In this document: in pieces, positions 1 through 64,000 of the stretch | Layout of the letters: the number at the start of each line of letters is the position of its first letter | Numbering within the stretch: position 1 is the first letter of the stretch | Translations under genes and position numbers: made by a program | DNA from: Escherichia coli | Lineage (GTDB): Bacteria; Pseudomonadota; Gammaproteobacteria; Enterobacterales; Enterobacteriaceae | NCBI RefSeq assembly: GCF_022846255.1 | Contig: NZ_AP025682.1 | Direction: 5' to 3' (one strand) | DNA length: 64,000 nt | The notes under the pieces: model-generated | What the model was told of the DNA's origin: nothing | Seen by the model: only the letters and a program-made list of their open reading frames with translations | Database searches by the model: none

Positions 1-662
1 TGCTGGATGGAAGACTCCAGCCCTGCCAGTGTTTTCTTACGCTCGCTCAACGCCTGGGTCAGCTTCGCCTGTTGGGCGCGCTGCTCATATAAAAGCGTTT
101 GTTGCTCGCTCTGTTTCTCTTCCAGTTCGGCACGCTGCATAGCGACTTCTTCACGCGTTTGTTTCAACTGAGCAATGGTTTCTTGTCGCGCCTGGTTGAG
201 ATAGCCGAAATAAGCCTGTAACCGCTGCCCACGCTGGCTTTCTTCACCGCTGAGAATCAGCTGAATACCGGTATGTTCACCCTGACGAAACGCGGCATCC
301 AGTTGCGCGGCGAGGCTGCGCTCCTGGGCGGCTTTTTGCTGCTCTAGTTTGGCAATCGACGCGTTCATCTCATCAATCTGTTTATTCAGTTGATTAAGCG
401 TGTTTTGCGTTTCGCGCAGTTTACGGGTGGCTTCAGAGATCGCTTCTTCCTGCTTTTTCAATTGTGCGAGCAGGCTTGCGCGTTGTTGTTGCTTTTGGCG
501 TACCGCGCGCTCTTTCGCGGCGATGTCAGCCTGAATGGATTTGAGTTGGTCACGCTCATCCGCGTGGGCGGAAAAGGCGCACAACAATACGCCAGCGCTC
601 AGAACGCTGGCGTAGATGATGGGCCTGATTGCAAACCTGCGCGGTTTCACGGCCCGTGTCAT
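1..662 (-). CDS. envC: Murein hydrolase activator EnvC, N-terminal ~220 codons; 3' end lies beyond the window start
   Basis: Reverse-strand translation from the ATG at 660-662 gives MTRAVKPRRFAIRPIIYASVLSAGVLLCAFSAHA... (signal peptide then coiled coil), matching EnvC; sits 33 bp downstream of gpmM as in the gpmM-envC operon. Not in the ORF track because it is truncated by the window edge. Confidence 0.85.
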   Translation of the reverse strand, partial: MTRAVKPRRFAIRPIIYASVLSAGVLLCAFSAHADERDQLKSIQADIAAKERAVRQKQQQRASLLAQLKKQEEAISEATRKLRETQNTLNQLNKQIDEMNASIAKLEQQKAAQERSLAAQLDAAFRQGEHTGIQLILSGEESQRGQRLQAYFGYLNQARQETIAQLKQTREEVAMQRAELEEKQSEQQTLLYEQRAQQAKLTQALSERKKTLAGLESSIQ

Positions 663-695
663 GGTATTAATCGCCTTTCCCCTCATGGGGAGGGA

Positions 696-2240
696 TTATT
701 CCACGATGAACAGCGGCTTACCAGTCATCTCTTGCGGGATTTCCATACCCATCAGCGACAACATGGTCGGCGCGATGTCAGAAAGTTTGCCGCCTTCAAC
801 CGCTTTCACGTTCTTATCACCAACGTAAATCAGCGGAACTGGCAGGTTGGTGTGTGCTGTGTGTGCCTGACCCGTTGCCGGATCGCGCATCTGTTCAGCG
901 TTACCGTGGTCAGCGGTGATCAGCAGTTGTCCACCCACGGACTCAACCGCTTTCGCGACTTCTTCCACGCAGTGATCCAGCGCTTCAACCGCTTTAACCG
1001 CCGCTTCCATCACCCCGGTGTGACCTACCATGTCGCCGTTCGGATAGTTACAGATAATGGTGTCGTATTTGCCGCTCTTGATTGCCGCAACCAGTTTTTC
1101 GGTCAGCTCTGCGGAGCTCATTTCCGGTTGCAGATCGTAGGTAGCCACTTTCGGTGAGTTGATCAGAATGCGATCTTCGCCTTTGAACGACTCTTCTACG
1201 CCACCGTTGAAGAAGAAAGTAACGTGGGCATATTTTTCGGTTTCGGAAATACGCAGCTGAGTTTTGTCGTTTTTCGCCATCCACTCGCCGAAGGTGTTAA
1301 CCAGGGAAGCGGGTGGGTAAGCCACTGCGGTTTTGATGTCGGCAGCGTATTCGGTCAGCATCACGAAATCGACGTTAACCACTTTCTTACGCGCGAAGCC
1401 ATCGAAATCAGCGTTCACGAAAGCACGAGTGATTTCACGCGCGCGGTCAGCACGGAAGTTCATGAAAATCAGCGCATCGCCGTCTTCCATTGCCGCATCT
1501 GGCTGACCTTCTGCACGAATAACGGTCGCTTTCACGAACTCGTCGTTTTCGTCGCGAGCATAAGCAGCCTGCAAACCGGCAACGGCGGTATCGGCCTGGA
1601 ACTCACCTTGCGCCAGAGTCAGCAGGTCATAAGCTTTTTCAACGCGATCCCAACGGTTATCGCGGTCCATCGCGTAGTAACGACCAATGATGGACGCTAC
1701 GCGGCCTTTACCCAGCGCGGCAAATTTCTCTTCGAATTTTTTCAGCGAGGATTCAGCACTGCGCGGCGGAGTGTCGCGACCGTCAAGGAATGCGTGTAGG
1801 TAGATTTTTTCTGCGCCGCGTTCAGCTGCCAGTTCTACCATCGCCATGATGTGATCTTCGTGGCTGTGTACACCACCTGCGGAGAGCAGACCCATAATGT
1901 GTACTGCTTTGCCTGCGTTTTTCGCTTTATCTACTGCACCAGTCAACACCGGATTAGCAAAGAAAGCGCGATCTTTGATTTCAACGTCCAGACGAGTCAG
2001 GTCCTGATACACGATGCGGCCGGCACCCAGGTTAACGTGGCCTACTTCGGAGTTGCCCATCTGACGGTCAGGCAGACCGACTTCCAGACCGGAAGCGTCG
2101 ATCAGGGTATGCGGACGATTGGCCCACAGTGCATCCATTACCGGGGTTTTAGCACTAAAAATGGCGTTATCCTGCTGTTCTTCGCGATAGCCATAGCCAT
2201 CCAGAATCACCAGTACCATAGGTTTTTTAGAAACCGACAT
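696..2240 (-). CDS. gpmM: 2,3-bisphosphoglycerate-independent phosphoglycerate mutase (514 aa)
   Basis: Track ORF 696..2384 contains [21 protein letters not shown]...; start moved to the internal ATG at 2238-2240 to give the known 514-aa length. Confidence 0.95.
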
Positions 2241-2484
2241 TGCGACAACCTCATACTCAAGAGTCAAAATTTGCGTAATTTTACTACAGCTGAATCGATA
2301 AAATAGCCTCTGAAGATCAAAATATACGACCGCTCGCGGCAAGCAGATGCCAGATTTACGCTTTTTTTTCGTAGCGCCCCGCAAAATTGCATTCCAGTTA
2401 ACGCGCTGGCTGTATTTGCCGCAACGCGCAGGTATACTCCTTTCCTGGTTTTTTTAATCACTACGTCGGGAGTTGTTACCCCCC

Positions 2485-2916
2485 ATGCAAGAAATTATGC
2501 AATTTGTTGGCCGTCATCCCATACTGAGTATCGCCTGGATCGCGTTACTGGTGGCGGTTCTTGTGACTACGTTTAAGAGCCTGACCTCGAAAGTGAAGGT
2601 GATTACTCGTGGTGAAGCTACGCGTCTGATCAACAAAGAAGACGCTGTGGTTGTGGATTTACGTCAGCGTGATGACTTCCGTAAAGGCCATATCGCAGGT
2701 TCTATCAACCTGTTGCCGAGCGAAATCAAAGCCAACAATGTTGGTGAGCTTGAGAAGCACAAAGACAAACCGGTTATCGTGGTAGATGGTTCTGGCATGC
2801 AGTGCCAGGAGCCTGCAAACGCGCTGACGAAAGCTGGTTTTGCGCAAGTATTCGTACTGAAAGAAGGCGTCGCTGGCTGGGCTGGCGAAAACTTGCCTTT
2901 GGTGCGCGGCAAATAA
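2485..2916 (+). CDS. yibN: Rhodanese-domain inner membrane protein YibN (143 aa)
   Basis: [25 protein letters not shown]... with a rhodanese fold; the track start at 2473 is a TTG, the ATG at 2485 gives the known length. Confidence 0.9.
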
Positions 2917-3056
2917 TTTACCTGTCGTCTTTCATGATGCAGGCCGTTAGCTGCAATTAGGCCCCCAGCGACTTATTGATATAAGCTTCTGGGGACACTC
3001 CATTTTGCTGCCGCCCTGCAACATGAAATTTCAGGGTAAAAAACAGGAGCTAATTT

Positions 3057-3308
3057 ATGGCCAATGTTGAAATCTATACCAAAGAAACCTGCCCGTATTG
3101 CCATCGTGCAAAAGCACTGCTGAGCAGCAAGGGCGTGAGTTTTCAGGAGTTGCCGATCGATGGCAATGCCGCTAAGCGTGAAGAGATGATCAAACGCAGT
3201 GGTCGCACCACGGTTCCACAGATTTTTATTGACGCACAGCACATTGGTGGCTGTGATGACTTGTATGCATTGGATGCACGTGGTGGACTGGATCCCCTGC
3301 TGAAATAA
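3057..3308 (+). CDS. grxC: Glutaredoxin 3 (83 aa)
   Basis: MANVEIYTKETCPYCHRAKALL... with the CPYC active site; AGGAG ribosome-binding site upstream. Confidence 0.97.
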   Translation: MANVEIYTKETCPYCHRAKALLSSKGVSFQELPIDGNAAKREEMIKRSGRTTVPQIFIDAQHIGGCDDLYALDARGGLDPLLK

Positions 3309-3371
3309 CGTGTGAACGTTGGCATTACATTGCGCAGTATTTTAAGGACAACACTTAAGGGTTTTCTACAC

Positions 3372-3839
3372 ATGTCAGAACAAAACAACACCGAAATGAC
3401 TTTCCAGATCCAACGTATTTATACCAAGGATATTTCTTTCGAAGCGCCGAACGCGCCGCACGTTTTCCAGAAAGATTGGCAACCAGAAGTTAAACTTGAT
3501 CTGGATACGGCATCTACTCAACTGGCAGATGACGTTTACGAAGTGGTACTGCGTGTTACCGTAACGGCCTCCCTGGGCGAAGAAACCGCGTTCCTGTGTG
3601 AAGTTCAGCAGGGCGGTATTTTCTCCATCGCGGGTATCGAAGGCACCCAGATGGCACATTGCCTGGGCGCATACTGCCCGAACATTCTGTTCCCGTATGC
3701 TCGTGAGTGCATCACCAGCATGGTATCCCGCGGTACATTCCCGCAACTGAACCTTGCGCCGGTTAACTTCGATGCGCTGTTCATGAACTATTTGCAGCAG
3801 CAGGCTGGCGAAGGTACTGAAGAACATCAGGATGCCTGA
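3372..3839 (+). CDS. secB: Protein-export chaperone SecB (155 aa)
   Basis: [32 protein letters not shown]...; the track ORF begins upstream, the internal ATG at 3372 gives the known length. Confidence 0.96.
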
Positions 3840-4858
3840 TGAACCAACGTAATGCTTCAATGACTGTGATCGGTGCCGGCTCGTACGGCACCGCTCTTGC
3901 CATCACCCTGGCAAGAAATGGCCACGAGGTTGTCCTCTGGGGCCATGACCCTGAACATATCGCAACGCTTGAACGCGACCGCTGTAACGCCGCGTTTCTC
4001 CCCGATGTGCCTTTTCCCGATACGCTCCATCTTGAAAGCGATCTCGCCACTGCGCTGGCAGCCAGCCGTAATATTCTCGTCGTCGTACCCAGCCATGTCT
4101 TTGGTGAAGTGCTGCGCCAGATTAAACCGCTGATGCGTCCTGATGCGCGTCTGGTGTGGGCGACCAAAGGGCTGGAAGCAGAAACCGGACGTCTGTTACA
4201 GGACGTGGCGCGTGAGGCCTTAGGCGATCAAATTCCGCTGGCGGTTATCTCTGGCCCAACGTTTGCGAAAGAACTGGCGGCAGGTTTACCGACGGCCATT
4301 TCGCTGGCCTCGACGGACCAGACCTTTGCCGATGACCTCCAGCAATTGCTGCACTGCGGCAAAAGTTTCCGCGTTTACAGCAACCCGGATTTCATTGGCG
4401 TGCAGCTTGGCGGCGCGGTGAAAAACGTCATTGCCATTGGCGCGGGGATGTCTGACGGTATCGGTTTTGGCGCGAATGCGCGTACGGCGCTGATCACCCG
4501 TGGACTGGCTGAAATGTCGCGTCTTGGCGCGGCGCTGGGTGCCGATCCTGCCACCTTTATGGGCATGGCGGGGCTGGGCGATCTGGTGCTTACCTGTACC
4601 GACAACCAGTCGCGTAACCGCCGTTTTGGCATGATGCTCGGTCAGGGCATGGATGTACAAAGCGCGCAGGAAAAGATAGGTCAGGTGGTGGAAGGCTACC
4701 GCAATACGAAAGAAGTCCGCGAACTGGCGCATCGCTTCGGCGTTGAAATGCCAATAACCGAGGAAATTTATCAAGTATTATATTGCGGAAAAAACGCGCG
4801 CGAGGCAGCATTGACTTTACTAGGTCGTGCACGCAAGGACGAGCGCAGCAGCCACTAA
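3839..4858 (+). CDS. gpsA: NAD(P)H-dependent glycerol-3-phosphate dehydrogenase (339 aa)
   Basis: [36 protein letters not shown]...; the ATG overlaps the secB stop (ATGA-type coupling). Confidence 0.97.
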
Positions 4859-4937
4859 ACCCAGGGAACCTTTGTTACCACTATGACCCGGCCCGCGCAG
4901 AACGGGCCGGTCATTATCTCATCGTGTGGAGTAAGCA

Positions 4938-5759
4938 ATGTCGTGTGAAGAACTGGAAATTGTCTGGAACAATATTAAAGCTGAAGCCAGAACGCTGGCG
5001 GACTGTGAGCCAATGCTGGCCAGTTTTTACCACGCGACGCTACTCAAGCACGAAAACCTTGGCAGTGCACTGAGCTACATGCTGGCGAACAAGCTGTCAT
5101 CGCCCATTATGCCGGCTATTGCTATCCGTGAAGTGGTGGAAGAAGCCTACGCCGCCGACCCGGAAATGATCGCCTCTGCGGCCTGTGATATTCAGGCGGT
5201 GCGTACCCGTGACCCGGCGGTGGATAAATACTCAACCCCGTTGCTATACCTGAAGGGTTTTCATGCTTTGCAGGCGTATCGCATCGGTCACTGGTTGTGG
5301 AATCAGGGCCGTCGCGCGCTGGCTATTTTTCTACAAAACCAGGTCTCTGTAACGTTCCAGGTTGATATTCACCCGGCAGCAAAAATTGGTCGCGGTATCA
5401 TGCTCGACCACGCGACAGGCATCGTCGTTGGTGAAACGGCGGTGATTGAAAACGACGTGTCGATTCTGCAATCCGTTACCCTTGGCGGTACGGGTAAATC
5501 TGGCGGAGACCGTCACCCGAAAATTCGTGAAGGCGTGATGATTGGCGCAGGCGCGAAAATTCTCGGTAATATTGAAGTTGGGCGCGGCGCGAAGATTGGC
5601 GCAGGTTCCGTGGTGCTGCAACCGGTGCCGCCGCACACTACTGCCGCTGGCGTTCCGGCACGCATTGTCGGCAAGCCGGATAGCGATAAACCGTCAATGG
5701 ATATGGATCAGCATTTCAACGGCATTAACCATACGTTTGAGTATGGTGATGGGATCTGA
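4938..5759 (+). CDS. cysE: Serine O-acetyltransferase (273 aa)
   Basis: MSCEELEIVWNNIKAEARTLADCEPMLASFYHATLLKHENLGSALSYMLANKL... with hexapeptide repeats. Confidence 0.97.
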   Translation: MSCEELEIVWNNIKAEARTLADCEPMLASFYHATLLKHENLGSALSYMLANKLSSPIMPAIAIREVVEEAYAADPEMIASAACDIQAVRTRDPAVDKYSTPLLYLKGFHALQAYRIGHWLWNQGRRALAIFLQNQVSVTFQVDIHPAAKIGRGIMLDHATGIVVGETAVIENDVSILQSVTLGGTGKSGGDRHPKIREGVMIGAGAKILGNIEVGRGAKIGAGSVVLQPVPPHTTAAGVPARIVGKPDSDKPSMDMDQHFNGINHTFEYGDGI

Positions 5760-5773
5760 CATTCTGTGATCGT

Positions 5774-5807
5774 GCCGGATGCGGCGTGAACGCCTTATCC
5801 GGCCTAC
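5774..5807. repeat. REP (repetitive extragenic palindrome) element between convergent cysE and trmL
   Basis: gccggatgcggcgtgaacgccttatccggcctac, the canonical enterobacterial REP core. Confidence 0.85.
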
Positions 5808-5813
5808 CGCATC

Positions 5814-6287
5814 TTAATCTCTCAACACCGCTCCCGGATATCCCAGCTGCCGCCAGGCTTCATACACCACGACCGACACCGCATTGGACAGGTTCATGCT
5901 GCGGCTGTCCGGCACCATTGGAATGCGAATTTTTTGTTCAGCGGGCAGGGCATCAAGAATGCTCGCTGGCAGGCCGCGTGTTTCCGGGCCGAACATCAGA
6001 TAATCGCCATCCTGATAGCTTACGGCGCTGTGAGCAGGCGTACCTTTCGTGGTGAGGGCAAACAGACGCTGGGGATTTTCTGCTTCGAGAAACGCGCGAT
6101 AGTCATGATGACGCGTAACGGCGGTAAACTCGTGATAGTCCAGCCCCGCGCGGCGCAGGCGCTTATCGTCCCAGGCAAATCCCATCGGTTCGATGATATG
6201 CAGACGAAAGCCGGTATTAGCGCAAAGACGGATGATGTTGCCAGTATTTGGCGGAATTTCTGGTTCGTAAAGTACGATGTTTAGCAT
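5814..6287 (-). CDS. trmL: tRNA (cytidine34/5-carboxymethylaminomethyluridine34-2'-O)-methyltransferase TrmL (157 aa)
   Basis: [37 protein letters not shown]... (SPOUT methyltransferase). Confidence 0.95.
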
Positions 6288-6359
6288 ACTGCCCCCTTAG
6301 TGCGGGGGCAGGATAGCAGAAAATTGGTGATTGGTACGGCCTTTTCCCCTCACCCCCAA

Positions 6360-7550
6360 CTATGCCGCATTCCCTTTCGCCATCGGAGCTAGTGCCGCAG
6401 GCAATTCTTTATCCAGCCCTTGCACCAGCGAATCTTGCGTAATTTCGCTAATCGATTTCGCGCCAGTCAGCGTCATCGCCACTTTCATCTCTTTTTCGAT
6501 CAGATTTAGCAGGTTAGCTACACCCGCCTGGCCCGCTGTTGCCAGCGCATACAGGAAAGCACGACCCAGCAGTACGGTGTCGGCACCGAGCGCAATCATA
6601 CGCACGACATCAAGCCCGTTACGTATTCCGCTATCCGCCAGAATGGCGATATCACCTTTCACCGCATCTGCAATAGCGGGCAACGCACGAGCGGAAGAGA
6701 GTACACCGTCCAGCTGGCGGCCACCGTGGTTAGAAACCACAATCCCATCAGCACCAAAACGTACTGCATCGCGCGCATCTTCCGGATCGAGGATCCCTTT
6801 GATCACCATCGGGCCATCCCAGAAATCGCGGATCCACTCAAGGTCTTTCCATGAGATGGACGGATCGAAGTTATTCCCCAGCCAGCCGATGTAATCTTCC
6901 AGTCCGGTCGGTTTGCCGAGATAAGCTGAGATATTACCTAAATCATGCGGACGACCGTTCAGGCCCACATCCCACGCCCATTGCGGATGCGTCACCGCCT
7001 GCAAATAGCGGCGCATTGCCGCGTTCGGGCCGCTCATCCCAGAATGCGCATCACGATAACGCGCTCCCGGTGTTGGCATATCCACGGTGAAAACCAGTGT
7101 CGAACAACCCGCTGCTTTTGCTCGCTCCAGTGCGTTACGCATAAAGCCGCGATCGCGCAGCACATAAAGCTGGAACCACATCGGACGTTTGATAGCCGGA
7201 GCCACTTCTTCAATCGGGCAAACGGAAACCGTCGAGAGAGTAAACGGAATGCCATGCGCATCCGCTGCTTTGGCAGCCTGAACTTCGCCGCGTCGCGCAT
7301 ACATGCCACACAAACCTACCGGACCTAGCGCCACCGGCATCGACAATTTCTCATTAAACAGCGTCGTTTCCAGGCTTAAGTCAGACATGTTTTTCAGAAT
7401 ACGCTGGCGCAGCGCCACTTCTGACAAATCTTCCACGTTGCGGCGCAGCGTGTATTCAGAATATGCACCCCCATCCATATAGTGGAACAGGAACGGCGGC
7501 AGAATGCGTTGCGCTGCGGCGCGATAATCGCTGGCTGCGGAAATAATCAT
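6360..7550 (-). CDS. lldD: L-lactate dehydrogenase, FMN-dependent (396 aa)
   Basis: [38 protein letters not shown]...; last gene of lldPRD. Confidence 0.97.
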
Positions 7551-8323
7551 GCGTTTTTCTCCCTCGAATGCTCATTATGGTCACCAGGCAGGCGGGTAAT
7601 GCGTGCATGGCGAGCCTGATCTTCATCGAATCGTTTCATGGTGGTGTGAACAAAGCTAAGGTGCGCCATCATTGCTTTACGCGCCCCGTCAGCATCACCG
7701 GCAAAAATGGCGTCAATGACTGCCTGATGTTGTTCGGTCAGCTGTGAAAAAACCGGGGGTACCAGATACATCCGCTGGCGGCTATGCTTCACGGAGGATT
7801 GCAGGACATCGAAGAAACCGCGCATGGTTTGCAGCAGCACGATGTTATGTGAGGCTTCGGCAATCGCCAGATGAAAACGAACGTCCGCTTGTGAGGCGAG
7901 ATCCGGGTCTTCACTTAGCGTTGCTTCAAAGCAAAGCTGAATCTTTTCTTTTTCGCCAGGTGTGGCGCGCATTGCCGCATGCCACGCGGTGCTGGCTTCA
8001 ATGGCGTAGCGGGCTTCCAGAATATCGAAACTGTAATCCGGATCATCGGCCATCAGCGTTTTCAGCGGCTGGACGATGTTTTGCTCCGACCATGTGTCAT
8101 GACGCCAGCGAATAAACGTCCCGCCGCCACGTCGACTGAGCAGCACACCTTCGCTTACCAGTTTCGCCAGCGCCTCGCGCAGTGAATTTCTCGACACGCC
8201 GAGTTGCATCGCCAGTTGACGTTCAGCGGGCAACTTCATGCCCGCTTCCAGGTTTTTTTCATCAATCAGCGCCCGCACACGATCGGCAACCTCGTCTGAC
8301 AGGCGTCTGGGTAAAACAATCAT
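7547..8323 (-). CDS. lldR: GntR-family L-lactate regulator LldR (258 aa)
   Basis: [55 protein letters not shown]...; start set at the internal ATG for the known length; overlaps the lldP stop by 1 nt and the lldD start by 4 nt. Confidence 0.93.
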
Positions 8324-9978
8324 TAAGGAATCATCCACGTTAAGACATAGGCCTGAAGCGTGGTGATCACGCCCACCATACAGGTGAAGATCAGGCTGTG
8401 TTTGACAGTAAAGCGGAACAAATCAGACTCTTTGCCCACCAGGCCTACCGCCGCACAGGCGATAGCGATAGATTGCGGAGAGATCATTTTGCCGGTGACA
8501 CCACCGGTGGTGTTGGCAGCAACCAGCAACAGGTCAGAAACGCCAATTTGTTGTGCGGCGGTAGCCTGCAAAGCGGCAAACAAAGCATTAGATGACGTAT
8601 CCGACCCGGTCAGGAATACCCCAAGCCAGCCGAGGAACGGCGAGAAGAAGGTGAATGCATGACCGGTGTGCGCCAGTGCCAGCGCCAGTGTTGATGACAA
8701 ACCGGAATAGTTCGAGATAAAGGCGAACGCCAGCACCATACCGATGGAGTAGATAGGCAGAGCCAGTTCTTTCAGCGTGCTGCCGAAGGTGCTGATAGCG
8801 TCAGATGGTTTCATCTTCAGCCAGACAATCGAGAGCAGGGCAGCAAAAAGAATGGCGGTACCGGTGGCAGAGAACCAGTCAAACTTAAACACGGCGGCAT
8901 ACGCTGTCGCTTCGCTGACCACTGGCGGCATACGGGCAACCAGTTTATCGAGGTACGGCACCGGAATGTTGATCACCCACTCATACAGCGCACCGCCTGA
9001 AGCGAACAGGGCTTTAAACGGCGGGATACTCCACAGCGTTACGGTGGCGGTCAGGAACAGAAACGGTGTCCAGGCGCGCAGCACCTGACCTGCCGTGTAA
9101 CCTGTGTGAGCCAGCGTCATATCAACCTGTGACGCCCCCAAGTCACCGAAGCGGAATACGCGCACTGGTTGCCAGCGTTTGAGGAACAGCGTCAGGCAGA
9201 GCAGTGATACCAGCGAAGAGATAATGTCTGGCAGTTCCGGCCCAATGAAGTTAGAGCTGAGGTATTGAGCAATGGCAAACGAACCACCTGCAACCACGAC
9301 CGCAGGCCACGTCTCTTTGATACCGCGCCAACCGTCCATAATCGCCATGATCCAGAACAGCACGATAATGGTCATAAACGGCAGCTGACGCCCCACCATC
9401 TGACCAATCTCAAAGCTGTCGATGCCTGTTACCTGCCCGGCGACCAGAATCGGAATACCCATCGCGCCAAATGCCACTGGTGCGGTGTTAACAATCAGGC
9501 ACAGTCCGGCGGCGTAGAGTGGTTTAAAGCCCAGACCGACCAGCAATGCGGCGGTAATTGCTACCGGTGCGCCAAAGCCTGCGGCTCCTTCAAGGAAAGC
9601 GCCGAAACAGAAACCGACGATCAGCATTTGCAGGCGCTGGTCAGGGGTTATCGAAAGAATAGACGAGCGAATGATGTCAAACTGCCCGGTTTTCACCGAG
9701 ATCTTATAGACGAACACCGCTGCAATAATGATCCACGCGATGGGCCACAACCCGTAGAAGAAGCCATAAACCACCGAGGCCAGCGCGTTAGCGACCGGCA
9801 TTTTATAGAACAGCAAAGCCACGGCAAGGGCGATTGCCACCGTCCATGAGGCGGCGACGTATCCTTTCAGTTTGAGCTTAATCAGCGCAAAGAAGAAAAA
9901 CAGGATGGGAAGCGATGCTATCAGGCTGGAAAGCCAGATATTCCCGGCGGGATCGTAGTTTTGTTGCCAGAGATTCAT
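8323..9978 (-). CDS. lldP: L-lactate permease (551 aa)
   Basis: [40 protein letters not shown]...; multi-pass membrane protein; start chosen for the known length. Confidence 0.95.
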
Positions 9979-10176
9979 TGCAGGTCTCCTGCAGTCCACA
10001 CACGCCGTGTAATGAGTCTGTTGCTCATCTCCTTGTCACACGTTGTGTAAAAGTGGCACTGCCAATTGTGTTGTGTAGGGATAATGACAATGGATAGTTA
10101 ACTAAATGTTATGCATTAGCAACATTGATGTGAGTTTTAATTGGGGAATTGTGAACCAGAGGTCAGATAAGCGAAG

Positions 10177-10193
10177 AATTGGTAGGGCCAATT
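10177..10193. promoter_or_regulatory. Candidate LldR/PdhR-type operator in the lldP promoter region
   Basis: Inverted repeat aattggtagggccaatt (AATTGG-N5-CCAATT), resembling the FadR-subfamily GntR operator consensus AATTGGT-N3-ACCAATT; about 200 bp upstream of the lldP start. Confidence 0.5.
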
Positions 10194-10217
10194 CTGGGAG
10201 AGGGGTAATGAAGAAAA

Positions 10218-10243
10218 GGGCAATTCCCATCAGAGAATTGCCC
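10218..10243. promoter_or_regulatory. Second palindrome in the lldP upstream region (possible second operator)
   Basis: gggcaattc-N8-gaattgccc inverted repeat; function inferred from position only. Confidence 0.3.
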
Positions 10244-10269
10244 TCAGATTGTTGATCTGGTGCGCCTTA

Positions 10270-10362
10270 TCTTGCCGGATGCGGCGTGAACGCCTTATCC
10301 GGCCTACAGGGTAGTGCTGAATCACCCCGTAGGCCTGATAAGCGTAGCGCATCAGGCAATGT
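10270..10362. repeat. Pair of REP elements (BIME-like) between the adhesin 3' end and the lldP promoter
   Basis: gccggatgcggcgtgaacgccttatccggcctaca followed by an inverted copy, gtaggcctgataagcgtagcgcatcaggcaatg. Confidence 0.85.
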
Positions 10363-10389
10363 GGCGTTTACCCATTTGTTAATGGATCA

Positions 10390-21236: not shown

Positions 21237-21452
21237 AGATATTTTCTTACGGCGTTCACCTGATGTGATCTACAGCATGTTATGCCTTCGTCATGAAATC
21301 GTTATGTAACTAAGCAACTCATCACCTCTTAAAATTATTCTTTGGTGTTATGGCGAGAATCGCGAACCCGGATTATTGTCAAAATATCAGCCTGACTCCC
21401 TTCTGGCTGCCAGCCAAAAAACAACACTGATAAACGTGAATCCGAGGCAGAT

Positions 21453-21815
21453 ATGTTTCTAAACTATTTCGCGTTGGGAGTGCTGATCTTCGTCTTTCTG
21501 GTGATTTTTTATGGAATCATCGCGATACATGACATCCCTTATCTGATTGCCAAAAAGCGCAACCATCCCCATGCTGACGCTATTCATACGGCGGGCTGGG
21601 TGAGCCTGTTTACTCTGCATGTTATCTGGCCGTTCCTGTGGATCTGGGCGACGCTCTATCAACCGGAGCGCGGCTGGGGTATGCAGTCACATGTTGCGTC
21701 GCAGGAGAAAACGACTGACGCGGAAATCGCCGCACTTTCTGACCGGATTTCCCGGCTGGAGCACCAACTCGCCGCCGAGAAAAAGACTGACTATTCCACG
21801 TTCCCGGAGATCTAA
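21453..21815 (+). CDS. yibI: DUF3302 inner membrane protein YibI (120 aa)
   Basis: [53 protein letters not shown]... Confidence 0.9.
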
Positions 21816-21817
21816 TA

Positions 21818-22954
21818 ATGGATCTATTGATTGTTTTAACTTACGTGGCGCTGGCGTGGGCGGTCTTTAAAATCTTCCGCATTCCGGTGAATCAGTGGAC
21901 GCTGGCGACGGCGGCGCTGGGAGGCGTGTTTCTGGTGAGTGGTTTGATTTTGTTGATGAACTACAACCACCCTTACACTTTTACCGCGCAAAAGGCAGTG
22001 ATAGCGATCCCCATCACGCCACAGGTGACGGGAATTGTTACTGAAGTCACCGACAAAAATAATCAGCTTATTCAGAAGGGCGAGGTGCTTTTTAAGCTCG
22101 ACCCGGTTCGTTACCAGGCGCGAGTTGACAGGCTTCAGGCTGACCTGATGACGGCGACGCATAATATAAAGACGCTGCGCGCGCAGCTCACTGAAGCGCA
22201 GGCCAACACCACCCAGGTTTCAGCGGAGCGCGACCGTCTGTTTAAAAATTATCAACGTTATCTGAAAGGCAGCCAGGCGGCGGTGAATCCGTTCTCGGAA
22301 CGTGATATCGACGATGCGCGGCAAAATTTCCTCGCGCAGGATGCGCTGGTGAAAGGCTCGGTGGCGGAGCAGGCGCAGATCCAGAGCCAGCTCGACAGTA
22401 TGGTTAACGGCGAGCAATCGCAGATTGTGAGCTTAAGAGCGCAACTTACTGAAGCAAAATATAACCTTGAGCAGACCGTCATTCGCGCACCGAGCAATGG
22501 CTACGTCACTCAGGTACTGATCCGCCCAGGTACATACGCCGCTGCCTTGCCGCTGCGTCCGGTGATGGTCTTCATCCCCGAGCAAAAACGGCAAATTGTC
22601 GCCCAATTTCGGCAAAACTCGCTGTTACGTCTGAAACCCGGCGATGATGCGGAAGTGGTGTTTAACGCGCTACCTGGGCAGGTGTTTCACGGCAAACTGA
22701 CCAGTATTTTACCTGTCGTGCCAGGCGGTTCTTATCAGGCGCAGGGGGTATTGCAATCATTAACGGTCGTGCCCGGCACGGACGGTGTGCTGGGAACCAT
22801 TGAACTGGACCCTAACGATGATATCGATGCCTTACCCGACGGCATTTACGCCCAGGTAGCAGTTTACTCCGACCATTTCAGCCATGTTTCGGTGATGCGG
22901 AAGGTGCTGCTGAGAATGACCAGTTGGATGCATTATCTTTATTTGGATCATTGA
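21818..22954 (+). CDS. yibH: HlyD-family membrane fusion protein YibH (378 aa)
   Basis: [42 protein letters not shown]... with a long coiled-coil periplasmic region; 3 bp downstream of yibI. Confidence 0.9.
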
Positions 22955-23024
22955 GACTTGTATCACCTGTGTTTTGCGCGAGCCTGAGCCATACTGATAT
23001 TTTTCCTCGCACAAAGGACTCGGC

Positions 23025-23633
23025 ATGAAACTCGTCGGTAGCTACACCAGCCCGTTTGTACGCAAACTTTCTATTCTGTTGTTAGAAAAGGGCATAACGT
23101 TCGAATTTATTAATGAACTGCCCTATAACGCGGATAACGGCGTGGCGCAATTTAACCCGTTAGGAAAAGTACCGGTACTGGTGACCGAAGAGGGCGAATG
23201 CTGGTTTGATTCACCGATCATCGCTGAATATATTGAATTAATGAATGTTGCTCCGGCGATGTTGCCGCGCGATCCGCTGGAGTCGTTGCGGGTGCGCAAA
23301 ATTGAGGCACTGGCGGATGGCATTATGGATGCCGGGCTGGTATCGGTGCGTGAACAGGCGCGTCCGGCGGCGCAGCAGTCTGAAGATGAATTGTTACGTC
23401 AGCGTGAGAAAATCAACCGCAGTCTGGATGTGCTGGAAGGATATCTGGTCGATGGCACACTCAAAACCGATACGGTCAATCTGGCGACTATCGCCATTGC
23501 CTGTGCCGTCGGATATCTCAATTTCCGCCGCGTTGCGCCAGGCTGGTGTGTCGACCGCCCACACTTAGTCAAACTGGTCGAAAACCTGTTTAGCCGCGAA
23601 AGTTTTGCTCGCACCGAACCGCCAAAGGCTTGA
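23025..23633 (+). CDS. yibF: Glutathione S-transferase-like protein YibF (202 aa)
   Basis: [74 protein letters not shown]... Confidence 0.93.
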
Positions 23634-23730
23634 TGCGCGATATGTCCTCCTGACCCATCTCACGTTACAATCCGTGGTTATGTTAAACGCCCTTCTCCGT
23701 GTGAGAGGGCCTTGATCAGCCAGGTTTCCT

Positions 23731-25122
23731 ATGACAACCGAAACGCGTTCCCTCTATAGTCAACTTCCGGCTATTGATCGCTTATTGCGCGATAGCTCCT
23801 TCCTTTCTTTGCGTGATACTTATGGTCACACCCGCGTGGTGGAATTGCTGCGTCAGATGCTTGACGAAGCGCGAGAAGTGATTCGTGACAGCCAGACGCT
23901 GCCCGCGTGGTGTGAAAACTGGGCGCAAGAAGTCGATGCCCGGTTGACGAAAGAGGCGCAAAGCGCGCTGCGTCCGGTAATCAACCTGACAGGAACCGTG
24001 CTGCATACCAACCTTGGGCGAGCTTTACAGGCGGAAGCCGCGGTGGAAGCCGTTACGAAGGCTATGCGTTCGCCAGTGACCCTCGAGTACGATCTGGACG
24101 ACGCCGGACGCGGACATCGCGATCGGGCGCTGGCGCAGCTGCTGTGCCGTATTACGGGGGCGGAAGATGCCTGTATCGTTAATAACAATGCGGCGGCGGT
24201 GTTATTGATGTTGGCGGCCACTGCCAGCGGGAAAGAGGTGGTGGTTTCTCGCGGCGAACTGGTGGAGATTGGCGGCGCGTTTCGTATTCCCGATGTTATG
24301 CGTCAGGCAGGATGCACCCTACACGAAGTAGGGACCACCAACCGCACGCACGCGAATGATTATCGTCAGGCGGTGAATGAAAATACCGCACTGTTGATGA
24401 AAGTACATACCAGTAACTACAGCATTCAGGGGTTCACCAAAGCGATAGATGAAGCGGAACTGGTGGCGCTCGGCAAAGAACTGGATGTTCCAGTGGTGAC
24501 TGATTTAGGCAGTGGCTCGCTGGTCGATCTTAGCCAGTACGGTTTGCCGAAAGAGCCAATGCCGCAGGAGTTGATTGCGGCGGGCGTCAGTCTGGTGAGC
24601 TTCTCCGGCGACAAGCTGTTAGGCGGGCCGCAGGCAGGAATTATTGTTGGTAAAAAAGAAATGATCGCCCGCCTGCAAAGCCACCCGCTGAAGCGTGCAT
24701 TACGCGCGGATAAAATGACCCTCGCGGCGCTGGAAGCCACGTTGCGTCTTTATTTACACCCTGAAGCTCTGAGTGAAAAATTACCGACCCTGCGCCTGCT
24801 TACCCGCAGCGCAGAGGTCATTCAAATCCAGGCACAACGTTTACAGGCTCCCCTTGCCGCACATTACGGCGCGGAGTTTGCGGTACAGGTTATGCCATGT
24901 CTTTCGCAGATCGGCAGTGGTTCGCTGCCGGTTGATCGCCTGCCGAGCGCGGCATTAACGTTTACCCCCCATGATGGACGCGGTAGCCACCTTGAGTCAT
25001 TAGCCGCCCGCTGGCGTGAATTGCCAGTGCCGGTGATTGGTCGTATTTATGACGGACGATTGTGGCTGGATTTACGCTGCCTTGAAGATGAGCAACGTTT
25101 TTTGGAGATGTTGTTGAAATGA
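23731..25122 (+). CDS. selA: L-seryl-tRNA(Sec) selenium transferase (463 aa)
   Basis: [48 protein letters not shown]... Confidence 0.96.
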
Positions 25123-26963
25123 TTATTGCGACTGCCGGACACGTTGACCACGGCAAAACAACCTTGTTGCAGGCGATTACGGGCGTAAATGCCGACCGTC
25201 TGCCGGAAGAAAAAAAGCGCGGCATGACCATCGATCTCGGCTATGCCTACTGGCCGCAGCCGGATGGTCGCGTGCCTGGTTTTATCGACGTACCCGGTCA
25301 TGAAAAGTTTCTTTCCAACATGCTGGCGGGCGTTGGTGGTATCGATCACGCGCTGTTGGTGGTGGCGTGCGATGACGGTGTGATGGCACAGACCCGTGAG
25401 CATCTGGCGATTTTGCAGCTGACCGGTAACCCGATGCTGACAGTGGCGCTGACCAAAGCCGATCGCGTGGACGAAGCGCGTGTTGATGAGGTTGAACGCC
25501 AGGTAAAGGAGGTGCTGCGGGAATACGGTTTTGCTGAGGCAAAACTGTTTATCACCGCAGCAACCGAAGGTCGGGGAATTGATGCCCTGCGCGAGCATCT
25601 GCTTCAGTTACCAGAACGTGAACACGCCAGCCAACATAGTTTCCGCCTCGCGATCGACCGCGCATTTACCGTAAAAGGTGCCGGGCTGGTCGTCACCGGT
25701 ACGGCGTTAAGCGGGGAAGTGAAAGTAGGCGATTCACTCTGGCTGACTGGTGTGAATAAACCGATGCGCGTGCGTGCGCTGCATGCGCAAAATCAGCCAA
25801 CAGAAACTGCCCATGCCGGGCAGCGTATCGCGCTTAACATCGCGGGTGATGCGGAAAAAGAGCAGATTAACCGTGGCGACTGGCTGCTTGCCGATGTGCC
25901 GCCGGAGCCGTTCACACGGGTGATTGTCGAGCTTCAAACCCATACACCGCTGACCCAGTGGCAGCCGCTGCATATTCACCACGCCGCCAGCCACGTTACG
26001 GGACGCGTTTCGCTGCTGGAAGATAACCTTGCCGAGCTGGTGTTCGACACGCCGCTGTGGCTGGCGGATAACGATCGCATAGTGCTGCGCGATATCTCGG
26101 CCCGCAACACGCTGGCGGGGGCGCGTGTGGTGATGCTTAACCCGCCGCGTCGCGGTAAGCGTAAGCCGGAATATCTGCAATGGCTGGCGTCTCTTGCACG
26201 GGCGCAGAGCGATGCCGATGCGTTATCTGTTCATCTGGAACGCGGCGCGGTTAACCTTGCGGATTTCGCCTGGGCACGGCAGCTCAACGGCGAAGGGATG
26301 CGCGAACTGCTGCAACAGCCTGGCTATATTCAGGCTGGTTACAGCTTGTTGAATGCGCCAGTTGCCGCCCGCTGGCAGCGGAAAATTCTCGACACATTAG
26401 CGACTTATCATGAGCAACATCGCGATGAACCTGGTCCTGGGCGCGAACGTCTGCGACGTATGGCGTTGCCAATGGAAGATGAAGCGCTGGTACTGTTGCT
26501 GATTGAAAAGATGCGCGAAAGCGGCGACATCCACAGTCATCACGGCTGGCTGCATCTGCCGGATCATAAAGCGGGCTTCAGTGCAGAGCAGCAGGCCATC
26601 TGGCAAAAAGCAGAGCCGCTGTTTGGTGACGAGCCATGGTGGGTGCGTGACCTGGCAAAAGAGACGGGAACCGACGAGCAGGCAATGCGCCTGACGCTAC
26701 GCCAGGCGGCGCAACAGGGGATAATTACTGCGATCGTCAAAGATCGTTATTACCGTAACGATCGGATTGTCGAATTTGCCAATATGATCCGAGATCTCGA
26801 TCAGGAATGCGGTTCAACCTGCGCGGCGGATTTCCGCGATCGCTTAGGCGTAGGCCGCAAGCTGGCAATTCAGATTCTGGAATATTTTGACCGTATTGGC
26901 TTTACGCGTCGTCGTGGAAATGATCATTTATTGCGCGACGCATTATTATTTCCGGAAAAATAA
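25119..26963 (+). CDS. selB: Selenocysteine-specific translation elongation factor SelB (614 aa)
   Basis: [47 protein letters not shown]... (GTPase G1 motif GHVDHGKT); start overlaps the selA stop by 4 nt. Confidence 0.96.
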
Positions 26964-27024
26964 GGAAATGATTAATTCATAATAAATATGAATTAATACA
27001 AAATTTCTTATTAATGTTAAGAAG

Positions 27025-27058
27025 GCACGTTATTTGATGAATGTAACGTGCTTTTTAT
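27025..27058 (+). terminator. Rho-independent terminator downstream of selAB
   Basis: Stem gcacgtta / taacgtgc around an 11-nt loop, followed by ctttttatt, in an AT-rich spacer. Confidence 0.6.
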
Positions 27059-27153
27059 TAAAAATATTTTAATAAACGGTAATGTTGATCATATTTTCAA
27101 ATGAAAATCCTCAGTAAGCTGCCCGCCCTTTTTTACACTTTCAGGAGTGTGTT

Positions 27154-28305
27154 ATGGCAGCTTCAACCTTTTTTATTCCTTCCGTGAATGTTATTGGTGC
27201 TGATTCATTGAATGATGCAATGAATATGATGGCAGATTATGGATTTACCCGTACCTTAATTGTCACCGACAACATGTTAACGAAATTGGGTATGGCGGGT
27301 GATGTGCAAAAAGCACTGGAAGAACGCAATATTTTTAGCGTTATTTATGATGGCACCCAACCTAACCCCACCACGGAAAACGTCGCTGCAGGTTTGAAAT
27401 TACTTAAAGAAAATAATTGCGATAGCGTGATTTCCTTAGGCGGTGGTTCTCCACACGACTGCGCAAAAGGTATTGCGCTGGTTGCAGCCAACGGCGGTGA
27501 CATCCGCGATTATGAAGGCGTTGACCGCTCTGCAAAACCGCAGCTGCCGATGATCGCCATCAACACCACGGCGGGTACGGCCTCTGAAATGACTCGTTTC
27601 TGCATCATCACTGACGAAGCGCGTCACATCAAAATGGCGATTGTGGATAAACATGTAACTCCGCTGCTTTCTGTCAATGACTCCTCTCTGATGATCGGTA
27701 TGCCGAAGTCACTGACCGCCGCAACGGGTATGGATGCCTTAACGTACGCTATCGAAGCGTATGTTTCTATTGCCGCCACGCCGATCACTGACGCTTGTGC
27801 ACTGAAAGCCGTGACCATGATTGCCGAAAACCTGCCGTTAGCCGTTGAAGATGGCAGCAATGCTAAAGCGCGTGAAGCAATGGCTTATGCCCAGTTCCTC
27901 GCCGGTATGGCGTTCAATAATGCTTCTCTGGGTTATGTTCATGCGATGGCGCACCAGCTGGGCGGTTTCTACAACCTGCCACACGGTGTATGTAACGCCG
28001 TTTTGCTGCCGCATGTTCAGGTATTCAACAGCAAAGTCGCCGCTGCACGTCTGCGTGATTGTGCCGCTGCAATGGGCGTGAACGTGACAGGTAAAAACGA
28101 CGCGGAAGGTGCTGAAGCCTGCATTAACGCCATCCGTGAACTGGCGAAGAAAGTGGATATCCCGGCAGGCCTACGCGACCTGAACGTGAAAGAAGAAGAT
28201 TTCGCGGTTCTGGCGACTAATGCCCTGAAAGATGCCTGCGGCTTTACTAACCCGATCCAGGCAACTCACGAAGAAATTGTGGCGATTTATCGCGCAGCGA
28301 TGTAA
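27154..28305 (+). CDS. yiaY: Iron-containing (group III) alcohol dehydrogenase YiaY (383 aa)
   Basis: [58 protein letters not shown]... Confidence 0.95.
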
Positions 28306-28320
28306 TCATCATTTCCACAA

Positions 28321-28348
28321 CGGCTGGCGAGTTGTCAGCCGCTTTTTC
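28321..28348 (+). terminator. Probable intrinsic terminator of yiaY
   Basis: cggctggcgagttgtcagccg hairpin followed by ctttttc. Confidence 0.55.
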
Positions 28349-28350
28349 AA

Positions 28351-28428
28351 CTATCTCAAAACTTGCTTTTTTTGAGATAGTTTCTCTTTCCTGCTATACA
28401 CTATCTCAATATTGCGCTTTTTTGAGAT
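28351..28428. promoter_or_regulatory. Two copies of a ~30-bp palindrome immediately upstream of the fic gene (candidate operators)
   Basis: ctatctcaaaacttgctttttttgagatag (28351-28380) and ctatctcaatattgcgcttttttgagata (28401-28428); each is the inverted repeat ctatctcaa-N11/12-ttgagata(g); the second ends 7 bp before the fic ATG. Confidence 0.5.
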
Positions 28429-28434
28429 AAGCAC

Positions 28435-29730
28435 ATGGCTATCAAATCACCTCCCGGACTTATTCCTTTATCACACTTATCGGGTGAGGAACTCCTGGCC
28501 CACCTGCGCTTTAACCGGGTTACCGATGAAAAAGGACGTTATCTGCCTTTTGATGAGTTGCAGTACCGCATCAAAAAAGGAGAAAACGTCGATGTGGCGT
28601 GGACGCTTACCCGTCTGGCGCGCAACGCGGCGATCCAACGAATTAATTATTGCAATGAAGCGGGTGAACAGGCCGGATTCAACATTACCCCGGTGATTGC
28701 AGAAGCGTGCGAGCTTGTCGACAAACGTGCTACCGCGCTGGCGCTGAAAGATCAGACTGAACGGTTACGCGGGGCCGGAGCCGAGTTAAGCCAGTTACGC
28801 CTGGAAGAGCCGATCACCAGCTCCCAGCTGGAAGGTGCGAATACTACAACGCTGGTGGCGAGAAAAATGCTGGAAACAGGGCGGTCGCCACGCACTGAAG
28901 ACGAGCATATGATTGCGGGAAATGCCCGGCTGATGGCGGAAATTCCGCACTTACTCGCAGAACCGCTGACACCTGCGCTTATTCGCCAGTTACATGCCAT
29001 TGGTATGGGTGGAATCAATGACGCGAAATATCGTCCGGGAGAATTTCGTGAAACAGATGATGTTGTGATCGCCGACTATGATGGCAATATAGTGCATCAA
29101 CCGCCCGCTGCGGCATTGTTACCGGAACGGCTGGAAAAAGTTTGCCAGTGGTTAAACAGCCATGAAGGGTATATTCATCCGTTGGTCCGTGCCTGCATTC
29201 TGCATTTTATGCTGGCCCATGAACATCCGTTTCGGGATGGCAACGGGCGCACCAGTCGGGCGCTGTTTTACTGGTATATGCTGAAATCGGGCTACGATGT
29301 CTTTAAATATATTTCCATCAGCCGTTTGCTTCATGCTGCACCGGTCAAATATGCCGCCAGCTACCAGTACACTGAATCAGATGGTATGGATCTGACTTAT
29401 TTCCTTGAATATCAGGCGGGTGTCATTAAACGTGCTCTGCAAAACTGGCAGCAGCATATCGATGAAATTACACAACGAAGCGCAAAACTCGATAGTGTGC
29501 TGTTTAGCTCTGGTGTGCTTAAACGCCTGAATCCGCGCCAGGTAACGCTCCTGAATGTGATGCTCGCCAATCCGGGGAAAGAGTACACAGTTGCTGAAAT
29601 TAGCGCGAGCCTGGGCGTCTCTGATAATACGGCTCGAGCTGATTTACGGACAATTGTTAAAGAAGGATTCGCGCAAGAGAAAAGAATTAATAACCAGCAA
29701 GCAGTGTACGTCGCACACTACCCGCTGTAG
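28435..29730 (+). CDS. Fic-domain protein (431 aa), class II (internal inhibitory motif), with C-terminal winged-helix-like domain
   Basis: Canonical Fic active-site motif [14 protein letters not shown] (HPFx[D/E]GNGRxxR); upstream SSQLEG matches the inhibitory-helix motif [S/T]xxxE[G/N]; C-terminal segment ...[29 protein letters not shown]... looks like a helix-turn-helix. Confidence 0.85.
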
Positions 29731-29837
29731 CTTTTGCCCGTAAATTCGTGATAGCCGTCGTAAAGCTGTTACCGGCTGGCGAAGATTTCGCCAGTCACGT
29801 CTACCCTTGTTATACCTCACACCGCAAGGAGACGATC

Positions 29838-31376
29838 ATGACCAATAATCCCCCTTCAGCACAGATTAAGCCCGGCGAGTATGGTTTCCCCCTCAAATTA
29901 AAAGCCCGCTACGACAACTTTATCGGTGGCGAATGGGTAGCGCCTGCCGATGGCGAGTATTACCAGAACCTGACGCCGGTGACCGGGCAGCTACTGTGCG
30001 AAGTGGCGTCTTCGGGCAAACGAGACATCGATCTGGCGCTGGATGCTGCGCATAAAGTGAAAGATAAATGGGCGCACACCTCGGTGCAGGATCGCGCGGC
30101 GATTCTGTTTAAGATTGCCGATCGAATGGAACAAAACCTTGAACTTTTAGCGACGGCAGAAACCTGGGATAACGGCAAACCCATTCGCGAAACCAGTGCT
30201 GCCGACGTGCCGCTGGCGATTGATCATTTTCGCTATTTCGCCTCGTGTATTCGGGCGCAGGAAGGTGGGATCAGTGAAGTGGATAGCGAAACCGTGGCCT
30301 ATCATTTCCATGAACCGTTAGGCGTGGTGGGGCAGATTATCCCGTGGAACTTCCCGCTGCTGATGGCGAGCTGGAAAATGGCCCCCGCGCTGGCGGCGGG
30401 CAACTGTGTGGTGCTGAAACCCGCACGTCTTACTCCGCTTTCTGTACTGCTGCTAATGGAAATCGTCGGTGATTTACTGCCGCCAGGGGTGGTGAACGTG
30501 GTCAATGGCGCAGGTGGGGAAATTGGCGAATATCTGGCGACCTCGAAACGCATCTCCAAAGTGGCGTTTACTGGCTCAACGGAAGTGGGCCAACAAATTA
30601 TGCAATACGCCACGCAAAACATTATTCCGGTGACGCTGGAGCTGGGCGGCAAATCGCCAAATATCTTCTTTGCTGATGTGATGGATGAAGAAGATGCCTT
30701 TTTCGATAAAGCGCTGGAAGGCTTTGCACTGTTTGCCTTTAACCAGGGCGAAGTTTGCACCTGTCCAAGCCGTGCTTTAGTGCAGGAGTCTATCTACGAA
30801 CGCTTTATGGAACGCGCTATCCGCCGTGTCGAAAGCATTCGCAGCGGTAACCCGCTCGACAGCGTGACGCAAATGGGCGCGCAGGTTTCTCACGGGCAAC
30901 TGGAAACCATCCTCAACTACATTGATATCGGTAAAAAAGAGGGCGCTGATGTGCTCACCGGCGGGCGACGCAAGCTGCTGGAAGGCGAACTGAAAGACGG
31001 CTACTACCTCGAACCGACGATTCTGTTTGGTCAGAACAATATGCGCGTGTTCCAGGAGGAGATTTTTGGCCCGGTGCTGGCGGTAACCACCTTCAAAACG
31101 ATAGAAGAAGCGCTGGAGCTGGCGAACGATACGCAATATGGCCTGGGCGCGGGCGTCTGGAGCCGCAACGGTAATCTGGCCTATAAGATGGGGCGCGGCA
31201 TTCAGGCTGGGCGCGTGTGGACCAACTGTTATCACGCTTACCCGGCACATGCGGCGTTTGGCGGCTACAAACAATCAGGCATTGGCCGCGAAACCCACAA
31301 AATGATGCTTGAGCATTACCAGCAAACCAAGTGCCTGCTGGTGAGCTACTCGGATAAACCGTTGGGGCTGTTCTGA
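29838..31376 (+). CDS. aldB: Aldehyde dehydrogenase B (512 aa)
   Basis: [51 protein letters not shown]...; the track ORF is extended upstream, start set at the ATG at 29838. Confidence 0.95.
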
Positions 31377-31387
31377 TGTGAAAGGCT

Positions 31388-31408
31388 GCCCGGCGTGTAT
31401 TGCCGGGC
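31388..31408. terminator. Hairpin between convergent aldB and sgbE (likely bidirectional terminator)
   Basis: gcccggc gtgtatt gccgggc, a perfect 7-bp stem, in the 46-bp spacer. Confidence 0.55.
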
Positions 31409-31422
31409 ACTATCAGGTATGG

Positions 31423-32118
31423 CTACTGCCCGTAATAGGCATTGGCCCCATGCTTACGCAGGTAGTGCTTATCCAGCAGTTCGTTTTGCATCGCAGGGAG
31501 CTGTGGCGCAAGCTGGCGCGAGAACAGACCCATATAGGCGCACTCTTCCAGTACCACGGCGTTATGCACCGCATCGGCGGCATTTTTTCCCCAGGCGAAC
31601 GGGCCGTGAGAATGCACCAGTACCGCCGGGATTTGTGCCGGGTTCAACCCACGCTCTTCGAAGGTTTTAATGATCACTTTGCCGGTCTGGTATTCATACT
31701 CGCCGTTGATCTCTTCTGCGGTCATCAGGCGCGTGCAGGGGATGGCTCCGTAAAAATAATCGGCGTGAGTAGTGCCCCAGGCGGGGAGATCAAGTCCGGC
31801 CTGCGACCAGATGGTGGCGTGGCGCGAGTGGGTATGCACTATGCCGCCAATCTCCGCAAAGCGACGGTAAAGCGCCAGATGCGTTGGCGTGTCGGAAGAG
31901 GGCTTTTTGCTGCCTTCCACCACCTTGCCGCTGGCTATCTCAACCACCACCATATCGTCGGCGGTCATTACCTCATACTCAACGCCGGAAGGCTTAATCA
32001 CCATCCATTGCCGCGTTTCGTCTATCGCGCTGACATTGCCCCAGGTGAACGTCACCAGATGATGAACGGGAAGCGCCAGGTTTGCCGCCAGCACGTCGGC
32101 TTTCAGTTGCTCTAACAT
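31423..32118 (-). CDS. sgbE: L-ribulose-5-phosphate 4-epimerase SgbE (231 aa)
   Basis: [80 protein letters not shown]... Confidence 0.95.
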
Positions 32119-32972
32119 ATAAATCCGGCCTCCTGCATACGCGCTTCAATCCAGCGCCGCGCCTGAATAATCTCCAGCACCGGCTCTTTGGCTTTTTCGG
32201 TCCACATCTCAATCAGGAAAGAACCGCGATAGTTCAGCTCATGCAGCGTTTTGAAGATGCCAACAAAATCGACACAGCCTTCGCCAAACGGCACATCGCG
32301 GAACTGTCCGGGGCTATGTTTGGTAACGGGTTGAGTGTCTTTCAGGTGGATGGCGGCGATACGGTCGATGCCCAGTTTCAGTTCGGCGGGAACATCATTG
32401 CCCCAGGCGCTGAGATTGCCTACGTCCGGGTAAACGGTGAACCACGGTGACGCAAGCATTTCGTCCCACTTTTTCCATTTGCTGATAGAGTTCATAAACG
32501 CGGTGTCCATAATCTCCACCGCCAGCATGACTTGTGATGCCGCTGCCTGTTCAACCGCCCACGCCAGCCCTTCAGCAAACCGTTGCTGGGTGCCTTCGTC
32601 ATGATCCTCGTAATAGACGTCGTAACCTGCCAGTTGAATAGTACGAATGCCGAGATCGCGCGCCAGGCGAATCGCTTTACTCATAATCTCCCGCGCCCGC
32701 TGGCGCACGGCGTCGTCCCGGCTACCAAAAGGAAAACGACGATGTGCGGACAGGCACATTGACGGAATAGCAACACCCGTTTCGATCATCGCAGTGACCA
32801 GCGAAGCACGTTGTGCGGCGCTCCAGTCAAGACGTGACAACCGTTCGTCGGTTTCATCCACCGACATTTCGACAAAATCAAAACCACAGCTTTTTGCCAG
32901 CACCAGCCGCTCCGGCCAGGAGAGATCTTTCGCCAGCGCTTTTTCATAAATGCCTAACGGATGATTACGCAC
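32112..32972 (-). CDS. sgbU: L-xylulose-5-phosphate 3-epimerase SgbU (286 aa; start inferred as GTG)
   Basis: ...[49 protein letters not shown]...; the track ORF runs 30 codons further upstream and the start choice is uncertain. Confidence 0.85.
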
Positions 32973-33627
32973 GCTTGCCTCCCCAGATGGAGTCGATTTG
33001 CGCATGGAAATCGCCAGCCACTTGCGCCGGATTTGCTGCGCCTGCCAGCGCCCGTCCGGCAATAAACGCTTTCACGCGGATCTCTTTAAACAGCGGCAGG
33101 TCAGCAGGGGTAATCCCGCCGGTAATGGAAAGCTCAAGGCCGATATCGGAAAGCGCTTTCATGCGTGCCAGATCGGCCTCGCCCCACTGTTGCCCGCTGG
33201 CCTGCGCGTCACGACCACGATGATAAATCGCCTGTCGTACACCAATACGATGCCAGTCACGGGCGTCGTCCAGCGTCCAGTTGCCGAATAGCTCGATCTG
33301 AATTTCACCGCCGCAGTTCTGTGCCATCGCGTGGCCTTTTTCCACCGTGGCGAGCGGCGCGGCGCAGATGATGGTCATCCAGTTAGCGCCTGCGCCAAAT
33401 GCCTGTTGCGCGAGCGTTTCACCCGCGTCGGCGACCTTCCAGTCGGCAACGATGATTTTGTCAGGGCACTGTTCGCGCAAGGCTTTCACGGCGCCAAGCC
33501 CTTCGTTTAAACAGAGAATGGTGCCTGCTTCGACAATATCGACGCTGTCTTTTAACCGCGTCACGTCGCGCTGCGCGGCTTCAAGTGATGAGTGGTCGAG
33601 GGCCAGTTGCAGAAGTGGTCGACTCAT
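32965..33627 (-). CDS. sgbH: 3-keto-L-gulonate-6-phosphate decarboxylase SgbH (220 aa)
   Basis: [95 protein letters not shown]... Confidence 0.95.
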
Positions 33628-35120
33628 AATGTGTGCTCCTTGATGCGGGCGTGATAACCCTGAAGTGCGGCAATGAGATGTTGATAGCGTTGGTATTTTT
33701 GTTGGTAAAGCTGATGCGCGGCCATATCCGGCTGCAGGGTGCGTACCGGGTGTCGCAAGTCACGTTGGGCTTCGCTGAAATCGCGATAAACCCCGGTACC
33801 GACGCGGGCGGCAAGTGCCGCACCAAAGCAGCCGGTTTCTTCCACCTGCGGCAGCTCGATACGCAGACCGCTGACGTCCGCCAGCATTTGCATCCAGACA
33901 TCGGAGTGCGCCGGGCCGCCAGTGACGCGCAGGGTGTGCACATCAATAAAACGTTCGCGCATCCGGTTGAGATGGGTCATATGGCTGAACACCACCCCTT
34001 CATAGACAGCCTGTAAGAGGTGTGCACGGGTGTGAATGGCCTGCATCCCGTAGAAACCGCTGGTCATTTCGAGTCCGGCGTTGCTGCCGTACAGGAACGG
34101 CAGGAAAAAGAGATCGCCACCGGCTTTCGGCAAACTGGCAACGGCCTGATTAATCTCAGCAAATGAGATTTCTCCCCACTGTGCGGTAAACCATTCGAGA
34201 TTGCCGGAAGAGGTGGGGCTGGCTTCGTGAACGATAAATTGACCATCGTTAACGTAGCGACCATAGACATACGGATGCGCTTCACCGTCACGTAAACCGT
34301 GGGTTATGCCGCTGGTCACCGCCCAGGTCCCCATCACCGCATTGAGGGTGAATTCGTCTTCGAGCCCGGCGCAGAGTGCGGTGGAAACCACATCAAACAG
34401 GCCGCCGACAACGGGGGTACCTGCTTTCAGACCGGTCAGTACGGCTGTCTGAGCGGTGATTTCCCCGCAGATTTCGGCAGATCCGACAACAGGCGGCAGG
34501 GCGTGATTGATTTCAGCAATCCCCAGCCAGTCGGTAAGGCACGGGTCATATTCCCCGCGACTCATGTTGTAGAGATTGGACTCAGAAATATTGCTCTCTT
34601 CGCAACCTTTGACGCCGGTTAAACACCAGCGCAGGTAGTCGTGCGTCATCATCACGCAGCCAATTTGCGCGTAGCGTTCTGGTTCGTGCTCTTTCAGCCA
34701 GCGTAACAGCGACACCGGATGCCCGGTCCATAAGGTTTGTCGGGTCAGCGGATAGAGTTTTTCCGGGATGCCATCTTCCTGCCAGCGACGAACGATTTCC
34801 ATCGCCCGGCGATCCGAGGACAAAATGGCGTTACCGAGCGGTTTGTCGTTTTTATCAAGTAGAAATAAGCCCTTTCCCTGCGCGGAGATGCCGATACCGA
34901 CAATTTGTTCCCCGCTGACGCCGGAATGGGTAAGCAGGGCGCGAATGACAGCAGTGCAACATTGCCACAGTTCTGCCATGTCGCGCTCTGCCCAGCCTGG
35001 CTGTGGACTTAATGCGCACAGCGGCAGGCGCTGCACGCCCGCCTCCCGGCCTTCTCGGTCATACAGCCCGGCTTTCAGCCAGCTACCGCCACAATCTAAC
35101 CCCAGCCAGTATTGCGTCAT
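33624..35120 (-). CDS. lyxK: L-xylulose / 3-keto-L-gulonate kinase LyxK (498 aa)
   Basis: MTQYWLGLDCGGSWLKAGLYDREGREAGVQRLPLCALSPQPGWAERDMAELWQ... (FGGY sugar kinase). Confidence 0.95.
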   Translation of the reverse strand: MTQYWLGLDCGGSWLKAGLYDREGREAGVQRLPLCALSPQPGWAERDMAELWQCCTAVIRALLTHSGVSGEQIVGIGISAQGKGLFLLDKNDKPLGNAILSSDRRAMEIVRRWQEDGIPEKLYPLTRQTLWTGHPVSLLRWLKEHEPERYAQIGCVMMTHDYLRWCLTGVKGCEESNISESNLYNMSRGEYDPCLTDWLGIAEINHALPPVVGSAEICGEITAQTAVLTGLKAGTPVVGGLFDVVSTALCAGLEDEFTLNAVMGTWAVTSGITHGLRDGEAHPYVYGRYVNDGQFIVHEASPTSSGNLEWFTAQWGEISFAEINQAVASLPKAGGDLFFLPFLYGSNAGLEMTSGFYGMQAIHTRAHLLQAVYEGVVFSHMTHLNRMRERFIDVHTLRVTGGPAHSDVWMQMLADVSGLRIELPQVEETGCFGAALAARVGTGVYRDFSEAQRDLRHPVRTLQPDMAAHQLYQQKYQRYQHLIAALQGYHARIKEHTL

Positions 35121-35123
35121 GGT

Positions 35124-36110
35124 TTATTGCACCTCATCCACGGCTTTCAGCAGATCAGCACCCTGCGGAACATCTTTAACAAACATGTCACGGACCTGGG
35201 TACCCAGCGTATCGCTAAAGGCTTTGCGGTCGAGATCGGTGATGACTTCCACGCCCGCTTCTTTCATACCGTCGATGATTTTTTGCTGATCTTCGGCGAC
35301 CAGTTTGCGCTGATAGCTACCCGCTTCCTGTGCAGATGAGATCAGTGCTTGCTGGAACTCCGGGGTTAAGCCATCAAACTTCGCTTTGTTGATCACCACC
35401 AGAAGCGGCGAATAGGCGTGATGGGTCAGAGAAAGGTACTTCTGCACTTCATAAAATTTTGCTGACCAGACGACGTTGATCGGGTGTTCCTGAGCGTCGA
35501 TAGTGCGGGTTTCCAGCCCGGTATAGACTTCGGCAAACGGCATCGGGATCGGGTTAGCGCCAAAAACTTTAAATGCAGCGATATTCATCGGGCTGTTGTT
35601 GGTGCGGATTTTCAACCCTTTCAGGTCGGCAGGCGTTTTGACCGGTGCACGCGAGTTGGTGACATCGCGCCAGCCGTTTTCCCAGTAGGCCAGTACTTTC
35701 AGCCCCTTACCTTCAAGGGAGACTTTCAGGTCATCACCGACTTTGCCGTCGAGCGTTTTATGCGCGTGAGCGGTATCGCGGAACAGGAACGGGACATCGA
35801 GCAGGTTGATGACGGGCGAGAGTCCCGTAAAGTTGTTAGAGCCAGACATCTCCATATCAATAGTGCCGCCACGCACGCCGCTGATCATCGCCTGCGCATT
35901 ACCAAGGGTGCTATCCGGGAACAGTTTTAATTTCAGTTCGCCTTTGGTTTTTTCCTGCAGTAATTCATTAAATTTTTTCGCCGCAATATGTTGTGAATCG
36001 GTTTGTGAGGTTTCATAACCGAAACGTAATGATTGTGCCGCCAGAGAAGATGTGCTGAACGTCGCCACTCCGGCAATTAATAAAGCGTAGGTTACAGAAC
36101 GTAATTTCAT
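35124..36110 (-). CDS. yiaO: TRAP transporter substrate-binding protein YiaO (328 aa)
   Basis: MKLRSVTYALLIAGVATFSTSSLAAQSLRFGYETSQTDSQHIAAKKFNELLQEKTKGELKLKLFPDSTLGNAQAMISGVRGGTIDM... Confidence 0.95.
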   Translation of the reverse strand: MKLRSVTYALLIAGVATFSTSSLAAQSLRFGYETSQTDSQHIAAKKFNELLQEKTKGELKLKLFPDSTLGNAQAMISGVRGGTIDMEMSGSNNFTGLSPVINLLDVPFLFRDTAHAHKTLDGKVGDDLKVSLEGKGLKVLAYWENGWRDVTNSRAPVKTPADLKGLKIRTNNSPMNIAAFKVFGANPIPMPFAEVYTGLETRTIDAQEHPINVVWSAKFYEVQKYLSLTHHAYSPLLVVINKAKFDGLTPEFQQALISSAQEAGSYQRKLVAEDQQKIIDGMKEAGVEVITDLDRKAFSDTLGTQVRDMFVKDVPQGADLLKAVDEVQ

Positions 36111-36122
36111 TATGATTTCCTT

Positions 36123-37400
36123 TTAACTCATCCATTTAAGAGGAGCGGTAATGAGCTCCGGTATAAAAATAAATAATGCTAACAACATGAATAAAACCAT
36201 GACGTAAGGCGCAACGCCTTTTACCGCATCGTCAAATTTAAGTTTCGCCACGCCGCATACCACGTTAAGAACATTACCGACTGGAGGCGTAATCAGTGAT
36301 ATTGAACAGTTGATAATAAACATGATGCCGAAATAGACCGGATCTATTCCCGCTTCTTTCACTAATGGCATTAATACTGGTGTAAGAATTAATACGGTAG
36401 GCGTTAAGTCCATGACCGTACTGATCACCATAATAGCGAGCATAATGACGATGAATAATAAGCGAGGCGAATCAACCAACGGTTGTAATAGCTCCGATAC
36501 CATCATGGGTAATTCGGCGATCGTAATAAGCCATGCAGATACCGCAGCAGAGGCCACCAGGAACATCACCACGGATGTGGTTTTTGCCGCGTTAATCAGC
36601 ACATGATAAAGCGTGGAGAAGGTCATCTCGCGATAGACCACCACCGAGACGAACAGAGCGTAGAAGGCGGCAACCGCGCCTGCTTCGGTCGGTGTAAATA
36701 ACCCCGAACGGAAACCGCCAATAATAATTATCGGTAAAAAGAGCGCCCAAATACCGGAAACTAAGGATTGCCAGACTTCTCGCAGTGAGGCTTTCGGCTG
36801 ACAAGGTAAATTCAGTCGTTTTGCCTGCCACCACCAGGTAACCATCAGCGTGACGCCCATCATGATGCCTGGCGCAATGCCCGCCATAAACAGTTTGCTG
36901 ATGGAGAGTCCGCTGGAGACGCCGAAGATAATGAGTGGTATGGAAGGCGGGATAATGGCCGCAATAATCCCCCCGGAACCGATAAGCCCGGCGGCGCGGT
37001 TTACCGGATAGTTGGCCTGGCGCATCATCGGCACCAGCAGCGCCGCGACAGCTGCGGTATCAGCAACCGCAGAACCGGACAGGCTTGCCATGATCATCGC
37101 TGCCAGCACGCCCACGTAACCCAGACCGCCTGGCCTGTGGCCTACCAGTTTCATTGGCAAGTCGACGATACGTTGCGACAGGCCGCCCGCGTTCATGAGC
37201 TCACCCGCCAGTACAAAGAAGGGGATGGCTAACAGGGAGAAGCTGTCTGCGCCATTTACCAACGTTTGTGCCAGAATTTGCACATCAAAGATATCCATCC
37301 AGAACATCAATGAAATGCCGCACAGTAATAATGCCCAGGCGATGGGAACGCCAATTGCGATAGCCCCTAACAAACTGACAATAAATATAAGGATTGTCAT
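36123..37400 (-). CDS. yiaN: TRAP transporter large permease YiaN (425 aa)
   Basis: MTILIFIVSLLGAIAIGVPIAWALLLCGISLMFWMDIFDVQILAQTLVNGADSFSLLAIPFFVLAGELMN...; the track ORF is extended upstream, start at the ATG at 37398-37400. Confidence 0.93.
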   Translation of the reverse strand: MTILIFIVSLLGAIAIGVPIAWALLLCGISLMFWMDIFDVQILAQTLVNGADSFSLLAIPFFVLAGELMNAGGLSQRIVDLPMKLVGHRPGGLGYVGVLAAMIMASLSGSAVADTAAVAALLVPMMRQANYPVNRAAGLIGSGGIIAAIIPPSIPLIIFGVSSGLSISKLFMAGIAPGIMMGVTLMVTWWWQAKRLNLPCQPKASLREVWQSLVSGIWALFLPIIIIGGFRSGLFTPTEAGAVAAFYALFVSVVVYREMTFSTLYHVLINAAKTTSVVMFLVASAAVSAWLITIAELPMMVSELLQPLVDSPRLLFIVIMLAIMVISTVMDLTPTVLILTPVLMPLVKEAGIDPVYFGIMFIINCSISLITPPVGNVLNVVCGVAKLKFDDAVKGVAPYVMVLFMLLALFIFIPELITAPLKWMS

Positions 37401-37402
37401 CG

Positions 37403-37870
37403 TCAGGCTCCTTGTTGGTTTCGGCTGGGGGTATTTGTGAACTGCCGGTATAAGTGACGCAATTCCAGCAATGCGATAATCAGACTGGTGGGGATAGCGG
37501 CGGCGTACATTAAGCCAACGGGGACGCCAAGAATGGGCGATAAGTTGCTCCAGTCTTGCGCTGTTTTTTCTATAGCGCCCCAGGCCAGCCCCAGACACAG
37601 CAATAAAATGAGCGTATGGGTTAGCAGCGAAACACGTTGTTGATTAGCCGGTGAGAGTTTTTCGACTAAAAAAGTAACCTGCACATGGCTGTTGTCCATA
37701 TAAGCAACGATTGCGCCAATAAAGGTTAACCAGACAAATAAAAGTCGGGATAATTCATCAATCGATAATATACTTGTGTGGAATCCATATCGAAGAATAA
37801 TATTAATAAAAATAATACAAGACAGTATTGCGATGATGATCGCAAGAATGCCTTCGAGTATCCGTTTCAT
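37403..37870 (-). CDS. yiaM: TRAP transporter small permease YiaM (about 155 aa)
   Basis: [72 protein letters not shown]... Confidence 0.92.
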
Positions 37871-37983
37871 AACGAGTCCTTCTGGTTATGCAATATTTTT
37901 TATGCGCTAATGTTGTTAATATTCGTAATAATTATCAGAAAACGGCTAATTAGATATTCAAAGTGATATATAAATGGTTCTGT

Positions 37984-38904
37984 TTAACGAGATTCATTCA
38001 GAGAGTGAATGCCGTTGCGTAATATTTCGATGCGATGGTGCACATCAGCCGTCGCATTTATTTCCAGTAGCTTGATCCCAGCAAAATGCAATGTTGACGA
38101 TTCTGCTACATTAAATAACTCGCGAACATGATCTGTGGTCATCAGGCTTTCTGCGCAGAATGGTGCAAACGGTGCGTGTAAATCCTGCCATTCGCCGTAT
38201 GCCCCGTTTAGCGTCGTACCAGAGAACATTAACGCGCCGAGTTTTCCGGCTTGTTTCGCCATTTGGGTGTGGGCCAGCGGCAGCGTTGTATTGCGCCCTT
38301 CAATGGCAGAGCGCGCCCAGTTGATACAGATGCTGATGTCATAATCGGTAATAACTTCCAGCACATTTTCTAAAGGCAAAAAGCCTTTTCGGGGGGAAGA
38401 AGATGTCATGGCGTCGCAGTGTTCCAGCACCAGCTTGCACGGCCAGTCCCAACTGGCGATTTCTTTCAATGAGTGGGCAAAAGCGTCCGTCGCCTGCATA
38501 ACATTAGGATTCGTTGCTAACGGTGCAGCCTGGAGCTCCAGTGCGAGCACTTTATTAGCCTGCAATGCGTTGATTTTATTGAACAGGTGGCGATAGTACG
38601 CCACGCAGGCCTGGCGCTGTTCTTCATCACTGGAGGCGAGACCAAACCCGCTGTTTTCGCTGCGGCGACGCATGGTTTCCATCACTGCGGTGACGACAAA
38701 TTTCCAGCTCTCTGGCGTATGACGGAGTAACCATTGATCGCCCAGCGGGTGAAAATTTTCCAGGCAAGGTTGTTCCAGCCCCAAAATGTCTGGAGTCTCA
38801 GATAATTGTCGCCAGAAATCCTTCTCTTCCTCTTCACTTCTTTGGTGAAAAGAAGGTGCACAGGGATACGCGCCGATAATATAACCGGCATTATTCGTTT
38901 TCAT
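37984..38904 (-). CDS. Uncharacterised 306-aa protein inside the yiaK-sgbE operon, between yiaL and yiaM; no confident family assignment
   Basis: Uninterrupted ORF starting [60 protein letters not shown]... with GGAG 8 nt upstream of the ATG; 22 bp downstream of yiaL, same strand; no signal peptide or transmembrane segment evident; not part of the K-12 operon as I recall it. Confidence 0.75.
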
Positions 38905-38926
38905 TATGTGCTCCAGTAATCATTTT

Positions 38927-39394
<468 letters not shown>

Positions 39395-39402
39395 TTATCT
39401 CC

Positions 39403-40401
39403 TTATAACGCCTGGATTTTTGCCCACACGCTGTCATCAACGGTAATACCGTTACGGCGGTTTTCTGCCAGCAGGGTAGTAAATTCGTGGCCGGGTAAAC
39501 GAATAGCCTGGTTTTCGTCAGCACGCTCGGCACTGGTAACGTAATCCATGATGCGTTGCAGTTTGGCATCGCGGATGGGACCGTCGATAAGCTTGTCCAC
39601 TTCAATGGCAATAAAAATTTGTGAAATGCCGTATTCGTCGCTGTTGTCCTCGGTGACTTCGGCAACCGATGCGCCGTCAGAAAGGAGGGTAGCGATCATA
39701 TCCAGCACAATCGACATGCCCGAACCTTTCCAGTAGCCCATCGGCAAAATGCGGCGATTTTTCTCGATAACGCCAGGTTCTTTGGTCAAATTGCCCTCAT
39801 CATCAAAGCCACCATCTACCGGGAGCTGACGACCAGCCAGGCGATTAACTTCTAACATGCCGTAAGAGAACATCGACATCGACATATCGACCATGGTGAT
39901 CGGCGTGGAAGGAATGGCGACGATCAGCGGGTTGGTGCCGATGCGACACTCTTTTGCACCCCACGGTGGCATTACGGCGATGGAGTTGGTCCAGCAAATG
40001 CCAATATAGCCTTTTTCCGCCGCCTGCCAGCCGTAGCTGCCGCCGCGCATCCAGTGGTTGGCATTACGTAGTGCCACCAGACCAATACCGTGATCGGCAG
40101 CCAGTTCAATGGCGCGATCCATCATCTTTTTCGCTGTCAGGTTACCGATCGAACGCTGGGCGTCCCACTGTTCAATTGCGCCGAGGCTGGTTATACGTTT
40201 GGGTTGGGCATCAGGAATGATATCGCCGTTTTCCAGTTGTTGAATGAAACGAGGGAAACGATTAACGCCGTGAGAATAAACGCCGGATTCGGTGGTGCGG
40301 GCGAACATCTCTGCACAGGCGTCAGCCGTTTCGTTGTCAACGCCGCGTGAAATTAAGACCCGATTAAAGGCTGCTTTTAACTGCTCAAATGTCACTTTCA
40401 T
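39403..40401 (-). CDS. yiaK: 2,3-diketo-L-gulonate reductase YiaK (332 aa)
   Basis: [96 protein letters not shown]... Confidence 0.96.
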
Positions 40402-40601
40402 CCCAGGCTTCCTTGTTTTTTTGATCGCTTTTTTGGCTTAAAATTTCAATATACGAAACTTGATTTCAAATATATCGATCACTTTTTAACAAAGCAATCT
40501 GATTGATGAATTTCAAAAAACTTAAAAATCAAGTGGTTATAAATTATCTGTCGAGATCGTGAACTACGGCACACTTTGCGCTACCATCAGGACGCGACAA
40601 A

Positions 40602-41450
40602 ATGGGGAAAGAAGTGATGGGAAAAAAAGAGAACGAGATGGCGCAGGAAAAAGAGCGCCCAGCCGGAAGCCAGAGTCTGTTTCGTGGGTTGATGCTGATT
40701 GAGATTTTGAGCAACTATCCAAACGGTTGTCCGTTGGCGCATCTTTCGGAGCTGGCTGGTTTAAATAAGAGTACCGTCCATCGCTTATTGCAGGGATTAC
40801 AGTCCTGCGGCTATGTGACCACCGCGCCCGCCGCAGGGAGTTATCGCCTGACCACCAAATTTATTGCCGTCGGGCAGAAGGCGCTATCTTCGCTGAATAT
40901 CATTCATATCGCCGCTCCGCATCTTGAGGCTCTGAACATCGCCACTGGTGAAACTATTAACTTCTCCAGCCGCGAAGACGATCACGCTATTTTGATTTAT
41001 AAGCTGGAACCCACAACCGGGATGCTGCGAACCCGTGCCTATATAGGCCAGCATATGCCGCTCTACTGTTCCGCAATGGGCAAGATCTACATGGCGTTTG
41101 GTCACCCGGACTACGTGAAGTCATACTGGGAAAGCCATCAGCATGAGATCCAGCCGTTAACCCGCAATACCATTACCGAGCTGCCCGCGATGTTCGACGA
41201 ACTGGCGCACATTCGTGAAAGTGGAGCGGCGATGGACAGAGAAGAAAACGAACTCGGCGTCTCCTGTATTGCTGTTCCGGTGTTTGATATTCATGGGCGG
41301 GTGCCGTACGCCGTGTCGATTTCGCTTTCGACATCACGTCTGAAACAGGTGGGAGAGAAAAATCTCCTGAAACCACTTCGTGAAACCGCGCAGGCTATTT
41401 CTAATGAACTGGGATTTACTGTCAGGGACGACCAGGGCGCGATCACATAA
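40602..41450 (+). CDS. yiaJ: IclR-family transcriptional repressor YiaJ (282 aa)
   Basis: MGKEVMGKKENEMAQEKERPAGSQSLFRGLMLIEILSNYPNGCPLAHLSELAGLNKSTVHRLLQGLQSCGYVTTAPAAGSYRLTTKFIAVG...; divergent from yiaK. Confidence 0.95.
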   Translation: MGKEVMGKKENEMAQEKERPAGSQSLFRGLMLIEILSNYPNGCPLAHLSELAGLNKSTVHRLLQGLQSCGYVTTAPAAGSYRLTTKFIAVGQKALSSLNIIHIAAPHLEALNIATGETINFSSREDDHAILIYKLEPTTGMLRTRAYIGQHMPLYCSAMGKIYMAFGHPDYVKSYWESHQHEIQPLTRNTITELPAMFDELAHIRESGAAMDREENELGVSCIAVPVFDIHGRVPYAVSISLSTSRLKQVGEKNLLKPLRETAQAISNELGFTVRDDQGAIT

Positions 41451-41551
41451 CCCTTTGGACAAGTGCCAAAACTTTAACATTTCCTTCGTTGGATCAAAGC
41501 AGTAGGGACGCGCTCTCTGGCACTCTGCTGTTTTAGTGCAAAGGAGTGATC

Positions 41552-42025
41552 ATGAACCGGTTTATTATTGCGGATGCGACGAAATGTATCGGTTGCCGTA
41601 CCTGTGAAGTGGCTTGCGCAGTGTCGCATCAGGAGAATCAGGATTGCGCTGCGTTGTCACCAGACGAGTTTATTTCCCGTATTCGTGTCATTAAAGACCA
41701 CAGCTGGACCACGGCAGTAGCCTGTCATCAGTGTGAAGATGCACCGTGCGCGAATGTCTGCCCTGTTGACGCGATAAGCCGCGAACATGGGCATATTTTC
41801 GTTGAACAATCACGTTGCATTGGCTGTAAAAGCTGTATGCTGGCTTGCCCGTTTGGTGCGATGGAGGTCGTTTCTTCGCGCAAAAAGGCGAGGGCGATTA
41901 AGTGCGATCTGTGCTGGCATCGGGCGACGGGACCGGCCTGTGTTGAAGCCTGCCCGACAAAGGCGTTGCAGTGCATGGATGTCGAGAAAGTGCAGCAGCA
42001 TCGGCTACGGCAGCAGCCTGTTTGA
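41552..42025 (+). CDS. ysaA: 4Fe-4S ferredoxin-type protein YsaA (157 aa)
   Basis: MNRFIIADATKCIGCRTCEVACAVSHQENQ... with several CxxCxxCxxxCP cluster motifs. Confidence 0.93.
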   Translation: MNRFIIADATKCIGCRTCEVACAVSHQENQDCAALSPDEFISRIRVIKDHSWTTAVACHQCEDAPCANVCPVDAISREHGHIFVEQSRCIGCKSCMLACPFGAMEVVSSRKKARAIKCDLCWHRATGPACVEACPTKALQCMDVEKVQQHRLRQQPV

Positions 42026-42072
42026 AACGTTTTTCCGGCGTTTCTCAACGCAGGGATAGTGCGCTTTGTTTA

Positions 42073-42173
42073 TGCCGGATGCGGCTAAAACGCCTTATCC
42101 GGCCTACAAATTCTACCAAATTCAATATATTGCAGAAATCATGTAGGCCTGATAAGCGTAGCGCATCAGGCAA
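42073..42173. repeat. Pair of REP elements between ysaA and avtA
   Basis: tgccggatgcggctaaaacgccttatccggcctaca and the inverted copy tgtaggcctgataagcgtagcgcatcaggcaa. Confidence 0.85.
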
Positions 42174-42176
42174 TTT

Positions 42177-43430
42177 TTAGTGACTTTCAGCCCAGGCTCT
42201 TTCTATCTCTTCCGCCAGAATCTTCACACCCGCCCCAATTTTCTCCGGCTCTGGTACGTAGTTCATGCGCATACATTGATGCGTATGCGGCCACGGTTTA
42301 TCCAGTCCCGGGAAGAAGTTGTGCCCCGGCACCATCAGCACGCCGCGTGCTTTCAGGCGCTGGTAGAGCTGCTCGGTCGTAATGGGCAAATCCTTAAACC
42401 ATAGCCAGAGGAAAATGGCTCCTTCCGGTTTATGAATCAGGCAGCGATCTTCCGGTAAATAGCGGCGAATGATGGCGATAGTTTCCTGAACACGCTGGTA
42501 GTAAAACGGTTTGATGACTGTTTCAGACAGGCGCAGCAGATCGTTACGCTTAATCATTTCACACATCATCGCCGGACCAATACCGCCAGGTGCCAGACTG
42601 ATAATGCCGTTCATATTGGTGATGGCGGTGATGATTTTTTCATTGGCGATGATAATGCCGCAGCGGGAGCCAGGTAGCCCCAGCTTGGAAAGACTCATGC
42701 ACAGCACGATATTCGGATTCCATAGCGGGCGCGCTTCGCTGAAGATGATACCCGGGAACGGGACGCCATAAGCGTTATCAATCACCAGCGGAATACCGTG
42801 TTGATTCGCCAGCGCGTCAAGCTTCAGCAACTCTTCGTCAGTAATCACATTGCCTGTTGGATTCGTCGGCCGGGAGACGCAAATCATCCCGGTTTCTTCG
42901 CCAATATGCAGATGCTCAAAATCGACGTGGTATTTAAACTGGCCTTCCGGCAGCAGTTCAATATTCGGACGCGCAGAGATAAACAGATCTTCTTCCAGTC
43001 CGGCGTCAGCGTAGCCAATGTATTCCGGTGCCAGCGGGAACAGCACTTTTTTGACCCGACCATCGGCACGGCGTCCGGCAAACAGATTAAATAAGTAGAA
43101 AAACGCGCTCTGGCTGCCGTTTGTTAGTGCAATATTCTGTGGTTCGATATCCCAACCCAACTTCTCGTGCAGCATTCCGGCAAGCAGTGTGAGTAGCTCC
43201 GTTTTCCCCTGTGGACCGTCATAATTGCACAGTGCATCAGTCGCTTTGCCACTTTCCAGCATGTCGGTCAGTAGCGTCTGGAAGTAGTCCTGCATTTCAG
43301 GGATCTGCGCCGGATTACCGCCGCCGAGCATAATCGCGCCAGGCGTGCGTAAACCGTCGTTCAGATCTTCCATCAGCAGCGTAATGCCGGAGTGGCGGGT
43401 AAATTTGTCACCAAAAAGGGAGAATGTCAT
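42177..43430 (-). CDS. avtA: Valine-pyruvate aminotransferase AvtA (417 aa)
   Basis: MTFSLFGDKFTRHSGITLLMEDLNDGLRTPGAIMLGGGNPAQIPEMQDYFQTLLTDMLESGKATDALCNYDGPQGKTEL...; the track start is a TTG, the ATG at 43428-43430 gives the known length. Confidence 0.95.
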   Translation of the reverse strand: MTFSLFGDKFTRHSGITLLMEDLNDGLRTPGAIMLGGGNPAQIPEMQDYFQTLLTDMLESGKATDALCNYDGPQGKTELLTLLAGMLHEKLGWDIEPQNIALTNGSQSAFFYLFNLFAGRRADGRVKKVLFPLAPEYIGYADAGLEEDLFISARPNIELLPEGQFKYHVDFEHLHIGEETGMICVSRPTNPTGNVITDEELLKLDALANQHGIPLVIDNAYGVPFPGIIFSEARPLWNPNIVLCMSLSKLGLPGSRCGIIIANEKIITAITNMNGIISLAPGGIGPAMMCEMIKRNDLLRLSETVIKPFYYQRVQETIAIIRRYLPEDRCLIHKPEGAIFLWLWFKDLPITTEQLYQRLKARGVLMVPGHNFFPGLDKPWPHTHQCMRMNYVPEPEKIGAGVKILAEEIERAWAESH

Positions 43431-43607
43431 AGCGGGATATCTGTCGAACTCTGTAGCAAGGAAGGTAACAATAACGCTACATTTGCTGGGGTGCAAATCG
43501 GTCTGTTGAAGAGTGAGCGGTGCTTTATCCTGCAATGCTGATTAGGGCTGACATTTTATCCTGGTTGGCGGCTTCCCGAGGTACTCACGAACGGGAAGCC
43601 GGAAAAG

Positions 43608-45638
43608 TCACTGTTGCCCAGCCCAGATGACCAGCACTTTATCGTCGCCATGCTCACGAACAAAGCCGTAGCCCTGCTTCAGCGAAAGTGTCGTTTGTTT
43701 GCCCGCGCCAATTGCGGGATGGCGGGCGCGGAACTGGCTGATTTTCTGCCAGTGCGCGACGCTGGCGGCAGATTTACCGCTAACATCCTGCCAGTTCATA
43801 TCCGAACGCGTACCTTGCAGCGGATCAGAACCGGTAGGACCGAACGGACGCGAGGATTCATCGCCATAAAAGATTTGTACCGCGCCTGGCGCTAATAATA
43901 ATAACTCTGCTGCTTTGTCGCCCCCTTCACGGAACAGGCGGGTATCATGCGACGAGAGGTAGCTCAACACGTTGAAATCCTGCAATTTCTCCGCCATTTG
44001 CTGCCAGGTCGTATCCATCTGCGCCAGACAATCGACTGCTTTCGCCGCCTGCTCCTGATAATCGAAATTGATCATCGCATCGAAGCCGTAGCGATAGTAG
44101 TCACTTTGCATCACGCCGTGGCCCCAGGCTTCACCGGTCATCCAGAAAGGTTTGTCATCTAATGCTTTGTCGGGGTTAGCTTTTTTCCATTTGCGAAGTG
44201 CAGCGCTGGCTTCGGTTTTCAGTTGCTGCCAGGCGGGCAACTCAACATGTTTGGCGGTATCGACCCGAAAACCATCAATCCCATAGTCGCGGACCCACTG
44301 ACTTAACCAGTGGGTTAAGTAATCGCGAGGGGTAAAGCCGTCGATGTCTTTAGCGTGGGTATCCGTTTTGTTTTTATAGAACACTGGCAGACCAGAAGCG
44401 GTAGTTGATTCGGTTTTGATATCCGGCAAAAAGGCCAGCGACATAGTGAGATCGTCGAATCCAGGATTGTCGTAATCGCCGATATCCGTTCTGATCCAGT
44501 TTTTTCCCCACCATTTATCCCAGCCTGTTTTGTCGCTGAAATTAATGTAATCGTTAAAGCTATGCCAGGTTTGCCCGGCGGCAGGTTTCCAGTCGCTCCA
44601 GCGTTCACCCAGCGTTTTTTTCAGCTCGTCACCAGAAAGATATAACGCGCCAAACTGATACTCCTGCATATCCGCCAGCGTGGCATAGCCAGTGTGGTTC
44701 ATCACGACATCAAAGAGAATACGAATACCGCGCTGATGCGCGCTATCAACCAGCGTCCGTAGATCGGCTTTACTGCCCATATTGGCATCAAGATTCGTCC
44801 AGTCCTGTGTGTAATAACCATGGTAGGCATAATGCGGGAAATCACCTTTTGTACCGCCGCCGACCCAGCCGTGAATTTGCTCAAATGGGGCGCTTATCCA
44901 TAAAGCATTAACGCCCAACTGCTGGAGATAATCCAGTTTGTTGGTCAGGCCGCGTAAATCGCCGCCGTGAAAAGTGCCAATTTCCGCCATACCGTCTTTA
45001 TGACGTCCGTAACTCTGGTCATTATTGGGATCGCCGTTTTCGAAACGATCTGTCAGCACAAAGTAAACCGTGGCGTTATGCCAGTCGAAAGGGGCGGATG
45101 TGTCAGTTTCTGCCCGTTCCAGCAGGAGTAAACCGTTGCTGGTGGCAGCGGGTTGTAACGTTATTTGACCGTTCTTCACTATCGCAATTTGCTGGCTGTA
45201 ATAATCCCGGACGGCGGCTCCCTCCGGAAAAGTGGCGCTGACATCCAGTGTGAGCGGTAATCCATCCCATTTCGGGCATTCACGGACCAGGCTTGCTACC
45301 GGTTCGACGGCGTTCTGGATGGAAATCATCAATGTTGGCGTACCGGAGCGGGTGTCTAGTTGCAGCGTATATTCGCCGTCCCTGAACAATCGCCATTGAG
45401 GCGGCGTGTTGCTACAAGGTTGCAGGGAAAGCATCTGATTGAGTTTTATCGCATCCGCAGGCTGCCAGCACTGTTGGTCAAAATTTAGCATTAGTGGACG
45501 CGTACCTTTGGGCAATTGCGCGTGGCTGACAAATGTTCCCGTCCCCTGTTCGCTAAAGGCAGGGAATCCCGGAGAAGTCCAGCTGGCGGCAACGGCGAAG
45601 CCAGGAAGGAGTGTCAGAAAACAGGCGGCGAGTTTCAT
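43608..45638 (-). CDS. malS: Periplasmic alpha-amylase MalS (676 aa)
   Basis: MKLAACFLTLLPGFAVAASWTSPGFPAFSEQGTGTFVSHAQLPKGTRPLMLNFDQQCWQPADAIKLNQMLSLQPCSNTPPQWRLFRDGEYTLQLDTR... Confidence 0.96.
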   Translation of the reverse strand: MKLAACFLTLLPGFAVAASWTSPGFPAFSEQGTGTFVSHAQLPKGTRPLMLNFDQQCWQPADAIKLNQMLSLQPCSNTPPQWRLFRDGEYTLQLDTRSGTPTLMISIQNAVEPVASLVRECPKWDGLPLTLDVSATFPEGAAVRDYYSQQIAIVKNGQITLQPAATSNGLLLLERAETDTSAPFDWHNATVYFVLTDRFENGDPNNDQSYGRHKDGMAEIGTFHGGDLRGLTNKLDYLQQLGVNALWISAPFEQIHGWVGGGTKGDFPHYAYHGYYTQDWTNLDANMGSKADLRTLVDSAHQRGIRILFDVVMNHTGYATLADMQEYQFGALYLSGDELKKTLGERWSDWKPAAGQTWHSFNDYINFSDKTGWDKWWGKNWIRTDIGDYDNPGFDDLTMSLAFLPDIKTESTTASGLPVFYKNKTDTHAKDIDGFTPRDYLTHWLSQWVRDYGIDGFRVDTAKHVELPAWQQLKTEASAALRKWKKANPDKALDDKPFWMTGEAWGHGVMQSDYYRYGFDAMINFDYQEQAAKAVDCLAQMDTTWQQMAEKLQDFNVLSYLSSHDTRLFREGGDKAAELLLLAPGAVQIFYGDESSRPFGPTGSDPLQGTRSDMNWQDVSGKSAASVAHWQKISQFRARHPAIGAGKQTTLSLKQGYGFVREHGDDKVLVIWAGQQ

Positions 45639-45957
45639 GGCGGATGAGTCCTTATTGCTGCGATTTCAGACAGTTTGCCAGCGATAAGCCAGACAAAACT
45701 CATCCCTGAGCGGTAAGTCCACAGGATGAGAAGCAAGGGGGAGCGATCGCGCGCAAAAAACGGCTGAATTTTGCGATAAACCCCACATTTTCTGCGATTT
45801 AGCGCCAATCTGAATCGTTAACTCGTGACATAGTTTCAGATTTGGACTATTCCTTGGGGTGCTCTTGACAGCTATTTTTGATATGATTTGAGATTCAACT
45901 CTCAAATTTGTAAAAAATATAAGGTGTTGGAATGATTAAATCCGACCAGGAGACCTG

Positions 45958-46782
45958 ATGATTTTGACTCCCATACGACGATATGGGGCGATGATTCTTA
46001 TGTTACTCACTCTGGTGTTTTCGAGTGAGGTGTTAGCGAAGACGCACACAACAACAGCGAGTCAAAAGTCCCACTTAACTAAAGCTAGTAATAAACAGGT
46101 AAGCAGTAAACAAGAGTATTCTCGCAATAGTGCAAAGAGTAGTTCACTTCCTGATTTGCGAAAATACCCTTCCGGAACACCAAGGAAAAAGGCGTTTCTC
46201 CGGACTGTAATGCCTTACATTACCAGCCAAAATGCGGCCATTACTGCGGAACGTAACTGGCTGATTTCAAAACAGTATCAGGGCCAATGGTCACCTGCTG
46301 AGCGTGCGCGTCTGAAAGACATCGCCAAACGCTACAAGGTGAAGTGGTCTGGTAATACGCGAAAAATCCCGTGGAATACCTTGCTTGAACGCGTAGACAT
46401 TATCCCTACCAGTATGGTGGCGACGATGGCTGCAGCAGAAAGCGGTTGGGGAACGTCAAAGCTGGCGCGCAACAACAACAACCTGTTCGGCATGAAATGC
46501 ATGAAAGGACGTTGTACCAATGCGCCGGGTAAAGTGAAAGGGTACTCACAGTTTAGTTCTGTCAAAGAATCGGTGAGCGCCTATGTCACTAACCTCAATA
46601 CGCACCCGGCTTACTCTTCGTTCCGTAAATCGCGTGCACAACTGCGTAAAGCGGATCAGGAAGTGACTGCCACAGCGATGATTCACAAGCTGAAGGGCTA
46701 CTCGACCAAAGGGAAGAGTTATAACAACTACCTGTTCGCAATGTACCAGGATAACCAACGGTTAATCGCGGCGCATATGTAA
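45958..46782 (+). CDS. bax: Bax protein, glucosaminidase-like (274 aa)
   Basis: MILTPIRRYGAMILMLLTLVFSSEVLAKTHTTTASQKSHLTKASNKQVSSKQEYSRNSAKSSSLPDLRKYPSGTPRKKAFLRTVMPYITSQN... Confidence 0.93.
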   Translation: MILTPIRRYGAMILMLLTLVFSSEVLAKTHTTTASQKSHLTKASNKQVSSKQEYSRNSAKSSSLPDLRKYPSGTPRKKAFLRTVMPYITSQNAAITAERNWLISKQYQGQWSPAERARLKDIAKRYKVKWSGNTRKIPWNTLLERVDIIPTSMVATMAAAESGWGTSKLARNNNNLFGMKCMKGRCTNAPGKVKGYSQFSSVKESVSAYVTNLNTHPAYSSFRKSRAQLRKADQEVTATAMIHKLKGYSTKGKSYNNYLFAMYQDNQRLIAAHM

Positions 46783-46796
46783 TTGCATTTCCTCGA

Positions 46797-46830
46797 GCCT
46801 TATCCGACTTGTCAGGCGGATAAGGCTTTT
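46797..46830 (+). terminator. Rho-independent terminator of bax, followed by a degenerate REP-like remnant
   Basis: agccttatccg acttgtcag cggataaggct followed by tttt; the ...acctgatgcgacgc tract after it resembles a REP fragment. Confidence 0.65.
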
Positions 46831-46889
46831 GCTCGTATCAGGTGGTTGTGCTGAGTTACCTGATGCGACGCCGATAATTCTCATCATCG

Positions 46890-48068
46890 CTACAACATGA
46901 CCTCGCTATTTACATCGCGATACTCTTTTGGCGTTGTGTCATATGCTTTTTTAAAAACAGAGTAGAAATATTGCAGCGATGGATAACCGCACATTTGCGA
47001 TATCTCGTTAATTGACAAGGTGGTTGAAATCAGCAGACTGCGCGCTTTCTCCAGCTTCTCGGCATGAATCATGGCATGGATGGTTTCACCCACCTCTTCT
47101 TTAAAACGCTTCTCAAGATTGGAGCGTGATATGCCCACCGCATCCAGTACCTGATCCACTTTAATCCCTTTACAGGCGTGATTACGAATGTAATGCATGG
47201 CCTGAATAACGGCGGGATCGGTCAGCGAGCGGTAATCCGTTGAACGTCGTTCAATCACGCGGACTGGCGGGACCAAAATCCGCTGTAGCGGCATTTCTTC
47301 TTTATCTAATAATCGATGCAACAGTTTTGCCGCCTGATAGCCCATTTGCCGTGCGCCCTGAGCGACAGAAGAGAGAGCGACGCGCGAAAGATAGCGGGTC
47401 AGTTCTTCGTTATCGATGCCAATCACGCATAATTTTTCCGGTACGGGAATGTGTAGATGTTCACATACTTGCAGAATATGCCGCGCCCGGGCGTCAGTAA
47501 CGGCAATAATCCCGGTTTGCGGTGGCAGCGTTTGTAGCCAGTCTGCCAGCCGATTTTGCGCGTGTTGCCAGTTCTCTGGCGCGGTTTCTAACCCCTGATA
47601 AACCACTCCGCGATACTTTTCTTCGGCGACAAGCTGACGAAATGCATATTCGCGTTCAGTGGCCCAACGTTTACCGCTTGATTCCGGAAGACCATAAAAA
47701 GCAAAGCGGTTAACGCCTTTCTCTTTTAAATGCAAAAATGCGCTTTCAACCAGCGCATAGTTATCGGTGGCAATGTAATGAACGGGTGGGTAACTTTCGG
47801 CAAGGTGATACGAGCCACCAACCCCAACAATGGGGACGTCGACATCAGCCAGCGCTTGCTCGATTTGTTTGTCGTCGAAGTCGGCAATGACGCCATCTCC
47901 TAACCAGTCCTTGATTTTATCAATGCGGGCGCGGAAATCTTCTTCAATGAAAATATCCCATTCCGATTGTGACGCCTGTAAATATTCCCCTACGCCTTCT
48001 ACTACCTGCCGGTCATAGGCTTTATTGGCATTGAACAGTAATGTGATGCGGTGACGTTTAGTAAACAT
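46890..48068 (-). CDS. xylR: AraC-family xylose operon activator XylR (392 aa)
   Basis: MFTKRHRITLLFNANKAYDRQVVEGVGEYLQASQSEWDIFIEEDFRARIDKIKDWLGDGVIADFDDKQIEQALADVDVPIVGVGGSYHLAES... Confidence 0.96.
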   Translation of the reverse strand: MFTKRHRITLLFNANKAYDRQVVEGVGEYLQASQSEWDIFIEEDFRARIDKIKDWLGDGVIADFDDKQIEQALADVDVPIVGVGGSYHLAESYPPVHYIATDNYALVESAFLHLKEKGVNRFAFYGLPESSGKRWATEREYAFRQLVAEEKYRGVVYQGLETAPENWQHAQNRLADWLQTLPPQTGIIAVTDARARHILQVCEHLHIPVPEKLCVIGIDNEELTRYLSRVALSSVAQGARQMGYQAAKLLHRLLDKEEMPLQRILVPPVRVIERRSTDYRSLTDPAVIQAMHYIRNHACKGIKVDQVLDAVGISRSNLEKRFKEEVGETIHAMIHAEKLEKARSLLISTTLSINEISQMCGYPSLQYFYSVFKKAYDTTPKEYRDVNSEVML

Positions 48069-48145
48069 GGTTCTTTTCCTGCTGAATCATGCAAAAACTC
48101 AAAACCGGTAATACGTTACCGGCTTTGAGAAAATTTTTATCAAAA

Positions 48146-49327
48146 TCAAGAACGGCGTTTGGTTGCGGAGTCCATCCATACTGCCAGCAACAGAATCGCA
48201 CCTTTAACGATATACTGCCAGAAGGTCGGTACATCCATCATACTCATGCCGTTATCCAGTGAAGCCATGATGAATGCCCCCATTACCGCTCCAGCCACGC
48301 TCCCGACGCCGCCTGCCAGACTGGTGCCGCCAATCACACATGCTGCAATTGCGTCCAGTTCGGCGATATTTCCCGCAGAAGGTGAACCAGCGCCGAGTCG
48401 AGAACTGAGGATTAATCCGGCGATGGCTACCATTAATCCGTTAATAGCGAACACGGCAAGTTTGGTGCGTTCAACGTTAATCCCGGAGAGACGTGCCGCT
48501 TCCAGATTGCCGCCGATGGCATAAATGCGTCGTCCAAATGCCGTCCGCGTTGCCATAAACATTCCGCCGAGTAACAGCAACGTCAGCAGCAGAACAGGAG
48601 TGGGAACACCACGGTAATCATTCAACAGCCAGATTGCGCCTAATACGATGATAGCGGTTAAAGCCTGGCGACCGACTACTGCGGTAGAGGCCGGAGACTG
48701 CAAACCCAAAGCCTGACGGCGCATTCTTCCGCGCCATTGCCAGCCAACAAAAGCCATTAAGCCAAGCGCGCCAATGATGAAGCCGGTGCTGGCAGGTAGA
48801 TAGCTTTGCCCAATTTGTGACATCGCGGCGCTGGTGGGGGAAACAGTCGTGCCGTTGGTGATGCCAATGAGTATGCCACGAAATGCCAACATGCCCGCGA
48901 GGGTGACAATAAATGAAGGGACTTTGCGGTACGCGACCCACCATCCGTTCCAGGCTCCGAGAAGCAGTCCCAGAACCAACGTCACAATGATGGTAAGTGG
49001 CAAAGGCCAGCCTAGCCAGACGTCACAAATCGCCGCGACGCCACCTAACAGCCCCATCATTGAGCCGACGGAAAGGTCGATTTCAGCAGAAATTATGACG
49101 AACACCATTCCTACCGCGAGGATGCCGGTAATTGCGGTTTGGCGTAACAGGTTGGAGACGTTACGGGCGCTTAAGTAGGCACCATCGGTGGTCCAGGTAA
49201 AGAACAGCATGATTGCGATGATAGCTGCAATCATCACGAAGACCTGCAAATTCAGTGATTTCAGCCCGGAAAAGCCACCGGATGTCGGTACGGCTAATTT
49301 CACTTCAGACGGATTGCTTTTCGACAT
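48146..49327 (-). CDS. xylH: D-xylose ABC transporter permease XylH (393 aa)
   Basis: [89 protein letters not shown]... Confidence 0.96.
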
Positions 49328-50846
49328 GATGTTCGCTCCTCAATGCGGCTTCCATCACCTGCTCCTGAGTCAGGTTATGATTTATCAGGTTGGCTTTTAG
49401 TTTCCCTTCATGCATCACCAGTACACGATCGCTAAGGCCGAGCACTTCAGGTAATTCGGAAGAGATGACAATAACGGCAATACCCTGCTGGACGAGTTGG
49501 TTAATTAATTTGTAGATCTCGTATTTCGCGCCAATATCGATACCCCTGGTGGGTTCATCAAGAATGAGAATGCGCGGGTTAAGTAACAGACAGCGAGCGA
49601 GGATCGCTTTTTGTTGATTGCCGCCGCTCAAACGTCCAATAGCAAGGTCGGGGGACGACGTTTTAACTTTGAGTTGCTGGATTGATTCCAGAATACATTT
49701 TTGCTCTGCCGCGTCATCAAGCTGGCTAATACTACCGGTAAATTTTTTGAGTGCGGCGAGGGTAATATTTTTACCAACCGCCATTACCGGAACGATGCCG
49801 TCGCGCTTTCTGTCTTCGGGTACCATCGCAATCCCCTGGGCGATGGCTTGCTGACAGTTACGAATATCTACCTGTTTGCCGTCAATATAAATTTTCCCTT
49901 CCCATTGTCCGGGCCACACACCAAACAGGCACTGAATAGTCTCGGTACGTCCGGCACCAACGAGTCCGGCGATACCCAGTATTTCGCCACGTTTCAGGGA
50001 AAACGAGACATCATTAACTCGTTTAATATGACGATTAACCGGATGCCATGCCGTCAGATGTTCAATACGTAATATTTCATCTCCGGTGGTATGTGGTTCA
50101 TTAGGGTAAAGCGCGGTTAACTCCCGCCCGACCATCATGGTGATAATATCGTCTTCACTCATTCCAGCAGCATCACGCGTGCCAATGTGCTGACCGTCGC
50201 GAATAACGCAAATCGTATCGGAAATCGCTTTGACTTCGTTGAGTTTGTGCGAAATATAAATACAGGCGATACCGTGCTGTTGTAGATCGCGAATAATATC
50301 CAGTAAAACCGACGTTTCCTGCTCAGTTAATGAGGCTGTCGGCTCATCGAGAATTAACAAACGCACCTGTTTATTAAGTGCCTTGGCAATTTCAACCAGT
50401 TGTTGTTGCCCAAGTCCTAAATCGCCAACGCGGGTATCAGGTGAAATGGATAAACTGACCTGTGCGAGCAGCTTCTGACAGCGTAGCGTCATCAGGTCAT
50501 AATCCATAATGCCATTATGGGTTATTTCGTTACCCAGGAAGATATTTTCCAGCACGGTCAGTTCTTTCACCAGCGCCAATTCCTGGTGAATAATGGCGAT
50601 ACCTTTGCGTTCGGTATCGCGGATGTGACTCGCCTGAATCTCTTCTCCCGCAAAAATAATTTCGCCTTCGTAGGAACCATGGGGATAAATACCACACAGC
50701 ACTTTCATCAGCGTTGATTTACCTGACCCATTTTCCCCACAGAGTGAGACGATTTCGCCAGCATTCAACCGCAAGCTGACGTTATCAATCGCCTTCACAC
50801 TGCCGAAGGTTTTGGTAATGTTCTTCATTTCAAGTAGATAAGGCAT
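49305..50846 (-). CDS. xylG: D-xylose ABC transporter ATP-binding protein XylG (513 aa)
   Basis: [71 protein letters not shown]...; two ABC domains; start set at the ATG at 50844-50846. Confidence 0.95.
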
Positions 50847-50923
50847 AACGACTCCACCTAAGCCAATTAATTCACGCGGCATGGAGAGAAATCACGCCCC
50901 CGCTCCGCGCCGGGGCGTAACGC

Positions 50924-51916
50924 TTACAGCTCGCTCTCTTTGTGGAATCCGTCTTTAACTACCGTATCTTTGATGTTGTTTTTATTCACATCGATCGGTG
51001 TCAGCAGGCGGGAGGGAACATCTTTCAGGCCATTATTCAGTGTGGTATCCGCTTTTGGCTCCTGACCATTGCCCAACTCAACGGCAATTTCTGCGGCAGT
51101 ATTTGCCAACAATGTAATAGGTTTATACACCGTCATAGTTTGCGTACCGGCAGCAATACGTTTAATACCTGCAAGATCCGCATCCTGGCCGGAAATTGCT
51201 ACTTTCCCTGATAAACCTTGCGCGCTTAATGCCTGAATTGCCCCTCCTGCGGTGGCATCATTTGAGGCAACTACAGCATCAATTTTGTTATTATTGGCGG
51301 TTAGCGCGTTTTCCATAATTTTCAATGCGTTTTCCGGTAACCAGCCATCAACCCATTGGTCACCAACGACTTTAATTTTTCCGGAATCAACATAAGGTTT
51401 TAATACTTTCATTTGCCCGGCGCGGAACAGCTTGGCGTTGTTATCTACCGGCGAGCCGCCCATCAGGAAGTAATTACCTTGCGGAACAATATCGACCAGG
51501 GCTTTTGCCTGCAGTTCACCGACTTTTTCGTTATCGAAAGAAATATAAAAATCGATATCCGCATCGTTAATCATACGGTCGTAAGCTAATACTTTAATAC
51601 CTTCTTGTTTGGCTTCTTTGACAACGTTACTTAATACCTGACCGTTATAAGGAATAATGACAAGAACATCGACACCCCGGTTAATCATGTTTTCAATCTG
51701 CGACATTTGTGTTTCTTCATTGCCATTTGCAGACTGTACAAATACTTTCGCGCCGAGAGATTCTGCTTTTTTCACAAAAATATCTCGATCTTTTTGCCAG
51801 CGTTCAAGACGGAGATCATCAATCGCCATACCTATTTTGACTTCTTTGGCGTGTGCCGCAACGTTGGTAAGCAGAAGTGAGGTGCAAAGGGTGAGTAGAA
51901 TGTTCTTTATTTTCAT
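50924..51916 (-). CDS. xylF: D-xylose ABC transporter periplasmic binding protein XylF (330 aa)
   Basis: MKIKNILLTLCTSLLLTNVAAHAKEVKIGMAIDDLRLERWQKDRDIFVKKAESLGAKVFVQSANGNEETQMSQIENMINRGVDVLVIIPYNG...; start set at the ATG at 51914-51916. Confidence 0.95.
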   Translation of the reverse strand: MKIKNILLTLCTSLLLTNVAAHAKEVKIGMAIDDLRLERWQKDRDIFVKKAESLGAKVFVQSANGNEETQMSQIENMINRGVDVLVIIPYNGQVLSNVVKEAKQEGIKVLAYDRMINDADIDFYISFDNEKVGELQAKALVDIVPQGNYFLMGGSPVDNNAKLFRAGQMKVLKPYVDSGKIKVVGDQWVDGWLPENALKIMENALTANNNKIDAVVASNDATAGGAIQALSAQGLSGKVAISGQDADLAGIKRIAAGTQTMTVYKPITLLANTAAEIAVELGNGQEPKADTTLNNGLKDVPSRLLTPIDVNKNNIKDTVVKDGFHKESEL

Positions 51917-52281
51917 GGTGTAGGGCCTTCTGTAGTTAGAGGACAGCTTTAATAAGTAACAATCACCGCGATAAACGTAACCAATTTTTAGCAACTAAAC
52001 AGGGGAAAACAATTACAGATTTTTATCTTTCGATTACGATTTTTGGTTTATTTCTTGATTTATGACCGAGATCTTACTTTTGTTGCGCAATTGTACTTAT
52101 TGCATTTTTCTCTTCGAGGAATTACCCAGTTTCATCATCCCATTTTATTTTGCGAGCGAGCGCACACTTGTGAATTATCTCAATAGCAGTGTGAAATAAC
52201 ATAATTGAGCAACTGAAAGGGAGTGCCCAATATTACGACATCATCCATCACCCGCGGCATTACCTGATTATGGAGTTCAAT
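51917..52281. promoter_or_regulatory. Divergent xylFGH / xylAB control region (XylR and CRP dependent)
   Basis: 365-bp AT-rich spacer between divergently transcribed xylF and xylA; individual sites not resolved by eye. Confidence 0.6.
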
Positions 52282-53604
52282 ATGCAAGCCTATTTTGACC
52301 AGCTCGATCGCGTTCGTTATGAAGGCTCAAAATCCTCAAACCCGTTAGCATTCCGTCACTACAATCCCGACGAACTGGTGTTGGGCAAGCGTATGGAAGA
52401 GCACTTGCGTTTTGCCGCCTGCTACTGGCACACCTTCTGCTGGAACGGGGCGGATATGTTTGGTGTGGGAGCGTTTAATCGTCCGTGGCAGCAGCCTGGT
52501 GAGGCACTGGCGTTGGCGAAGCGTAAAGCAGATGTCGCATTTGAGTTTTTCCACAAGTTACATGTGCCATTTTATTGCTTCCACGATGTGGATGTTTCCC
52601 CTGAGGGCGCGTCGTTAAAAGAGTACATCAATAATTTTGCGCAAATGGTTGATGTCCTGGCAGGCAAGCAAGAAGAGAGCGGCGTGAAGCTGCTGTGGGG
52701 AACTGCTAACTGCTTTACAAACCCTCGCTATGGCGCGGGTGCGGCGACGAACCCAGATCCTGAAGTCTTCAGTTGGGCGGCAACGCAAGTTGTTACAGCG
52801 ATGGAAGCAACCCATAAATTGGGCGGTGAAAACTATGTCCTGTGGGGTGGTCGTGAAGGTTACGAAACGCTGTTAAATACCGACTTGCGCCAGGAGCGTG
52901 AACAGCTGGGCCGCTTTATGCAGATGGTGGTTGAGCATAAACATAAAATCGGTTTCCAGGGCACGTTGCTTATCGAACCGAAACCGCAAGAACCGACCAA
53001 ACATCAATATGATTACGATGCTGCGACGGTCTATGGCTTCCTGAAACAGTTTGGTCTGGAAAAAGAGATTAAACTGAATATTGAAGCTAACCACGCGACG
53101 CTGGCAGGTCACTCTTTCCATCATGAAATAGCCACCGCCATTGCGCTTGGCCTGTTCGGTTCTGTCGACGCCAACCGTGGCGATGCGCAACTGGGCTGGG
53201 ACACCGACCAGTTCCCGAACAGTGTGGAAGAGAATGCGCTGGTGATGTATGAAATTCTCAAAGCAGGCGGTTTCACCACCGGTGGTCTGAACTTCGATGC
53301 CAAAGTACGTCGTCAAAGTACTGATAAATATGATCTGTTTTACGGTCATATCGGCGCGATGGATACGATGGCGTTGGCGCTGAAAATTGCAGCGCGCATG
53401 ATTGAAGATGGCGAGCTGGATAAACGCATCGCGCAGCGTTATTCCGGCTGGAATAGTGAATTAGGCCAGCAAATCCTGAAAGGCCAAATGTCACTGGCAG
53501 ATTTAGCCAAATATGCTCAGGAACATAATTTGTCTCCGGTGCATCAGAGTGGTCGCCAGGAGCAACTGGAAAATCTGGTAAATCATTATCTGTTCGACAA
53601 ATAA
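52282..53604 (+). CDS. xylA: Xylose isomerase (440 aa)
   Basis: [104 protein letters not shown]... Confidence 0.97.
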
Positions 53605-53675
53605 CGGCTAACTGTGCAGTCCGTTGGCCCGGTTATCAGTAGCGATACCGGGCATTTTTTTAAGGAACGATCGAT

Positions 53676-55130
53676 ATGTATATCGGGATAGATCTTGGCA
53701 CCTCGGGCGTAAAAGTTATTTTGCTCAACGAGCAGGGTGAGGTGGTTGCTGCGCAAACGGAAAAGCTGACCGTTTCGCGCCCGCATCCACTCTGGTCGGA
53801 ACAAGACCCGGAACAGTGGTGGCAGGCAACTGATCGCGCAATGAAAGCTCTGGGCGTTCAGCATTCTCTGCAAGACGTTAAAGCATTAGGTATTGCCGGA
53901 CAGATGCACGGTGCAACCTTACTGGATGCTCAGCAACGGGTGTTACGCCCTGCCATTTTGTGGAACGACGGGCGCTGTGCGCAAGAGTGCACTTTGCTGG
54001 AAGCGCGAGTTCCGCAATCGCGGGTGATTACCGGCAACCTGATGATGCCCGGATTTACTGCGCCTAAATTGCTATGGGTTCAGCGGCATGAGCCGGAGAT
54101 ATTCCGTCAAATCGATAAAGTATTATTACCGAAAGATTACTTGCGTCTGCGTATGACGGGGGAGTTTGCCAGCGATATGTCTGACGCAGCTGGCACTATG
54201 TGGCTGGATGTCGCAAAGCGTGACTGGAGCGATCTCATGCTGCAGGCTTGCCACTTATCTCGTGACCAGATGCCCGCATTATACGAAGGCAGCGAAATTA
54301 CTGGTGCTTTGTTACCTGAAGTTGCGAAAGCGTGGGGTATGGCGGCGGTGCCAGTTATCGCAGGCGGTGGCGACAATGCAGCTGGTGCGGTTGGTGTGGG
54401 AATGGTTGATGCTAATCAGGCAATGTTATCGCTGGGGACGTCGGGGGTCTATTTTGCTGTCAGCGAAGGGTTCTTAAGCAAGCCAGAAAGCGCCGTACAT
54501 AGCTTTTGCCATGCGTTACCGCAACGTTGGCATTTAATGTCTGTAATGCTGAGTGCAGCGTCGTGTCTGGATTGGGCCGCGAAATTAACCGGCCTGAGCA
54601 ATGTCCCAGCTTTAATCGCTGCAGCTCAACAGGCTGATGAAAGTGCCGAGCCAGTTTGGTTTCTGCCTTATCTTTCCGGCGAGCGTACGCCACACAATAA
54701 TCCCCAGGCGAAGGGGGTTTTCTTTGGTTTGACTCATCAACATGGCCCCAATGAACTGGCGCGAGCAGTGCTGGAAGGCGTGGGTTATGCGCTGGCAGAT
54801 GGCATGGATGTCGTGCATGCCTGCGGCATTAAACCGCAAAGTGTTACGTTGATTGGTGGCGGGGCGCGTAGTGAGTACTGGCGTCAAATGCTGGCGGATA
54901 TCAGCGGTCAGCAGCTCGATTACCGTACGGGGGGGGATGTGGGGCCAGCACTGGGCGCAGCAAGGCTGGCGCAGATTGCGGCGAATCCAGAGAAATCGCT
55001 CATTGAGTTGTTGCCGCAGTTACCGTTAGAACAGTCGCATCTACCAGATGCGCAGCGTTATGCCGCTTATCAGCCACGACGAGAAACGTTCCGTCGCCTC
55101 TATCAGCAACTTCTGCCATTAATGGCGTAA
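53676..55130 (+). CDS. xylB: Xylulokinase (484 aa)
   Basis: MYIGIDLGTSGVKVILLNEQGEVVAAQTEKLTVSRPHPLWSEQDPEQWWQATDRAMKALGVQHSLQDVKALGIAGQMHGATLLDAQQRVLRPAILWNDGR... Confidence 0.97.
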   Translation: MYIGIDLGTSGVKVILLNEQGEVVAAQTEKLTVSRPHPLWSEQDPEQWWQATDRAMKALGVQHSLQDVKALGIAGQMHGATLLDAQQRVLRPAILWNDGRCAQECTLLEARVPQSRVITGNLMMPGFTAPKLLWVQRHEPEIFRQIDKVLLPKDYLRLRMTGEFASDMSDAAGTMWLDVAKRDWSDLMLQACHLSRDQMPALYEGSEITGALLPEVAKAWGMAAVPVIAGGGDNAAGAVGVGMVDANQAMLSLGTSGVYFAVSEGFLSKPESAVHSFCHALPQRWHLMSVMLSAASCLDWAAKLTGLSNVPALIAAAQQADESAEPVWFLPYLSGERTPHNNPQAKGVFFGLTHQHGPNELARAVLEGVGYALADGMDVVHACGIKPQSVTLIGGGARSEYWRQMLADISGQQLDYRTGGDVGPALGAARLAQIAANPEKSLIELLPQLPLEQSHLPDAQRYAAYQPRRETFRRLYQQLLPLMA

Positions 55131-55294
55131 ACGTTATCCTCTGCCTGACCGGGTGGGGGATAATTCACATCTATATATCTCAGTAATTAATATTTAGTAT
55201 GAATTTATTCTGAAAATCATTTGTTAATGGCATTTTTCAGTTTTGTCTTTCGTTGGTTACTCGTAATGTATCGCTGGTAGATATGGAGATCGTT

Positions 55295-55636
55295 ATGAAA
55301 ACCTCAAAGACTGTGGCAAAACTATTATTTGTTGTCGGGGCGCTGGTTTATCTGGTTGGGCTATGGATCTCATGCCCATTGTTAAGTGGAAAAGGCTATT
55401 TTCTTGGCATATTAATGACAGCAACTTTTGGCAACTATGCATATCTTCGCGCAGAAAAACTCGGGCAACTGGATAATTTTTTTACCCATATCTGCCAGTT
55501 AGTTGCGTTAATCACTATCGGTCTCTTGTTTATCGGTGTTTTAAACGCACCTATCAATGCTTATGAAATGGTGATCTACCCTATCGCCTTTTTTGTCTGC
55601 TTGTTTGGTCAAATGCGTTTGTTTCGCTCGGCATGA
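55295..55636 (+). CDS. yiaB: Inner membrane protein YiaB (113 aa)
   Basis: MKTSKTVAKLLFVVGALVYLVGLWISCPLLSGKGYFLGILMTATFGNYAYLRAEKLGQLDNFFTHICQLVALITIGLLFIGVLNAPINAYEMV...; paralog of the downstream yiaA. Confidence 0.85.
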   Translation: MKTSKTVAKLLFVVGALVYLVGLWISCPLLSGKGYFLGILMTATFGNYAYLRAEKLGQLDNFFTHICQLVALITIGLLFIGVLNAPINAYEMVIYPIAFFVCLFGQMRLFRSA

Positions 55637-55680
55637 GCAACATAAAGCTCTTACACATTCAGGAATGAAGGAATACTGTG

Positions 55681-56118
55681 ATGGACAACAAAATATCAAC
55701 CTATTCTCCGGCATTCAGTATTGTGTCATGGATAGCTCTCGTTGGTGGTATCGTTACCTATCTGTTAGGGCTATGGAATGCAGAGATGCAGTTAAATGAA
55801 AAAGGATATTATTTTGCCGTACTGGTATTAGGACTGTTTTCTGCGGCGTCTTATCAAAAGACCGTTCGGGACAAGTATGAAGGCATACCGACCACCTCCA
55901 TTTATTATATGACCTGCCTGACTGTCTTTATTATCTCTGTTGCGTTACTGATGGTAGGTCTGTGGAATGCAACGTTATTACTCAGCGAGAAAGGTTTTTA
56001 TGGACTGGCTTTCTTCTTAAGCTTGTTTGGTGCAGTAGCGGTGCAGAAGAATATTCGTGATGCCGGAATAAACCCACCAAAAGAAACACAGGTTACCCAG
56101 GAAGAATACAGCGAATAA
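55681..56118 (+). CDS. yiaA: Inner membrane protein YiaA (145 aa)
   Basis: [101 protein letters not shown]...; the track start is a GTG one codon upstream. Confidence 0.85.
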
Positions 56119-56125
56119 TTCACAT

Positions 56126-56159
56126 AAGCCCGGTCAGTCCAATGTGACCGGGCTTTTAC
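56126..56159. terminator. Bidirectional hairpin terminator between convergent yiaA and wecH
   Basis: aagcccggtca ... tgaccgggctt, a perfect 11-bp stem, followed by ttact. Confidence 0.65.
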
Positions 56160-57155
56160 TTAACTCACTAGTCTGTTTCTGTCGATTCGTTGTACCAGCA
56201 TAGAAAGTAACAAACTCGCTGCCAACGTCGCGCAAAAGATCCAAATAATATCGAGTATTGGCCAGTTTTTAAGCTCAATCCCCCGGGTGCGCAGTGCATG
56301 GATAATCAAGGCGTGGAACCCGTATATGCCCAACGAATGGCGGGAGATTAAGCCAAGTCCGCGAACGGTACGCGTATCAAGCGTGTTTTTAACCAGAGTC
56401 AATAGCGTGATTGCGCAGATAAAAACCATCGGCCCACAGTAAAGATACCAGGTATCGGCAAAATTTCCGCGCCACTGCAATTCATATAATGTCCCGCGAG
56501 AGATAATAAAAACCCCCGTCGCAAACAGTGCTGCGCACACCCACGACAGTGCTTTATGCTGTGTGTCCATCATCCCTATAGCGCGGCCCAACATGCCATA
56601 CAGGATGTAGTAAAAAGTATCGCCATTGATATATAAGTTAATTGGCAGCCATTCAAAACCGTCAATTTTCTGCGGCACTGTGTTTGGGTTAGCGATAATA
56701 CCAATCACCACCATTAGCACCAGCAACATTTTTCCGCCGACGTTCTTCACCTGAATCAGCGGTGAAACCAGATAAATCACCGCAATCGCGAAGAAAAACC
56801 ATAAGTGGTAAAACACTGGCTTTTGCAGCAGGTTTTTCAGCGCTAACTCCACATTGATGGAGGTAAACAGCGCAATGTAGAGCAGTGCGATTGCGCTATA
56901 AAAAAGCAGACATAAGCCGATACGCAAGAAATGGCGCGGCTGGGCGCTGCGTTCGCCAAAAAAGAGATAGCCGGAAATCATGAAAAATAGCGGCACGCTG
57001 ACACGAGAGGCAGAATTCAGAACATTGGCGATATCCCAGGTGACGGGGCTAACACTATGAGCATTGGTCACATACCAGGTAGTGGTGTGAATCATCACCA
57101 CCATTAAACACGCTATCCCTCGCAGGTTATCAATCCAGTAAATTTTGGGCTGCAT
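56160..57155 (-). CDS. wecH: O-acetyltransferase WecH (331 aa)
   Basis: [97 protein letters not shown]... (acyltransferase-3 family, multi-pass membrane). Confidence 0.95.
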
Positions 57156-57329
57156 CTGTGTCTCTGTATCTGGTTAAAAAAAGTCTGACCGATAAATCAT
57201 TCGGTTGGCGCACTGGAATAATCTGAGTTTTATCACTACAGCTTATAGAGGCTTAAGGAAATTCGTAAGATATCAGCCACTATACCGATATAAATAATAA
57301 GACTCACCTGCAAACCAGACGGTAATTTA

Positions 57330-57638
57330 ATGATGATGAACTCTTTCTTTCCGGCAATGGCGCTTATGGTGCTTATGGCGCTAGTGGGTTGTTCTACACC
57401 GCCACCCGTGCAGAAAGCACAACGGGTAAAGGTTGATCCTCTGCGTTCGTTGAATATGGAAGCGTTATGCAAGGATCAGGCGGCGAAACGTTATAACACC
57501 GGCGAGCAAAAAATCGACGTCACCGCATTTGAACAGTTCCAGGGAAGCTACGAAATGCGCGGTTATACCTTCCGTAAAGAGCAGTTTGTCTGTTCTTTTG
57601 ACGCAGATGGCCATTTTTTGCATCTTTCCATGCGTTAA
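57330..57638 (+). CDS. ysaB: Lipoprotein YsaB (about 99-102 aa; start ambiguous among three consecutive ATGs)
   Basis: MMMNSFFPAMALMVLMALVGCSTPPPVQKAQRVKVDPLRSLNMEALCKDQAAKRYNTGEQKIDVTAFEQFQGSYEMRGYTFRKEQFVCSFDADGHFLHLSMR; lipobox LVGC. Confidence 0.85.
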   Translation: MMMNSFFPAMALMVLMALVGCSTPPPVQKAQRVKVDPLRSLNMEALCKDQAAKRYNTGEQKIDVTAFEQFQGSYEMRGYTFRKEQFVCSFDADGHFLHLSMR

Positions 57639-57732
57639 GCCCTGCTTTTTCCCGTTTCGTACTGTATATCTTCCATCCAGCGGGTATACTGATCCCTTCC
57701 TTTAAATCCACACGTATCCAGCACGAAATAAT

Positions 57733-58644
57733 ATGCAAAAGTTTGATACCAGGACCTTCCAGGGCTTGATCCTGACCTTACAGGATTACTGGGCTCGCCA
57801 GGGCTGCACCATTGTTCAACCATTGGACATGGAAGTCGGCGCGGGAACCTCTCACCCAATGACCTGTCTGCGCGCGCTGGGGCCAGAACCGATGGCGGCT
57901 GCTTATGTTCAGCCTTCTCGTCGCCCGACCGATGGTCGCTACGGCGAAAACCCCAACCGTTTACAGCACTACTATCAGTTCCAGGTGGTCATTAAGCCAT
58001 CGCCGGACAATATTCAGGAGCTGTACCTTGGTTCTCTGAAAGAGCTGGGCATGGACCCGACCATCCACGACATCCGTTTCGTGGAAGATAACTGGGAAAA
58101 CCCGACGCTGGGTGCCTGGGGGCTGGGCTGGGAAGTGTGGCTGAACGGCATGGAAGTGACGCAGTTCACTTACTTCCAGCAGGTTGGTGGTCTGGAGTGT
58201 AAACCGGTTACCGGCGAGATCACCTACGGTCTGGAACGTCTGGCAATGTACATTCAGGGCGTAGACAGCGTTTACGACCTGGTCTGGAGCGACGGCCCGC
58301 TGGGTAAAACCACCTATGGCGACGTGTTCCATCAGAACGAAGTGGAGCAGTCCACTTACAACTTCGAATACGCGGATGTGGACTTCCTGTTCACCTGCTT
58401 TGAGCAGTACGAGAAAGAAGCGCAGCAGCTGCTGGCGCTGGAAAATCCGCTGCCGCTGCCAGCCTACGAGCGTATTCTGAAAGCCGCCCACAGCTTCAAC
58501 CTGCTGGATGCGCGTAAAGCCATCTCCGTCACCGAGCGTCAGCGCTATATTCTGCGCATTCGCACCCTGACCAAAGCAGTGGCAGAAGCATACTACGCTT
58601 CCCGTGAAGCCCTCGGCTTCCCGATGTGCAACAAAGATAAGTAA
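57733..58644 (+). CDS. glyQ: Glycine--tRNA ligase alpha subunit (303 aa)
   Basis: [102 protein letters not shown]... Confidence 0.97.
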
Positions 58645-58653
58645 GAGGCGGCT

Positions 58654-60723
58654 ATGTCTGAGAAAACTTTTCTGGTGGAAATCGGCACTGAAGAGCTGCC
58701 ACCAAAAGCACTGCGCAGCCTGGCTGAGTCCTTTGCTGCGAACTTTACTGCGGAGCTGGATAACGCTGGCCTCGCACACGGCACCGTTCAATGGTTTGCT
58801 GCTCCGCGTCGTCTGGCGCTTAAAGTAGCTAACCTGGCGGAAGCGCAACCGGATCGTGAAATCGAAAAACGCGGCCCGGCGATTGCCCAGGCGTTCGACG
58901 CTGAAGGCAAACCGAGCAAAGCGGCAGAAGGCTGGGCGCGTGGTTGCGGTATTACCGTTGACCAGGCTGAGCGTCTGACTACCGATAAAGGCGAATGGCT
59001 GCTGTATCGCGCCCACGTGAAGGGCGAAAGCACTGAAGCACTGCTGCCGAATATGGTTGCGACTTCGCTGGCGAAACTGCCGATCCCGAAACTGATGCGT
59101 TGGGGTGCAAGCGACGTGCACTTCGTGCGTCCGGTGCACACCGTGACCCTGCTGCTGGGCGACAAAGTTATTCCGGCTACCATTCTGGGCATTCAGTCCG
59201 ATCGCGTGATTCGCGGCCACCGCTTTATGGGCGAGCCGGAATTCACTATCGACAATGCTGATCAGTATCCGGAAATTCTGCGTGAGCGCGGGAACGTCAT
59301 CGCCGATTACGAAGAACGTAAGGCGAAGATTAAAGCCGATGCCGAAGAAGCAGCACGTAAGATTGGCGGTAACGCTGACTTAAGCGAAAGCCTGCTGGAA
59401 GAAGTGGCTTCGCTGGTGGAGTGGCCGGTCGTTCTGACCGCAAAATTCGAAGAGAAATTCCTCGCGGTGCCGGCTGAAGCGCTGGTTTACACCATGAAAG
59501 GTGACCAGAAATACTTCCCGGTGTATGCGAACGACGGCAAACTGCTGCCGAACTTTATCTTCGTTGCCAACATCGAATCGAAAGATCCGCAGCAGATTAT
59601 CTCCGGTAACGAGAAAGTCGTTCGTCCGCGTCTGGCGGATGCCGAGTTCTTCTTCAACACCGACCGTAAAAAACGTCTGGAAGATAACCTGCCGCGCCTG
59701 CAAACCGTGTTGTTTCAGCAACAGCTGGGTACACTGCGCGACAAAACTGACCGCATTCAGGCGCTGGCTGGCTGGATTGCTGAACAGATTGGCGCTGACG
59801 TTAACCACGCAACCCGTGCGGGCCTGCTGTCCAAGTGCGACCTGATGACCAACATGGTCTTCGAGTTCACCGACACCCAGGGCGTTATGGGGATGCACTA
59901 CGCGCGTCACGATGGCGAAGCGGAAGATGTGGCAGTGGCGCTGAACGAGCAGTATCAGCCGCGCTTTGCCGGTGATGACCTGCCGTCTAACCCGGTAGCC
60001 TGTGCGCTGGCGATTGCTGACAAGATGGATACTCTGGCGGGTATCTTCGGTATCGGCCAGCATCCGAAAGGCGACAAAGACCCGTTTGCGTTGCGTCGTG
60101 CCGCACTTGGCGTGCTGCGTATTATCGTTGAGAAGAACCTCAATCTTGACCTGCAAACCCTGACCGAAGAAGCAGTGCGTCTGTATGGCGATAAGCTGAC
60201 TAATGCCAACGTGGTTGATGATGTTATCGACTTTATGCTCGGTCGCTTCCGCGCCTGGTATCAGGACGAAGGTTACACCGTTGATACCATCCAGGCGGTA
60301 CTGGCGCGTCGTCCGACTCGTCCGGCTGATTTCGATGCCCGTATGAAAGCGGTATCGCACTTCCGTACCCTGGAAGCAGCTGCAGCACTGGCGGCGGCGA
60401 ACAAGCGTGTATCTAACATTCTGGCGAAATCTGACGAAGTGCTGAGCGACCGCGTGAATGCCTCTACTCTGAAAGAGCCGGAAGAAATTAAACTGGCGAT
60501 GCAGGTTGTGGTGCTACGTGACAAGCTAGAGCCGTACTTTGCTGAAGGTCGTTACCAGGATGCGCTGGTCGAACTGGCTGAGCTGCGTGAACCGGTTGAT
60601 GCCTTCTTCGATAAAGTGATGGTCATGGTTGATGACAAAGAATTGCGAATCAACCGTCTTACCATGCTGGAGAAACTGCGCGAATTATTCCTGCGAGTTG
60701 CGGATATTTCGCTGTTGCAGTAA
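58654..60723 (+). CDS. glyS: Glycine--tRNA ligase beta subunit (689 aa)
   Basis: [100 protein letters not shown]... Confidence 0.97.
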
Positions 60724-60736
60724 TAACGTCGTTATT

Positions 60737-60767
60737 AAAAAGCCTGCCATCTGGCAGGCTTTTTTAT
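60737..60767 (+). terminator. Rho-independent terminator of glyQS
   Basis: aaaaagcctgccatctggcaggcttttttat: GC stem agcctgcca / tggcaggct followed by a T run. Confidence 0.8.
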
Positions 60768-61044
60768 CGCTAAATAATAGAGCAACCTTTAATAATCTTC
60801 TGCTGAATAAAGATTGTCTCATATATTAATTTTATGAGATTTTTTTAGGATTATATCAAGGAGAAGAAACGAACTTATTAAGCTAGAATAGCCACGGGTG
60901 CTTGAGACTGTTTGTCTCAGGTATTCACCGAAAGGCAGACAGAGAAAAGCCCCACCTGACTATAAATCAAAGTGAGGCCCCTCTATGCATAGACACCATA
61001 AGGTTAGCCTCTTACTCGTTGGAAATCAACACAGGGGGCTGGGA

Positions 61045-61197
61045 ATGCCGCAGAAATATAGATTACTTTCTTTAATAGTGATTTGTTTCACGCTTTTATT
61101 TTTCACCTGGATGATAAGAGATTCACTGTGTGAATTGCATATTAAACAGGAGAGTTATGAGCTGGCGGCGTTTTTAGCCTGCAAATTGAAAGAGTAA
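61045..61197 (+). CDS. hokA: Hok-family type I toxin HokA (50 aa)
   Basis: MPQKYRLLSLIVICFTLLFFTWMIRDSLCELHIKQESYELAAFLACKLKE: single transmembrane helix plus conserved C-terminal region typical of Hok/Gef peptides; located between glyS and cspA. Confidence 0.85.
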   Translation: MPQKYRLLSLIVICFTLLFFTWMIRDSLCELHIKQESYELAAFLACKLKE

Positions 61198-61203
61198 GCG
61201 TCT

Positions 61204-61231
61204 TCGGCGGGAAATTATTCCCGCCTTTCTT
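61204..61231 (+). terminator. 3' terminal hairpin of the hokA transcript
   Basis: ggcgggaaattattcccgcc followed by tttctt. Confidence 0.6.
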
Positions 61232-61330
61232 ACGGTGTTGCGCATTCTCATTGCACCCAAATTTATTCTTCACAAAAATAATAATAGATTTTATTACGTG
61301 ATCGATTATTTATTTCCTGAAAAACAAATA

Positions 61331-61361
61331 AAAAAATCCCCGCCAAATGGCAGGGATCTTA
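61331..61361 (-). terminator. Rho-independent terminator of cspA
   Basis: On the reverse strand: atccctgcc attt ggcggggat followed by a 7-T run. Confidence 0.75.
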
Positions 61362-61384
61362 GATTCTGTGCTTTTAAGCAGAGA

Positions 61385-61597
61385 TTACAGGCTGGTTACG
61401 TTACCAGCTGCCGGGCCTTTAGCGCCGCTTTCGATGGTGAAGGACACTTTCTGACCTTCGTCCAGAGATTTGTAACCATCGTTCTGGATAGCAGAGAAGT
61501 GTACGAACACGTCTTTAGAGCCATCGTCAGGAGTGATGAAGCCGAAGCCTTTGTCAGCGTTGAACCATTTTACGATACCAGTCATTTTACCGGACAT
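61385..61597 (-). CDS. cspA: Major cold-shock protein CspA (70 aa)
   Basis: [70 protein letters not shown] (RNP1 and RNP2 motifs). Confidence 0.98.
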
Positions 61598-61757
61598 AGT
61601 GTATTACCTTTAATAATTAAGTGTGCCTTTCGGCGATATGGCGTGCTTTACAGATTTTGAAGCGTTAAAGGAATGTGCACTACGAGGGGTATCAACGATA
61701 ACTCTTGAAGGGACTTGCCTTACTACACTGCTTTAATGGTCTGTACGTCAAACCGTT
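61598..61757 (-). promoter_or_regulatory. Long cspA 5' UTR (about 160 nt) with cold-box element near its 5' end
   Basis: Reverse-strand leader begins ACGGTTTGACGTACAGAC...; cold-box motif TGACGTACAGA at about 61740-61750; a CTTAAT -10-like hexamer lies just upstream (about 61764-61769). Confidence 0.75.
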
Positions 61758-61877
61758 GATGTGCATTAAGCCACGCATTGGCGGGTGATGCAACAATTAT
61801 TTTTCATATTTATGATTAATCGGTTGGAAAACGGTCCTGTCATCAGGACCGTAAACAGCAATAAAGTGGATAAAAGT

Positions 61878-62168
61878 CTATTCCATCAACTGCTTACTTA
61901 ATGCCGGGTTGGCTTGAATCAAACGCATCAATTTTAGTTCGGCACTTGAAGGCTTCACGCGTCTGGATTCCCATTCCTTTACCATGGCGACTGATACGCC
62001 CAAAACCCGGGCGAAATCATCGATTTTTAACCCTGTCCCTTTTCGTAACTGCTCAATTTCGGTACAGGACGTTGTTCTGTGCGTCAGGGTAATTTTCTGC
62101 GTTTCATCTTTAAAAACAATCTGTTCCAGGCTGCTCAACAGCTCATGCATTGGATCTTTATATTCCAT
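61878..62168 (-). CDS. yiaG: HTH-type (XRE-like) regulator YiaG (96 aa)
   Basis: MEYKDPMHELLSSLEQIVFKDETQKITLTHRTTSCTEIEQLRKGTGLKIDDFARVLGVSVAMVKEWESRRVKPSSAELKLMRLIQANPALSKQLME. Confidence 0.93.
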   Translation of the reverse strand: MEYKDPMHELLSSLEQIVFKDETQKITLTHRTTSCTEIEQLRKGTGLKIDDFARVLGVSVAMVKEWESRRVKPSSAELKLMRLIQANPALSKQLME

Positions 62169-62601
62169 TGAAAACTCCTCAAATCACACTGCGGGATCGT
62201 GAATTGCATCGAAGCTCATTAAGAATAGTCGGGAAAAACAGACATAGCGGGGTGTAGTCAGGGCATGCTCTGGCTATGATTCGATTCAGCCAGTCATTTA
62301 GCGTGACTTATAGCCACCTAACGATCTGATAAATGCCGATATATCTCTTACCACTCCCGGTTTGTAAAGATTTCGAAAATCTAACGTTCTGCGAAGGCGT
62401 AAATCTCAGGCTACAAAAAAAGCAACGGCACTATCATTTTTTAACAATGAAACAACAAATTGACCTTGTTTCATTTTCTCCATGATTTTACCAGGAAGAT
62501 TACGTAGAAAGGGTATCCTGCAAGCCTGTCCTGGACTATCCTTGTCACGTCAGACACGCGTGTGTCGTTGTGCGCTTTTTTTGGGTGAAAGGAGTAAGAA
62601 A

Positions 62602-63312
62602 ATGGCGACAGGAAAGTCCTGCTCTCGCTGGTTTGCGCCTCTTGCGGCGTTATTAATGGTAGTTAGCCTGAGTGGGTGTTTTGATAAAGAAGGCGATCAG
62701 CGTAAAGCGTTTATCGACTTCCTGCAGAATACAGTGATGCGTAGCGGTGAACGTCTACCAACCCTGACTGCCGATCAGAAAAAACAGTTTGGTCCTTTTG
62801 TCTCTGATTACGCGATTCTGTATGGTTATTCTCAGCAGGTGAATCAGGCGATGGATTCCGGTCTGCGCCCGGTTGTAGACAGCGTTAACGCAATTCGCGT
62901 ACCGCAGGATTACGTTACGCAAAGCGGCCCACTGCGTGAAATGAACGGTTCTCTGGGCGTACTGGCGCAACAGCTGCAAAATGCGAAGTTGCAGGCCGAT
63001 GCTGCGCACTCTGCGCTAAAACAGAGCGATGACCTGAAACCGGTCTTCGATCAGGCATTCACCAAAGTGGTAACGACGCCAGCTGATGCGTTGCAACCGT
63101 TGATTCCGGCGGCACAAACTTTCACGCAACAACTGGTGATGGTTGGAGACTACATTGCTCAGCAAGGTACTCAGGTGAGCTTTGTCGCAAATGGCATCCA
63201 GTTCCCGACTTCGCAGCAGGCAAGTGAATATAACAAACTGATTGCGCCATTACCGGCACAACATCAGGCGTTTAATCAGGCCTGGACTACAGCAGTTACT
63301 GCAACCCAATAA
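62602..63312 (+). CDS. yiaF: DUF3053 lipoprotein YiaF (236 aa)
   Basis: MATGKSCSRWFAPLAALLMVVSLSGCFDKEGDQRKAFIDFLQNTVMRSGERLPTLTADQKKQFGPFVSDYAILYGYSQQVNQAMDSGL...; lipobox LSGC; GGAG ribosome-binding site; the track ORF is extended 40 codons upstream. Confidence 0.92.
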   Translation: MATGKSCSRWFAPLAALLMVVSLSGCFDKEGDQRKAFIDFLQNTVMRSGERLPTLTADQKKQFGPFVSDYAILYGYSQQVNQAMDSGLRPVVDSVNAIRVPQDYVTQSGPLREMNGSLGVLAQQLQNAKLQADAAHSALKQSDDLKPVFDQAFTKVVTTPADALQPLIPAAQTFTQQLVMVGDYIAQQGTQVSFVANGIQFPTSQQASEYNKLIAPLPAQHQAFNQAWTTAVTATQ

Positions 63313-63317
63313 AGAGT

Positions 63318-63343
63318 AAAAGCCCGAGCGATTATCGGGCTTT
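63318..63343. terminator. Bidirectional hairpin terminator between convergent yiaF and ghrB
   Basis: aaagcccga gcgattat tcgggcttt. Confidence 0.65.
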
Positions 63344-63361
63344 ACTCCACGCAGTCGCGGC

Positions 63362-64000
63362 TTAGTCCGCGACGTGCGGATTCACACAGTTCTTCTCAAC
63401 CTTTCCTTGTAACGCATCAATCAAGTTATCCACGGCACAGGCGGCCATGCCATAACGCGTCTCATGAGTGGCAGATCCAATATGCGGTACTGCGACGACG
63501 TTGGCCATTGAGAGCAACGGCGAATCTACTGACAGTGGCTCTTGTTCGAAGACATCCAGCCCGGCAGCGTGAATTTCCCCTTTCTGCAATGCAGCAATCA
63601 GTGCATTTTCATCAACCACCGGGCCACGTCCGGCATTAATGAAAATGGCGGAGGATTTCATTTTGGCGAATTGTTCTGCGCCAAACAGATGATGCGTTTC
63701 ATCAGTTAACGGCAGGATCAGGCAAACGAAATCTGACTCTTGTAACAGTGTATCCAAATCGCAGTAGCGGGCGTTGAAGCGTTCTTCTGCTTCTTTATGG
63801 TGGCGGCGCGCGTTATAGAGGATGGGCATGTTGAAGCCAAAGTGCGCACGTTGTGCCAGCGCCATGCCGATCCGTCCCATCCCGACAATGCCCAGTGTTT
63901 TATGGTGAACGTCAGTGCCGTACCAGTCCGGGCCTATGCTCGCGGTCCATTCGCCTGCTTTTACTCGTTCTGCTACCTCCACAACCCGACGAGCGGTAGA
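63362..64000 (-). CDS. ghrB: Glyoxylate/hydroxypyruvate reductase B, C-terminal ~212 codons; 5' end lies beyond the window end
   Basis: Reverse-strand translation ...[121 protein letters not shown]... (D-2-hydroxyacid dehydrogenase NAD-binding fold). Confidence 0.9.

Follow-up and report, generated by a model that had tools for sequence, protein, structure and literature searches.

Upstream of lldP, the first gene of the Escherichia coli lactate operon lldPRD, the stretch of DNA analysed here (64 kb, hereafter the window) contains a 67-bp interval, 10177-10243, with two palindromes, and the question raised by this locus is what each of them does. The original prediction was that both are operators for the lactate regulator LldR, left undisturbed when an adhesin island was inserted between yibL and lldP. 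Both palindromes were confirmed in the sequence. Palindrome 1 is AATTGGTAGGGCCAATT on the window strand at 10177-10193, and its dyad extends to AGAATTGG/CCAATTCT, at 10175-10195. Palindrome 2 is GGGCAATTC-N8-GAATTGCCC at 10218-10243, and its arms (10217-10226, 10235-10244) are perfect over 10 nt. The palindromes are separated by 24 nt, not by the 25 bp that had been given. We consider it very probable that the interval consists of two unrelated signals, the terminator of the adhesin gene upaG and the LldR operator O1, which abut at a boundary between transcription units.

The gene context of the palindromes had been read correctly. The three genes of the operon, lldP (8323-9978), lldR (7547-8323) and lldD (6360-7550), all lie on the minus strand, and "upstream of lldP" corresponds to coordinates above 9978. 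Their identity was confirmed by NCBIfam scores: lldP and lldD exceeded the cut-offs of equivalog or exception models, and lldR matched the LldR equivalog with 498 bits against a cut-off of 311. The RefSeq annotation of near-identical genomes also supports the assignment of lldP. The gene for the cognate regulator, lldR, is intact and lies downstream of lldP. The closest complete genome is that of UPEC 26-1, with 99.3% identity across 9900-10500.

On the lldP-sense strand, palindrome 1 is a 17-bp dyad, AATTGGCCCTACCAATT, which matches the operator pattern AATTGG-N5-CCAATT with no mismatches and is identical at 17 of 17 positions to the K-12 17-mer. When one mismatch was allowed, this pattern occurred twice in the 64 kb, against an expectation of 0.31, and the two occurrences, separated by 126 bp, both belong to the lldP leader. 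The comparison set comprised 80 LldP-encoding loci of other Enterobacteriaceae species, and a weight matrix was built from 76 non-Escherichia loci only. Palindrome 1 gave the top matrix score in the window (25.1 bits).

The spacer between yibL and lldP is the strongest LldR peak in genomic SELEX, and the consensus of the LldR box is AAnTGGTCnGACCAnTT (Anzai et al. 2023, PMC10272880). Two LldR boxes are given for this spacer, AAtTGGcCctACCAaTT and AAgTGGcactgCCAaTT; they are stated to match the pair of sites reported by Aguilera et al. 2008, and the O1 17-mer was scored 12/14 to the LldR box (PMC10272880). The first 17-mer, O1, is also quoted as required for LldR binding (PMC3582500), and comparison with the literature showed that palindrome 1 is identical to the K-12 box that shifts with purified LldR. 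The same 17-mer is a PdhR box with a score of 13/14, and the level of lldPRD mRNA rose 3.3-fold in a pdhR mutant (PMC7660256). PdhR belongs to the FadR subfamily of GntR regulators and has the box AATTGGTnnnACCAATT, and O1 is among its genomic-SELEX targets; the primary regulator at lldPRD is nevertheless LldR, occupancy by PdhR being cross-regulation, and the second LldR operator, O2, is the poorer PdhR match.

Palindrome 1 had been predicted to fit the operator of LldR and PdhR as members of the FadR subfamily, and it proved to be, base for base, the published box of both regulators. Comparison with published LldR sites and a matrix scan, both of which had been suggested as checks, gave an exact match and the score reported above. 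Judged by this identity, palindrome 1 is the known LldR/PdhR operator O1 of lldPRD, and by extension from K-12 both LldR and PdhR would be expected to bind it in this strain.

The second LldR operator of the window is not palindrome 2. It lies outside the interval, at 10051-10067, where the DNA reads AAGTGGCACTGCCAATT on the window strand and AATTGGCAGTGCCACTT on the sense strand, with one mismatch to the operator pattern. This site, O2, is identical to that of K-12 and is the second box listed in Table 1 of PMC10272880. It had the second-best matrix score in the window, 21.8 bits, the next best being 14.5 bits. The original prediction overlooked this site and assigned its role to palindrome 2; of the mapped LldR operators, O1 is where it had been placed, but O2 is elsewhere in the lldP leader. 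Measured from start to start, O1 and O2 are 126 bp apart, equal to 12 helical turns. This distance fits the looping model, in which both LldR dimers lie on one face of the helix. A model in which O1 and O2 mediate looping and activation has been published (PMC5412874, PMC8689689), with the -35 and -10 elements and an ArcA operator located between the two sites, from +1 to -80 (PMC8689689). The biosensor papers PMC8827060 and PMC6227772, like these two, present the model without operator sequences, and PMC6957213, on gonococcal lctP, has no bearing on the E. coli sites.

The operator pair is highly conserved. Each of the 80 Enterobacteriaceae loci has two boxes upstream of lldP. Their starts are 126 bp apart in 54 of the 76 non-Escherichia loci and 125 bp apart in 18, and the rest fall within 123-127 bp; leaders that are 30 bp shorter make no exception. 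The TGG...CCA core of the operator was invariant, and the outer positions drifted independently, with no compensatory change. This is the pattern expected of a protein-binding site and not of an RNA stem.

Relative to K-12, the operators themselves show no difference: both 17-mers are identical, the spacing is likewise 126 bp, the distances to the lldP ATG are equal (-215 and -89), and lldR is found downstream in both. The flanking leader, in contrast, differs by about 9%, with an indel of 6-7 bp between the terminator and O1, and the upstream neighbour is upaG here and yibL in K-12. Of 5426 complete E. coli genomes, 5420 have a single copy of the 277-bp leader that contains O1, O2 and the terminator (9979-10255). 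The leader of the window is only about 91% identical to that of most E. coli, and O1 and O2 are unchanged. The allele in the window is uncommon; identity of at least 99% was observed in only 42 of the 5420 genomes, and 4933 fell in the band of 90-95%. The differences cluster between the terminator and O1, where the indel lies, and close to the ATG.

O1 reportedly extends from -105 to -89 and O2 from +22 to +38, relative to a transcription start that is said to lie 110 bp before the ATG. These coordinates, which we take to be those mapped by Aguilera in 2008, fit the window exactly if +1 is placed at 10088, with O1 at 10177-10193 and O2 at 10051-10067. A promoter scan found no sigma-70 consensus in 9900-10500, and the core promoter is thus not placed independently of this alignment. 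GTTAACTAAATGTTA (10097-10111) is located between the operators and overlies the inferred core promoter. It has one mismatch to GTTAATTAAATGTTA, which we assume to be the direct-repeat consensus of ArcA and which was used to call the box; 0.17 matches would be expected at up to two mismatches. No part of the leader is better conserved over 22 genera than the block around this site, and the site may function as an ArcA box.

Some other short motifs were seen in the course of these scans. TTCACA occurs on the sense strand at 10150-10155, roughly at -62 to -67 relative to the inferred start, and an alignment of 22 genera showed no variation in its TCACA pentamer. (T)CACA occurs again some 22 nt downstream, where it is less conserved. 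The TCACA at 10150-10155 has no inverted TGTGA partner, and there is no obvious CRP site. Far from the leader, the matrix gave 14.2 bits to AATTGGTTGTGCGAATA (15868-15884), which resembles the LldR box weakly, with two mismatches, and precedes the first gene of the adhesin module by about 120 bp. We rejected it as an LldR box, since matches of this quality are at chance level in the window (4 at up to two mismatches, against 4.3 expected).

With up to three mismatches allowed, palindrome 2 still had no second match in the window, and none in 100 shuffles. Inspection of the sequence together with a terminator scan showed that it is part of a stem-loop on the minus strand at 10216-10245, GAGGGCAATTCTC-TGAT-GGGAATTGCCCTT, followed by the T-tract TTTTCTTCATTA at 10206-10217. 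The stem has 13 pairs, six of them GC, and is closed by a loop of 4 nt and followed by the tail TTCTTCATTA (minus strand; TTTTCTTC). The minus strand is the sense strand of both upaG and lldP. This hairpin was the only terminator-like site found in 9900-10500. The minus-strand RNA folds with -20.9 kcal/mol (z = -5.4), and none of 200 shuffled sequences was as stable; on the plus strand the same hairpin has -15.3 kcal/mol. It is located 145 nt past the upaG stop codon (10390), and before O1 and the promoter.

Natural variation of the hairpin also points to the minus strand. The orthologous K-12 stem-loop is identical at 27 of 30 bases, with GAGGATT in place of the GGGAATT found here. The two differences in the stem exchange a Watson-Crick pair and a G-U pair, so that pairing is kept only in minus-strand RNA. 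Among six variants of the hairpin, the sense strand was more stable in four, equally stable in two and less stable in none. In the adhesin-bearing loci of Citrobacter braakii, C. youngae and Enterobacter wuhouensis, a comparison resting on individual folds showed a different hairpin and T-tract in the same place, immediately past the adhesin stop codon, and the C. youngae hairpin contains two G-U pairs on the sense strand.

The K-12 orthologue is known as the yibL terminator. A Term-seq 3′ end has been mapped downstream of yibL, and the element terminates transcription in a single-round assay in vitro (TERMITe paper, PMC12207403). The yibL template in supplement file 2 of that paper reads ...AAGGGCAATTCTCTGATGAGGATTGCCCTTTTCT(T)TACC..., and also ...CTAAGGGCAATTCTCTGATGAGGATTGCCCTTTTCT(T)TACCAGAC..., where the bracketed base is the marked 3′ end (PMC12207403). 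The Term-seq end of K-12, GCCCTTTTCT(T)T, falls in the T-tract of the yibL-sense template. The two terminators are orthologous; they share the T-tract and fall in one distance class relative to O1, but the hairpin follows upaG by 145 nt here and follows yibL in K-12. By homology with K-12, the 3′ end of the RNA made from the window should lie at about 10211, 18 nt before O1. Taking its fold, its position and its K-12 orthologue together, palindrome 2 is the predicted stem of a Rho-independent terminator that ends the transcript of the adhesin gene. The K-12 hairpin differs at 3 of 30 bases, and we infer from it that the window allele would terminate as well.

Other readings of the two palindromes were weighed against this combination of a terminator and an operator. 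It is extremely unlikely that both are LldR operators and form the O1/O2 pair of lldPRD. Both are perfect dyads upstream of lldP, and the arms of palindrome 2 hold CAATT and AATTG, which resemble the outer LldR half-site. These pentamers are everted, however, with CAATT...AATTG in place of AATTGG...CCAATT, and the invariant TGG/CCA core is missing; the best score to the LldR matrix in 10200-10260 was -7.9 bits, compared with 25.1 for O1 and 21.8 for O2. The published second LldR box is at 10051-10067. Furthermore, palindrome 2 is absent from many genera that have no adhesin and retain O1 and O2, and its K-12 orthologue is a validated terminator. On these grounds the proposal that palindrome 2 is an LldR operator was abandoned. 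A DNA target of a different dimeric protein, or a hotspot for recombination or insertion, would be in keeping with the perfect 10-bp arms and with an IS200C copy inserted at palindrome 2 in one E. coli strain, but this reading is almost certainly wrong: variation among E. coli lineages breaks the DNA dyad and keeps the RNA pairing by means of G-U, the hairpin sequence is wholly different between genera while its form with a T-tract is kept, and the K-12 orthologue terminates in vitro with RNA polymerase alone.

The third reading concerns Rfam family RF02055 (STnc380), which maps to this genomic site and forms its two main stems from the O1 dyad and the hairpin of the adhesin terminator. The two palindromes would then be hairpins of a plus-strand sRNA that lies antisense to both upaG and lldP, starts at about 10152 in the lldP control region and ends at the second hairpin. 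RF02055 matches 10152-10253 (+) over its full length with 26.2 bits (E about 0.002) and pairs exactly the two dyads. At the orthologous sites of C. braakii and C. youngae it scored 108.7 and 101.8 bits, above the gathering threshold of 60, and the Citrobacter hairpin, perfectly palindromic, has TTTGATGT after it on the plus-equivalent strand, which makes bidirectional termination conceivable. Against this, the cmscan score in the window is far under the gathering threshold, and the stem formed by O1 has an invariant TGG/CCA core and outer positions that vary independently and without compensation, only 9 of 28 variants having complementary bases at positions 1 and 17. The equivalent box O2, 126 bp away, has no hairpin partner. 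The G-U pairs that hairpin 2 forms on the opposite strand become A-C mismatches on the Rfam strand, and cmscan flags non-canonical pairs in locus L072. On the plus strand of the window the stem is not followed by a T-run, the scan detected no promoter-like site on either strand, and in K-12 the mapped 3′ end is in the T-tract of the yibL-sense template. We judge this reading highly unlikely. A search of the literature found no publication describing expression of STnc380. The matches lie at 10152-10253 (+) of the window, at 9722-9828 (-) of locus L017 and at 8421-8528 (-) of locus L072.

The RF02055 model is on the strand opposite to the terminator, and the observed variation fits an operator and a sense-strand terminator and not a structured antisense RNA. 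This suggests that STnc380 may be an artefact, in which the operator dyad and the terminator were modelled as RNA stems. That STnc380 is a real plus-strand transcript, with a divergent start in the lldP control region, passage through LldR-occupied O1 and a stop at a bidirectional terminator, seems very doubtful. If it were true, lactate sensing would also gate an antisense RNA beside the adhesin gene.

The terminator and operator O1 meet at the edge of an adhesin module. The gene that ends at the terminator (10390-15021, minus strand) encodes a trimeric autotransporter adhesin of the UpaG/EhaG type with 1543 amino acids and the Pfam domains ESPR, YadA_head, YadA_stalk and YadA_anchor. At this position other E. 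coli carry genes annotated as upaG, ehaG or YadA-like. The first gene of the module (15065-15748, minus strand) encodes a SadB-like inner-membrane lipoprotein of 227 amino acids. It had no Pfam or NCBIfam match, and matched PDB 4c47, "inner membrane lipoprotein", with E = 1.4e-66; we take 4c47 to be SadB, and the gene is named accordingly. A lipoprotein signal (LLVGC) is present in this ORF. Wherever the module was found, the sadB-like gene accompanies the adhesin. Beyond it lies yibL (16310-16669, minus strand; NCBIfam YibL equivalog, 187.6 bits), which directly precedes lldP in most Enterobacteriaceae, K-12 included. The stretch from yibL to the terminator thus consists of an AT-rich promoter region, the sadB-like gene and the adhesin gene. 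The predicted separation of yibL from lldP by an adhesin island was confirmed, the module of sadB-like and UpaG-type genes measuring about 6 kb.

Two REP elements, forming a BIME, are found at 10260-10360 on the minus strand, in the 3′ untranslated region of upaG between its stop codon and the terminator, and contain the inverted repeats I1, I2 and I5. Sequences of this kind are present in tens of copies per E. coli genome. At 10260-10388 there were also sub-threshold matches to naRNA4, a REP-derived Rfam family (39.5 and 22.9 bits, gathering threshold 59.5).

Of 5426 complete E. coli genomes, at least 3614 carry the 3′ end of the adhesin gene beside lldP. Among the sampled loci from outside Escherichia, only three have the two genes of the module at this place, and in most others yibL abuts lldP. 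The lack of the module from most genera fits an old insertion. K-12 does not have the module, but some of the REP cluster is still there, as is a hairpin of the adhesin type, and its sequence diverges from the window immediately past the yibL stop codon (window 10245-16310 against 3340-3451 of locus L001). As K-12 keeps the adhesin terminator and REP sequences, its present state looks like the result of a secondary deletion of about 6 kb, and the K-12 yibL terminator appears to be a relic of a deleted adhesin operon. A search of the window with the 11 nt at the K-12 deletion junction, GAACACAGTAT, gave nothing meaningful. In the window, no canonical terminator was found after yibL. By eye, GCTCCTGC...GCAGGAGC followed by CTGTTTC is a weak candidate. 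The idea of an inserted island fits the many genera that do not have it, but the island-free state of K-12 seems to have arisen later, by deletion. The idea that lactate regulation was not disrupted stood without change, as O1, O2 and their spacing are intact in all arrangements. The regulatory architecture as a whole is likewise intact beside the adhesin module.

Other elements were occasionally seen at the position of the hairpin. In E. coli PRO_A-1028-6W-A_ESBL (locus L083, 1717-2600), an IS200C element has entered the spacer of yibL and lldP where the hairpin would be, and O1 and the rest of the leader are intact. In two cryptic-clade Escherichia sp., E1V33 and MOD1-EC7003 (loci L003 and L006), the place of the hairpin is taken by a GC-rich, BoxC-like repeat (...CCCCTTTGGGGAGAGGGTTAGGGTGAGGGG...). 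This repeat is about 110 nt upstream of O1, and recurs there in several Enterobacter and Pluralibacter loci.

With a terminator and an operator side by side, the junction would be expected to work as follows. Polymerase on the sadB-like/upaG unit would, once past upaG, transcribe the two REP elements, then the 13-bp, GC-rich hairpin and its U-tract, and the RNA would be released at about 10211, short of the lactate operator by 18 nt. In K-12, which does not carry the adhesin, this element ends the yibL transcript. The terminator may in this way shield the lldPRD control region from read-through, and such an insulating role is what its position suggests. On the other side of the boundary, a dimer of LldR, a regulator of the GntR/FadR type, would bind O1, and a second dimer would bind O2 on the other side of the promoter. 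According to the published model, the two dimers would interact when lactate is absent, forming a DNA loop that represses the promoter; with L-lactate the contact at O2 would be lost, and LldR bound at O1 would activate lldPRD. PdhR could occupy O1 as well, and a putative ArcA box is located between the operators.

O1 and the terminator are both already known, and neither is new to the field. Beyond correct annotation, the result is of little importance: the LldR operators are 126 bp apart and not 24, and the palindrome adjacent to O1 is to be annotated as a terminator. There are two by-products, the K-12 yibL terminator as an apparent leftover of an adhesin operon, and STnc380 as what seems to be a wrong-strand model of the operator and terminator junction. 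For the biology of the organism, the adhesin module brings its own terminator, which would end transcription 18 nt before the operator, and this strain, which carries the adhesin, has an unchanged lactate-responsive control region, one that many biosensors reuse.

Follow-up and report, generated by a model that had tools for sequence, protein, structure and literature searches.

Nucleotide-level structure of an RhsA-free yibH-yibF junction in Escherichia coli, and evidence that its short spacer is the original arrangement

Strains of Escherichia coli without RhsA were reportedly described by the group of C. W. Hill (Feulner et al. in 1990, J Bacteriol 172:446, and a review by Hill et al. in 1994), and in the comparison of K-12 with an RhsA-less strain a short unrelated sequence is said to replace an element of about 8.2 kb. 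Nothing of substance separates the locus analysed here from those strains, and the 32 bp and 8,249 bp determined below would match that reported description. A text search of the literature found no paper linking RhsA with a 32-bp replacement. In K-12 the RhsA element, made up of rhsA and downstream core-extension fragments, occupies the same site, and the sequence studied here is the allele without the element. Presence/absence polymorphism at yibH-yibF is already published: excerpts from Jackson, Thomas, Parkhill and Thomson (2009, BMC Genomics 10:584, PMC2935791) describe an rhs locus, numbered 10, flanked by yibF and yibH, report zero rhs genes in CFT073, 536, APEC O1 and E2348/69, and infer for position 10 an origin later than the branching-off of Rhs-poor pathogenic strains such as CFT073 and 536. 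The flanking genes are the same in the present sequence, which clusters with the rhs-less kind of strain described in those excerpts; the nucleotide-level breakpoints and the 32-bp replacement, which the excerpts do not give, are supplied by the present analysis. The type VI secretion system (T6SS) auxiliary effector islands linked to vgrG or rhs form a further point of comparison. Occupied sites contain toxins linked to Rhs or VgrG, together with immunity-like genes and ISAs1/H-repeat fragments, whereas the present sequence has none of their genes and is bare chromosome backbone. Beyond the work of Hill's group, the analysis adds evidence from outgroups for the ancestral status of the short sequence, and the frequencies of both arrangements in 5,426 genomes.

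The window is the whole stretch of E. coli DNA that was analysed (64,000 nucleotides). In it, yibH is directly followed by yibF in the same orientation, and the spacer that separates the two is short (Table 1). The 378-aa product was assigned to YibH, its NCBIfam matches being EmrA/HlyD-type periplasmic adaptors, and the 202-aa product gave a full-length match to NF007682, the equivalog for YibF (E 7e-123). The gene next after yibF is selA (TIGR00474, E 2.4e-190), and selA and selB lie on the same strand as yibF. In the annotation of the closest complete genomes the order is mtlA (on the minus strand), yibI, yibH, yibF, selA, selB, yiaY. An earlier note on this DNA had placed the end of yibH at 22954 and the start of yibF at 23025, 70 bp apart; the ORF list gives the same limits, and the gene identities were confirmed. 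Searching the whole window by tblastn with K-12 RhsA detected no Rhs sequence. The 70-bp spacer matched no family in an Rfam scan, its predicted RNA fold was no more stable than that of shuffled sequence (z = 0.12), and a tRNA scan of window positions 15000-31000 found no tRNA.

Table 1. Features of the yibH-yibF junction (window coordinates) and of the second yibIH-like gene pairs (locus coordinates)
Feature	Coordinates	Strand	Description
yibH	21818..22954	+	378 aa; stop codon 22952-22954; HlyD-family membrane-fusion/adaptor protein (ORF list)
yibH-yibF intergenic spacer	22955..23024	+	70 bp; RhsA-free junction
32-bp segment ACTTGTATCACCTGTGTTTTGCGCGAGCCTGA	22956..22987	+	Absent from K-12, which has the RhsA island there instead
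yibF leader common to K-12	22988..23024	+	Contains the CATACT box and the Shine-Dalgarno sequence
yibF	23025..23633	+	202 aa; glutathione S-transferase-like (ORF list)
Second yibIH-like pair, locus L005	17704-19166		
Second yibIH-like pair, locus L007 (MOD1-EC7003)	9454-10916		
Second yibIH-like pair, locus L009	17455-18917		

In the genome of MG1655 (NC_000913.3), yibF (b3592) is located at 3761347-3761955 and yibH (b3597) at 3770243-3771379, with 8,287 bp between them that hold rhsA (b3593), yibA (b3594), the pseudogene yibJ (b3595), yibG (b3596), yibS, yibW, yibV and yibU. Window positions 22400-23600 were aligned to this region using BLAST, which gave two blocks: 22400-22955 corresponds to K-12 3770797-3770242 (97.8% identity) and 22988-23600 to K-12 3761992-3761380 (98.4% identity). 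Homology with K-12 on the yibH side thus stops one base past the stop codon and restarts on the yibF side 37 bp ahead of the ATG. At the same place, the 32-bp segment of the window faces 8,249 bp in K-12 (NC_000913 3761993-3770241). The best local match of these 32 bp to the inside of the K-12 island was at chance level (score 13). No duplicated bases, target-site duplication or scar were seen in side-by-side alignments of the junctions, and a repeat search of the K-12 island found no terminal direct or inverted repeats; the long repeats inside it are duplicated core-end fragments, as expected for displaced Rhs tips. The two alleles are therefore related by replacement; a clean insertion that left a target-site scar does not account for the difference. 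The flanks of the window differ from K-12 by about 2-3%, which is ordinary divergence between lineages.

The earlier note had described the junction as the unoccupied configuration of the K-12 RhsA site, with rhsA and its associated genes (given as b3593-b3596) between yibF and yibH. The MG1655 annotation agrees in placing rhsA there and, with the direct alignment, bears out the unoccupied state; the gene numbers are correct but omit four later-annotated genes (yibS, yibW, yibV and yibU). The alignment of the junction with MG1655 that it proposed yields exact breakpoints at 22955 and 22988 and no target-site scar. Its expression “empty site” holds in that RhsA is lacking, but the site is not a clean empty one, since 32 bp that have no K-12 counterpart stand in place of the 8,249 bp.

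Frequencies of the two arrangements were determined in 5,426 complete E. coli genomes. The compact junction was found in 1,521 of them with a 1,070-bp query and in 1,522 (28%, all phylogroups counted together) with a 100-bp query centred on the spacer, sampled matches to the latter being at least 97% identical. Among the genomes with this junction are CFT073, O25b:H4-ST131, LF82, an APEC O2:K1:H7 strain and ATCC 25922. The K-12-type junction between yibF and rhs was present in 3,731 genomes and that between the island and yibH in 3,698, so that the site is occupied in about 3,700 genomes (about 69%). Neither the compact nor the K-12-type junction occurs in approximately 170 genomes, a number obtained by subtraction, of which two were sampled; in one of these, QL57EC, an IS1-associated deletion takes mtl, yibIH and the start of yibF, and the other is RMDEC465, whose island is described below. 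The strain difference at yibH-yibF is thus real but common. Constancy of the breakpoints was judged from matches sampled across the rankings. Partial matches of the 100-bp compact query start at query base 48, which is window position 22988, in all of those sampled; the query for the yibF/rhs junction breaks at base 401 in all sampled matches but one (base 403), and the query for the island/yibH junction at base 400. The closest genomes to the window over 24 kb, among the matches listed, are A0 34/86, LF82 and NRG 857C (99.3-99.6% identity), which, like CFT073, belong to phylogroup B2. The best-match genome, Z0117EC0036, is 99.5% identical to the window over 31 kb and differs in the autotransporter gene.

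Outgroup loci were collected by a YibF-guided scan using one genome per species, followed by tblastn mapping of the neighbouring genes; the scan recovered no locus from E. fergusonii, E. marmotae or Salmonella. Within the genus, yibH lies directly upstream of yibF at a distance of 61-92 bp in two further E. coli, in Escherichia whittamii and in Escherichia sp. E1V33, and the same range of spacing was found in Citrobacter amalonaticus, another Citrobacter, Kluyvera cryocrescens, Pluralibacter, Huaxiibacter, Lelliottia and uncultured Enterobacteriaceae. In all, at least six genera other than Escherichia have the compact junction. The spacer length of exactly 70 bp is shared with E. whittamii, Escherichia sp. 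E1V33 and the two other E. coli, and the spacer of the window is collinear with those of E. whittamii and E1V33, no bases being missing or extra. In these two the 32-bp segment is identical at 30-31 of 32 positions, and in C. amalonaticus it is recognisable and partly conserved. No RhsA match was detected in the compact outgroup loci. Because both the 32 bp and the compact junction are kept in outgroups, the compact junction carrying the 32 bp is ancestral on these sequence comparisons, and the insertion behind the K-12 form would consequently have removed the 32 bp. Polarity information is not provided by E. albertii, since its upstream neighbour is a different one: in NBRC 107761 (locus 89-838) the place of yibH, 57 bp upstream of yibF, is taken by a MOSC/YiiM-like gene.

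The neighbourhood shows other variation among the outgroups. Citrobacter koseri has the same yibH-yibF adjacency, likewise with no RhsA-like sequence detected, but with a 174-bp spacer; in strain NCTC10786 (locus 9827-10000) this spacer includes an additional palindromic stretch, rich in GC and resembling a REP-type insertion. Even the yibI-yibH pair varies: Enterobacter, Kosakonia, Buttiauxella, Mangrovibacter, Siccibacter and some Citrobacter have mtlA at about 430-900 bp from yibF, and no yibIH separates the two. E. whittamii, Escherichia sp. MOD1-EC7003 and C. amalonaticus possess a second yibIH-like pair (about 73-78% identical), located 6-8 kb downstream of yibF (Table 1).

The explanation that we favour, with a probability of about 0.88, is that the 70-bp spacer is the original yibH-yibF region, that the K-12 form derives from one old insertion, and that the lineage of the window was never occupied. 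By a single illegitimate insertion, an ancestor from which most non-B2 E. coli descend would have gained an island of T6SS-type effectors (in K-12, the 8,249-bp RhsA element), placed one base beyond the yibH stop codon. This insertion would have removed 32 bp of the original spacer and spared the 37 bp next to the yibF start codon, including the ribosome-binding site and the CATACT box. The interior of the island would later have turned over with its junctions unchanged. The window lineage, which clusters with B2 strains, would never have received the island; in the window, yibI-yibH-yibF-selA-selB lie head to tail on one strand.

Secondary loss, in which an RhsA-bearing ancestor was made compact either by recombination with an island-free donor across the flanks or by deletion, is an improbable alternative. 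Where flanks are conserved, E. coli readily undergoes homologous replacement, and the roughly 170 genomes rearranged otherwise at the site, such as QL57EC with its IS1-associated deletion, also speak for it. A hint of an older or mobile history comes from Escherichia sp. MOD1-EC7003 (locus 1-2962), in which 147 bp of K-12-type island end adjoin yibF, followed beyond the island end by unrelated ORFs and an ISAs1-type fragment; the presence of this end in a genome not labelled E. coli implies that the island is older than assumed or has crossed lineage boundaries. Against secondary loss, however, a simple deletion cannot remake 32 bp that match outgroup species at 30-31 of 32 positions, and no remnant of an island end or of Rhs is left at the junction of the window. 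The excerpts from Jackson et al. (2009) also weigh against it, with four related strains that have zero rhs genes and a post-split origin inferred for locus 10. As a separate candidate, a deletion scar left after RhsA loss was considered and rejected, there being no residual island or Rhs sequence and no loss of flanking backbone relative to the outgroups.

Occupied sites were compared between K-12 and RMDEC465 (NZ_CM177019.1 3525000-3560000; locus 967-17698). The latter carries at yibF-yibH a 16.7-kb island without Rhs, which contains two vgrG genes, an M35 metallopeptidase, a GH19 protein, an S-type pyocin with an immunity gene, a muramidase and ISAs1 fragments; an island of this VgrG type is present at the site in 4 of the 5,426 genomes. 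The VgrG-type and RhsA-type islands have the same end sequences (about 295 bp on the yibH side and about 185 bp on the yibF side) and join the chromosome at the same nucleotides. The Rhs proteins annotated at the site carry different toxin tips. Neither of the two islands examined (K-12 and RMDEC465) has an annotated integrase, only ISAs1 fragments, and no att-like repeats were found at the site.

The earlier note had called the site an integration hotspot, which the data do not sustain: the sampled matches show one K-12-type junction pair, with no target-site duplication, terminal repeat, tRNA or annotated integrase. That the spacer is a recurrent attachment-type hotspot, entered repeatedly and independently by polymorphic-toxin cassettes, is the least probable of the explanations weighed and a very unlikely one, for although two different cargoes (RhsA-type in about 3,700 genomes, VgrG-type in 4) and differing toxin tips occur at the site, both cargoes sit between the same island ends at the same junction nucleotides, the usual marks of attachment-site integration are lacking, and the outgroup genera are without insertions at the junction, C. 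koseri with its longer spacer being the one exception. Shared ends and shared junction nucleotides for both cargoes argue instead for one insertion followed by exchange inside the island. A single insertion into the original short spacer is likewise what the ancestral compact form points to when taken with the one junction pair seen in all occupied forms, cargo having then been exchanged internally. A single acquisition followed by cargo exchange agrees with the published C-terminal displacement model.

The leader of yibF that is common to K-12 and the window has a Shine-Dalgarno sequence 6 nt ahead of the ATG (AAGGA, 23014-23018) and, further upstream, the conserved box CATACT (22990-22995). 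The octamer GCCATACT (22988-22995) is conserved in the Escherichia sequences, two Citrobacter species, Kluyvera and an unclassified Enterobacteriaceae isolate, and variants of it are found in other genera, for example TCCATACT and TCCATAAT. The CATACT box is a possible candidate for the -10 element of a yibF promoter. A scan for consensus sigma-70 sites reported no promoter in the spacer, and by eye no -35 element matching at 4/6 or better can be seen. When the spacer was inspected for a terminator, a hairpin followed by a T-run could be read by eye in some other genera (UBA7338, C. koseri), but it is degenerate in Escherichia. Both the RhsA junction and the E. albertii arrangement break immediately before GCCATACT, as selection for a minimal yibF expression unit may cause, although two cases prove nothing. 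Two further proposals are speculative and, in our estimation, rather unlikely: the island ends may act as fixed homology arms for swapping T6SS cargoes of Rhs or VgrG type, and, separately, the insertion may have cut yibF-selAB from read-through from yibIH.

Several other features were observed in the window. A 431-aa gene of the Fic/DOC family lies between yiaY and aldB (28435-29730, + strand); in the RhsA-bearing QL57EC, yiaY and aldB are only 164 bp apart, which makes the Fic/DOC gene another strain-variable insertion in the window. A DUF4862-family gene (37984-38904, - strand; 306 aa, Pfam E 5e-94) is located between yiaL and yiaM, within the yiaK-yiaO 2,3-diketo-L-gulonate cluster; K-12 is not known to have a gene between yiaL and yiaM. 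An ORF of 1,543 aa (10390-15021, - strand) aligns with a YadA-like (trimeric autotransporter) gene of the closest genome and is the most divergent part of the window, its repeat region being 76-87% identical with many indels, as against about 99.5% elsewhere. In the mtlD-mtlA spacer (18972-18992), the alignment with K-12 and that with Z0117EC0036 are each interrupted, leaving an overlap of 21 bp, and this spacer is longer in K-12 (by about 114 bp) and in Z0117EC0036 (by about 325 bp) than in the window; the variation in length probably reflects different numbers of repetitive elements.

The importance of the junction is slight beyond annotation, where it marks the window as belonging to an RhsA-free lineage that clusters with B2 strains. 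Its nucleotide-exact description (32 bp against 8,249 bp, without target duplication) makes a classic polymorphism usable as a typing marker, and replacement without duplication recalls that Rhs islands differ from conventional mobile elements. If the insertion did cut yibF off from upstream read-through, compact and K-12-type strains would regulate yibF, and possibly selAB, differently.

Follow-up and report, generated by a model that had tools for sequence, protein, structure and literature searches.

The 64-kb window of Escherichia coli DNA analyzed here (the whole stretch of 64,000 nucleotides) contains two 30-bp palindromes, P1 and P2, directly upstream of the fic gene. As judged from the sequence, these very probably constitute a gene-linked pair of protein-binding operators, and Fic itself is probably the repressor that acts on them in the manner described below. 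Here, Fic binding, repression, the exact promoter and transcription start, the stoichiometry and the cooperativity between P1 and P2 are elements of the model that we infer. The relevant features of the intergenic region are as follows.

28351..28380, no strand assigned: P1, the distal 30-bp palindrome, CTATCTCAA-N12-TTGAGATAG, full form CTATCTCAA-aacttgcttttt-TTGAGATAG
28401..28430, no strand assigned: P2, the proximal 30-bp palindrome, CTATCTCAA-N12-TTGAGATAA, full form CTATCTCAA-tattgcgctttt-TTGAGATAA
28372..28377, + strand: candidate -35 hexamer TTGAGA, a 5/6 match to TTGACA and identical to the core of the P1 right arm
28392..28400 (block 28392..28402), + strand: candidate extended -10 element TG-c-TATACA, 17 nt after the -35, lying in a conserved TGnTATnnT block
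28397..28402, + strand: putative alternative -10 element TACACT
28424..28427, + strand: putative Shine-Dalgarno-like GAGA in the P2 right arm, 7 nt before the ATG

The order at the locus is the yiaY stop codon (28303-28305), a GC-rich terminator hairpin (28321-28341), P1, a 20-nt spacer (tttctctttcctgctataca), P2, the tetranucleotide GCAC and the fic ATG at 28435. In P1, each arm is perfect for 13 nt (28349-28361 and 28370-28382), and the two arms enclose 8 nt. In P2, 8 of the 9 arm pairs are perfect, the mismatch being the outermost pair. The two 30-mers share 80% identity and lie exactly 50 bp apart, start to start. An earlier note on this DNA had described a duplicated inverted repeat upstream of fic, with copies about 50 bp apart and placed between the yiaY terminator hairpin and the fic start; direct inspection of the sequence, a repeat search and a pattern search bear out this description. 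Two details required correction: the spacer, given as 11 or 12 nt, is N12 in both palindromes when the arms are read as 9-mers, and the gap between P2 and the ATG is not 7 bp but 4 nt (GCAC) for the 30-mer, or 5 nt when P2 is taken to finish at ...GAGATA. The motif had not been noticed by eye elsewhere in the window, and a search of all 64 kb for CTATCTCAA-N10-13-TTGAGATA indeed matched only P1 and P2, compared with 0.00 matches expected from 100 shuffles.

The position of the palindromes suggests a promoter in which the right arm of P1 doubles as the -35 element and P2 lies over the start site and the ribosome-binding sequence. Transcription is predicted to start at ∼28405-28410, and P2, which extends from the 3' edge of the candidate -10 element to 4 nt before the ATG, covers both this expected start and the GAGA sequence. 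A consensus promoter scan of the window did not call the candidate fic promoter because TATACA lacks the final T. The arrangement recurs in 52 distinct promoter regions of fic homologues, in which the spacer between the palindromes is 19-21 nt long and ends in TGnTATnnT, the last base or two of which overlap P2. The P2 end lies 0-12 nt before the ATG in these regions, and in many homologues the ATG abuts or overlaps it. Core positions 4-9 (TCTCAA) and 22-27 (TTGAGA) are almost invariant across the 52 regions, an invariance that is partly circular for the metagenomic promoter set, retrieved with exact cores, but unaffected by this in the protein-selected sets. The 12-nt centre is AT-rich and variable. 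Orthologues without P1 appear to provide a natural control: they carry -35-like sequences TTGACT (16 nt from the -10), TTGACG (17 nt), TTGCCA (18 nt) or TTGACA, and in the first three the -10 element is TAAACT or TAAAAT. Thus, a consensus-like -35 seems to replace the TTGAGA of P1 at a similar spacing in the three orthologues measured.

The same palindromes could instead act as hairpins, with P1 serving as a back-up terminator or insulator after yiaY and P2 as a 5'-UTR hairpin that hides the Shine-Dalgarno sequence, or they could form DNA cruciforms. P1 is listed by a terminator scan, with 13 pairs and a T-rich tail, and as RNA it folds at -14.1 kcal/mol (z = -7.25). Moreover, at the outer three arm positions, symmetric changes are more frequent than in shuffled controls; these are specific to each palindrome, not common to P1 and P2 within one locus, and a relic palindrome in the fic-less E. 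coli strain TUM14759 has likewise changed symmetrically in both arms. Such outer-arm co-variation is as would be expected from a hairpin or cruciform constraint, but lineage effects, or templated repair inside a palindrome, are other possible causes. Against a role as hairpins, the sequence itself, and not only the pairing, is invariant at the six inner base pairs down to ∼40% protein identity, 18-27% of cells at the outer arm positions are unpaired, P2 mostly has a T at both position 10 and position 21, and the stems are AT-rich with 3 GC pairs. With the candidate -10 between P1 and P2 and the -35 inside P1, P1 would lie outside the fic transcript; in E. coli it starts only a few nucleotides past the yiaY terminator, which leaves no space for a promoter upstream of it. 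The predicted fic mRNA would start inside P2, without the left arm, and its 5' end folds no better than shuffles. The best Rfam match has E = 3.8, and, because each lineage has a different gene upstream, there would be no conserved need for P1 to act as a terminator. Taken together, these data make a hairpin function very unlikely.

Two specific RNA candidates were considered and rejected. Read as a Rho-independent terminator, P1 has only 3 GC pairs and a TCTCTTTCCT tail, which suffices for a lax scan, and yiaY already possesses the GC-rich terminator at 28321-28341; furthermore, the position and sequence of P1 are conserved relative to fic and to no upstream gene. As a structured cis-regulatory RNA, the element corresponds to no Rfam family, and only three outer pairs co-vary while the six inner pairs are essentially invariant.

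The preferred reading of P1 and P2 as operators is supported by the linkage of the motif to fic across taxa. In 80 loci (517 kb in total) picked by protein homology alone, the core TCTCAA-N12-TTGAGA (≤1 mismatch) gave 33 matches, 32 of which lay within ∼170 bp upstream of a fic homologue. Usually, two copies were found at a distance of 49-51 bp, the second of which stops 0-12 nt short of the start codon. Hosts of the motif include Escherichia, Pseudescherichia, an enterobacterium, Pseudomonas, Marinomonas, Glaciecola, Ningiella, Alcanivorax, Halopseudomonas, Pseudoalteromonas and a Leptolyngbya; the motif-bearing fic homologues share 38-96% protein identity and occupy unrelated gene neighbourhoods. 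Among five orthologues obtained by exact protein look-up (Salmonella, Pantoea, Photorhabdus, Rahnella and Klebsiella), P2 was present in all five and P1 also in Salmonella and Pantoea. P2 is the most widely conserved site, being found in every close orthologue examined, those without P1 included; P1 is shared by Escherichia, Pseudescherichia, Salmonella, Pantoea, Pseudomonas, Marinomonas and others.

Additional evidence was obtained from a metagenome scan that used the paired motif alone. This returned 78 loci, in 65 of which a fic homologue starts directly beside the pair. Of the other 13, ∼8 are cut by contig ends, two (L091 and L143) have a fic 5' end that is destroyed but can still be recognized, and a third (L086) seems to be a relic of this sort; the two identical contigs from a Firmicute appear to be unrelated matches. 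By contrast with this paired form, a single-palindrome scan of viral contigs gave 120 matches, none paired and none adjoining a fic homologue, which looks like chance level for a 14-base pattern and points to the paired, gene-proximal arrangement as the specific form. By its distribution, the motif is a cis-element that travels with its fic subfamily and not a dispersed repeat.

The same conclusion was reached within E. coli. The palindrome/fic stretch of the window is identical to that of strain CFT073. The fic gene lies between yiaY and aldB in 1,572 of 5,426 complete E. coli genomes (about 29%), both palindromes are present in 1,575 of the 5,426, and the fic-positive strains include uropathogenic CFT073, ST131 and NU14 as well as O157:H7/O55:H7 lineages. 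In seven fic-positive Escherichia sequences, including E. albertii, variation was confined to 1 of 36 arm positions, compared with 10 of 44 loop and spacer positions. A genome-wide pattern search had been suggested in the earlier note, with a common dispersed repeat as the outcome that would count against an operator; no such repeat was seen in the complete E. coli genomes, where the median was 1 matching place per genome and the maximum 2, all at the yiaY-fic locus. A dispersed palindromic repeat of the REP/BIME or MITE-like kind was rejected as a candidate on these counts, together with the 2 copies in the window.

Given that fic is an insertion/deletion polymorphism between yiaY and aldB, the palindromes could alternatively be scars that a mobile fic cassette left by recombination or insertion, representing its ends or attachment-type sites. 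In K-12-like genomes, which lack fic, the junction falls inside an arm, with CAACTATCTC followed directly by TGTAA, so that the first nucleotides of the P1 left arm are fused to the aldB-side flank; in ∼500 E. coli genomes, one palindrome is kept although fic is absent. A deletion endpoint is, however, the simpler reading of the fic-less junction. Both palindromes lie on the same (upstream) side of fic, where they surround the promoter hexamers and keep a constant distance to the start codon, no matching element was found downstream of fic, and no recombinase accompanies fic in the loci examined. A scar origin is therefore exceedingly improbable.

The operators could also belong to a different regulator, encoded elsewhere in the host genome. 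Palindromic operators of such a shape are generic, and extra copies precede other genes in two loci, namely, a deaminase gene (L089) and a higA antitoxin gene (L027). The motif nevertheless follows fic through unrelated neighbourhoods and phyla and is absent from the rest of the window and from the locus flanks. A trans-acting host factor would have to move along with fic at every transfer, and fic was accompanied by no other conserved gene across the loci examined. To our knowledge, no motif of a known E. coli regulator (OxyR, IHF, CRP, FNR and others) fits the palindromes convincingly. The earlier note had left room for another regulator, which the gene-linked distribution of the motif makes unlikely; together with the finding, presented below, that the half-site type tracks a residue in the recognition helix of Fic itself, it renders this explanation decidedly improbable.

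If Fic is the cognate repressor, the protein should possess a domain capable of binding DNA. The features of the gene are as follows.

28435..29730, + strand: fic gene, 431 aa, supported by the open reading frame, Pfam, the family alignment, the structural model and fold matches
29518..29718, + strand: predicted C-terminal winged-helix region, from the AlphaFold model and weak helix-turn-helix (HTH) Pfam hits, with the predicted recognition helix at aa 397-409, including S396-D-N398-T-A-R401

The Pfam Fic domain (PF02661) was detected with E = 1.7e-19, and the Fic core motif HxFx(D/E)GNGRxxR is present at aa 264-275 and invariant in the family alignment. Before this core lies the class II inhibitory-helix motif (S/T)xxxE(G/N), here S129-S-Q-L-E133-G134 (SSQLEG), which 21 homologues share unchanged. 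The HTH hits in Pfam (aa 361-414) were weak, but the AlphaFold model (pLDDT 84.5, pTM 0.81) contains a canonical winged helix at aa 367-427 comprising helices 367-378, 386-393 and 397-409 and a β-hairpin at 413-427. Full-length Foldseek matches to the model were CbFic2 (8cil, the best match), SoFic (3eqx/3zcn), 7xux and other Fic proteins with a winged HTH (wHTH). Entry 7xux, which we take to be CccR from its release date only, shares about 17-18% identity with the model over ∼360 aligned columns; identity to CccR, SoFic and CbFic2 is about 16-21%. The PADLOC model for SoFic, an anti-phage defence system that acts by abortive infection through AMPylation, matched aa 96-427 at 1.1e-43, whereas the NCBIfam SoFic equivalog scored 40.3 bits against a cut-off of 550, and E. 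coli Fic is thus assigned to a separate subfamily. In summary, E. coli Fic belongs to the class II enzymes and carries a predicted winged helix at its C-terminus, which makes the protein a plausible DNA binder.

An N-terminal extension of ∼95 aa (window 28435-28720, aa 1-95) is absent from SoFic. Residues D31, G34, R35, Y36, W56 and R63 within it are invariant, and the model shows a helix at 52-66 and strands at 68-73 and 79-82 (helix plus β-hairpin). It is possible that this extension constitutes a second nucleic-acid- or target-binding module.

The relationship between the half-sites and the predicted recognition helix was apparent from distant homologues that lack TCTCAA. These possess palindromes of the same geometry, often paired, with other cores: ACTCAA/ACGCAA (N10-11), TACTAA/TGCTAA (N11), TATCAA (N11) and TACCAA (N11). 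The core type is paired with the residue at position 398 as follows.

Residue 398 = N: core xCTCAA, ACGCAA or TTTCAA, about 24 loci
Residue 398 = Q: core TACTAA or TGCTAA, 13 loci
Residue 398 = A: core TATCAA, 3 loci
Residue 398 = D: core TACCAA, 1 locus

Three exceptions to this pairing were found (L020, L059 and L068), and the loci counted are phylogenetically non-independent. The pairing is nonetheless hard to explain unless the helix of Fic itself reads the half-site.

A precedent for such behavior is provided by CccR (YPK_0951) of Yersinia pseudotuberculosis, a class II Fic enzyme that autorepresses via palindromes at its own -35/-10 region (PMC9755527). The evidence there comprises a 3.3-fold derepression in the mutant, electrophoretic mobility shift, DNase footprint and reporter assays, binding that was lost when the palindrome was mutated, and a requirement for dimerization (PMC9755527). 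The CccR operator is one pair of 10-bp boxes, AGATAATCAT-N26-ATGATAATCT, and the DNA-binding helices of the CccR dimer are 70 Å apart (PMC9755527). Like CccR, E. coli Fic is predicted to have an N-terminal inhibitory helix and a C-terminal HTH, and the helix distance of ∼70 Å compares with roughly 60-70 Å between the half-sites considered here. Unlike the CccR operator, that of E. coli fic consists of two 30-bp palindromes with 9-bp arms and a 12-bp spacer, placed 50 bp apart; the E. coli locus also has no T6SS context, and its protein carries the extra N-terminal region of ∼95 aa. The CccR precedent would therefore hold by analogy within a structural family.

In Shewanella oneidensis, the dimeric form of SoFic (SO_4266/mloA) binds the 100 bp that precede its own start codon, at a site that was left undefined (bioRxiv 10.64898/2026.07.09.737422). 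E. coli Fic shares the SoFic fold over its full length, as judged from the model, but is not an orthologue (equivalog 40 bits versus 550). In our own reading of the 300 bp of SoFic upstream DNA given in Table S2 of that preprint (bioRxiv 10.64898/2026.07.09.737422), five ATGTCGAT/ATCGACAT 8-mers occur between -137 and -28, with TATAGATA/TATCTATA palindromes further upstream. The ATGTCGAT/ATCGACAT repeats, which are not pointed out in the preprint, are candidate SoFic half-sites. Given that these repeats differ from those of E. coli and that TCTCAA palindromes are absent, the TCTCAA operator appears to be specific to the subfamily of E. coli Fic. EcSofic is accompanied by a downstream gene for a 47-aa AS1-like antitoxin (PMC12249575). 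No AS1 equivalent was found at E. coli fic, where the fic-aldB gap of roughly 107 bp is too small for a 47-aa gene.

In the case of CbFic2 from Coxiella burnetii, DNA binding is largely non-specific, and DNA is reported to switch the enzyme from AMPylation to deAMPylation (PMC10628234). E. coli Fic resembles CbFic2 in being a class II protein with a wHTH, 8cil being its best structural match, but CbFic2 has no known operator, and its DNA binding is tied to enzyme mode and not to a promoter. The phd-doc system of phage P1 offers a further parallel. Here, a Fic-fold toxin is kept at low expression because its promoter is controlled via two adjacent palindromic sites, as would be the case for E. 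coli fic. In phd-doc, however, a separate antitoxin, Phd, both binds the DNA and inhibits the toxin, whereas in E. coli the inhibitory helix, the enzyme and the putative DNA-binding domain reside in one polypeptide. A literature search for the motif sequence and for fic together with yiaY and aldB returned nothing relevant, and no description of the motif or of the E. coli gene was found. The E. coli fic element would accordingly represent another instance of the known Fic-wHTH autoregulation, in a different subfamily and with its own sequence and geometry.

The observations can be explained by the following model, in which P1 and P2 are tandem operators of the fic promoter and Fic is its own repressor. 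A Fic dimer would engage a single palindrome, with one of its two C-terminal winged helices on each half-site. Measured between centres, 18 bp separate the TCTCAA core from the TTGAGA core, and half-sites read as 9-mers are separated by 21 bp, corresponding to about two helical turns and roughly 60-70 Å. A dimer on P1 would cover the -35 element (TTGAGA, 28372-28377), and one on P2 would reach from the 3' edge of the -10 element across the transcription start to the DNA of the ribosome-binding site. Occupancy of both sites would exclude RNA polymerase, such that a potentially toxic AMP-transferase would be held at a low, self-limited level. The earlier proposal of an operator pair for a dimeric repressor, perhaps bound via the C-terminal HTH of Fic, is supported by the gene linkage, the bracketing of the promoter, the invariant core, the co-variation with residue 398 and, by analogy, the precedents of CccR and SoFic.

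If correct, this model supplies an exact operator and promoter map for fic in ∼29% of complete E. coli genomes, pathogenic lineages included. The same layout recurs in a large, widely transferred Fic-wHTH subfamily and would extend the single experimental precedent, CccR, to a family-wide rule, with residue 398 as a predicted, swappable determinant of specificity. The operator map also offers a handle for derepressing fic to find its target and allows one to ask whether self-repression restrains SoFic-like defence genes.

A more elaborate role for the operators is conceivable but unlikely. By analogy with CbFic2, operator DNA might act as an allosteric platform on which Fic dimers, or a dimer of dimers, assemble and which sets the AMPylation/deAMPylation state. 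Were this so, loss of operator occupancy, be it by dilution, DNA damage or takeover by a phage, would induce the toxin and activate it at the same time, and fic would amount to a one-protein toxin-antitoxin-like or defence switch with a recognition code at position 398 in which N, Q, A and D correspond to CTCAA, CTAA, TCAA and CCAA half-sites, respectively.

Several further observations were made at individual loci. The Salmonella enterica orthologues (L168/L169) adjoin AcaB/DUF3158 integrative-element genes and an autotransporter gene, that of Photorhabdus (L171) lies beside ParE and HicAB toxin-antitoxin genes and that of Klebsiella (L173) follows a DUF927 gene; these island-like contexts fit horizontal transfer of fic with its own promoter and operators. 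In E. coli 18KM2445 (L005 1-1963), two tandem yiaY copies, one annotated as a frameshifted pseudogene, lie upstream of fic.

Among the metagenomic loci with a lost or damaged fic, the operator pair in L086 (2837-2909) adjoins fosA7 and an unannotated HExxH protein. In L091 (7993-8066), where the pair precedes a gene for a dGTP triphosphohydrolase, the 5' end of fic survives as a decayed 'INRPP' remnant. At L143 (5149-5223), a 705-aa ORF in the opposite orientation cuts fic off behind its N-terminus, and a separate small Fic/antitoxin-like pair lies upstream. The metagenomic contig L089 contains a second full operator pair (1483-1556) ∼230 bp upstream of a TadA/cytidine-deaminase-like ORF (1783-2364; NCBIfam TadA 4e-15, below the cut-off), which directly precedes a fic with its own pair and may be a second regulon member. 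In Alcanivorax quisquiliarum (L027 1810-1839, 2867-2996), three palindromes at 50-bp steps precede fic, and a fourth, perfect palindrome (TCATCTCAAAAA-N6-TTTTTGAGATGA) lies 67 bp before a HigA-family antitoxin gene ∼1.2 kb upstream.

At the polymorphic fic segment (window 28349-29730, compared with L001 1650-1670 and L002 1650-1700), there is a loose resemblance between the 3' end of fic, CACTACCCGCTGTAG, and the junction of the empty site, AACTATCTCTGTAA. The relic palindrome of E. coli TUM14759 (L002 ∼1650-1690) reads AAACTCTCTCAAAATTTGCGATTTTTGAGAGAGTTT, with both arms changed alike (A to C and T to G), so that it has stayed perfectly symmetric although it has no gene to control; together with the outer-arm co-variation, its symmetry hints at arm-to-arm templated correction in palindromes.

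Follow-up and report, generated by a model that had tools for sequence, protein, structure and literature searches.

A putative self-regulated class II Fic-wHTH enzyme, apparently ancestral to the yiaY–aldB locus of Escherichia coli

The window analysed here is a 64-kb stretch of Escherichia coli DNA, and the gene under study, which we call fic, lies within it between yiaY and aldB. As an earlier note on this DNA had described, an ORF occupies positions 28435 to 29730; it runs from ATG to TAG and encodes 431 amino acids, and an identical RefSeq genome has the same coordinates annotated as "Fic family protein" (WP_000985737.1). A literature search found no paper on this gene or its protein. The features of the locus are as follows (operators and segment end are given without strand).

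28321–28347, plus strand: yiaY intrinsic terminator, a GC stem with a T run (terminator scan), common to K-12 and forming the left edge of the fic unit
28349–28382: distal operator, a perfect 13-nt inverted repeat AACTATCTCAAAA-N8-TTTTGAGATAGTT with the core TATCTCAA-N12-TTGAGATA (repeat search, pattern search)
28372–28400, plus strand: putative sigma-70 promoter suggested by the sequence, with a -35-like TTGAGA (28372–28377), a 17-nt spacer and a -10-like TATACA (28395–28400)
28400–28431: proximal operator, ACTATCTCAA-N12-TTGAGATAAG (repeat search, pattern search)
28435–29730, plus strand: fic coding sequence, class II Fic-wHTH protein
28435–28689, plus strand: family-specific N-terminal domain, residues 1 to about 85, with invariant P7, Y36, R45, W56 and R63
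28690–28815, plus strand: helices of residues 86–127, the counterpart of the dimerisation helix at the N terminus of SoFic and CbFic2, leading into the inhibitory motif (profile alignment, secondary structure)
28819–28836, plus strand: inhibitory motif S129-S-Q-L-E133-G134 (motif search)
28963–29277, plus strand: Fic core domain, residues 177–281 (Pfam PF02661)
29224–29259, plus strand: catalytic Fic motif, H264–R275 (motif search, alignment)
29512–29727, plus strand: C-terminal wHTH, residues 360–431 (AF2 secondary structure, fold alignment to the CbFic2 and SoFic wHTH)
29620–29661, plus strand: recognition helix, starting from S396-D-N-T-A-R
29725–29740: right end of the segment absent from K-12-type genomes, CTGTAGCTTTTGCCCG in the window and CTGTAACCCTTGCCCG in K-12

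[quoted passage not shown] That search placed PF02661 on residues 177–281 (E = 1.7e-19), and the Pfam Fic domain was matched by all 22 aligned homologues, which are 40–76% identical. The catalytic motif is the canonical HxFxDGNGRxxR, and H264, P265, F266, D268, G269, N270, G271, R272 and R275 are invariant across the 22 sequences. Judged by this motif the active site would be of the AMPylation type, transferring AMP or another NMP. The inhibitory motif, SSQLEG at residues 129–134, is likewise invariant. What defines class II Fic proteins is that the inhibitory motif belongs to the same polypeptide and precedes the Fic core (Engel et al. 2012). By its sequence the E. coli yiaY–aldB Fic protein is class II, because it carries (S/T)xxxE(G/N) in the same chain, 131 residues N-terminal to the catalytic His. 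This spacing resembles that of SoFic (E73/H198), EcSofic (E70/H194) and CbFic2 (E66/H205), and E133 would be the glutamate responsible for inhibition and deAMPylation. The AF2 model of the protein has a pLDDT of 87 and a pTM of 0.82, with pLDDT lowest (below 50) exactly at residues 132–135, around E133, which makes its expected class II position in the ATP gamma-phosphate site tentative.

The two ends of the chain flank this core with further domains. At the N terminus, the extra domain of about 85 residues had no fold match. The profile alignment with SoFic begins only beyond it, SoFic residues 41–50 corresponding to fic residues 99–104 or thereabouts; a dimer helix has been reported in the SoFic and EcSofic papers (EcSofic: PMC12249575). 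At the C terminus, the AF2 model places the wHTH secondary structure at residues 367–427, with a beta-hairpin wing (residues 413–427) after the recognition helix, in which N398, T399 and A400 are invariant in the 22-sequence alignment. Pfam HTH matches at residues 360–415 were weak when the single protein was searched. At the family level, HTH_DeoR was matched by 9 of the 22 members and SoFic-like_C by 3 (E ≤ 1e-3), and together with the AF2 model and Foldseek matches to SoFic, CbFic2 and CccR these bear out the helix-turn-helix claim.

We compared the protein with characterised Fic systems. The best Foldseek matches were CbFic2 (8cil), SoFic (3zcn, 3eqx and 3zec; TM 0.63–0.69 on the target) and CccR (7xux), and the profile aligned with CbFic2 end to end across Fic and wHTH (E = 5e-21). 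These models suggest that fic belongs structurally with the class II Fic-wHTH proteins SoFic, CccR and CbFic2, at an identity to the solved relatives of about 17–20%. The PADLOC SoFic model PDLC03963 scored 148 bits (E = 1.1e-43) over positions 30–351 of its 361, against 39 bits for the next best model. The NCBIfam SoFic equivalog NF046030, however, reached 40.3 bits against a cut-off of 550, and given this and the low identity fic is not a SoFic orthologue. Scores for the class I and Doc models were also below their cut-offs (VbhT 15 bits versus 800; Doc 16 versus 38.7).

SoFic (Shewanella oneidensis SO_4266, or MloA; 3eqx, 3zcn, 3zec, 9tc4) shares with fic an inhibitory Glu that precedes the catalytic His by about 125–131 residues, a dimerisation helix running into the inhibitory helix, the canonical Fic motif and the C-terminal wHTH. 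It differs in sequence (identity about 17–18%), and SoFic, CccR and CbFic2 alike do without the extra conserved N-terminal domain of fic, of about 60–85 residues. SoFic modifies EF-Tu at switch I. The 3eqx entry was deposited as "Fic domain containing transcriptional regulator". CccR (Yersinia pseudotuberculosis; 7xux) has the Fic-wHTH architecture too. It shuts off its own promoter by way of an inverted repeat close to the -35 and -10 boxes, as predicted for fic, and its inhibitory motif SARIEG aligns to SSQLEG; CccR is, however, a T6SS effector that AMPylates FtsZ, and fic shows no sign of secretion. CbFic2 (Coxiella burnetii CBU_0822; 8cil) is the best match by profile and by Foldseek across Fic and wHTH. 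It is a bifunctional AMPylase/deAMPylase switched by DNA-induced dimerisation, and by analogy could plausibly show how operator binding and enzyme state are coupled in fic. It differs in binding DNA without a defined operator, in its target, host histone H3, and in its length of 380 amino acids (identity about 20%).

EcSofic-AS1 of E. coli H397 (PMC12249575) also contains an E. coli class II Fic-CTD protein, yet EcSofic is a distant and separate protein, with E70, H194 and a 358-residue chain that is probably PDB 9vjc (phmmer E = 8.6e-8). EcSofic is toxic when expressed, provided that it can dimerise and has its C-terminal domain (PMC12249575). Its gene is followed by a 47-amino-acid antitoxin, AS1, whereas no such ORF lies in the 107 bp behind fic. 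The class I Fic toxin–antitoxin modules (VbhT/VbhA, FicT/FicA) and Doc/Phd have the Fido fold in common with fic, and they arrest growth by modifying an essential target, as is predicted for fic. There the inhibitory helix comes from an antitoxin encoded by a gene of its own; in fic it is part of the same chain, and there is no conserved partner.

A search for partners across 80 homologue loci gave the same picture. No small antitoxin like AS1 fits in the 107 bp between fic and aldB, and the only small ORFs overlap the coding sequence; no small downstream ORF is conserved in the 80 loci, and no neighbour is conserved across genera. The earlier note's statement that no partner gene is evident thus held. 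Its further deduction, auto-inhibition rather than a separate antitoxin, stands insofar as the motif is in the same chain and a partner was not found, but class II membership alone is compatible with an antitoxin, as EcSofic-AS1 illustrates. Homologues occur in an ICE, a P4/PICI-like satellite and an IS-rich island, beside ParE/Phd and HicAB, and on plasmids; those of Pseudescherichia, P. syringae and Rahnella are flanked by housekeeping genes, and the chromosomal position is syntenic in about 21 Pseudomonas species. E. coli fic itself is flanked by core metabolic genes, with no defence island around it. Phage genomes contained no full-length homologue, the phage copies spanning only the SoFic-like part (residues 123–428 approximately).

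The promoter region holds two palindromes. The -35-like TTGAGA is the right half of the distal operator, and the right half-site of the proximal operator stops 5 nt short of the ATG, overlapping the likely ribosome-binding site. A strict sigma-70 consensus scan did not call the proposed promoter, whose -10 lacks a T at position 6. Our placement of it is inferred from the conserved layout, the hexamers being weak; other loci with two operators have a TATA-like hexamer just ahead of the proximal one. In the 64-kb window the operator pattern was found twice, both times at the fic promoter, against an expectation of zero. Half-sites are 20 bp apart centre to centre, and the two operators 50 bp apart.

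The same arrangement recurs in distant bacteria. An exact CTCAA-N10-14-TTGAG was present between -220 and +40 in 40 of the 80 homologue loci, with 0.0027 expected per interval of this size, and sequence elsewhere had nine matches in 856 kb. Most proximal copies lie 22–32 nt before the start, and for the distal copies the usual position is -75 to -80. Of 56 sites, 49 have a 12-nt spacer, and two operators 48–52 bp apart occur at 15 homologue loci. Sites at the same position are spread from Enterobacterales to cyanobacteria, and variants of the half-site follow variants of the recognition helix; in Pseudomonas members the site is spaced differently. Since two palindromes cover the promoter and ribosome-binding site and this operator recurs at the same position at 40 of 80 loci, the fic protein would repress its own promoter through them. 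Relatives act on their own promoters: CccR represses its promoter through an inverted repeat, and SoFic, as a dimer, binds the 100-bp stretch that precedes its gene. In CccR the arms are 10 bp long with 26 bp between them and the site occurs once, whereas fic has 8-bp arms 12 bp apart, twice, at 50 bp distance. The half-site distance of 20 bp (about 68 Å) would be near the 70 Å between the reading heads of the CccR dimer. What is new here is the palindromic operator pair and its conservation across phyla; the enzyme family was already known.

Palindromes might also act as RNA, as a terminator or attenuator or by sequestering the ribosome-binding site, rather than as protein-binding DNA. The 96-nt leader folds into two hairpins (-25.3 kcal/mol, z = -5.3), the terminator scan lists the distal palindrome as terminator-like, and symmetrical changes in the two arms are expected from RNA pairing too. 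Arm-to-arm covariation cannot tell an RNA hairpin from a symmetric operator and was not used as evidence. The half-site sequence itself is kept from Enterobacterales to cyanobacteria, beyond what pairing demands, and the 12-nt spacer and 50-bp period are fixed in units of helical turns. In RNA, the form TATCTCAA...TTGAGACA that many distal sites have would contain an A·C mismatch, and the distal site is upstream of the -10-like element. Positions 28200–29900 gave no Rfam match, and the relatives bind their own promoter DNA. RNA hairpins are, on these grounds, quite unlikely to explain the palindromes.

We then considered how the gene came to differ among strains. The earlier note placed aldB directly next to yiaY in K-12, and in W3110 the order is indeed yiaY, 164 bp, aldB, with nothing between. 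A megablast survey of 5426 complete E. coli genomes found fic in full in 1572 (about 29%; missing from 71%), always chromosomal and in one copy, with carriers including ST131, UTI89, Nissle 1917 and O157:H7. E. albertii also has fic in front of aldB, at a dS of 0.30 from the E. coli gene, compared with 0.35 for aldB and with a fic dN/dS of 0.066. These values suggest that fic was vertically inherited under strong purifying selection and predates the split of E. coli and E. albertii. Sites lacking fic retain pieces of its regulatory region: an operator half-site in K-12, and a whole operator plus a half-site in strain N3. From these remnants it follows that K-12 carries a deletion scar. Sequence comparison thus places fic as ancestral at yiaY–aldB in the E. 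coli/E. albertii lineage and lost by the lineage of K-12.

The earlier note had instead spoken of a gene "inserted" between yiaY and aldB, implying a recent mobile cassette placed in an originally empty spacer. That K-12 and most E. coli are without fic, and that the family is found on mobile elements in other genera, would fit such an origin, but the operator remnants in K-12 and N3 and the E. albertii copy at the same place, with a dS like that of aldB, already contradict it at the sequence level. The GC content of fic is similar to that of the neighbouring genes, and we found no integrase, IS or flanking direct repeats at the locus. We regard recent insertion as very improbable.

On balance, and with some reserve, we think it probable that fic, as a single gene, encodes a self-regulated class II Fic enzyme of toxin-like or abortive-infection type, ancestral in E. 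coli and deleted in the K-12 lineage. Comparative data suggest that a fic dimer would bind the two palindromic operators, which together span the -35 region, transcription start and ribosome-binding site; binding would repress fic transcription and keep the enzyme scarce. As in characterised relatives, the enzyme may use a nucleotide triphosphate to attach AMP, or a different NMP, to a Ser, Thr or Tyr of a cellular target. With E133 present, its default state, to judge from SoFic, EcSofic, CccR and CbFic2, would be removal of the modification or auto-inhibition. Relatives further suggest that a changed oligomeric or DNA-bound state could tip the balance toward net modification and growth arrest. 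The weakest step is the biological role, for which a toxin-like or SoFic-type abortive-infection module is by analogy most likely. The leaning toward anti-phage or toxin function comes from the PADLOC SoFic match and from the homologues on mobile elements; the SoFic family has been reported as a single-gene anti-phage system (Millman et al. 2022), the assays having been made on distant relatives of fic.

A housekeeping or stress regulator would fit the core-gene flanks, vertical descent, purifying selection and lack of a defence island at least as well. Under this alternative fic would be a reversible AMPylase/deAMPylase tuning a core protein when certain growth conditions prevail, much as SoFic, a constitutive deAMPylase, reversibly modifies EF-Tu, with autorepression setting its level. 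Descent at a core locus that goes back beyond the E. coli/E. albertii split, the low dN/dS, the Pseudomonas synteny and the housekeeping neighbours in E. coli, Pseudescherichia, P. syringae and Rahnella all speak for it. On the other hand, the gene is dispensable in the 71% of genomes that lack it, homologues sit on ICEs, satellites and plasmids and among toxin–antitoxin modules, and the PADLOC SoFic defence model is the best family-level match. We rate this a real possibility, though well short of an even chance.

Two further roles were weighed against the same data. Were fic mainly a transcription factor, its wHTH would run a regulon and its Fic domain would serve only as a ligand or nucleotide sensor. 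The deep conservation of operator and recognition helix, the deposition title of 3eqx and the other genes affected by CccR are in keeping with this, as is an extra operator that we noticed in Alcanivorax upstream of a HigA-like gene. However, the catalytic residues and inhibitory Glu are all invariant, the window has the operator at the fic promoter only, and the 856 kb of homologue flanks yielded one convincing extra site; we consider a regulon unlikely. A T6SS-delivered toxin of the CccR type, secreted into competitors, is extremely improbable. The Fic-wHTH architecture and autoregulatory palindrome are as in CccR, and an Hcp gene was seen 6 kb from the Rahnella homologue, but neither a T6SS nor an immunity gene lies near E. 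coli fic or most homologues, and the profile match to the CccR chain 7xux (60 bits) is confined to the inhibitory motif and the Fic core.

Returning to the toxin-like or abortive-infection module, we also entertain a more speculative and rather doubtful form of it, in which one protein is both toxin and immunity. Here the protein, while bound to its operators, would shut off transcription and at the same time be kept as a deAMPylating dimer that does no harm. If this contact were lost or titrated, or if the N-terminal domain picked up a signal, for instance in the course of phage infection, an AMPylating form would be set free and arrest the cell.

Targets and roles of Fic-wHTH proteins have come to light only recently, with EF-Tu for SoFic, FtsZ for CccR, histone H3 for CbFic2 and phage defence by SoFic. 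The 8-bp half-site, 12-bp spacer and two-operator layout, kept across phyla, make DNA binding, autorepression and a link between DNA and enzyme directly testable, and K-12, with its deletion scar, offers a natural null background. The ordinary outcome would be one more autoregulated Fic toxin or defence gene. If the one-protein switch were true, the conserved operator would be more than a promoter element and would form part of the enzyme's control circuit.

In the interval that separates the yiaY terminator from the fic ATG, we found two palindromes 50 bp apart, with the core TATCTCAA-N12-TTGAGATA:

28352-28379, distal operator
28402-28429, proximal operator

This conserved dual operator is the main new point of the fic analysis. 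The two copies are the only ones in the 64-kb window, where chance would give none. In a comparison set of 80 homologue loci (one genome per species), exact CTCAA-N10-14-TTGAG occurred within 260 nt around the start at 40 loci; outside that interval, 856 kb of these loci gave 9 matches (0.0027 per window). Of 56 sites, 49 have a 12-nt spacer. Positions relative to the start codon are fixed: most proximal copies begin 22 to 32 nt upstream of it, and most distal copies 75 to 80 nt upstream. Fifteen loci carry two operators 48-52 bp apart, including Cellvibrio, Ningiella, Glaciecola, Marinomonas, and a Thiothrix MAG, and a cyanobacterial locus (Leptolyngbya) has a slightly degenerate second copy upstream. 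Half-site variants co-occur with recognition-helix variants, related loci not being independent.

Recognition-helix variants and the half-sites found with them
CSYNTA: ATCTCAA
CAYNTAA: ATTTCAA
VSENTARD: CACCTCAA
I[AS][AE]NTARK: TAACTCAA, 10-nt spacer

At six Pseudomonas fluorescens-group loci (helix CSYNTASA), where the homologue is syntenic in ∼21 species, the N12 palindrome is absent from the 170 nt upstream, and related half-sites are rearranged (ATTTCAGA..TGATATTGAGTC and ACTCAA-N19-TTGAGAC). At 4809-5245 of the Alcanivorax quisquiliarum locus (L052), 1.2 kb ahead of the fic homologue, a HigA-like HTH ORF of 112 aa is preceded at ∼90 bp by a perfect operator of the fic type, TTCATCTCAAAAAATTGGATTTTTGAGATGAG; this extra copy could control another gene or be the remnant of a promoter.

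At two-operator loci, a TATA-like hexamer immediately precedes the proximal operator, and the distal right half, TTGAGA, sits where a −35 box is expected. In E. coli this layout gives TTGAGA-17-TATACA, a candidate fic promoter that a strict promoter scan did not call. The proximal right half-site, TTGAGATA (window 28422-28437), probably doubles as the ribosome-binding site: in almost every lineage 0-10 nt separate its end from the start codon, and at two homologue loci the ATG overlaps it (TTGAGATATG). Among characterized relatives, CccR represses its own promoter via an inverted repeat (PMC9755527), and a SoFic dimer binds within the 100-bp stretch upstream of its own gene (bioRxiv 10.64898/2026.07.09.737422). 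Taken together, the operator pattern and these precedents make autorepression by a Fic dimer the best reading. The palindromes might instead act as RNA hairpins, and the fic leader RNA does fold with z = −5.3. We disfavor this alternative, since conservation extends to the actual sequence of the half-sites, the spacings fit DNA helical turns, A·C mismatches would arise in RNA from many distal sites, the −10-like element is downstream of the distal site, and Rfam returned no match.

The protein is an uncharacterized new member of the class II Fic-wHTH family; its distinguishing marks are an extra N-terminal domain and the deeply conserved putative dual operator. Among ∼2150 homologues, the close family (430-460 aa) aligns end to end, with the inhibitory motif, the Fic motif, and HTH residues N398-T399-A400 invariant. 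AF2 models the protein with confidence (pLDDT 87, pTM 0.82), and the best solved neighbors of the model are the class II Fic-wHTH proteins CbFic2 (8cil), SoFic (3zcn, 3eqx, 3zec; TM 0.63-0.69 on the target), Dde_2494 (4rgl), a Mycobacterium marinum Fic (7cb8), and CccR (7xux). A family profile matched CbFic2 across Fic and wHTH in one continuous alignment (E=5e-21) and aligned its inhibitory motif with that of CccR. The PADLOC 'SoFic' model scored 148 bits over nearly all of its length, and the NCBIfam SoFic equivalog, with its cut-off at 550 bits, scored 40; the protein therefore has the SoFic architecture, yet is not a SoFic orthologue. EcSofic, studied in E. coli H397, is only distantly related. 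Residues 1 to ∼85 lack a counterpart in these relatives. This domain is conserved family-wide (invariant P7, Y36, R45, W56, R63), is confidently modeled alone (pLDDT 90), and occurs in only 272 of 1.84 billion representative proteins, always N-terminally and, where full length, in proteins of 420-530 aa.

By analogy with these relatives, H264 would transfer AMP, the presumed nucleotide, to a target; E133 would impose auto-inhibition and confer deAMPylase activity; and the balance between the two would shift as the protein changes its oligomeric state or its contact with DNA. AMPylation by SoFic and EcSofic needs dimerization; in CbFic2, by contrast, the dimer that DNA induces is the deAMPylase. 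Targets of relatives are EF-Tu, FtsZ, or histone H3.

Full-length fic was present in 1572 of 5426 complete E. coli genomes, always chromosomal and single copy. Carriers among those listed include O25b:H4-ST131, UTI89, Nissle, 83972, O157:H7 Sakai and Xuzhou21, O55:H7, and CE10; K-12, one O111:H8 strain, and one O6:H16 strain lack it. From the phylogroups we presume for these strains, B2, E, and F look positive and A and B1 negative. The gene is annotated 'Fic family protein' ('hypothetical protein' in Sakai), and a literature search found no paper on it.

The earlier note correctly had K-12 without fic, but its view that the gene was inserted between yiaY and aldB gives way to four results that point to deletion in K-12. 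E. albertii carries fic at 96% amino-acid identity directly upstream of the same aldB leader. Measured against E. albertii, dS is 0.30 and dN/dS 0.066 for fic, and 0.35 and 0.02 for the neighboring core gene aldB; fic has therefore passed down vertically at this locus from before the E. coli/E. albertii split, under purifying selection. The K-12-type empty site joins ...CAACTATCTC to TGTAACCC... and retains the left operator half-site ACTATCTC; that of strain N3 keeps the whole distal operator and 'AGTTATCTC' before the same TGTAA junction. These empty sites are scars. The composition of fic resembles that of its neighbors, and a search around it for an integrase, IS element, or flanking direct repeats found none. 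In N3 (NZ_CP031609.1, 505-640), the complete distal operator, AACTATCTCAAAATTTGCGATTTTTGAGATAGTT, with an extra half-site before the deletion junction, is an orphan whose regulator is gone.

The window holds other notable genes, those between lldP and yibL being read from the annotation of an identical RefSeq genome:

9681-14696 (−), 5-kb YadA-like trimeric autotransporter gene, lldP-yibL interval (9681-15423)
14740-15423 (−), DUF3251 gene, same interval
31423-32118 (−), sgbE/araD-like L-ribulose-5-phosphate 4-epimerase gene
37984-38904 (−), DUF4862 family gene, between yiaM and yiaL in the yiaK-yiaS sugar operon

The epimerase gene directly adjoins the aldB stop (gap 31376-31423), whereas in K-12 W3110 aldB is separated from the sgbE operon by yiaW, yiaV, yiaU, and a small hypothetical gene; the window strain therefore lacks that block. 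The DUF4862 gene is presumably absent from the K-12 operon.

The earlier note's impression that fic has no partner was borne out: no neighbor is conserved across genera, the family behaves as an autonomous single gene, and there is no room beside E. coli fic for an antitoxin like AS1 of EcSofic. Some homologues lie in mobile or variable surroundings; others, like E. coli fic, are flanked by housekeeping genes.

Genomic contexts of fic homologues
Salmonella: ICE
Klebsiella: P4/PICI-like satellite
Photorhabdus: adjoins ParE/Phd and HicAB
Endozoicomonas: IS-rich island
Xenorhabdus: vicinity of mutS-rpoS, another Fic gene alongside
Klebsiella, Aeromonas, Vibrio: plasmids

In Xenorhabdus (7001-10216 of its locus), mutS and the gene for an rpoS-like sigma factor are close to the homologue, whose neighbors are a PRiA4_ORF3-like gene and, on the opposite strand, a second Fic-HTH gene of shorter length (336 aa). 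In the IS-rich Endozoicomonas region (10727-13728), a 988-aa protein with a Pfam Death-domain match is encoded 2.3 kb downstream. In Pseudomonas syringae (8466-9614), an iron-type alcohol dehydrogenase gene adjoins the homologue, as the Fe-ADH gene yiaY (window 27154-28305) precedes E. coli fic; orientations differ, and this is probably coincidence.

SoFic has a published anti-phage defense phenotype. The mixed contexts, the SoFic HMM match, and that phenotype together favor a toxin-like or abortive-infection module, with a non-defense regulatory gene as a serious rival. Unsurprising to a Fic or phage-defense specialist, the finding is useful and testable.

Follow-up and report, generated by a model that had tools for sequence, protein, structure and literature searches.

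The 46-bp aldB-sgbE junction in an Escherichia coli strain: a probable deletion scar bearing the 3' end of hicB

We analysed a window of 64,000 nucleotides of Escherichia coli DNA (assembly GCF_022846255.1, contig NZ_AP025682.1) and identified in it two intact genes, aldB and sgbE, that converge across an intergenic spacer of only 46 bp. The features of this locus, in coordinates of the window, are:

29838..31376, plus strand: aldB, intact, 512 codons plus TGA, encoding aldehyde dehydrogenase B
31377-31422, no strand: intergenic spacer from stop to stop, 46 bp, a probable deletion scar
31377..31388, plus strand: aldB-downstream remnant, 12 nt, homologous to the sequence after the aldB stop of all other E. 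coli
31385..31408, plus strand: putative hicB 3'-end relic, GCTGCCCGGCGTGTATTGCCGGGC, codons AARRVLPG, residues 128-135 of 136
31387-31409, no strand: hairpin with an 8-bp stem, TGCCCGGC/GCCGGGCA, and a 7-nt loop, GTGTATT
31409..31422, no strand: right-hand segment, 14 nt, ACTATCAGGTATGG, adjoining the sgbE stop
31423-32118, minus strand: sgbE, intact, 231 codons, encoding L-ribulose-5-phosphate 4-epimerase

The TGA that ends the aldB frame lies at 31374-31376, and the start of the gene was taken from the RefSeq annotation of LF82, whose near-identical locus carries genes labelled aldB and araD (the latter being sgbE). The aldB product matches the NCBIfam ExaC/AldB equivalog, an AldB/ExaC-type aldehyde dehydrogenase, with 916 bits, and is 99.4% identical in amino acids to AldB of K-12. 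On the other side, sgbE ends in CTA at 31423-31425, which is TAG on the minus strand, and its full-length 231-aa product matches PRK12347 with 509 bits over positions 1-231 of 231. The spacer, TGTGAAAGGCTGCCCGGCGTGTATTGCCGGGCACTATCAGGTATGG, begins and ends at stop codons, with aldB on the plus strand and sgbE on the minus strand. A sequence-only reading of this DNA had described 46 bp with one hairpin between the convergent stops, and the window contains exactly that.

The stem of the hairpin is GC-rich, as intrinsic terminators require, with G-C pairs at seven of its eight positions. Folded in context, it reaches -25.5 kcal/mol on the plus strand and -24.2 kcal/mol on the minus strand, and it folds more stably than shuffled sequences, with z = -2.5 and z = -4.6, respectively. 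A U-tract 3' of the stem is absent on both strands, where the tails read CUAUCAGG (plus) and GCCUUUCAC (minus). In addition, a scan for consensus promoters and terminators returned no terminator at the spacer on either strand, and Rfam covariance models gave no match on either strand of positions 31100-31700 at E<=1. The hairpin would be at best a weak terminator, because a U-tract is wanting on both strands. For the transcripts of aldB and yiaK-sgbE, which converge here, it probably does no more than terminate weakly in both directions or protect 3' ends, and read-through between aldB and the yiaK-sgbE operon would be likely when both are expressed. The hairpin is present once in the window and once per genome, and shows no similarity to the REP sequences that follow aldB in K-12, R9 and O145; it is not a REP/BIME member.

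In MG1655, the aldB and sgbE stops are 4,191 bp apart. The earlier reading had placed yiaT, yiaU, yiaV and yiaW between the two genes in K-12, and inspection of MG1655, where adjacency of aldB and sgbE would have overturned that reading, bore this out. The order there is aldB, a gene for a 48-aa hypothetical protein, yiaW, yiaV, yiaU, yiaT, two pseudogene relics and sgbE, and the interval also holds two REP elements. Homology between the window and K-12 breaks exactly at both stop codons; the spacer has no homology to the K-12 interval, and REP sequence is absent from it. To speak of four missing genes understates the loss, as the closest relatives also carry hicAB and/or a GH127-MFS-AraC cassette here.

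The direct junction is common among public genomes. A 1-kb junction probe was covered over at least 80% of its length in 480 of 5,426 complete E. coli genomes, always at an identity of at least 99.3%, while a 96-bp probe and the bare 46 bp each recovered 479. Nissle 1917 and ATCC 25922 have a spacer 100% identical to that of the window, and the named carriers of the junction (LF82, Nissle 1917, ATCC 25922, UTI89, APEC O2:K1 and IMT5155) all belong to phylogroup B2 (ST73, ST95, ST135 and related). The aldB-sgbE junction was absent from the ST131 genomes in these searches. In O157:H7 genomes, the junction probe matched one place only, at aldB. LF82, Nissle 1917, ATCC 25922 and UTI89, together with E. 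albertii NBRC 107761 and TW07627, share the gene order of the window, fic-aldB-46 bp-sgbE-sgbU-sgbH-lyxK. The window is 99.5% identical to LF82 over 11 kb and thus is not LF82 itself; it shows no difference of substance from this junction group, of which it is another member. That the junction comes from an assembly or sampling artefact, such as a collapsed or mis-joined contig, has a practically negligible probability, given that 479-480 genomes, each finished independently, share it with five or more E. albertii records; we found nothing in favour of an artefact.

The yiaWVUT block was found in 3,810 of the 5,426 genomes, always as a single copy. In the remaining 1,616 it is missing genome-wide rather than relocated, and it is also missing from the window. 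Besides the 46-bp junction, we found the following arrangements of the interval, the counts of which are approximate and slightly overlapping because BLAST pieces up to about 1 kb apart were joined and hicAB alleles may fall in two classes:

K-12 type, about 2,460 genomes: aldB-REP-hicB relic-yiaWVUT-GH127 relic-AraC relic-sgbE
BL21/O145 type, about 1,255 genomes: yiaWVUT, an intact GH127 beta-L-arabinofuranosidase-like gene, an MFS_2 transporter and an AraC regulator
R9/ST131-like type, about 820-865 genomes: aldB-REP-GH127-MFS-AraC-sgbE
hicAB type, 506 genomes with intact hicAB: aldB-REP-hicA-hicB, followed by GH127 (AF206, M11957) or by orf108-yiaWVUT-GH127 (RMDEC465)
SW07163 type: IS1-associated loss of yiaY through yiaU
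Cryptic-clade genome SCPM-O-B-8794: REP directly adjoining sgbE
O145:H28 RM12581 (L004, 17876-18016): yiaJ-yiaK...sgbE operon deleted, with a yiaJ fragment between the AraC gene and ysaA

The aldB-sgbE interval is a hotspot of deletion, for which E. coli shows at least seven arrangements. The R9/ST131-like junction is a REP-to-REP crossover when compared with the O145 type. O145 and BL21 retain yiaWVUT and GH127, and RMDEC465 retains hicAB, orf108, yiaWVUT, GH127 and the start of MFS; its order, aldB-hicA-hicB-orf108-yiaWVUT-GH127-MFS, is the most complete arrangement seen, the compared stretch ending inside MFS. K-12 has the same flanks and convergent orientation as the window and has likewise been derived by deletion, retaining a 3' relic of hicB and pseudogene relics of GH127 and AraC; it differs in keeping yiaWVUT and the REPs, in being without fic and the DUF4862 gene, and in an sgb operon allele that is 88-93% identical. 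The K-12 hicB relic (L001, 9620-9730) is unannotated, about 100 nt long with a 10-nt internal deletion, and lies between the aldB REPs and yiaW. It is common to about 3,784 other genomes and partly overlaps the gene for the 48-aa hypothetical protein; this protein corresponds, in truncated form, to orf108 of RMDEC465 (108 aa).

The origin of the spacer became apparent from a word-11 BLAST search with the bare 46 bp as query. Nucleotides 9-32 of the spacer match the end of hicB at 24 of 24 positions, collinear and on the same strand, in AF206 and M11957, where hicB lies directly downstream of aldB. In AF206 the match falls at 8239-8262 of L091, in the gene of a 136-aa antitoxin on the aldB strand, and about 524 further genomes match the same 24 nucleotides perfectly, always under a HicB annotation adjoining aldB. 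The products of intact hicAB match HicA_toxin and HicB_lk_antitox in Pfam, the latter spanning residues 3-129. The alignment with plasmid HicB homologues from Proteus, Serratia, Pantoea, Azotobacter, Vibrio and rhizobia extends as far as residue 133, which argues that the relic bases are genuine hicB coding sequence and not a captured intergenic hairpin. The hicAB cassette that lies downstream of aldB in AF206, M11957 and RMDEC465, at the same position and on the same strand, is accordingly the source to which the 24-nt relic and the hairpin point. In intact hicB the stem is followed by GTTTAATCTCGCGTTT, a tail that is missing from the window, and the surviving stem-loop would be the stem of what was once the hicB terminator, now without the T-rich tail. 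Toxin-antitoxin function cannot remain in the window, since hicA is missing and hicB is reduced to 24 nt, its last eight or so codons.

Upstream of the relic, the spacer retains sequence that belongs after aldB. In other E. coli the aldB stop is followed by TGTAAGAAGCTG, or by TGTGAAAAGCTG in M11957, and megablast matches between the window and the other configurations extend at most 12 nt past the stop, to 31388. The motif (A)GAAGCTG, 5-8 nt long depending on the allele, is found both downstream of aldB and in hicB just upstream of the relic, and the left junction lies within this microhomology. The hicB relic and the 12 nt of aldB-downstream sequence thus stand in the order and on the strand that they have in the undeleted allele, as the two sides of a deletion scar should. 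The right junction has no recognisable repeat. The 14 nt there correspond to ACTCTCAGGCATGG in E. albertii; allowing up to two mismatches, no source for them was found in the deleted interval of any compared configuration, the only matches being chance ones inside aldB. A CATATC microhomology between Citrobacter post-terminator sequence and the 3' end of the AraC gene was considered and rejected, as its predicted product is unlike the window.

Based on these observations, we regard the 46 bp, with a probability of roughly 85%, as a scar left by the deletion of about 10 kb of optional genes from an interval of the Escherichia chromosome that is hypervariable. The full layout would have read aldB-REP-hicA-hicB-orf108-yiaW-yiaV-yiaU-yiaT-REP-GH127 glycosidase-MFS sugar transporter-AraC regulator-sgbE. 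One loss would begin 12 nt past the stop of aldB and finish 30 nt short of the hicB end, removing the REP, hicA and most of hicB, and another from just past the terminal hairpin of hicB to the sgbE stop. Because the left join falls inside the short direct repeat (A)GAAGCTG, it may have arisen by microhomology-mediated deletion or by replication slippage; short direct repeats are likewise a feature of enterobacterial deletions mediated by REP/BIME elements or microhomology. Either one complex event or two successive deletions could have produced the junction, and none of the matches listed is an intermediate with one of the two losses. Two other known alleles were ruled out as precursors of the scar, namely a K-12-like hicB relic (about 100 nt with a 10-nt internal gap), which is different and longer, and the R9-like allele, which keeps no hicB relic. 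The alleles of K-12, ST131-like R9, SCPM-O-B-8794, SW07163 and O145 are demonstrably separate deletions of one and the same layout, and the hicAB-only arrangement is a different deletion of it as well.

A different source for the hairpin was our first reading. In two Citrobacter species, a TGCCCGG...CCGGGCA stem lies 15 nt past the aldB stop and is followed by TATC and a T-run in Citrobacter sp. FP75 and by TCAAGTTATG in C. werkmanii, while the window has TGCCCGGC...GCCGGGCA followed by CTATC. The hairpin might accordingly be the original Rho-independent terminator of aldB with its U-tract truncated, and not a relic of hicB. We dropped this idea after the 24/24 hicB matches and now give it a slim chance of being right. 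The agreement with Citrobacter is confined to 7+7 bases in the stem, which form a generic CCCGG palindrome, and does not extend to the loop, whereas the match to hicB includes the loop and is found at the same locus in the same orientation; moreover, all other E. coli have REPs after aldB and not this stem. On a minority reading, the resemblance to the Citrobacter aldB terminator would mean that the stem predates hicAB.

Comparison with Citrobacter also bears on which state of the interval is older. In Citrobacter sp. FP75 the order is aldB-yiaW-V-U-T-GH127-MFS-AraC-sgbE, with the same order and orientation as in E. coli, and C. werkmanii resembles FP75 as far as AraC. Protein identities between FP75 and E. 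coli are 68-89% for the block and 87-96% for the flanks, values that fit vertical descent of the block. Since the block is in place in Citrobacter, the interval was occupied in the common ancestor and the state of the window is derived. The yiaWVUT genes are then ancestral, K-12 is no reference state, and the absence of the genes relative to K-12 reflects differential loss. The suggestion in the sequence-only reading that yiaT-yiaW form a lineage-specific cassette fails on this point, given that Citrobacter has these genes at the same site and that 3,810 of the 5,426 genomes of E. coli carry them. Among the genomes sampled, with outgroups that leave out E. fergusonii, Salmonella and named cryptic-clade species, hicAB was found at this locus in Escherichia only.

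Could aldB and sgbE have been adjacent originally, with the K-12-type genes as lineage-specific insertions into an empty site? The direct junction is found in several genomes of E. albertii, an early-branching Escherichia, and the 46 bp show no visible mobility genes or scars except the hairpin. We nevertheless give this explanation very little credence. Citrobacter has the full block at the same position, in the same order and with flank-like divergence, and the cryptic-clade genome L017 does not have the 46-bp state. Furthermore, the hairpin is internal hicB coding sequence that lies about 0.9 kb from aldB and about 9 kb from sgbE in full alleles, so that an empty site needs two independent insertions flanking the hairpin and its capture as conserved HicB codons. 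The yiaWVUT block itself, present in 70% of genomes, is without integrase, tRNA or att features, and none of these, nor any IS, is annotated within it in K-12.

The deletion scar is shared with E. albertii. The type strain of that species and at least four other records, including TW07627, carry fic-aldB-46 bp-sgbE. Their spacer is identical to that of the window at 44 of 46 positions, including the hicB relic and both junctions. The sgbE stop is TAG in the window and in E. albertii, and TAA in K-12, R9 and SCPM-O-B-8794. The agreement of the spacer, the relic, both junctions and the TAG stop indicates that the scar is identical by descent in E. coli B2 and E. albertii. The flanks of the scar in the window are B2-typical, being 98.5-100% identical to ST131-like R9, and do not resemble those of E. 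albertii up to a distance of 16 bp from the scar on its left side and 3 bp on its right side. Over the locus, the window and E. albertii are about 93% identical, as is ordinary between species. Sliding-window identity and SNP tables excluded a recent import from modern E. albertii, the flanks being B2-like up to the junction.

An older exchange is another matter, and one that concerns the route by which the scar was inherited and not its nature. The scar may have arisen once, in E. albertii or an unsampled Escherichia lineage, and have entered the B2 ancestor by homologous recombination, or the reverse; we see this as a real possibility, though on balance a doubtful one. The composite scar, with 44 of 46 nt and the same two junctions, occurs in E. 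albertii and a tight B2 cluster only, and the B2 scar group and E. albertii have in common the TAG stop of sgbE as well as fic and the DUF4862 gene. The B2 sgbE is 95.0% identical to that of E. albertii and 92.4% to that of K-12, with one 200-bp stretch at 99% identity to the former, and a phylogenetic discontinuity falls exactly at the scar, the aldB side being 96.5% identical to K-12 and the sgb side 88-93%. However, the flanks are B2-typical and not albertii-like nearly up to the scar, ST131-like B2 genomes have the same flanks without the scar, and the divergence of the spacer (2 of 46) is statistically indistinguishable from that of the flanks (about 7%). In R9, the GH127-MFS-AraC cassette is 96-98% identical to that of other E. 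coli and sgbE only 92%.

More tentatively, the scar, fic, the DUF4862 gene and the deeply divergent sgbE-yiaM allele may form a single old haplotype that crosses the boundary between E. albertii and the B2 subclade, which we consider somewhat unlikely. If so, recombination may have maintained or exchanged the haplotype while the adjoining bases were homogenised within each species, and the aldB/sgbE boundary would be a recombination breakpoint of long standing that marks ancient gene flow between E. albertii and E. coli. The history of the scar may involve either an old transfer or a long-lived polymorphism.

For the strain itself, the deletions mean that it is without the YiaT outer-membrane protein, the LysR-type regulator YiaU (LpsR), the YiaVW membrane-fusion pair, HicAB and the GH127/MFS/AraC cassette. 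Work on K-12 has led to the proposal that YiaU, under the name LpsR, regulates yiaT and activates the waa operon for the LPS core (PMC9068703). Some 30% of the complete E. coli genomes lack YiaU, Nissle 1917 and the main ExPEC lineages among them, so the LpsR regulatory model cannot be general to the species. A literature search on aldB/sgbE and yiaT-W variation returned no paper on the aldB-sgbE junction. Hundreds of public genomes, those of model strains included, already contain the junction with its annotation, and it is nothing new in kind. Deletions mediated by REPs, IS elements or microhomology are well known to generate presence/absence polymorphism; the locus is a case of ordinary strain-to-strain variation in gene content, and the identical scar in a B2 subclade and in E. 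albertii is a mild curiosity. The hicB relic is a convenient marker with which to follow how the locus has changed, and the importance of the locus goes little beyond bookkeeping of its variation.

Over the 64 kb, the window and MG1655 differ in an adhesin island, a missing RhsA element, fic, the scar, a DUF4862 gene and a missing IS150. The sequence-only reading had described the region as a mosaic of lineage-specific cassettes on a conserved backbone; the whole-window alignment with MG1655 agrees with the mosaic and its backbone, and the part of the claim that does not hold is the counting of yiaWVUT among the cassettes. The segment from sgbE to yiaM (31424-37881) is 88.3% identical to K-12, compared with 95-98% for neighbouring segments; the scar marks the exact start of this divergent sgb block and the DUF4862 indel its end. 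From sgbE to lyxK, B2, K-12, the cryptic-clade genome and E. albertii are roughly equidistant. The DUF4862 gene (37984-38904, minus strand, 306 aa) lies between yiaM and yiaL, is the one that had been taken for an extra yia gene, is absent from K-12 and occurs at the same place in E. albertii.

The fic segment (28358-29724, CDS 28435-29730) carries a 431-aa Fic-domain gene between yiaY and aldB and forms a clean 1,367-bp indel relative to K-12. LF82, R9, O145 and E. albertii have the gene, and K-12, AF206, M11957, RMDEC465 and Citrobacter lack it; it looks like a gain in the Escherichia lineage with later losses, not a strain-specific insertion. In E. albertii TW07627, a Y1_Tnp gene (IS200/RAYT-like tyrosine transposase; L085, 9884-10393) that is absent from the window lies between fic and yiaY.

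Elsewhere in the window, a 6-kb segment between lldP and yibL (10333-16305) is absent from K-12. It encodes a 1,543-aa YadA-type trimeric autotransporter adhesin (10390-15021, minus strand) with an ESPR signal, head repeats, stalk and anchor, and also has a 227-aa ORF without a Pfam match. The 8.2-kb RhsA element of K-12, located between yibH and yibF, is absent at about 22956-22987, and a K-12 copy of IS150 is absent at about 60974-61012. The yibI-yibH pair (21453-22951), with 75-77% amino acid identity to YiaW/YiaV, is retained, so that the DUF3302/HlyD-type pair is not wholly lost from the strain.

Follow-up and report, generated by a model that had tools for sequence, protein, structure and literature searches.

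The closest described counterpart of the locus studied here is the yia operon of Klebsiella pneumoniae, which has been published as yiaKLX1X2PQRS and whose yiaX1 gene is termed 'chemotaxis-like' in a review (PMC4324149, citing Campos et al. 2008, J Bacteriol 190:6615). A second comparison is one of role and not of ancestry. YhcH (NanQ) is an N-acetylneuraminate anomerase supplying the open form of a 2-keto-acid sugar (PMC8141875). Like the part we propose for YiaX1, it is a dispensable helper in a catabolic operon that readies the correct form of a keto-acid sugar, and YiaL belongs to the YhcH family, but the fold of YhcH is unrelated to that of YiaX1. The (beta/alpha)8 fold predicted for YiaX1 is the one common to the xylose-isomerase-like superfamily, with members of which it shares 8-16% identity; this superfamily (Pfam AP_endonuc_2 and relatives) takes in XylA, L-rhamnose isomerase, the ketose 3-epimerases, IolE, IolI, YcjR, YgbM/OtnI, UlaE/SgbU and endonuclease IV. 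In the two-metal isomerases (XylA, RhaA/RhaI) the first metal is bound by E, E, D, D and the second by E, H, D, D, together with a catalytic His/Asp, a set that YiaX1 appears to lack, and the E-D-H-E motif of the ketose 3-epimerases (SgbU, UlaE, DPEase) is likewise not conserved in it. OtnI (YgbM) is reportedly a 2-oxo-tetronate isomerase of the L-threonate and D-erythronate pathways; it offers a functional analogy to YiaX1 only, as sequence similarity between the two is undetectable and OtnI is not the closest structural match.

The gene described here lies between yiaL and yiaM in a 64,000-nucleotide stretch of an Escherichia coli genome (contig NZ_AP025682.1), which we call the window. It is almost certainly yiaX1, coding for a DUF4862 protein with a xylose-isomerase-like barrel. 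With the K. pneumoniae gene it shares the Pfam family, the slot after yiaL, the divergent IclR regulator and the downstream genes lyxK-sgbH-sgbU-sgbE. The difference lies in what follows directly, as Klebsiella continues with the MFS transporter YiaX2 whereas the window has the TRAP transporter YiaMNO.

The yiaX1 gene and its operon

The features of the locus are the following, with the genes from yiaM to sgbE mapped onto the window from the annotation of strain NC101:

37984..38904, minus strand: yiaX1 ortholog, 306-amino-acid DUF4862 protein, predicted cytoplasmic (beta/alpha)8 barrel
38911..38914, minus strand: Shine-Dalgarno GGAG (ctcc on the plus strand), read from the sequence
37871..37983, minus strand: yiaX1-yiaM spacer, 113 bp, AT-rich (yiaM starts at 37870)
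38927..39391, minus strand: yiaL (DUF386; YhcH/YjgK/YiaL family), directly upstream of yiaX1 and its companion in most species
39403..40401, minus strand: yiaK, 2,3-diketo-L-gulonate reductase (3-dehydro-L-gulonate 2-dehydrogenase), first gene of the operon
40602..41450, plus strand: yiaJ (plaR), IclR-family repressor, divergent to the operon
35124..37870, minus strand: yiaMNO, 2,3-diketo-L-gulonate TRAP transporter
37403-37870, minus strand: yiaM
36123-37400, minus strand: yiaN
35124-36110, minus strand: yiaO
31423..35120, minus strand: lyxK to sgbE, phosphorylated part of the pathway
33624-35120, minus strand: lyxK
32965-33627, minus strand: sgbH
32112-32972, minus strand: sgbU
31423-32118, minus strand: sgbE

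The ORF runs on the minus strand from an ATG to a TAA stop at 37984-37986 (306 codons), and its GGAG lies 6 nt 5' of the ATG, within the 22-bp gap (38905-38926) between it and the stop codon of yiaL (38927-38929). A preliminary description of the ORF had given the same coordinates, ribosome-binding site and distances (22 bp after yiaL, 113 bp before yiaM), and all of these match the raw sequence. The gene order is yiaJ on the plus strand and yiaK, yiaL, yiaX1, yiaM, yiaN, yiaO, lyxK, sgbH, sgbU and sgbE on the minus strand. A promoter and terminator scan gave counts equal to the shuffled expectation: no terminator was found in either gap flanking yiaX1, and the single promoter-like match in the 113-bp spacer is at chance level. 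Because of the short 22-bp gap, the shared strand and the missing terminator, yiaX1 probably shares a transcript with yiaK and yiaL that starts at the promoter controlled by YiaJ. An Rfam scan of 37300-41000 gave no match, and neither did a PADLOC scan of YiaX1 and YiaL, hence no link to a defence system was found for the two proteins. Downstream of sgbE (28435-31376) the window directly carries aldB and a Fic-family gene, as NC101 does; the same interval in K-12 (9814-13001 of the K-12 locus) holds the pseudogenes ysaC and ysaD together with yiaT, yiaU and yiaV. Elsewhere in the window, the N-terminus of a 1543-aa ORF (10390-15021, minus strand) resembles what we take to be the signal region of an UpaG/EhaG-type trimeric autotransporter adhesin.

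The ORF at 37984..38904 is not a chance ORF, because its product matches Pfam DUF4862 (PF16154) at full length (E=6e-94, residues 9-294 against positions 1-291 of the 291 in the model), comparison with five orthologs (those of E. whittamii, E. albertii, Citrobacter koseri, Klebsiella pneumoniae and Pseudocitrobacter) puts its dN/dS at 0.07-0.11, and its AlphaFold2 model reaches a mean pLDDT of 96.3. These dN/dS values point to clear purifying selection, with yiaX1 evolving 2-3 times faster, under looser constraint, than yiaK and yiaO. The preliminary description had not assigned the protein to a family; the Pfam match provides one, and the gene is already annotated in more than 1000 E. coli genomes. 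Its reading of a protein with neither signal peptide nor transmembrane segment agrees with the hydropathy profile, in which no hydrophobic N-terminus or membrane-spanning stretch was seen (maximum 19-residue Kyte-Doolittle mean 0.97, compared with 3.2 for YiaM), and the protein is taken to be soluble. All 86 aligned relatives of YiaX1 match DUF4862, a family of 553 clusters at 50% identity. An NCBIfam scan of YiaX1 returned no family model, and we found neither a characterised DUF4862 member nor, in a literature search, a paper mentioning DUF4862 or PF16154.

The relationship to Klebsiella yiaX1, first put forward as an analogy, turned out to be closer than that. The Klebsiella proteins are 74-75% identical to YiaX1 at 99% coverage and are encoded in the same slot after yiaL, so that the E. 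coli ORF is almost certainly an ortholog of yiaX1. Two Klebsiella loci read yiaJ, then yiaK-yiaL-DUF4862-MFS-lyxK-sgbH-sgbU-sgbE, and both the order K-L-X1-X2-P-Q-R-S and the 'chemotaxis-like' label of the published yiaX1, as the review gives them, agree with the DUF4862 gene. The combination of yiaX1 with a TRAP transporter, as in the window, was also found in E. albertii, E. whittamii, Pseudocitrobacter and Affinibrenneria. A survey with one genome per species returned 80 DUF4862 loci, about 70 of which have yiaK-yiaL-DUF4862, then an MFS or TRAP transporter, and then lyxK-sgbHUE. The genera with this conserved order include Escherichia (albertii, whittamii), Citrobacter, Klebsiella, Enterobacter, Kosakonia, Hafnia, Rahnella, Budvicia, Gilliamella, Serratia and Silvimonas. 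Since the order yiaK-yiaL-DUF4862 recurs in some 70 sampled species, yiaX1 is probably an old, ancestral member of the operon and the K-12 state a derived one; most Enterobacteriaceae retain the gene there. In Silvimonas terrae yiaL and DUF4862 form a separate pair (7472-8960 of its locus) divergent from yiaK-MFS-lyxK-sgbHUE, and in a Succinivibrio MAG DUF4862 follows yiaK without yiaL (4002-5987 of its locus). DUF4862 thus goes with the top of the pathway and not strictly with yiaL.

Distribution in E. coli and the haplotypes of the distal operon

Among 5426 complete E. coli genomes, yiaX1 was found in 1055, where RefSeq names its product 'DUF4862 family protein'. Every copy is chromosomal, full length and the only one in its genome, and none is truncated. 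The carriers include Nissle 1917, ATCC 25922, the ST131 strain JJ1886 and NC101, all of which we take to be phylogroup B2 strains. The direct yiaL-yiaM junction of the K-12 type is present in 3857 of the genomes; about 514 have neither yiaX1 nor this junction. At blastn sensitivity, no copy was found elsewhere in the genomes lacking yiaX1 at the operon. The preliminary description had considered the gene an additional operon member compared with K-12, and indeed yiaL and yiaM are only 117 bp apart in MG1655 with no gene between them. Nevertheless, yiaX1 is an already catalogued, uncharacterised operon member and not a novelty of the window: NCBI and UniRef both contain the exact YiaX1 protein, encoded on at least 1000 contigs, its ortholog received its name in 2008, and a paper from 2026 has entered an E. 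coli 'yiaX, putative protein YiaX1' in its mutation table. Because about 3850 E. coli genomes, K-12 included, keep the operon without yiaX1, the YiaX1 step cannot be obligatory for the operon's pathway.

Identity between the window and K-12 is 97% over the part running from ysaA to the 3' end of yiaL but only 86-88% over yiaM to sgbE (31423-37890). K-12 is less similar to the window in this latter block than E. whittamii (92.4%) and E. albertii (90.0%) are, and the K-12 block is 86-88% identical to the window, E. whittamii and E. albertii alike. Across the 5426 genomes the identity of the yiaM-lyxK block is bimodal, being at least 95% in 1055 genomes and about 86% in 3770, with 28 in between, and the number of genomes with at least 95% identity equals the number of yiaX1 carriers. 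Judging from this bimodality and the matching counts, the presence or absence of yiaX1 appears to be tied to two haplotypes of the distal yia operon that differ by roughly 14%, with a breakpoint near 37890-38940, at the yiaL/yiaX1 boundary. The pattern suggests replacement by recombination rather than simple deletion. We found no deletion scar in the 117-bp yiaL-yiaM spacer of K-12, which shows no significant similarity to yiaX1 (its score falls among those of shuffled sequences) and resembles the 113-bp spacer of the window significantly only in the last ~25 nt near the ribosome-binding site of yiaM. The absence of a yiaX1 remnant from the K-12 spacer is consistent with replacement by recombination.

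Fold and catalytic face of YiaX1

The AlphaFold2 model of YiaX1, for which the 86-sequence alignment drawn from the 553-cluster family served as input, consists of eight beta-alpha units. In a Foldseek search against the PDB the top matches were Pseudomonas stutzeri L-rhamnose isomerase, xylose isomerases, endonuclease IV and a putative sugar isomerase (E about 1e-8, identity 10-15%), and a fold search of AFDB50 returned only uncharacterised DUF4862 entries. Sequence comparisons were far less informative. Searching the PDB with YiaX1 or with the 86-sequence profile gave no relative, only a chance match to bacterioferritin (E=0.23). YiaX1 itself has no match to Pfam AP_endonuc_2 (PF01261), and of its 86 relatives 4 reach E<=1e-3 and 10 reach E<=0.1 against this model. 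Alignment of the DUF4862 family with 66 SgbU orthologs by hhalign indicated no relationship (probability about 1%), and an hmmsearch with the DUF4862 HMM against XylA and SgbU of the window was insignificant (E=0.026 for SgbU in this two-sequence search), the insignificant SgbU alignment having a collinear register past strand 3. By its modelled structure, YiaX1 appears to be a divergent branch of the xylose-isomerase-like TIM-barrel superfamily. The guess of a TIM-barrel isomerase or epimerase made in the preliminary description was thus right in fold and superfamily, but the canonical metal ligands that such an enzyme would have are apparently not conserved.

Fourteen residues are invariant in the DUF4862 alignment (Y13, E44, G88, P128, E161, H162, D164, K173, N195, W196, R198, D241, H243 and K278), and in the model all of them are located at the C-termini of strands or in beta-alpha loops, that is, on the catalytic face of the TIM barrel. 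The metal ligands of the XylA encoded in the window (52282-53604) were confirmed as E232, E268, H271, D296, D307, D309 and D339. They were mapped onto YiaX1 by motifs, spacing and strand position, as a topological inference and not a 3D superposition, with the following correspondences:

XylA IEPKP (E232): YiaX1 LEHCD (E161)
XylA IEANH (E268, H271): YiaX1 INWAR (N195, R198)
XylA VDAN (D296): YiaX1 FSG (S228)
XylA WDTD (D307, D309): YiaX1 WQDLH (D241, H243)
XylA FDAK (D339): YiaX1 IKLL (K278)

In this topological mapping YiaX1 differs from the XylA ligand set at five of the seven positions, only E161 and the D241-x-H243 loop being retained, and two of the ligand positions are cationic. The replacements by N195, R198, S228 and K278 suggest that the metal site is altered or absent; it may hold a single metal ion or none and accommodate an anionic substrate. 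If the register is right, YiaX1 is unlikely to be a classical two-metal hydride-shift isomerase or an E-D-H-E epimerase, because the canonical ligands are mostly replaced.

The complete barrel with its 14 invariant residues on the catalytic face also bears on whether YiaX1 is a pathway protein at all. A regulatory or 'chemotaxis' function, or a gene drifting to loss, could be read from the UniProt entries that label some orthologs 'Chemotaxis protein, resembles CheA', from the review repeating 'chemotaxis-like' (PMC4324149), from the absence of yiaX1 in most E. coli and from its faster evolution compared with its neighbours. Such a function or fate can hardly be credited, however, given the barrel, the dN/dS of about 0.1 and the lack of any truncated copy among the 1055 genomes. 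The label 'chemotaxis protein' was itself rejected, as no CheA, HPt, dimerisation, HATPase_c or CheW Pfam domain was found in YiaX1 or its 86 relatives. The unsupported CheA-like label of the orthologs has spread to the literature as 'chemotaxis-like protein' (PMC4324149).

Proposed role of YiaX1 and its alternatives

Distant DUF4862 homologs, at 32-40% identity, occur outside yia operons. For several the setting is a recurring cluster for glycan biosynthesis (loci L078, L084, L085 and L087, with DUF4862 at about 7000-9000 in each) made up of a PseF-like cytidylyltransferase, SDR, DUF4862, PF04199 cyclase, SDR, TIGR04425 AroB-like sugar-phosphate cyclase, a 2-hydroxyacid dehydrogenase, a GFO/IDH/MocA oxidoreductase and a SIS isomerase; NeuB and glycosyltransferases sometimes adjoin it. 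Catabolic settings were found as well. One such locus combines IclR regulators, an ABC sugar transporter, an SDR overlapping DUF4862, an MR_MLE dehydratase, a DHDPS-type aldolase and a PfkB kinase, a second has BNR_2, DUF4862, MR_MLE and a 2-hydroxyacid dehydrogenase, and in a third DUF4862 adjoins nagA and a permuted mutarotase. MR_MLE dehydratase, 2-hydroxyacid dehydrogenase and DHDPS aldolase are found across loci L093 and L094. An oxidoreductase lies at most two genes from DUF4862 in about half of the 14 contexts sampled, and in three of them (L078, L087, L093) an SDR overlaps its start codon. These contexts fit an enzyme that would act on a keto sugar or keto-sugar acid delivered by a partner dehydrogenase. 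Pairs of a dehydrogenase and a partner from the same superfamily that operate in this manner include IolG/IolE, YcjS/YcjR and LtnD/OtnI.

With YiaK as the partner dehydrogenase, and considering the family to which YiaL belongs, we propose that YiaX1 acts on a keto-sugar acid before the kinase. It is likely that YiaX1 is an enzyme of this pathway working at a pre-kinase stage, and as the best explanation of the whole we lean towards an accessory keto-sugar-acid enzyme of the 2,3-diketo-L-gulonate branch. YiaX1 would be a soluble (beta/alpha)8-barrel enzyme, accessory and non-essential, and would act early in the aerobic L-ascorbate / 2,3-diketo-L-gulonate route, on a keto-sugar acid that is not phosphorylated; its partners there would be the reductase YiaK and the putative anomerase YiaL. 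YiaK reduces 2,3-diketo-L-gulonate to 3-keto-L-gulonate, and LyxK, SgbH, SgbU and SgbE take over the phosphorylated intermediates. YiaX1 could, for example, interconvert isomers or epimers of 2,3-diketo-L-gulonate or of 2-/3-keto-L-gulonate via an enediolate, with the outcome that a larger share of the unstable substrate pool would reach 3-keto-L-gulonate for LyxK. That the chemistry is isomerisation or epimerisation is put forward only tentatively.

The same fold and pathway could also serve another chemistry, with YiaX1 being a dehydratase, lyase, decarboxylase or lactone/hemiketal hydrolase whose substrate would be dehydroascorbate, 2,3-diketo-L-gulonate or one of the products into which the latter breaks down spontaneously. 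Such an enzyme might be metal-independent, with K278 and R198 in place of metal ions. To our knowledge, however, the established pathway of YiaK, LyxK, SgbH, SgbU and SgbE requires neither a dehydration nor a cleavage step, and we consider this chemistry rather unlikely.

A neutral-sugar aldose-ketose isomerase, converting for example L-lyxose to L-xylulose, would feed LyxK and provide the carriers with a rare-pentose route. Identity to the isomerases matched in the PDB is only 10-15%, and the binuclear ligand set of XylA is unmatched in YiaX1. In addition, yiaX1 is linked to yiaK-yiaL and not to lyxK, and the distant relatives are found near enzymes of sugar acids and keto sugars, not near pentose kinases, which together make a neutral-sugar isomerase very improbable. 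The role of an L-lyxose isomerase in particular was down-weighted in view of the absent two-metal ligand set.

A more far-reaching version of the pre-kinase role is that DUF4862 represents a barrel branch in which K278 and R198 replace the metal ions, and that YiaX1 carries out an undescribed transformation of a vitamin C breakdown product. The substrate would be 2,3-diketo-L-gulonate or a sister breakdown product, and the reaction could be, for instance, a shift between the 2-keto and 3-keto forms or an enzyme-controlled rearrangement. We hold this to be improbable. If true, a step so far missing from aerobic ascorbate catabolism would be defined, one that Klebsiella, Salmonella, Citrobacter and B2-type E. 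coli would possess and that K-12-type strains would have lost along with a recombined operon haplotype.

It seems that DUF4862, as an uncharacterised family inside an otherwise well-mapped pathway, has in yiaX1 a tractable entry point, and that E. coli provides a natural contrast for its study, since ExPEC and probiotic strains carry the gene and K-12-type strains do not. For YiaX1 as an accessory keto-sugar-acid enzyme, assignment of a reaction would make the aerobic vitamin C / 2,3-diketogulonate route complete and might explain differences between strains in the use of ascorbate breakdown products in the gut or urine. It would also be the first function for DUF4862, including the relatives in the nonulosonate-like glycan biosynthesis clusters.

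Follow-up and report, generated by a model that had tools for sequence, protein, structure and literature searches.

Does the Escherichia coli chromosome analysed here encode a complete hokA toxin-antitoxin cassette, or one that is disrupted in the manner of K-12? We addressed this question in a 64,000-nt stretch of contig NZ_AP025682.1 (hereafter the window), in which the segment at 60.7-61.4 kb has the order glyS (58654-60723, plus strand), a spacer and cspA (61385-61597, minus strand). The spacer contains hokA and is free of IS150, so that the leader between glyS and hokA is uninterrupted, as the original prediction had stated. Judged from the sequence, the predicted folds and the comparison with related loci, this is very probably an IS-free chromosomal hokA/mokA/sokA type I toxin-antitoxin cassette of E. 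coli, built like the hok/sok system of plasmid R1. The locus and its regulatory architecture, like the absence of the IS from hokA in strains other than K-12, have been known since 1999 and are routinely annotated. The present analysis contributes a precise element map, the placement of fbi and of the likely mRNA end beyond the earlier coordinates, and population numbers. The old question is what role the chromosomal hok/sok loci play; IS-free strains are already plentiful, and the window sequence alone therefore makes that role no more testable.

The assignment of the gene at 61045-61197 (plus strand) to hokA was borne out by its product, a 50-aa Hok/Gef membrane toxin identical to the HokA of K-12, and by matches to both Pfam and Rfam. 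The peptide scored 76.2 bits against the Pfam family PF01848 (HOK_GEF; cut-off 22, E = 1.4e-21), with residues 5-46 aligned to positions 1-42 of the 42 in the profile, and contains the N-terminal hydrophobic segment LLSLIVICFTLLFFTWMI. The cysteines Cys14, Cys29 and Cys46, at positions whose importance is stated in PMC12214031, are all encoded in the DNA. For hokC, hokD and hokE, A-to-I editing has been reported to recode position 46, and many hokA-like peptides outside the glyS-linked group (L028-L055, from Enterobacter, Rahnella, Edaphovirga and others) have Tyr46 in the motif LAYE, as opposed to Cys46 in HokA. The leader at 60896-61047 (plus strand) matched the full length (1-157) of the Rfam model RF01794 with 120.2 bits (gathering score 59, E = 3e-28), compared to a lower score of 87.2 bits for the R1-like plasmid locus. 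Although named 'sok', this model stops at the hok AUG and therefore describes the hok mRNA leader. In other genomes, RefSeq annotates hokA at the corresponding place. The distance of 320 bp given in the original prediction is right if counted from the glyS stop codon, which the hokA ATG follows by 322 nt, and wrong for the glyS terminator from which it had been counted, since the terminator hairpin lies only about 280 nt upstream.

We placed the elements of the hokA mRNA (all on the plus strand) using the R1-like locus, the annotated K-12 sokC and the R1 elements as described in PMC9841398. The putative hokA promoter has a -10 hexamer TAGAAT at 60884-60889, read from the sequence, 6 nt upstream of the 5' end defined by Rfam, and every glyS-linked orthologue has TAGAAT or TAGAGT equally far from GGGTGC. 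No -35 hexamer was recognisable for this promoter, which is why the consensus promoter scan of the window made no call. As the hokA and sokA promoters both fall below the thresholds of the scan, they were placed by homology and conservation. A block at 60826-60856, 40-70 nt upstream of the mRNA start, is also conserved; it has a promoter-like look, is common to the glyS-linked orthologues, is partly recognisable upstream of R1 hok, and reads TTAATT...TTTTTAGGATTAT in the window and TTGATnnnnnGAAATATTTTAGGAATA in relatives.

The predicted hokA mRNA comprises, as its minimal full-length unit from tac to fbi, positions 60896-61258, delimited by the start of the RF01794 match and by the fold, and the conservation of the unit among E. 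coli alleles stops at about 61267. At its 5' end lies tac (GGGTGCTTGAGA, 60896-60907), whose predicted partner is fbi in the full-length RNA and ucb once the 3' end has been trimmed. A 5' hairpin (TTGAGAC/GTCTCAG, 60902-60920) competes with these tac pairings and is the counterpart of the metastable hairpin of R1. The anti-Shine-Dalgarno element ucb (AAGCCCCAC, 60947-60955) is predicted to pair with 60972-60978, a stretch that includes the mok Shine-Dalgarno sequence, as long as the RNA is full-length, and with tac after trimming. The mokA Shine-Dalgarno sequence GAGG (60974-60977) precedes the ATG at 60985 by 7 nt, a spacing equal to that in the R1-like locus, and its predicted partner in the trimmed fold is dcb (GCCTC, 61007-61011). 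The hokA Shine-Dalgarno sequence AGGGGG (61033-61038) is located 6 nt before the hokA ATG.

The 50-aa peptide with a 3' hairpin that was originally proposed is accounted for by the list of open reading frames and by a terminator-like site in the scan. The latter is a GC-rich hairpin, GGCGGGAA-ATTA-TTCCCGCC, followed by TTTCTT (61206-61225); it is kept in the 28 related loci and has the position of the R1 hairpin GGCGGGCGCAGGCCCGCC. This hairpin would be expected to protect the 3' end of the mRNA once it has been processed to the active form. The end of the locus had been set at 61231, but the functional unit reaches at least 61258, since fbi (TCTCATTGCACCC) occupies 61246-61258; all folds that contain fbi show it paired with tac (6 + 5 bp). 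No clear terminator was found after fbi in E. coli, where there is just a weak GGUGU...GCACC hairpin with a degenerate U-tract; in the orthologues a U-run follows GCACCC directly, joined in some by a strong hairpin farther downstream. Beyond fbi, the window has as its next hairpin the cspA terminator (61333-61360), which in the plus-strand reading has a mismatch and no U-tract. In some E. coli genomes (L007 and L008) an extra gene of 372 nt, annotated as yidD-like, lies between fbi and the cspA terminator and replaces an AT-rich stretch at about 61268-61330. On the minus strand, a 23-codon frame (MRNTVRKAGIISRRRRLLFQFAG, 61174-61245) is antisense to the 3' end of hokA and to the GC-rich hairpin; it is ysaE in the K-12 annotation and a hypothetical protein in other genomes.

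Folding of the long and the trimmed RNA predicted two alternative structures. In the minimum free energy (MFE) fold of 60896-61232, tac paired with ucb and the mok Shine-Dalgarno sequence with dcb; in the MFE folds of RNAs extending past 61258, tac paired with fbi, and ucb with the mok Shine-Dalgarno sequence. The region of the hok Shine-Dalgarno sequence and ATG (61034-61048) was paired with 61168-61182 in both folds, which fits the need for translation of mok to open the site. For the full-length hokA RNA, the predicted MFE was -137 kcal/mol, with z = -8.24 relative to shuffled sequences. The two predicted folds correspond to the R1 switch as described in PMC9841398, in which the full-length mRNA is inert and the truncated one is active and accessible to Sok.

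Applied to the window, the model would run as follows; its first steps, up to the burial of the hokA site, are supported by the sequence, the predicted folds and the comparison with relatives. Transcription from a weak promoter (-10 TAGAAT) would begin at about 60896 and yield an mRNA with extensive structure. As long as this RNA is full-length, tac at its 5' end would be paired with fbi at its 3' end and ucb would then sequester the mokA ribosome-binding site, so that this RNA should be neither translatable nor accessible to Sok. On shortening to the hairpin at 61206-61225, tac would re-pair with ucb, and the mok Shine-Dalgarno sequence with dcb, while the hokA ribosome-binding site would be buried in a long stem in both forms. 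If hokA follows R1, 3' exonucleolytic trimming would yield this shorter, active form presenting the mok start region, and a ribosome on mokA would have to open the stem over the hokA site, providing translational coupling. By the same model, a SokA of about 56 nt transcribed from TTGATT-17-TAACCT would pair across the mokA Shine-Dalgarno sequence and start and should trigger decay by RNase III; a drop in SokA would allow HokA to be made and the inner membrane to be depolarised. For hokA, we infer the 3' processing, the RNase III cleavage and the membrane damage from the R1 literature.

The antisense RNA had been expected at roughly 60900-61000; alignment with the annotated 59-nt sokC of K-12 places the predicted sokA instead at 60994-60939 on the minus strand, which gives an RNA of about 56 nt whose 3' end falls where the sokA pseudogene remnant of K-12 also ends. 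It is predicted to begin with a short unpaired 5' stretch, followed by a single long hairpin and a UUUUCUCUGU tail, with an MFE of -24.7 kcal/mol and z = -4.99. The candidate promoter on the same strand consists of a -10 hexamer TAACCT (61001-61006), aligned with the TATCCT of R1 Sok in the block GTAAGAGGCTAxCCT, and a -35 hexamer TTGATT (61024-61029), placed by homology at a spacing of 17 nt and with its TTG present in all 28 related loci. The -10 hexamer matches the consensus at three of six positions and is under the threshold of the consensus scan; the skeleton TTG...TAnnnT is kept in all 28 loci. The original prediction had proposed an alignment that might reveal disrupted regulatory boxes or a missing sok promoter; every regulatory box and a sok-type promoter were found to be present, and the proposal of an intact locus therefore stands. 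All regulatory parts of the R1 hok/sok model could be mapped in the window, which supports structural intactness; the suggestion that the window allele of hokA may also be functional draws on structure alone and was put too strongly.

The upstream in-frame ATG at 60985, which the original prediction had set apart from the classic arrangement, is real. It opens a 70-codon mokA frame (60985-61197, plus strand; taken from the list of open reading frames), of which the 50 residues of HokA starting at the ATG at 61045 are the last 50, and the K-12 mokA pseudogene likewise has the stop of hokA. The reading frames of mok and hok differ in R1. The way in which Mok residues are numbered in PMC9841398 is consistent with this, and the window does differ from R1 in this respect, but its arrangement is standard for chromosomal loci. 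In the K-12 annotation, mokA and mokC share their stop coordinates with hokA and hokC, and a 70-aa in-frame mok frame is kept in 10 of the 11 glyS-linked orthologues. Going by these sequences, an in-frame mokA start is the normal chromosomal arrangement; mok is also in frame in an R1-like plasmid variant (L005), with ATGs at 444 and 501. The in-frame state is not essential. In the IS-free E. coli Ecol_244 (L010), a 1-nt deletion at 61044 has created a 29-codon out-of-frame mokA and left hokA intact, and mok is out of frame in the glyS-linked locus of Phytobacter and in the distant loci of Rahnella, Edaphovirga and Rouxiella. Ecol_244 also carries the change G61253A in fbi, and in E. coli GE3 (L012), which is IS-free too, the hokA stop codon TAA has become TTA and the gene is annotated as a pseudogene. 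Six substitutions within 14 bp at 60979-60992 split two E. coli haplotypes of the mokA start (MHRHH... versus MPEHH...); the same segment is the 5' recognition tail of SokA, and the remaining leader is nearly invariant.

To place the locus in a broader context, we scanned one genome per species and obtained 41 hokA-like loci. The gene is located directly downstream of glyS in Escherichia, Pseudocitrobacter, Klebsiella oxytoca/michiganensis, Kluyvera, Citrobacter sedlakii and Phytobacter, and the hokA-like loci of Enterobacter, Rahnella and others are not linked to glyS. The comparison set consisted of 28 non-identical hokA-like loci from about 12 genera, in which the 5' GGGTGC was invariant and the 3' GCACCC almost invariant. 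A tac-fbi duplex was present in 28 of the 28 loci, with energies from -13 to -30 kcal/mol and with compensatory changes in the distal half, where GAGAC/TCTC is replaced, for example, by GAGGC/GCCTC, TTAAGGC/GCCTTA, GAAAC/GTTTC or CTCTGGAT/ATCCATGAG. With -19.1 kcal/mol, the window duplex is among the weaker ones of the family. The energy gap between cognate and non-cognate duplexes was small (-22.6 versus -20.3 kcal/mol), because GGGUGC/GCACCC is invariant.

RNAalifold recovered the tac-fbi, 5' hairpin and SD-dcb pairings from the alignment, and 12 of 37 pairs had changed on both sides. The 5' hairpin (columns 7-13 with 20-26) had both-sided changes at five of its seven pairs, and the SD-dcb pairing (columns 104-108 with 143-147) showed compensation from G-C to A-U in five sequences. 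A single RNAalifold consensus cannot display both tac pairings, and it loses the distal half of tac-fbi because the register shifts by one column between clades; the tac-fbi duplexes were therefore computed for each sequence separately. These patterns argue for selection acting on the RNA switch within this clade, and the window copy has the complete switch.

To quantify how often the locus is interrupted, we searched 5426 complete E. coli genomes. An uninterrupted locus, defined as the 701-bp query found unbroken in one place, was present in 2831 of these (52%), the K-12-type IS150 junction in 1663 (31%) and a second IS150 junction in up to 1115 (at most 21%), the last count being an upper bound that includes overlapping matches, since the three classes sum to more than 5426. 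IS150-bearing leader alleles make up about 48% of the complete genomes, and the IS-free arrangement is the commonest state, not the exception. An IS-free hokA has been reported earlier for E. coli C and NRG857c.

The interrupted alleles are of two forms. As the original prediction had stated, IS150 lies between glyS and hokA in K-12: the MG1655 annotation has hokA, a mokA pseudogene and a 1443-bp IS150 with a 35-nt sokA pseudogene on its far side (b4455, b4647 and b4614 for hokA, mokA and sokA). The HokA peptide, the flanks and the in-frame mokA are as in the window, whereas K-12 and B strains (L002/L004) have lost the 39 bp at window positions 60974-61012 and show no target-site duplication. 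The lost segment holds the Shine-Dalgarno sequence and ATG of mokA, the 5' part of SokA and the sokA -10 hexamer; insertion and loss leave the coding part of hokA detached from its promoter, tac and ucb, and the sokA promoter broken in two. In the second allele (L003/L007), IS150 is in the opposite orientation, with a duplication of AAG at 60970-60972, two bases before the mokA Shine-Dalgarno sequence. This form is found at the identical site in two different flanking haplotypes. The IS150 forms could stem from a hot spot, from recombination or from derivation of one from the other.

We compared the window with the closest known systems. The order of elements is that of R1 hok/mok/sok (parB), namely tac, 5' hairpin, ucb, Sok target, mok Shine-Dalgarno sequence, dcb with the Sok promoter, hok Shine-Dalgarno sequence, hok, GC hairpin and fbi, and the two loci share the block GTAAGAGGCTAxCCT and the alternative tac-fbi and tac-ucb pairings. 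They differ in the frame of mok relative to hok, in the Sok -10 hexamer (TATCCT in R1, TAACCT in the window) and in a separate terminator hairpin just after fbi, which R1 has and hokA lacks. R1 is plasmid-borne with proven post-segregational killing, and the R1 Hok and HokA peptides are only distantly similar. The K-12 hokC (gef)/mokC/sokC locus is chromosomal and has an in-frame mok like hokA, with a mokC of 210 nt and a hokC of 153 nt that end at a common stop, and its sokC antisense RNA has the size, shape and GGGGCUUUUCUCU tail of SokA. However, hokC occupies another chromosomal site, with IS186 nearby, and according to PMC12214031 the Cys at position 46 of HokC is coded by RNA editing, whereas Cys46 of HokA is in the DNA.

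The IS-free hokA of E. coli C, the allele studied in 1999, was located at 346202-346354 in genome NZ_CP020543.1. Like the window copy, it lies between glyS and cspA and has the same architecture, with tac, ucb, the mok Shine-Dalgarno sequence, dcb, the sokA promoter hexamers, the hok Shine-Dalgarno sequence and fbi all identical to those of the window. The two alleles differ at 15 of 371 transcribed positions (96% identity), none of them in a regulatory box. Six of the 15 differences fall at 60979-60992, in the mokA start and the SokA 5' tail; there are also four coding changes (HokA ...KQGSYELAAFLACNLKE, versus ...KQESYELAAFLACKLKE in the window and K-12) and a 1-nt deletion at 61241 relative to the window.

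How should these observations be explained? Against the very probable reading as a complete R1-like cassette stand the negative results reported for the hokA of E. coli C, the three-of-six match of the sokA -10 hexamer, the missing -35 of hokA, the lack of a clear terminator after fbi and the weakness of the tac-fbi duplex. Natural alleles without the hokA stop codon or with a shifted mok frame, and the IS150 insertions in about half of the complete genomes, are compatible with weak selection. That the locus is a chance open reading frame and hairpin in an intergenic spacer, with no gene at all, has a negligible probability: the small size of the frame and nothing else speaks for it, against Pfam and Rfam matches with E values of 1.4e-21 and 3e-28, a fold with z = -8.24 and orthologues in many genera, and it is refuted by the Rfam, Pfam and orthologue searches. 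A more specific suggestion is that the true product is a 70-aa, N-terminally extended HokA made from 60985, with one regulated start site and no separate leader peptide. This would account for the 70-codon frame in the window and in 10 of the 11 glyS-linked orthologues, which come from several genera, and for the in-frame annotation of mokA and mokC in K-12. We nevertheless consider it improbable, because all relatives have a conserved Shine-Dalgarno sequence (GGAGG/GGGGG) and ATG before the 50-aa frame, the Pfam domain spans just residues 25-66 of the long form, the extended frame is broken in Ecol_244 and Phytobacter with hokA left intact, and mok is out of frame in Rahnella, Edaphovirga and Rouxiella. 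Moreover, the 60-nt extension shares nucleotides with the sokA promoter, dcb and the hok Shine-Dalgarno sequence, so that its conservation can be explained at the nucleotide level.

More difficult to set aside is the idea that hokA is a silent relic, that is, a cassette that is intact and maybe transcribed, is never activated in its host and persists by inertia, with neutral IS150 insertions. Pedersen & Gerdes (1999) found neither post-segregational killing nor activation by rifampicin for the IS-free hokA of E. coli C, according to the 2026 preprint bioRxiv 10.1101/2025.08.07.668861 (the 1999 results are cited here second-hand, through this preprint, PMC7232551, PMC12214031 and PMC3562002), and the regulatory boxes of that allele are identical to those of the window. 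Both promoters are weak, degenerate alleles occur in nature, as in GE3 with its lost stop codon and Ecol_244 with its 1-nt deletion, and IS150 has entered the leader in nearly half of the complete genomes. Yet plasmid-stabilisation and rifampicin assays probe just one kind of function, and the K-12 peptide, identical to that of the window, is toxic on overexpression according to the same preprint. The locus has also been found downstream of glyS in at least six genera with all RNA elements retained, and the compensatory changes in tac-fbi, the 5' hairpin and SD-dcb point to purifying selection on the RNA switch rather than to drift. On balance we regard a silent relic as a serious possibility that falls somewhat short of probable.

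A further reading, put forward tentatively and still on the unlikely side, is that hokA is no decaying relic but a module under long-term purifying selection, present downstream of glyS since before the six glyS-linked lineages diverged, with a switch kept by compensatory substitutions and an IS-free allele that would be conditionally active in nature. If long-term selection on hokA is real, the repeated inactivation of the locus by IS150 in E. coli may be due to a real cost that an active toxin imposes, rather than to neutral decay; the insertions fall into two junction types, one of them in two flanking haplotypes, and both types together occur in about 48% of the complete genomes.

A few other features of the window were recorded in passing. 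Sub-threshold Rfam matches at the glyS and cspA terminators (STnc370, rnk and the Thr, Trp and Phe leaders) were rejected as terminator look-alikes. The cspA mRNA thermoregulator at 61330-61757 (minus strand) matched RF01766 over its full length with 501 bits, and the gene at 61385-61597 is named cspE by RefSeq in many genomes and cspA in others, under one protein accession. At 42108-42150 (plus strand), there was a match to the sRNA ES036 (CssrF) with a score of 38.9 bits, compared to a gathering score of 37.6 bits.
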